Shown here piece by piece: positions 1 to 9,382 of a DNA stretch of 9,382 bases (position 1 is its first letter; each line of letters begins with the position of its first letter). The DNA lies in NCBI GenBank assembly GCA_964426185.1, contig CAYRPF010000040.1, positions 7,741 through 17,122 of the forward strand, given 5' to 3'. A program made the position numbers and the translations under genes. The notes below the pieces were generated by a model that was given only the letters and a program-made list of their open reading frames with translations, did not search any database and was not told the origin of the DNA. The stretch is from an uncultured archaeon (GTDB lineage: Archaea > Asgardarchaeota > Lokiarchaeia > Sigyniarchaeales > Promethearchaeaceae).

Positions 1-161
1 GTTTTAACATGAAGTCTTTCTTAGAGTTAAGCATCAAACGGGCAAACCTATGATGGATTTTAACGGTGTGATGAATAATTTGATGTTTTCTTACTTCTTG
101 GGAAATTTATCAAAATCCCAAAATTGTGATTATCTCAAAGAAAAATTTGGGGTGCTGAATT

Positions 162-207
162 AAAGAAAAAAAATGATTAAAAATGATTAAAAATAGAAAA
201 TTAAATT
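162..207 (-). terminator. Putative archaeal oligo-T terminator region downstream of the DUF211 gene
   Basis: Several A-tracts on + (T-tracts on -), including A8 at 166-173, directly after the stop codon at 208. Confidence 0.5.
171..193. repeat. 10-bp tandem repeat (AAATGATTAA x2 plus a partial copy)
   Basis: Exact copies at 171-180 and 181-190, followed by AAAT. Confidence 0.8.
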
Positions 208-531
208 TTAATCCAAAGGTGTATCGATATCTTCTACCAGTTTACTCCCGGCTACGACTTGGTCTAATGAATGAATTACGCAATTCATACTAATCAAGAT
301 TTCCTGAATTTCATCGTAATCTAAATGCGTTCCTTCGATTATGACCTTACAAGTCGTTGTTAGTTTATCAACCTCATAAACGGTGATATTCACACTTACA
401 TCGTTAGAATTTTTACAACGGTTTATGAGTTCAGTTGCAACTATATTGATTTCCGGATCAAATGGTTTTAAGATATCAAGAACTAAACGTCTGATCATAG
501 GTTTATCAGTGGAGATATTTGTTTGAGACAT
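208..531 (-). CDS. DUF211 family protein (small conserved archaeal protein)
   Basis: Signature IRRLVLDILKP near the N-terminus, V-N-I-T-V-x-E-V-D in the middle, IEG-x-x-LDY, and C-terminal VIHSLDQVVAG-x-x-LVE. The 107-aa length fits the family. Confidence 0.9.
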   Translation of the reverse strand: MSQTNISTDKPMIRRLVLDILKPFDPEINIVATELINRCKNSNDVSVNITVYEVDKLTTTCKVIIEGTHLDYDEIQEILISMNCVIHSLDQVVAGSKLVEDIDTPLD

Positions 532-618
532 TTTTAAATTTCACTGGGTTCCAAAAAACCCTAAATTATGTATAAGTCGATTGCAAATAAATTTTAAGGT
601 AATTCATTCAAGGAAGAA

Positions 619-1086
619 TTATTTATCCTCGGTATTTTCATGAGATTTACAGTATTTTTTCAATAAAATCAGTGTTAAAATTGATGAGAACCAATCATAA
701 CCCAATCCAATTAATAAGATAGACAAAAATCGTGGATAGAATACTATGGTACTTACCTCTGGTATCACCATCAAGAAGCGAAAAGCACATGATACATATA
801 TGATAATCCTATAAGTATAGGGATCTTTTGTCGCATACCAAAGCAAAAATCCCAGAGCGAAGAAAGAAATTGCTGAAAACAAAAAAAATAGTGGAATCCC
901 CAAATCAATTTCTAATAAATCAGCGAATAAAGGAAAAGTGAAAAATGCTAGTGCGACAATCATCTCAACGATCCCGCTGAATTGTAGAAAATAAATAAAA
1001 AATTTCCGATTTGAAACCATTTCTACCATTTTTAGCATTTTTACCATTTCTATCTTCTCTATCATTATCTTGATTGTTCTTAACAA
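619..1086 (-). CDS. Small 4-TM integral membrane protein of unknown function; true start probably one of the ATGs at 1020-1065
   Basis: Four hydrophobic segments and a W-Y-A-x-x-D-P-x-x-x-R loop. The ORF-track start is a TTG, and the N-terminus is encoded by a 9-bp repeat. Confidence 0.8.
   Translation of the reverse strand: MLRTIKIMIEKIEMVKMLKMVEMVSNRKFFIYFLQFSGIVEMIVALAFFTFPLFADLLEIDLGIPLFFLFSAISFFALGFLLWYATKDPYTYRIIIYVSCAFRFLMVIPEVSTIVFYPRFLSILLIGLGYDWFSSILTLILLKKYCKSHENTEDK
1012..1065 (-). repeat. Degenerate 9-bp tandem repeat, 6 units
   Basis: Minus strand reads ATGATAGAG AAGATAGAA ATGGTAAAA ATGCTAAAA ATGGTAGAA ATGGTTTCA, encoding MIE KIE MVK MLK MVE MVS. Confidence 0.75.
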
Positions 1087-1099
1087 TTTAAGTAACTAT

Positions 1100-2068
1100 C
1101 TATATGCGATCCAACAGATTCTGAGCCGAATCCACTTTCTTATTGGAAATTCCCTTCTTTTTCTTTCGAATAATTAAAAAAGCGGCAATATTTCCAAAAA
1201 TAACTGCACCCCCGCCTATTCCTCCATAAATTAACAATTGTCGTCGATATTCTAGCCAATAGGGATTTTCATCTTCGTAAATTAATTCTAAAGAACTGGA
1301 ATCTAAGTAAATTCTGATAAAAATTCGTGATTCATCATTGGGGTTGACATATTCCATTTCTGATCGTAATAAAATACTCCACATCATATCATAATATAAT
1401 TTTAGGGTAATTTCTCCGTTCAAATTCAAGGTTAAATAATATGTAGGCAAAATTTGTTGATTCTTTCTTAAATCTTGAATTTCTGGACTCCATATAGGCG
1501 CAGCTACATAGGGATGATCTTTTCTTAGGGTAAGCATTACAGGATCCGATACTCTTAAAAAGGGAATTTGTTGAAAATCATGAAGAAAGTTAGTTGGTCT
1601 ATCAGAACTGTTTATCCAAAATATGGTATATGTTGCATTAGAAAAATTAGATCCACTATCAGGTAGATGTTCTTTACGATAGGAAAATTCTGTGATTAAT
1701 GAATCTTCATCTTGGTAATCCGTGAAAAAATCTGTATGTTCATCTCCAAATAGAAAAGCCAGTTTATCGATGACTTTTTCGTTATCAATCGGCTTGGATA
1801 GTTGATATTGGATGGTTCCATTTTCATAAAGTAAATTTGTGCCGTTAATTTGAAGATAAAGTTGAAAATCATCTGAATTGGGATTTTCATCTTCTATATC
1901 GTAGAAAATGCAATAACTGAGCGATACATAATCGGACGAGTTTTTTGGAGATAAATTTAACTGTGATTTTGCATTGAAATGCGATACTTCAAGATTACTA
2001 CCTATCCCACTAAAGAAAAACATTAGTAAAATGCATCCCGCGAGAAAAGTGGATTTCTCCTTGTTCAT
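1100..2068 (-). CDS. Hypothetical exported type I single-pass membrane protein
   Basis: N-terminal signal-like segment (MNKEKSTFLAGCILLMFFFSGIG), an acidic ectodomain with several N-x-S/T sequons (NGT x2, NFS, NAT, NSS, NLS), a C-terminal TM helix followed by RKKKK, and a short tail. Confidence 0.85.
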   Translation of the reverse strand: MNKEKSTFLAGCILLMFFFSGIGSNLEVSHFNAKSQLNLSPKNSSDYVSLSYCIFYDIEDENPNSDDFQLYLQINGTNLLYENGTIQYQLSKPIDNEKVIDKLAFLFGDEHTDFFTDYQDEDSLITEFSYRKEHLPDSGSNFSNATYTIFWINSSDRPTNFLHDFQQIPFLRVSDPVMLTLRKDHPYVAAPIWSPEIQDLRKNQQILPTYYLTLNLNGEITLKLYYDMMWSILLRSEMEYVNPNDESRIFIRIYLDSSSLELIYEDENPYWLEYRRQLLIYGGIGGGAVIFGNIAAFLIIRKKKKGISNKKVDSAQNLLDRI

Positions 2069-2093
2069 GGTTATATGATTTCTCCTTGTTCAT
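2052..2093. repeat. Exact 17-bp direct repeat duplicating the start of the 322-aa gene
   Basis: GATTTCTCCTTGTTCAT at 2052-2068 and 2077-2093 (minus strand ATGAACAAGGAGAAATC). Confidence 0.95.
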
Positions 2094-2096
2094 AGT

Positions 2097-2813
2097 TTAA
2101 TTTTGATTTGGTTCCGTAGGTTGAATTTTACCGTGAGAAAGTATGAAATTCCGATCGGTAATCTCCTTTACGGAAGGATTATGCGACACTATTAGAATAG
2201 TAGTATTAAACTGTTTCAACTTGGCTAAATGATTTAAGATAATTTGGGCATTTTCCTCATCCAAATTGCCGGTTGGCTCATCACAAAGCACAATTACCGG
2301 GTCATTAACCAAAGCTCTAGCAATCGCCACGCGCTGCTGTTCTCCAATGCTTAATTGATAAGGAAATTTCTTGGTTTTTGATGTCATACCAAATTCAGCC
2401 AATAATTCTGCAGAACGCTGATGTTGCTCTTCTTGAGATTTTTTTAATAAATTCATTGGTAATTCAATATTCTGCTCAACAGTTAGAGTTTGGATAAGGT
2501 TGAATGTTTGAAATACAAATCCTATTTTTTGAAGTCGGATCTGCTGCCTCATCTTAGCCGAAAGATTAGAAGTATCGATGTCTGCAATCGTATAGACCCC
2601 AGAATCGTATGTATCCAGTAATCCAAGAATATTTAGAAGGGTTGATTTTCCAGAGCCGCTCGGCCCCATAATACTTACAATTTCTCCGCGGGAAATTTCT
2701 AAATCCACACCTCGTAATATATGTAATGATTCTGAGTATGTAATATAGGTTTTTTCTACATTTTTTAATGAAATAATAATAGTATGTTCTTTAATTTGAG
2801 AGTTCTCCGCCAT
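2097..2813 (-). CDS. ABC transporter ATP-binding protein, LolD/MacB/FtsE (type VII) family
   Basis: Walker A GPSGSGKST, Q-loop IGFVFQTFNL, signature LSIGEQQRVAIARAL, Walker B/D-loop VLCDEPTGNLD, H-switch VSHN. Confidence 0.96.
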   Translation of the reverse strand: MAENSQIKEHTIIISLKNVEKTYITYSESLHILRGVDLEISRGEIVSIMGPSGSGKSTLLNILGLLDTYDSGVYTIADIDTSNLSAKMRQQIRLQKIGFVFQTFNLIQTLTVEQNIELPMNLLKKSQEEQHQRSAELLAEFGMTSKTKKFPYQLSIGEQQRVAIARALVNDPVIVLCDEPTGNLDEENAQIILNHLAKLKQFNTTILIVSHNPSVKEITDRNFILSHGKIQPTEPNQN

Positions 2814-2837
2814 TTTTTAGTTCATTCCATTAAATTA

Positions 2838-3995
2838 TTAATACTTTTGTTTTAATTGTGAAAGTTGATATCTATGCATCCCTATCAAGGAGATAAGAAG
2901 TGCAAATCCAAAAACTGCACTGCTAATAATTAAAATATTTTGAAGAAACAATTCCCAGTGAAATGGATTGAAGATAAAACGGAATCCTTTGCTAAAACTG
3001 GAGAAAAATTGAGCTTCGGTATTTACTTTTACAATAATAAAGGCATACAAGATGGAAAAGATTCCAACCGAAGCAGGAACTCCAATCACGATTCCTAATC
3101 CCAAGAGAATCATATTTTCCATTATTATCGTTTTAAGAATAAGACCAGAACTTGAACCTAATACGCGAAGAATATCGAAATCTGCCTTTCTACTGAATAA
3201 ATTCATTATTTCCAATGAAAAAACAAATATGATAGATGCTCCTGCAGTAAAAACGCTGAGAACTTGAGTTAAGTTATTCATGAAAGTTCCTATTTGACCA
3301 TGTAGCTCTTCAATTTCTGAAGTAGTCAAAACATCTATTTCTGGATAATCTTTTTCAAAAAATGAAATTTTATCGGAATTGGCTTCTATCGCTTTAGAAA
3401 TGAAAATAATTGAAGTTTTTCCCACATTATTAGATAATTGTTCCAATTTCGTATGATCAACAATAATAATACGGTCTAAATATGAATATTGTGGAAAAAA
3501 CACCCCAACGATGGTAAAGTTATGATTCAACACTTCCATATTTTTCATATCCAAATATTTATTTCCCACAATTATCTCATCGGAATTCTGGGGCCAACGG
3601 CCTTGTTGAAGGGAAAGAGATTTAAATAATTCCTTTTGCTGCGAAATAGGCACCCCAAAAATGTAATTATTATAAAATGATAGCAAATCTTCACTATTAG
3701 GGACGATTAATAGAGGAATGGTATGTTCCTGAAAAGTGGAGTCAAGTTCAGTTTGAAAATCTAGGCTAATTGATGACCCAGTTGGAATTAACTGAATATA
3801 ACTTGTTCCACGCTCTACTACTTGATCATATTCTGGAAAAGGTCTAAAAAAGGTTGAAGTTAGAGAAGAGTAATAATCAGTCAAAAGAGCCATCACAACT
3901 GAACTGGTTAAACTTAATGCAATACCCACCACTGAAAGGATTGTGCGAACTCTCTTCTGGGAGAGATTATTAAATACATAATTGGATAACTTCAA
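2838..3995 (-). CDS. ABC transporter permease, MacB/FtsX/LolC-E family (second paralog)
   Basis: RTILSVVGIAL TM1, large extracellular domain with GRWP...EIIVG...FTIVGVF, coupling helix RKADFDILRVLG, three C-terminal TMs. TTG start with an upstream AGGAGG. Confidence 0.93.
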   Translation of the reverse strand: MKLSNYVFNNLSQKRVRTILSVVGIALSLTSSVVMALLTDYYSSLTSTFFRPFPEYDQVVERGTSYIQLIPTGSSISLDFQTELDSTFQEHTIPLLIVPNSEDLLSFYNNYIFGVPISQQKELFKSLSLQQGRWPQNSDEIIVGNKYLDMKNMEVLNHNFTIVGVFFPQYSYLDRIIIVDHTKLEQLSNNVGKTSIIFISKAIEANSDKISFFEKDYPEIDVLTTSEIEELHGQIGTFMNNLTQVLSVFTAGASIIFVFSLEIMNLFSRKADFDILRVLGSSSGLILKTIIMENMILLGLGIVIGVPASVGIFSILYAFIIVKVNTEAQFFSSFSKGFRFIFNPFHWELFLQNILIISSAVFGFALLISLIGMHRYQLSQLKQKY

Positions 3996-4001
3996 GATAT
4001 A

Positions 4002-5189
4002 TCATTCCTCCTTCCGAAAAGTTTGGACAATTGACTGTTTCATAGCACGAATCGATGGATAAACAGCTATAATCATTCCCACTACCAGAGATATAAAAAG
4101 TGTTTGAAAATATATGGATTGAGGAATTAAATTCATCATCTCGCGAGTATATTCAATAATACCGATAGTAGTATTATCTCCTTGAAAAACATAAAAACCG
4201 TACATAAAATAAAAGTTTCCAGTCAATAGGCTAACTAAATACCCCACTCCAGTAATGAATATGCCTTGAAGAAACACCATTATTCCGATATTAGACAACG
4301 GCATTCCAATAGCGCGTAGCATCCCAAATTCTCGTTCTTGTTCTTTGACGTTTAGCAACATCAATATAAAGATAAATAAACCGCTAATAAATAAAGGAAA
4401 AACACTCATTATAATATTAAATACATCTAACATCTGATAAAAAAAGCCAGTGGCTTCATTAAGTTCTTCTGAATCGATGAAATTAACTGATGGAAACTGA
4501 GATTCTACAGTATTTTCAAGATTTTGAAGTAAATCTGGGGTGTTTAAAATGGAAGAATCCCCTAAAACATACATCACCGAACAAAGACCTTCCATTTCAA
4601 AAAGCTGCTGCGTTTCCTCATAATCAACATAAATAAATTTATCAAAAAATACATTGGTTGACATCAATATTCCAGAAACGGTGAAATTGACACCTCGAAT
4701 AGGAATAGTACTATTCACCGCTAAATTTGGATATTTGACATTTGGTCCAACTACAATTTCATGTAATGGATCTTGCGGCCAATTTCCTTCTTGCAACCCA
4801 ACATTTTTCAAATAAAGATTCTGTAAATTATCAAAATTTATTCCCACAATGATATTTTTTAAAAATTTGAAATTAGTTTTATTACCAAAGTCTTTGAAAA
4901 TCACTGGAAGAGTATAGATAACTCCAGGGAAATTCAATATAATATCAGAAATATTATCGGGAATTTGAGATTCTAAGGGAAGAACTTGAACCACATTTGT
5001 TCCTTTGGCCATAACCATAAAAGAATTTTCGCTCATCATATACACTCTGTTTACAGAATCATCAAGCAAAGCAGAGTAAGCAGATATACCAAAAACCGCA
5101 CCTAACGAAACACCGAATCCTAAAATACACGCAAAATACCGAATTTTATGTTTTTTAAAAATCGAGAAGAAATAATTCCAAAGGTGCAT
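4002..5189 (-). CDS. ABC transporter permease, MacB/FtsX/LolC-E family (first paralog)
   Basis: N-terminal TM, extracellular domain with EGNWP...EIVVG...FTVSGIL, coupling helix EQEREFGMLRAIG, and C-terminal IIAVYPSIRA...FRKEE. Confidence 0.95.
   Translation of the reverse strand: MHLWNYFFSIFKKHKIRYFACILGFGVSLGAVFGISAYSALLDDSVNRVYMMSENSFMVMAKGTNVVQVLPLESQIPDNISDIILNFPGVIYTLPVIFKDFGNKTNFKFLKNIIVGINFDNLQNLYLKNVGLQEGNWPQDPLHEIVVGPNVKYPNLAVNSTIPIRGVNFTVSGILMSTNVFFDKFIYVDYEETQQLFEMEGLCSVMYVLGDSSILNTPDLLQNLENTVESQFPSVNFIDSEELNEATGFFYQMLDVFNIIMSVFPLFISGLFIFILMLLNVKEQEREFGMLRAIGMPLSNIGIMVFLQGIFITGVGYLVSLLTGNFYFMYGFYVFQGDNTTIGIIEYTREMMNLIPQSIYFQTLFISLVVGMIIAVYPSIRAMKQSIVQTFRKEE
4007..4013 (-). promoter_or_regulatory. 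Shine-Dalgarno-like AAGGAGG for the TTG start at 3995
   Basis: Minus strand reads AAGGAGG-AATGATATATC-TTG. The motif lies inside the last codons of the upstream permease, 11 nt from the start codon. Confidence 0.5.
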
Positions 5190-5343
5190 TATTCATAATA
5201 AAGAATGCAATCCTTAATATTTAGTGGCAGAAACTCCTAATATGTTAATTAATACATTTATTTTATCAAAGAAATGAGGGAACTTTAAAAGGAACGGGGA
5301 TTTTAAAGCTCGGAATCATTTAATTTGATCAGAATCAATTCCT
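5190..5343. promoter_or_regulatory. Divergent promoter region between the ABC operon and the GH13 gene
   Basis: AT-rich gap between divergent starts. A TATA-like element at about 5213-5223 on - lies 24-34 nt before the ATG at 5189. TTTAAA elements occur at about 5284-5289 and 5302-5307. Individual boxes are not firmly assignable. Confidence 0.55.
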
Positions 5344-6762
5344 TTGATTAGCATGTATGAAAAAAATCCAGTAATCATCTATAATCTATTCCCTCCATTA
5401 GCAGGAAAAATTTCGAAATGGGAGCAAAGTTTACACCAAATTGCCGAGATGGGATTTACTTGGATATATATCAATCCAATAAATCAAAGAGGTTATTCAA
5501 ATTCCTTATATTCAATTAAAAATTACTTTCTGCTCGACTCTGCATTCGCAGATAGTAAAAATGATCAACAAGAATGGAATTCCTTTATTGAATTTGTACG
5601 AAATGCCCATAAAATTGGATTAAAAGTAATGCTTGATATTGTTATTAATCATACTGCAGTTGATGCTGTTTCTGAACATCCCAATTGGTACAAATACAAA
5701 TGGGTGTTAAGAAATCGCAGCAACCTCCATCCTGTAAGAATTTTTGAAGAAATTTTAAAATCTGAAATAAACTATGACAAAAATCGATTTCCACCAGAAA
5801 ATTTTGAACTTGTTTATATAGTGGCACCTCCTTATGCAATAAACCCCGTAAATACCAATGACATCCAAATTTGGGGGGATTTAGCAGAAATTAACTTTAA
5901 TGAACCCTACCTTCCTGAAATCCTAGAATTTTTCAAGAAATATTTGAAATTCTGTATTGATCTTGGAGTGGATGGATTTCGTGCTGATGCAGCCTATCAA
6001 GTTCCCGGCACTATTTGGAAAGAATTTATTGAATTTTGCAAGGAAGTCAATCCAGAGGTTATTTTTTGGGCCGAAACACTTGGAGGAAACTATGAACAGC
6101 ACGTTCAGCTGATGAACTCTGGCTTTGATTTTATCACAAACTCCAGTAAATGGTGGGATTTCACTGCCCCATGGTGTGTAGAACAGCATGAAGAATATGC
6201 AAAGATCGCTCCCAGCATTTCATTTCCTGAAACTCACGATACACCCAGATTAGCCGCTGAAAGCGGGGGTAGAAAAGATGTGCAAGTATTTCGATACTTG
6301 TTCGCCAGTTTCTTTTCTGAAGGATTGATGATGCCTATAGGCTATGAATTGGGAGCCACTGAACGATTGAGTGTTATAATGGAAGATTTCACCCAAATGG
6401 GTCAAACTTTATTTGATATTAGACGGGATATCCAAAAAATCAATACATTTAAGAAAAAATATCCTGGAATGATGGATGAAGGAAAATTGTACCATTACCC
6501 CTATGAGAATCTCGGTGTTTTAATCTTGAAAAAAGAACACTCCCAAAAACACAGCCAATTGCTTCTTATTTACAACAAAGATTGGCATAATGCTCAAAAA
6601 GTAGATCTCCCCGATATTCGAGAAATATTAAGTTACCAAAGCCCAATATTTCAAATTGATATTAAAAACAACCAAAAGCGGCTAGACAATTTTAAAATCA
6701 CAACTTGGCTTCCGCCCAACCATTTCTTACTCTATTATCAGCTCAATCAAGATTTAAATTAG
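5344..6762 (+). CDS. Cytoplasmic GH13 alpha-amylase-family glycoside hydrolase; start may be the ATG at 5353
   Basis: GH13 conserved regions DIVINHTA, GVDGFRADAA (nucleophile D215), FWAET (acid/base E244) and ETHD (D299). No signal peptide is visible. Confidence 0.95.
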   Translation: MISMYEKNPVIIYNLFPPLAGKISKWEQSLHQIAEMGFTWIYINPINQRGYSNSLYSIKNYFLLDSAFADSKNDQQEWNSFIEFVRNAHKIGLKVMLDIVINHTAVDAVSEHPNWYKYKWVLRNRSNLHPVRIFEEILKSEINYDKNRFPPENFELVYIVAPPYAINPVNTNDIQIWGDLAEINFNEPYLPEILEFFKKYLKFCIDLGVDGFRADAAYQVPGTIWKEFIEFCKEVNPEVIFWAETLGGNYEQHVQLMNSGFDFITNSSKWWDFTAPWCVEQHEEYAKIAPSISFPETHDTPRLAAESGGRKDVQVFRYLFASFFSEGLMMPIGYELGATERLSVIMEDFTQMGQTLFDIRRDIQKINTFKKKYPGMMDEGKLYHYPYENLGVLILKKEHSQKHSQLLLIYNKDWHNAQKVDLPDIREILSYQSPIFQIDIKNNQKRLDNFKITTWLPPNHFLLYYQLNQDLN

Positions 6763-6798
6763 AAAAAAATTTGTTCATGCTAATTTTGATTTTCATTT
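6763..6798. terminator. Putative bidirectional oligo-T termination zone
   Basis: 36-bp gap between convergent stops, with A7 at 6763-6769 (T7 on -) and short T-tracts on +. Confidence 0.45.
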
Positions 6799-8172
6799 CT
6801 AAAAAATCGTTTGCAAGAGCAATCCAAGGAAAAAGAGAATAATTCCAAAAATCATGGAAAAAGGCAAGGCTGGAAGCATGCGTTTTTTGGTTAAGAGTAA
6901 ATATAATGTTAAAAAAGCCCCAGCAATGACTCCAATTATGGTTAGTCCTGTCAATAACCAGCTACCATAACTAAGAAAAACATTCGCCACCAGCGCGGAG
7001 TAAAGAATAAGATCTCCTGAACCAAGCTCGATTTCAACGTGTTTGTAATCAATTTCTTTTCCTTCAGACTCTCGGATTTGGAGAGAAACAAATTGCTCGT
7101 AATTTGGGATTTGGTCAATGCCGATTTTTCCTTCATCAAGCATAGTCTGAAGCCGTTTATGCCTTTCCATCTGGTTATCTTGAATCATTTGCCCAATTTT
7201 TCCAAGCGGTCCTTTAAACACCGTAATCAAATCCCAAATTGAGAGAAAAATCGCAAATGCAAAAGTGGTCCAAGTAGGTAAAGAGATCCCGATAATTGAT
7301 CCCATAAAAATTGAATAGAACAACACAATTGCATTCCGCTGTCGTAAACTAAGTCTGTTTCCAAAGAAAAGAACCATTAAAACAATAAAAAGTAAGATAG
7401 AACCATAGAAAAAGCCTAAATATATCCCGTTGAACAGGGGGTTTTCTAAAATACTTGGAGGACCTTGCTCTGCATAAATGGTGAAAAACACCGTAATGAA
7501 AAACATGAAACCATACCAAGAATAGAAGAAAATAATTAATCCCATAATGATTTTGAAGGCAATCATTCCAAATTTTTTTATCAAAAAGTAAATCACGGTG
7601 ATAAAGATAGCAGATATCATTACAGGCATGAATCCGTTATACAAGATCTGCCAAAAATTCTCTTCATTTGGATATGGTGCCACATTAATATCAATATCTG
7701 CTTGGATTTTTGCTGCCCAGCCTAAAAAGGTAGCACACGTAATACTAATTAAAATTGGGATAAGAACATAAATAATCTTGACTCGAAATGTGCCTAATAA
7801 TTCTGTAAAACTAATCGGACCATCAGAATGTTTTTGTTTGCCACGATTTCTACGTAAGTTTTCAAGTCGATCTAATTCTTTGGATATTATGGAATCAATT
7901 TTACCTTTCAATTCTGTGCGCATTTCATCAGTTAAGGACAGGCTAAATTCAATTCCTACCAAATTATTGTATTTATTATAGATAGGATTTGCATGTAAAG
8001 GAATATTTTGAGCATGAAAGTCTGGAAAAACTTGTGCATCAAGAGAATGAAGTAGAATTTCCGCCAATTCACGAGATAAAGCATGTTTAAAACGAATAGT
8101 TGCTTCAGAATTGATTGAAGAATCAAGTATTTCATCACCCATCTCATTTAAATCATCGGGAATCTCGGCCAT
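6799..8172 (-). CDS. Presenilin-family intramembrane aspartyl protease (GxGD, peptidase family A22)
   Basis: About 9 TM segments. LSIWDL carries catalytic D314 and is followed by KGPL. ELGSGDLILYS carries catalytic D387. LPALPFS is the PAL motif at P434. Confidence 0.96.
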   Translation of the reverse strand: MAEIPDDLNEMGDEILDSSINSEATIRFKHALSRELAEILLHSLDAQVFPDFHAQNIPLHANPIYNKYNNLVGIEFSLSLTDEMRTELKGKIDSIISKELDRLENLRRNRGKQKHSDGPISFTELLGTFRVKIIYVLIPILISITCATFLGWAAKIQADIDINVAPYPNEENFWQILYNGFMPVMISAIFITVIYFLIKKFGMIAFKIIMGLIIFFYSWYGFMFFITVFFTIYAEQGPPSILENPLFNGIYLGFFYGSILLFIVLMVLFFGNRLSLRQRNAIVLFYSIFMGSIIGISLPTWTTFAFAIFLSIWDLITVFKGPLGKIGQMIQDNQMERHKRLQTMLDEGKIGIDQIPNYEQFVSLQIRESEGKEIDYKHVEIELGSGDLILYSALVANVFLSYGSWLLTGLTIIGVIAGAFLTLYLLLTKKRMLPALPFSMIFGIILFFLGLLLQTIF

Positions 8173-8196
8173 CTTATGTATTAATAATAAAAGCGC

Positions 8197-8211
8197 TTTA
8201 ATTAACTTCCC
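8197..8211 (-). promoter_or_regulatory. Candidate BRE/TATA promoter for a leaderless presenilin transcript
   Basis: Minus strand GGGAAG-TTAATTAAA occupies -39 to -25 relative to the ATG at 8172, the usual archaeal spacing. No SD is visible. Confidence 0.4.
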
Positions 8212-8564
8212 GCTTGTAGTTAAAAGGAATAACTAGATAAAATGAATAAAAGGAGAAAGCGAAAATCTAAAAAATGAAAGCTCGACGCGTCCCCTTCTTT
8301 TTTTTTCGCAAGACTTCCTTTAACGAAACAAAACTGATTCCCTAAAAGAGAATATTTGTTTGTTAAAAGATATGAAAGAAGGAATAAAGGTCTTTCAAAT
8401 TAGTCTCCGCAATCTCTATAATATTTATCTACCATTAATGTTTATTAAGTTTTTGCTCTAAAGTTAATAAAAGATGGCCCAAATTTGAATCGACCAAATC
8501 ATTTATGGATAAAATGAGAGTCAAAGAATATAATATATTTTAAAAAATTTACATATTATGGAAA

Positions 8565-9382
8565 TTAAAAAACTACCCCAACTTTTCGACAGATCCCACG
8601 AATTAATTCAAAGGGAACTATGCATCCGAACACCGCAAACCCGATAGAAACAATTAAATCCCATATGTGCAGAAATATAAGCTGAAATTTCAATCCAATA
8701 GAATATAGAAACACCTGCCATCCTGGAATATATATAATTGAAAATAATAAACCGAATAATATAAATGCTAAAAGAATTGTCACCCAATTCATGTCTTCTC
8801 GAAGTGTAGTTAATAAGCTTTTATTTGGTCTCCGTACTTGAATTGCCATGACAAATTCTGCAATAAAAATAGTGGTGGCCAACATGGTGAGCGTTTTAGC
8901 GGTTTTTAAGTCTGTATTCCCCCATAAATGAGCAGTTGCTTGGGTAAAAATATACTTGCTATCTAACGACCCATGAGAAAAATTAACTGAAAACATGGGA
9001 TAGATATCACTTGAAACAAGAAAATAGATACCAAACATAGTTGTCATCAAAAAAATCCCGTAACTGATTAAAAGAATCAAAAATTGGCGAGAAATAATTT
9101 CCTGTGAATCTCTAGGATGTCCTTTCATGACATCATCAGGAATTTTATCAAATGTTAAAATCATACCGGTTAGTGAATGAAGTGTAGCAGAAATAAGTAA
9201 AAACATCTGCAAAAATTCTGGATCAAACCAATAGGGTTTATCCAAGATAACGGAAAGAATTAAGTTAACTAATCCTTCAAAAATATTAATACATATAAAG
9301 AAAAATACAACAGATCGAATGTTAGCAAAAATTCCTCTCCCACGACGGATACCTTCGGTTATAGAAATAAAGGAATCATCAG
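8565..9382 (-). CDS. Cation-transporting P-type ATPase (P2-like), C-terminal part M5-M10; the gene starts beyond the window edge
   Basis: The frame is open from 9380 and reads DDSFISITEGIRRGRGIFANIRSVVFFFICINIFEG, matching the P2 DDNF...EGR.I..NI motif. It continues with DVMKGHPR, AKTLTML and IIYIPG..VF. The ORF-track start at 9245 is an internal TTG. Confidence 0.93.
   Translation of the reverse strand, partial: DDSFISITEGIRRGRGIFANIRSVVFFFICINIFEGLVNLILSVILDKPYWFDPEFLQMFLLISATLHSLTGMILTFDKIPDDVMKGHPRDSQEIISRQFLILLISYGIFLMTTMFGIYFLVSSDIYPMFSVNFSHGSLDSKYIFTQATAHLWGNTDLKTAKTLTMLATTIFIAEFVMAIQVRRPNKSLLTTLREDMNWVTILLAFILFGLLFSIIYIPGWQVFLYSIGLKFQLIFLHIWDLIVSIGFAVFGCIVPFELIRGICRKVGVVF

Follow-up and report, generated by a model that had tools for sequence, protein, structure and literature searches.

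Gamma-secretase, an enzyme of Notch signalling and Alzheimer's disease, has presenilin as its catalytic core. To our knowledge the sole characterised prokaryotic model of presenilin is PSH, a distantly related archaeal single-chain GxGD protease that serves as the functional model for a presenilin working without partner subunits; a role as a cation leak channel was earlier proposed for both presenilins and PSH. In what follows we take the Pfam family PF01080 (Presenilin) to be MEROPS A22A, PF04258 (SPP) to be MEROPS A22B, and PDB entry 4hyg to be PSH of the MCMJR1 type. The literature that we searched contained only two passing mentions of presenilin, gamma-secretase or intramembrane proteases in Asgard archaea and no biochemical study of the Asgard presenilin orthologues, and presenilin is absent from two supplementary files of a 2026 Nature paper on eukaryogenesis. 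Eukaryote-like presenilins in Loki and MK-D1 have been noted previously (Russum et al. 2021, PLoS One, PMC7997004).

The window described here, the whole stretch of 9,382 nucleotides that was analysed, comes from an Asgard genome of the Lokiarchaeial family Promethearchaeaceae (which also includes MK-D1 and L. ossiferum) and the genus Harpocratesius, in agreement with the first-pass annotation, which had taken the genome to be of an archaeal type. It carries a single intact open reading frame encoding a 457-residue presenilin-type protein, P0001, with an ATG start and no internal stops in its translation (Table 1). The N-terminal sequence M-[AP]-E-I-P is kept among its homologues and supports the chosen start. 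The range first assigned to the gene, 6799-7800, covers the membrane core (residues ~125-457), but the gene itself is longer and extends to 8172. Judged from the sequence alone, the position of the TTTTATTATTA box upstream of the ATG suggests that the leader is short or absent. Neither Rfam nor tRNA scans gave any match in the window.

Table 1. Coordinates of the presenilin-type gene, its parts and its surroundings (nucleotide positions in the window; residues of P0001).
Feature	Position	Strand	Basis and remarks
Complete presenilin-type gene	6799..8172	-	Stop codon 6799-6801; ORF list, translation, PF01080 at 71.8 bits
Nine-helix presenilin membrane core, residues 133-457	6802..7776	-	Predicted: AF2 helices; Foldseek best matches are PSEN1 chains
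P-A-L-P motif (P434-P437), start of TM9	6862..6873	-	Translation; aligned to PSEN1 PALP
TM7 G-S-G-D motif	7012..7023	-	Catalytic Asp D387 at 7012-7014; translation
TM6-TM7 cytoplasmic loop, residues 324-379	7036..7203	-	Partly helical, lower confidence, pLDDT 56-84
TM6 catalytic block W-D-L-I-T-V-F-K-G-P-L	7204..7236	-	Catalytic Asp D314 at 7231-7233; translation
Juxtamembrane motif P-I-S-F-T-E-L-L-G-T-F-R-V-K, residues 119-132, just before TM1	7777..7818	-	Conservation
N-terminal soluble alpha/beta domain, residues 25-113	7834..8100	-	Predicted beta-alpha-beta-beta-alpha; ~90 aa, AF2
Putative promoter region	8173..8230	-	A/T-rich TTTTATTATTA box ~15-25 nt upstream of ATG; direct sequence reading
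P-type cation ATPase gene, adjoining the presenilin gene	8565-9380		

The family assignment of P0001 is consistent across the profile and sequence searches. The sole family match is PF01080 (E 6e-20, with a cut-off of 34.3 bits), and its PDB sequence matches are restricted to PSEN1 and PSEN2 (human PSEN1/2 at E ~1e-9), with PSH chains absent at E<=1; the similarity is far above chance, as also seen from the E of 1.4e-9 against the PSEN2 chain 7y5x_B. P0001 does not match the NCBIfam PSH model NF041679, which scores a true PSH at 285 bits, nor PF06550 (PSH) or PF04258 at E<=0.01, and PF04258 finds nothing anywhere in the genome at E<=1. The first-pass annotation had proposed just such a comparison of presenilin, PSH and SPP profiles, and its outcome supports a presenilin-type rather than a PSH-type or SPP-type protein. 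The SPP and SPPL proteins do share the GxGD catalytic architecture and the overall fold with P0001, but not the SPP-type motif context.

The sequence of P0001 bears out the presenilin assignment in several respects. First, the two catalytic aspartates of the family ([YW]D in TM6 and GxGD in TM7) are present as WD (D314) and GSGD (D387), and PALP (P434) stands before TM9; all three motifs had been reported as intact, and translation confirms their coordinates. Residues D314, G321, G384, G386, D387, P434 and P437 are invariant among 78 aligned archaeal and eukaryotic homologues, as is V318 within the TM6 block, where P322 is nearly so. Secondly, the similarity reaches beyond the catalytic motifs, as had been claimed from comparison by eye: HMMER alignment to the solved PSEN1 and PSEN2 chains matches the TM6 WD/YD...KGPL block (YDLVAV..KGPL in PSEN1), the GxGD motif, and the KK.LPALP block of TM8-9. 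Against these likenesses, P0001 has W for Y before the first aspartate and S for L in GxGD, and the core identity to human PSEN1 and PSEN2 is only ~21%. Thirdly, the distance from D387 to P434 is indeed 47 residues, as first counted, and 48 in PSEN1; however, this distance is not diagnostic, since TACK, PSH and eukaryotic sequences all fall at 45-48. The TM6-TM7 loop has roughly half the length of its eukaryotic counterpart, with 73 residues from D314 to D387 compared to a eukaryotic median of 144; the corresponding medians are 75 in the clade of P0001, 62 in PSH, 54 in the LokiF3 group, 50 in TACK, and 41 in other Asgard archaea. PGLP predominates in the other Asgard groups, and PALP is also found in two Thermoproteota (TACK) sequences.

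The AF2 model of P0001 (pLDDT 88.8, pTM 0.79) predicts nine core helices (137-157, 173-201, 203-236, 245-270, 276-297, 300-320, 385-402, 405-429 and 435-456), and this model has the nine-transmembrane fold of presenilins. In Foldseek comparisons the model matches PSEN1 chains best (E 1e-8, TMt 0.70-0.72), followed by PSH (4e-5, TMt 0.70) and SPPL2a (9k93; E 5e-4, TMt 0.63); with TMt values of 0.70-0.72 versus 0.70, structure comparison fails to discriminate a PSEN-like from a PSH-like protein. A predicted strand at residues 380-384 precedes GSGD and aligns with PSEN1 378-382, and a second strand predicted at 128-132 lies within the juxtamembrane motif; the two probably pair in the model. The juxtamembrane motif is well conserved among 21 sequences, with L126 invariant and F122 nearly so.

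P0001 also departs from the known presenilins at the N-terminus, where it has a folded alpha/beta domain that human PSEN1 and PSEN2 lack; PSH likewise has no such domain, with only 3-6 residues before TM1. The domain is predicted with pLDDT values of 89-97 in the full model and 90-93 when modelled by itself, and its conserved features include F28, P63, F76, and the NPIYN and GIDF blocks. It has no Pfam match, no usable ESM-Atlas feature match, and no sequence similarity that we could find to the eukaryotic presenilin N-terminus. Its best fold matches across the PDB (Z 5.8; Pcc1, KH and ferredoxin-like) share a generic arrangement and lie within background, and ESM-Atlas structure matches were dismissed (TM <=0.52, unrelated families); we assign it to no fold family. 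Long forms of the Promethearchaeaceae clade carry the domain, and it is missing from short forms of the MK-D1 type, which nonetheless have the juxtamembrane motif. The two named orthologues illustrate this variation: DSAG12_00171 of Promethearchaeum syntrophicum MK-D1 and NEF87_001720 of Lokiarchaeum ossiferum, both annotated as hypothetical proteins, share GSGD, PALP, and 43-46% identity with P0001, but the former is 376 aa long without the N-terminal domain, and the latter has the domain and an 8-residue insertion between GSGD and PALP. Two features are special to the subclade of P0001: the folded ~90-aa N-terminal domain and the longest TM6-TM7 loop among archaea.

The genes for the partner subunits of gamma-secretase were sought by profile searches of the 92%-complete draft genome. 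Aph-1 and nicastrin (PF06105, PF05450) have no match at E<=1, and PEN-2 (PF10251), which is small and easily missed, gives only 17-bit noise with stop codons. Across 400 Asgard genomes there is a single Aph-1 match, in genome G009, and we do not accept it as APH-1, since the open reading frame scores 52 bits as a YhfC-family protein and 26.6 bits as Aph-1. By these searches the genome appears to lack the partner genes of a gamma-secretase, and P0001 therefore most likely works alone, as PSH does.

Presenilin genes of this kind are widespread among the relatives of the host. The 41 close homologues of P0001 are all from Promethearchaeota and include the MK-D1 and L. ossiferum proteins, and PF01080-type genes are found in 307 of 400 Asgard genomes, including 12 of the 13 of Promethearchaeaceae. 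Strong PSH-type genes are nearly absent, with two among the same 400 genomes; one of these, in bin G057, shares 97% identity with a Bathyarchaeota protein and is therefore probably bin contamination rather than a genuine Asgard gene, and it was kept solely as a tree outgroup. The proteins of the loci match those of MK-D1 and L. ossiferum exactly, and the protein from the same genus shares 94.7% identity with one from Harpocratesius.

Because the best Pfam and PDB matches of P0001 are eukaryotic presenilins, it could be supposed that Lokiarchaeia acquired the gene from a eukaryote or that the contig entered the bin as eukaryotic contamination. We reject this as extremely improbable. The neighbouring genes are of archaeal or prokaryotic types (DUF211 of an archaeal cluster, a MacB-type ABC transporter, FtsX), and an amylase-like neighbour is kept across three genera; the gene has no introns and a uniform GC content of 31-37%; MK-D1 and L. 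ossiferum carry exact orthologues on closed chromosomes; most Asgard genomes, and Thermoproteota too, contain members of the family, whose gene tree broadly tracks taxonomy; and the eukaryotic sequences are monophyletic on a long stem, not donors of a nested archaeal clade. P0001 is an unexceptional member, inherited by vertical descent, of a presenilin family shared by most Asgard archaea and some Thermoproteota.

The relation of this family to eukaryotic presenilin is shown by a careful maximum-likelihood tree that includes more named Asgard lineages than an earlier quick tree (69 rows), and several patterns are apparent. First, a 100/99 branch splits PSH from TACK, Asgard and eukaryotic sequences in a tree with a narrow outgroup, composed of Bathyarchaeia-like PSH alone with eukaryotic SPP/SPPL sequences absent; P0001 and the eukaryotes lie together across this branch, in keeping with the initial expectation that P0001 would fall outside the PSH clade. 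Secondly, the Promethearchaeaceae clade that contains P0001 and its two named orthologues (LokiF1) is monophyletic (100/100) and joins LokiF3 in a Lokiarchaeial clade (100/99), with the eukaryotes outside. Thirdly, the eukaryotes are monophyletic, on a 2.6-substitution stem placed near the Asgard base with weak support. The proposal of the first-pass annotation that P0001 itself may lie near the ancestral form of the gamma-secretase catalytic subunit is not supported, as P0001 nests within LokiF1 plus LokiF3 without the eukaryotes; what stands of it is that its family is on the eukaryotic side relative to PSH.

We have also considered whether the LokiF1 clade as a whole is the specific sister of eukaryotic presenilin, and thereby the living group that best represents the ancestor of the catalytic subunit of gamma-secretase, and regard this as unlikely. 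The quick tree placed LokiF1 next to the eukaryotes (SH-aLRT 97, within a Loki plus eukaryote clade at 99), but in that tree a very long branch (P0134, 2.5) was joined to the eukaryotes, and the grouping, which disappeared once further named Asgard lineages were included and the tree was searched carefully, was dropped. An AU test does not reject eukaryotes with LokiF1 (dlnL 2.8, p 0.45), but eukaryotes with Hod/Njord/Atabey are equally unrejected (p 0.27). A eukaryote-only HMM scores LokiF1 slightly highest, at 68-110 bits (most 82-110), compared with 55-91 for LokiF3-type proteins (one at 35), 27-86 for other Asgard or unlabelled archaeal forms, 37-60 for TACK and <=17 for PSH; however, the core identity to eukaryotic presenilins is ~21% (21-23%) for every Asgard and TACK group, versus 17.6% for PSH, and the consensus columns exclusive to eukaryotes and one group number two for the clade of P0001 and three for TACK. 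LokiF1 resembles the eukaryotes in PALP, in a long N-terminus and in a TM6-TM7 loop that is the longest among archaea, but PALP occurs in Thermoproteota too, and the archaeal N-terminal domain has no detected similarity to the eukaryotic one. Given the similar core identities and few exclusive columns, eukaryote-likeness is a property of the whole family, and eukaryotic presenilin has its closest prokaryotic relative in the Asgard/TACK presenilin family as such, not in P0001. A descent of the eukaryotic protein specifically from a Promethearchaeaceae-type presenilin, with its long N-terminus, enlarged TM6-TM7 loop and PALP, is doubtful; if true, the gamma-secretase catalytic subunit would have come, through descent or early transfer, from a Lokiarchaeial lineage rather than from Heimdall/Hod, and among living enzymes the stand-alone ones of Promethearchaeaceae would come closest to the ancestor that preceded the complex.

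Taken together, we consider it likely that P0001 is a stand-alone, presenilin-type protease (GxGD, MEROPS A22A-like) of Harpocratesius, inherited vertically within a family that, rather than this copy, is closest to the eukaryotic enzymes. Its aspartate-dependent intramembrane proteolysis, its substrates and its stand-alone activity are proposed by homology with PSEN1 and PSH: D314 and D387 would activate a water molecule within the membrane and a transmembrane helix of single-pass membrane proteins would then be cut, with the short strand before GSGD helping to keep the substrate in place, like its equivalent in PSEN1. The cytoplasmic N-terminal domain and the enlarged TM6-TM7 loop are additions of the Promethearchaeaceae subclade, and we speculate that they probably play a regulatory or substrate-recruiting role.

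A different function, in which P0001 is mainly a cation (Ca2+) leak channel and not a protease, seems improbable. Loki and MK-D1 homologues have been filed under the presenilin ER Ca2+ leak channel family, TC 1.A.54 (Russum et al. 2021, PMC7997004), and these homologues have been linked to Ca2+-regulated gelsolin and actin (Akil et al. 2022, PMC9433394); the adjoining P-type cation ATPase gene would also fit such a role. However, the catalytic and substrate-handling residues are all invariant throughout the family, which argues for selection on proteolysis, and the ATPase neighbour was not found to be conserved within ~1.5 kb at other loci. A conductance, if there is any, would moreover be compatible with the proteolysis that we favour.

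The P0001 gene itself is one further member of the Asgard presenilin family, to which it and its clade contribute a previously undescribed folded N-terminal domain. The broader implication is that a PF01080-type presenilin, closer than PSH to the eukaryotic enzyme, is the standard Asgard form. That this form is standard, and that partner-subunit genes were not found, supports the view that the eukaryotic enzyme started out as a stand-alone protease of the Asgard/TACK type, with nicastrin, APH-1 and PEN-2 recruited later. Asgard presenilins are small and probably self-sufficient, and may model the mechanism of PSEN better than PSH does; two cultured organisms, Promethearchaeum syntrophicum MK-D1 and Lokiarchaeum ossiferum, also have such presenilins.

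Exact-codon translation of the presenilin-type gene confirms the intact WD, GSGD and PALP motifs reported in the first-pass annotation, whose range of 6799–7800 corresponds to the membrane core (residues ~125–457). PF01080 (Presenilin) is the protein's only Pfam match (71.8 bits, cut-off 34.3, E 6e-20), and the NCBIfam equivalog model for PSH, the MCMJR1-type archaeal homologue, gives no match, with a true PSH scoring 285 bits. Human PSEN2 and PSEN1 are the only solved-structure sequence matches (E 1.4e-9 to 7.5e-8), and alignments to these structures bear out the noted likeness to human presenilin in TM6, TM7 and TM8-9. The gene is real, intact and well supported, and belongs to a known but uncharacterised kind. 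Eukaryote-like presenilins in Loki and MK-D1 (Promethearchaeum syntrophicum) were noted by Russum et al. 2021 (PMC7997004), a point repeated by Akil et al. 2022 (PMC9433394); further literature searches turned up no work on the phylogeny, structure or biochemistry of Asgard presenilin-type proteins, and homologues are named 'hypothetical protein' or 'presenilin-like A22 family membrane protease' in the databases.

Features of the window, of its presenilin-type protein (residues, AlphaFold2) and of one further Asgard locus
Feature	Position	Strand	Remarks
DUF211 gene (COG1888, archaeal cluster)	208–531		Beside two Pfam-less ORFs at 619–2068
155-aa polytopic membrane protein	619–1086	-	ORF, no Pfam family
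322-aa protein	1100–2068	-	No Pfam family; N-terminal hydrophobic segment; C-terminal membrane anchor, then KKKK tail
ABC ATPase	2097–2813	-	Three-gene MacB-type ABC exporter cluster, 2097–5189
Second FtsX/MacB_PCD permease	2838–3995	-	Same cluster
FtsX/MacB_PCD permease	4002–5189	-	Same cluster
GH13/alpha-amylase-like gene	5344–6762	+	hDGE_amylase and Alpha-amylase domains; tail-to-tail with presenilin gene, 36 bp gap
Presenilin-type gene, 457 aa	6799–8172	-	Single intact ORF, ATG start
P(434)-A-L-P	6862–6873	-	Exact-codon translation
G-S-G-D(387)	7012–7023	-	Exact-codon translation
W-D(314)-LITVF-KGPL	7204–7236	-	Exact-codon translation
P-type cation-transporting ATPase, C-terminal part	8565–9380, past window end	-	Cation_ATPase_C; upstream of presenilin gene
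Disordered tip	residues 1–24		
Compact beta-alpha-beta-beta-alpha domain	residues 25–113		
Conserved juxtamembrane motif	P119 to K132		Strand at 128–132
TM6-TM7 loop	residues 324–379		Partly helical
Strand immediately preceding GSGD	residues 380–384		Aligned with PSEN1 378–382
PSH-type gene (PF06550, 242 bits)	L034:1447–2355	+	Asgard bin G057, 5.9-kb contig; 97% identical to Bathyarchaeota archaeon protein

The contig is archaeal and Asgard, as all 41 close homologues of the protein come from Promethearchaeota and the surrounding genes are of ordinary archaeal or prokaryotic types (DUF211, MacB/FtsX ABC transporter, GH13-like amylase and P-type ATPase, by Pfam); GC is uniform across the window (31–37%). 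The protein shares 69% identity with a Harpocratesius protein, 46% with DSAG12_00171 of P. syntrophicum and 43% with NEF87_001720 of Lokiarchaeum ossiferum. Two closed genomes that share the window's GTDB family carry loci whose proteins are identical to those of MK-D1 and L. ossiferum, and the presenilin of a same-genus closed genome is 94.7% identical to the Harpocratesius protein, so the host is placed as a Harpocratesius-genus member of Promethearchaeaceae. The amylase-like gene adjoins presenilin in three genera of the family (L006, L007, L008, L011, L012 and L017; 40–63% identity), with none within about 1.5 kb of presenilin in MK-D1 or L. ossiferum; because the two genes are convergent they do not form one operon. 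An A/T-rich spacer of 392 bp separates the ATPase and presenilin genes, an adjacency not conserved in the other loci checked.

PF01080 finds a match in 307 of 400 Asgard genomes (255 over the cut-off), including 12 of the 13 in the window's own family, and none in 14 control prokaryotes. Short forms (~290–310 aa) likewise score best against PF01080, with 82 bits in Hodarchaeota, 80 in Wukongarchaeota, 55 in a Thermofilum-cluster form, and 44–64 in Helarchaeota, Asgardarchaeia, Hecatella and another Thermoprotei short form; precomputed database annotation assigns PF01080 to named relatives from Njordarchaeum, Odinarchaeia, Borrarchaeum and Atabeyarchaeia. Strong PSH-type PF06550 genes occur in only two of the 400 genomes, and the one in G057 is probably bin contamination, judging from its sequence. 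From the spread of PF01080 and the failure of the PSH model to match, the Asgard archaea and some Thermoproteota (TACK archaea) have a presenilin type distinct from PSH.

An AlphaFold2 model from 78 homologues (pLDDT 88.8, pTM 0.79) has nine transmembrane helices, and its predicted fold is that of presenilin. The best Foldseek matches are PSEN1 chains (E 1e-8, TMt 0.70–0.72), followed by PSH (4e-5, 0.70) and SPPL2a (5e-4, 0.63), and PSEN-like cannot be told from PSH-like on the modelled structure by itself. The juxtamembrane strand and that preceding GSGD would most simply pair, since there are no others outside the N-terminal domain. This domain is kept in long forms of LokiF1 (the Promethearchaeaceae clade including the window protein) and missing in MK-D1-type short forms; its core is still confident when modelled by itself, and we assign it to no family because the folds it matches are all common alpha/beta layouts (best Z 5.8, Pcc1/KH).

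Is LokiF1 especially close to eukaryotic presenilin? In layout it is nearer than other archaeal groups, with medians of 75 for Asp-to-Asp spacing and 125 for residues before TM1, compared to 144 and 63 in eukaryotes and 41–54 and 9–48 in other Asgard groups and Thermoproteota. Its N-terminus folds as a distinct domain of its own. Mean core identity to eukaryotic presenilins is 21.2% for LokiF1, 20.9% for the neighbouring Lokiarchaeial family LokiF3, 22.7% for the Hel/Hod group, 21.5% for other Asgard, 21.2% for Thermoproteota and 17.6% for PSH, and LokiF1 has two columns exclusively in common with the eukaryotic consensus, to three in Thermoproteota; these counts agree in giving LokiF1 no special eukaryotic signal. 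With a eukaryote-only HMM LokiF1 is slightly top (68–110 bits, most 82–110), but the scores form a gradient through LokiF3-type (55–91, one at 35), other Asgard and unlabelled archaeal forms (27–86), Thermoproteota (37–60) and PSH (at most 17).

Trees sampled LokiF1, LokiF3, named other Asgard lineages, Thermoproteota and 16–23 eukaryotic presenilins (several name-confirmed: mite, Acanthamoeba, chytrid, nematode, sponge, tick), with PSH as outgroup. A first quick tree, flagged for long-branch joins by the software, placed LokiF1 beside eukaryotes (SH-aLRT 97) and held one very long unlabelled branch. This was P0134 (310 aa, GAGD...PALP; 27 bits with the eukaryote HMM), attached to the eukaryote stem, and it may have pulled eukaryotes toward LokiF1. 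In a more careful tree (IQ-TREE, LG+C20+F+G4 PMSF, 66 rows, 336 columns, more named Asgard lineages) PSH splits from all others at 100/99, leaving the window protein outside the PSH clade; three of four Thermoproteota sequences branch next, with long-branch Hecatella beside the Asgard group. LokiF1 forms a single clade (100/100), which joins LokiF3 at 100/99 with eukaryotes outside, their stem of 2.59 substitutions lying close to the base of the Asgard sequences on weakly supported branches (95/64, 94/70). AU tests reject neither eukaryotes with LokiF1 (dlnL 2.8, p 0.45) nor, equally, eukaryotes with Hod/Njord/Atabey (dlnL 10.9, p 0.27). The proposal that this copy lies near the gamma-secretase ancestor is thus only partly supported: the family as a whole falls with eukaryotes on the far side of the split from PSH, and the tree gives no support for this copy in particular, as LokiF1 and LokiF3 join without eukaryotes. 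Because neither the careful tree nor the direct counts give LokiF1 a special signal, eukaryote-likeness is a property of the presenilin family; on these comparisons the window copy is typical of Lokiarchaeia, and the data do not single out eukaryotic presenilin's archaeal sister. Separately, P0418 (labelled Hodarchaeota) groups tightly with Helarchaeota (100/99) and P0459 (labelled Odinarchaeota) with the Lokiarchaeial f3 family (98/94), suggesting that these MAGs carry wrong labels or that the genes moved recently between Asgard lineages.

Searches of the source genome (3.26 Mb, 92% complete) gave no Aph-1 or nicastrin match at E<=1, and for PEN-2 only 17-bit hits with stop codons. Aph-1 matched only once in the 400 Asgard genomes, and the match is a YhfC-family metalloprotease; this 242-aa ORF at L036:1468–2196 (+) in G009, from another Asgard family, passes the Pfam Aph-1 cut-off with a nearly full-length alignment but is not APH-1 (YhfC intramembrane metalloprotease 52 bits vs Aph-1 26.6). 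The YhfC family is a known clan relative of APH-1; with such prokaryotic relatives, archaeal Aph-1 matches need a YhfC check. The catalytic and PAL residues of the window protein are invariant, and it most likely acts, like PSH, as a GxGD aspartyl intramembrane protease that needs no partners, cutting transmembrane helices of membrane proteins, with its N-terminus and TM6-TM7 loop predicted on the cytoplasmic side; more speculatively, its N-terminal domain may control access to the enzyme or bring in substrates. A cation-leak role, which the transporter literature assumes, is a less likely alternative that nothing here supports. What makes these findings valuable is the picture for the whole family, together with tractable, putatively stand-alone presenilin models, rather than the window copy itself.
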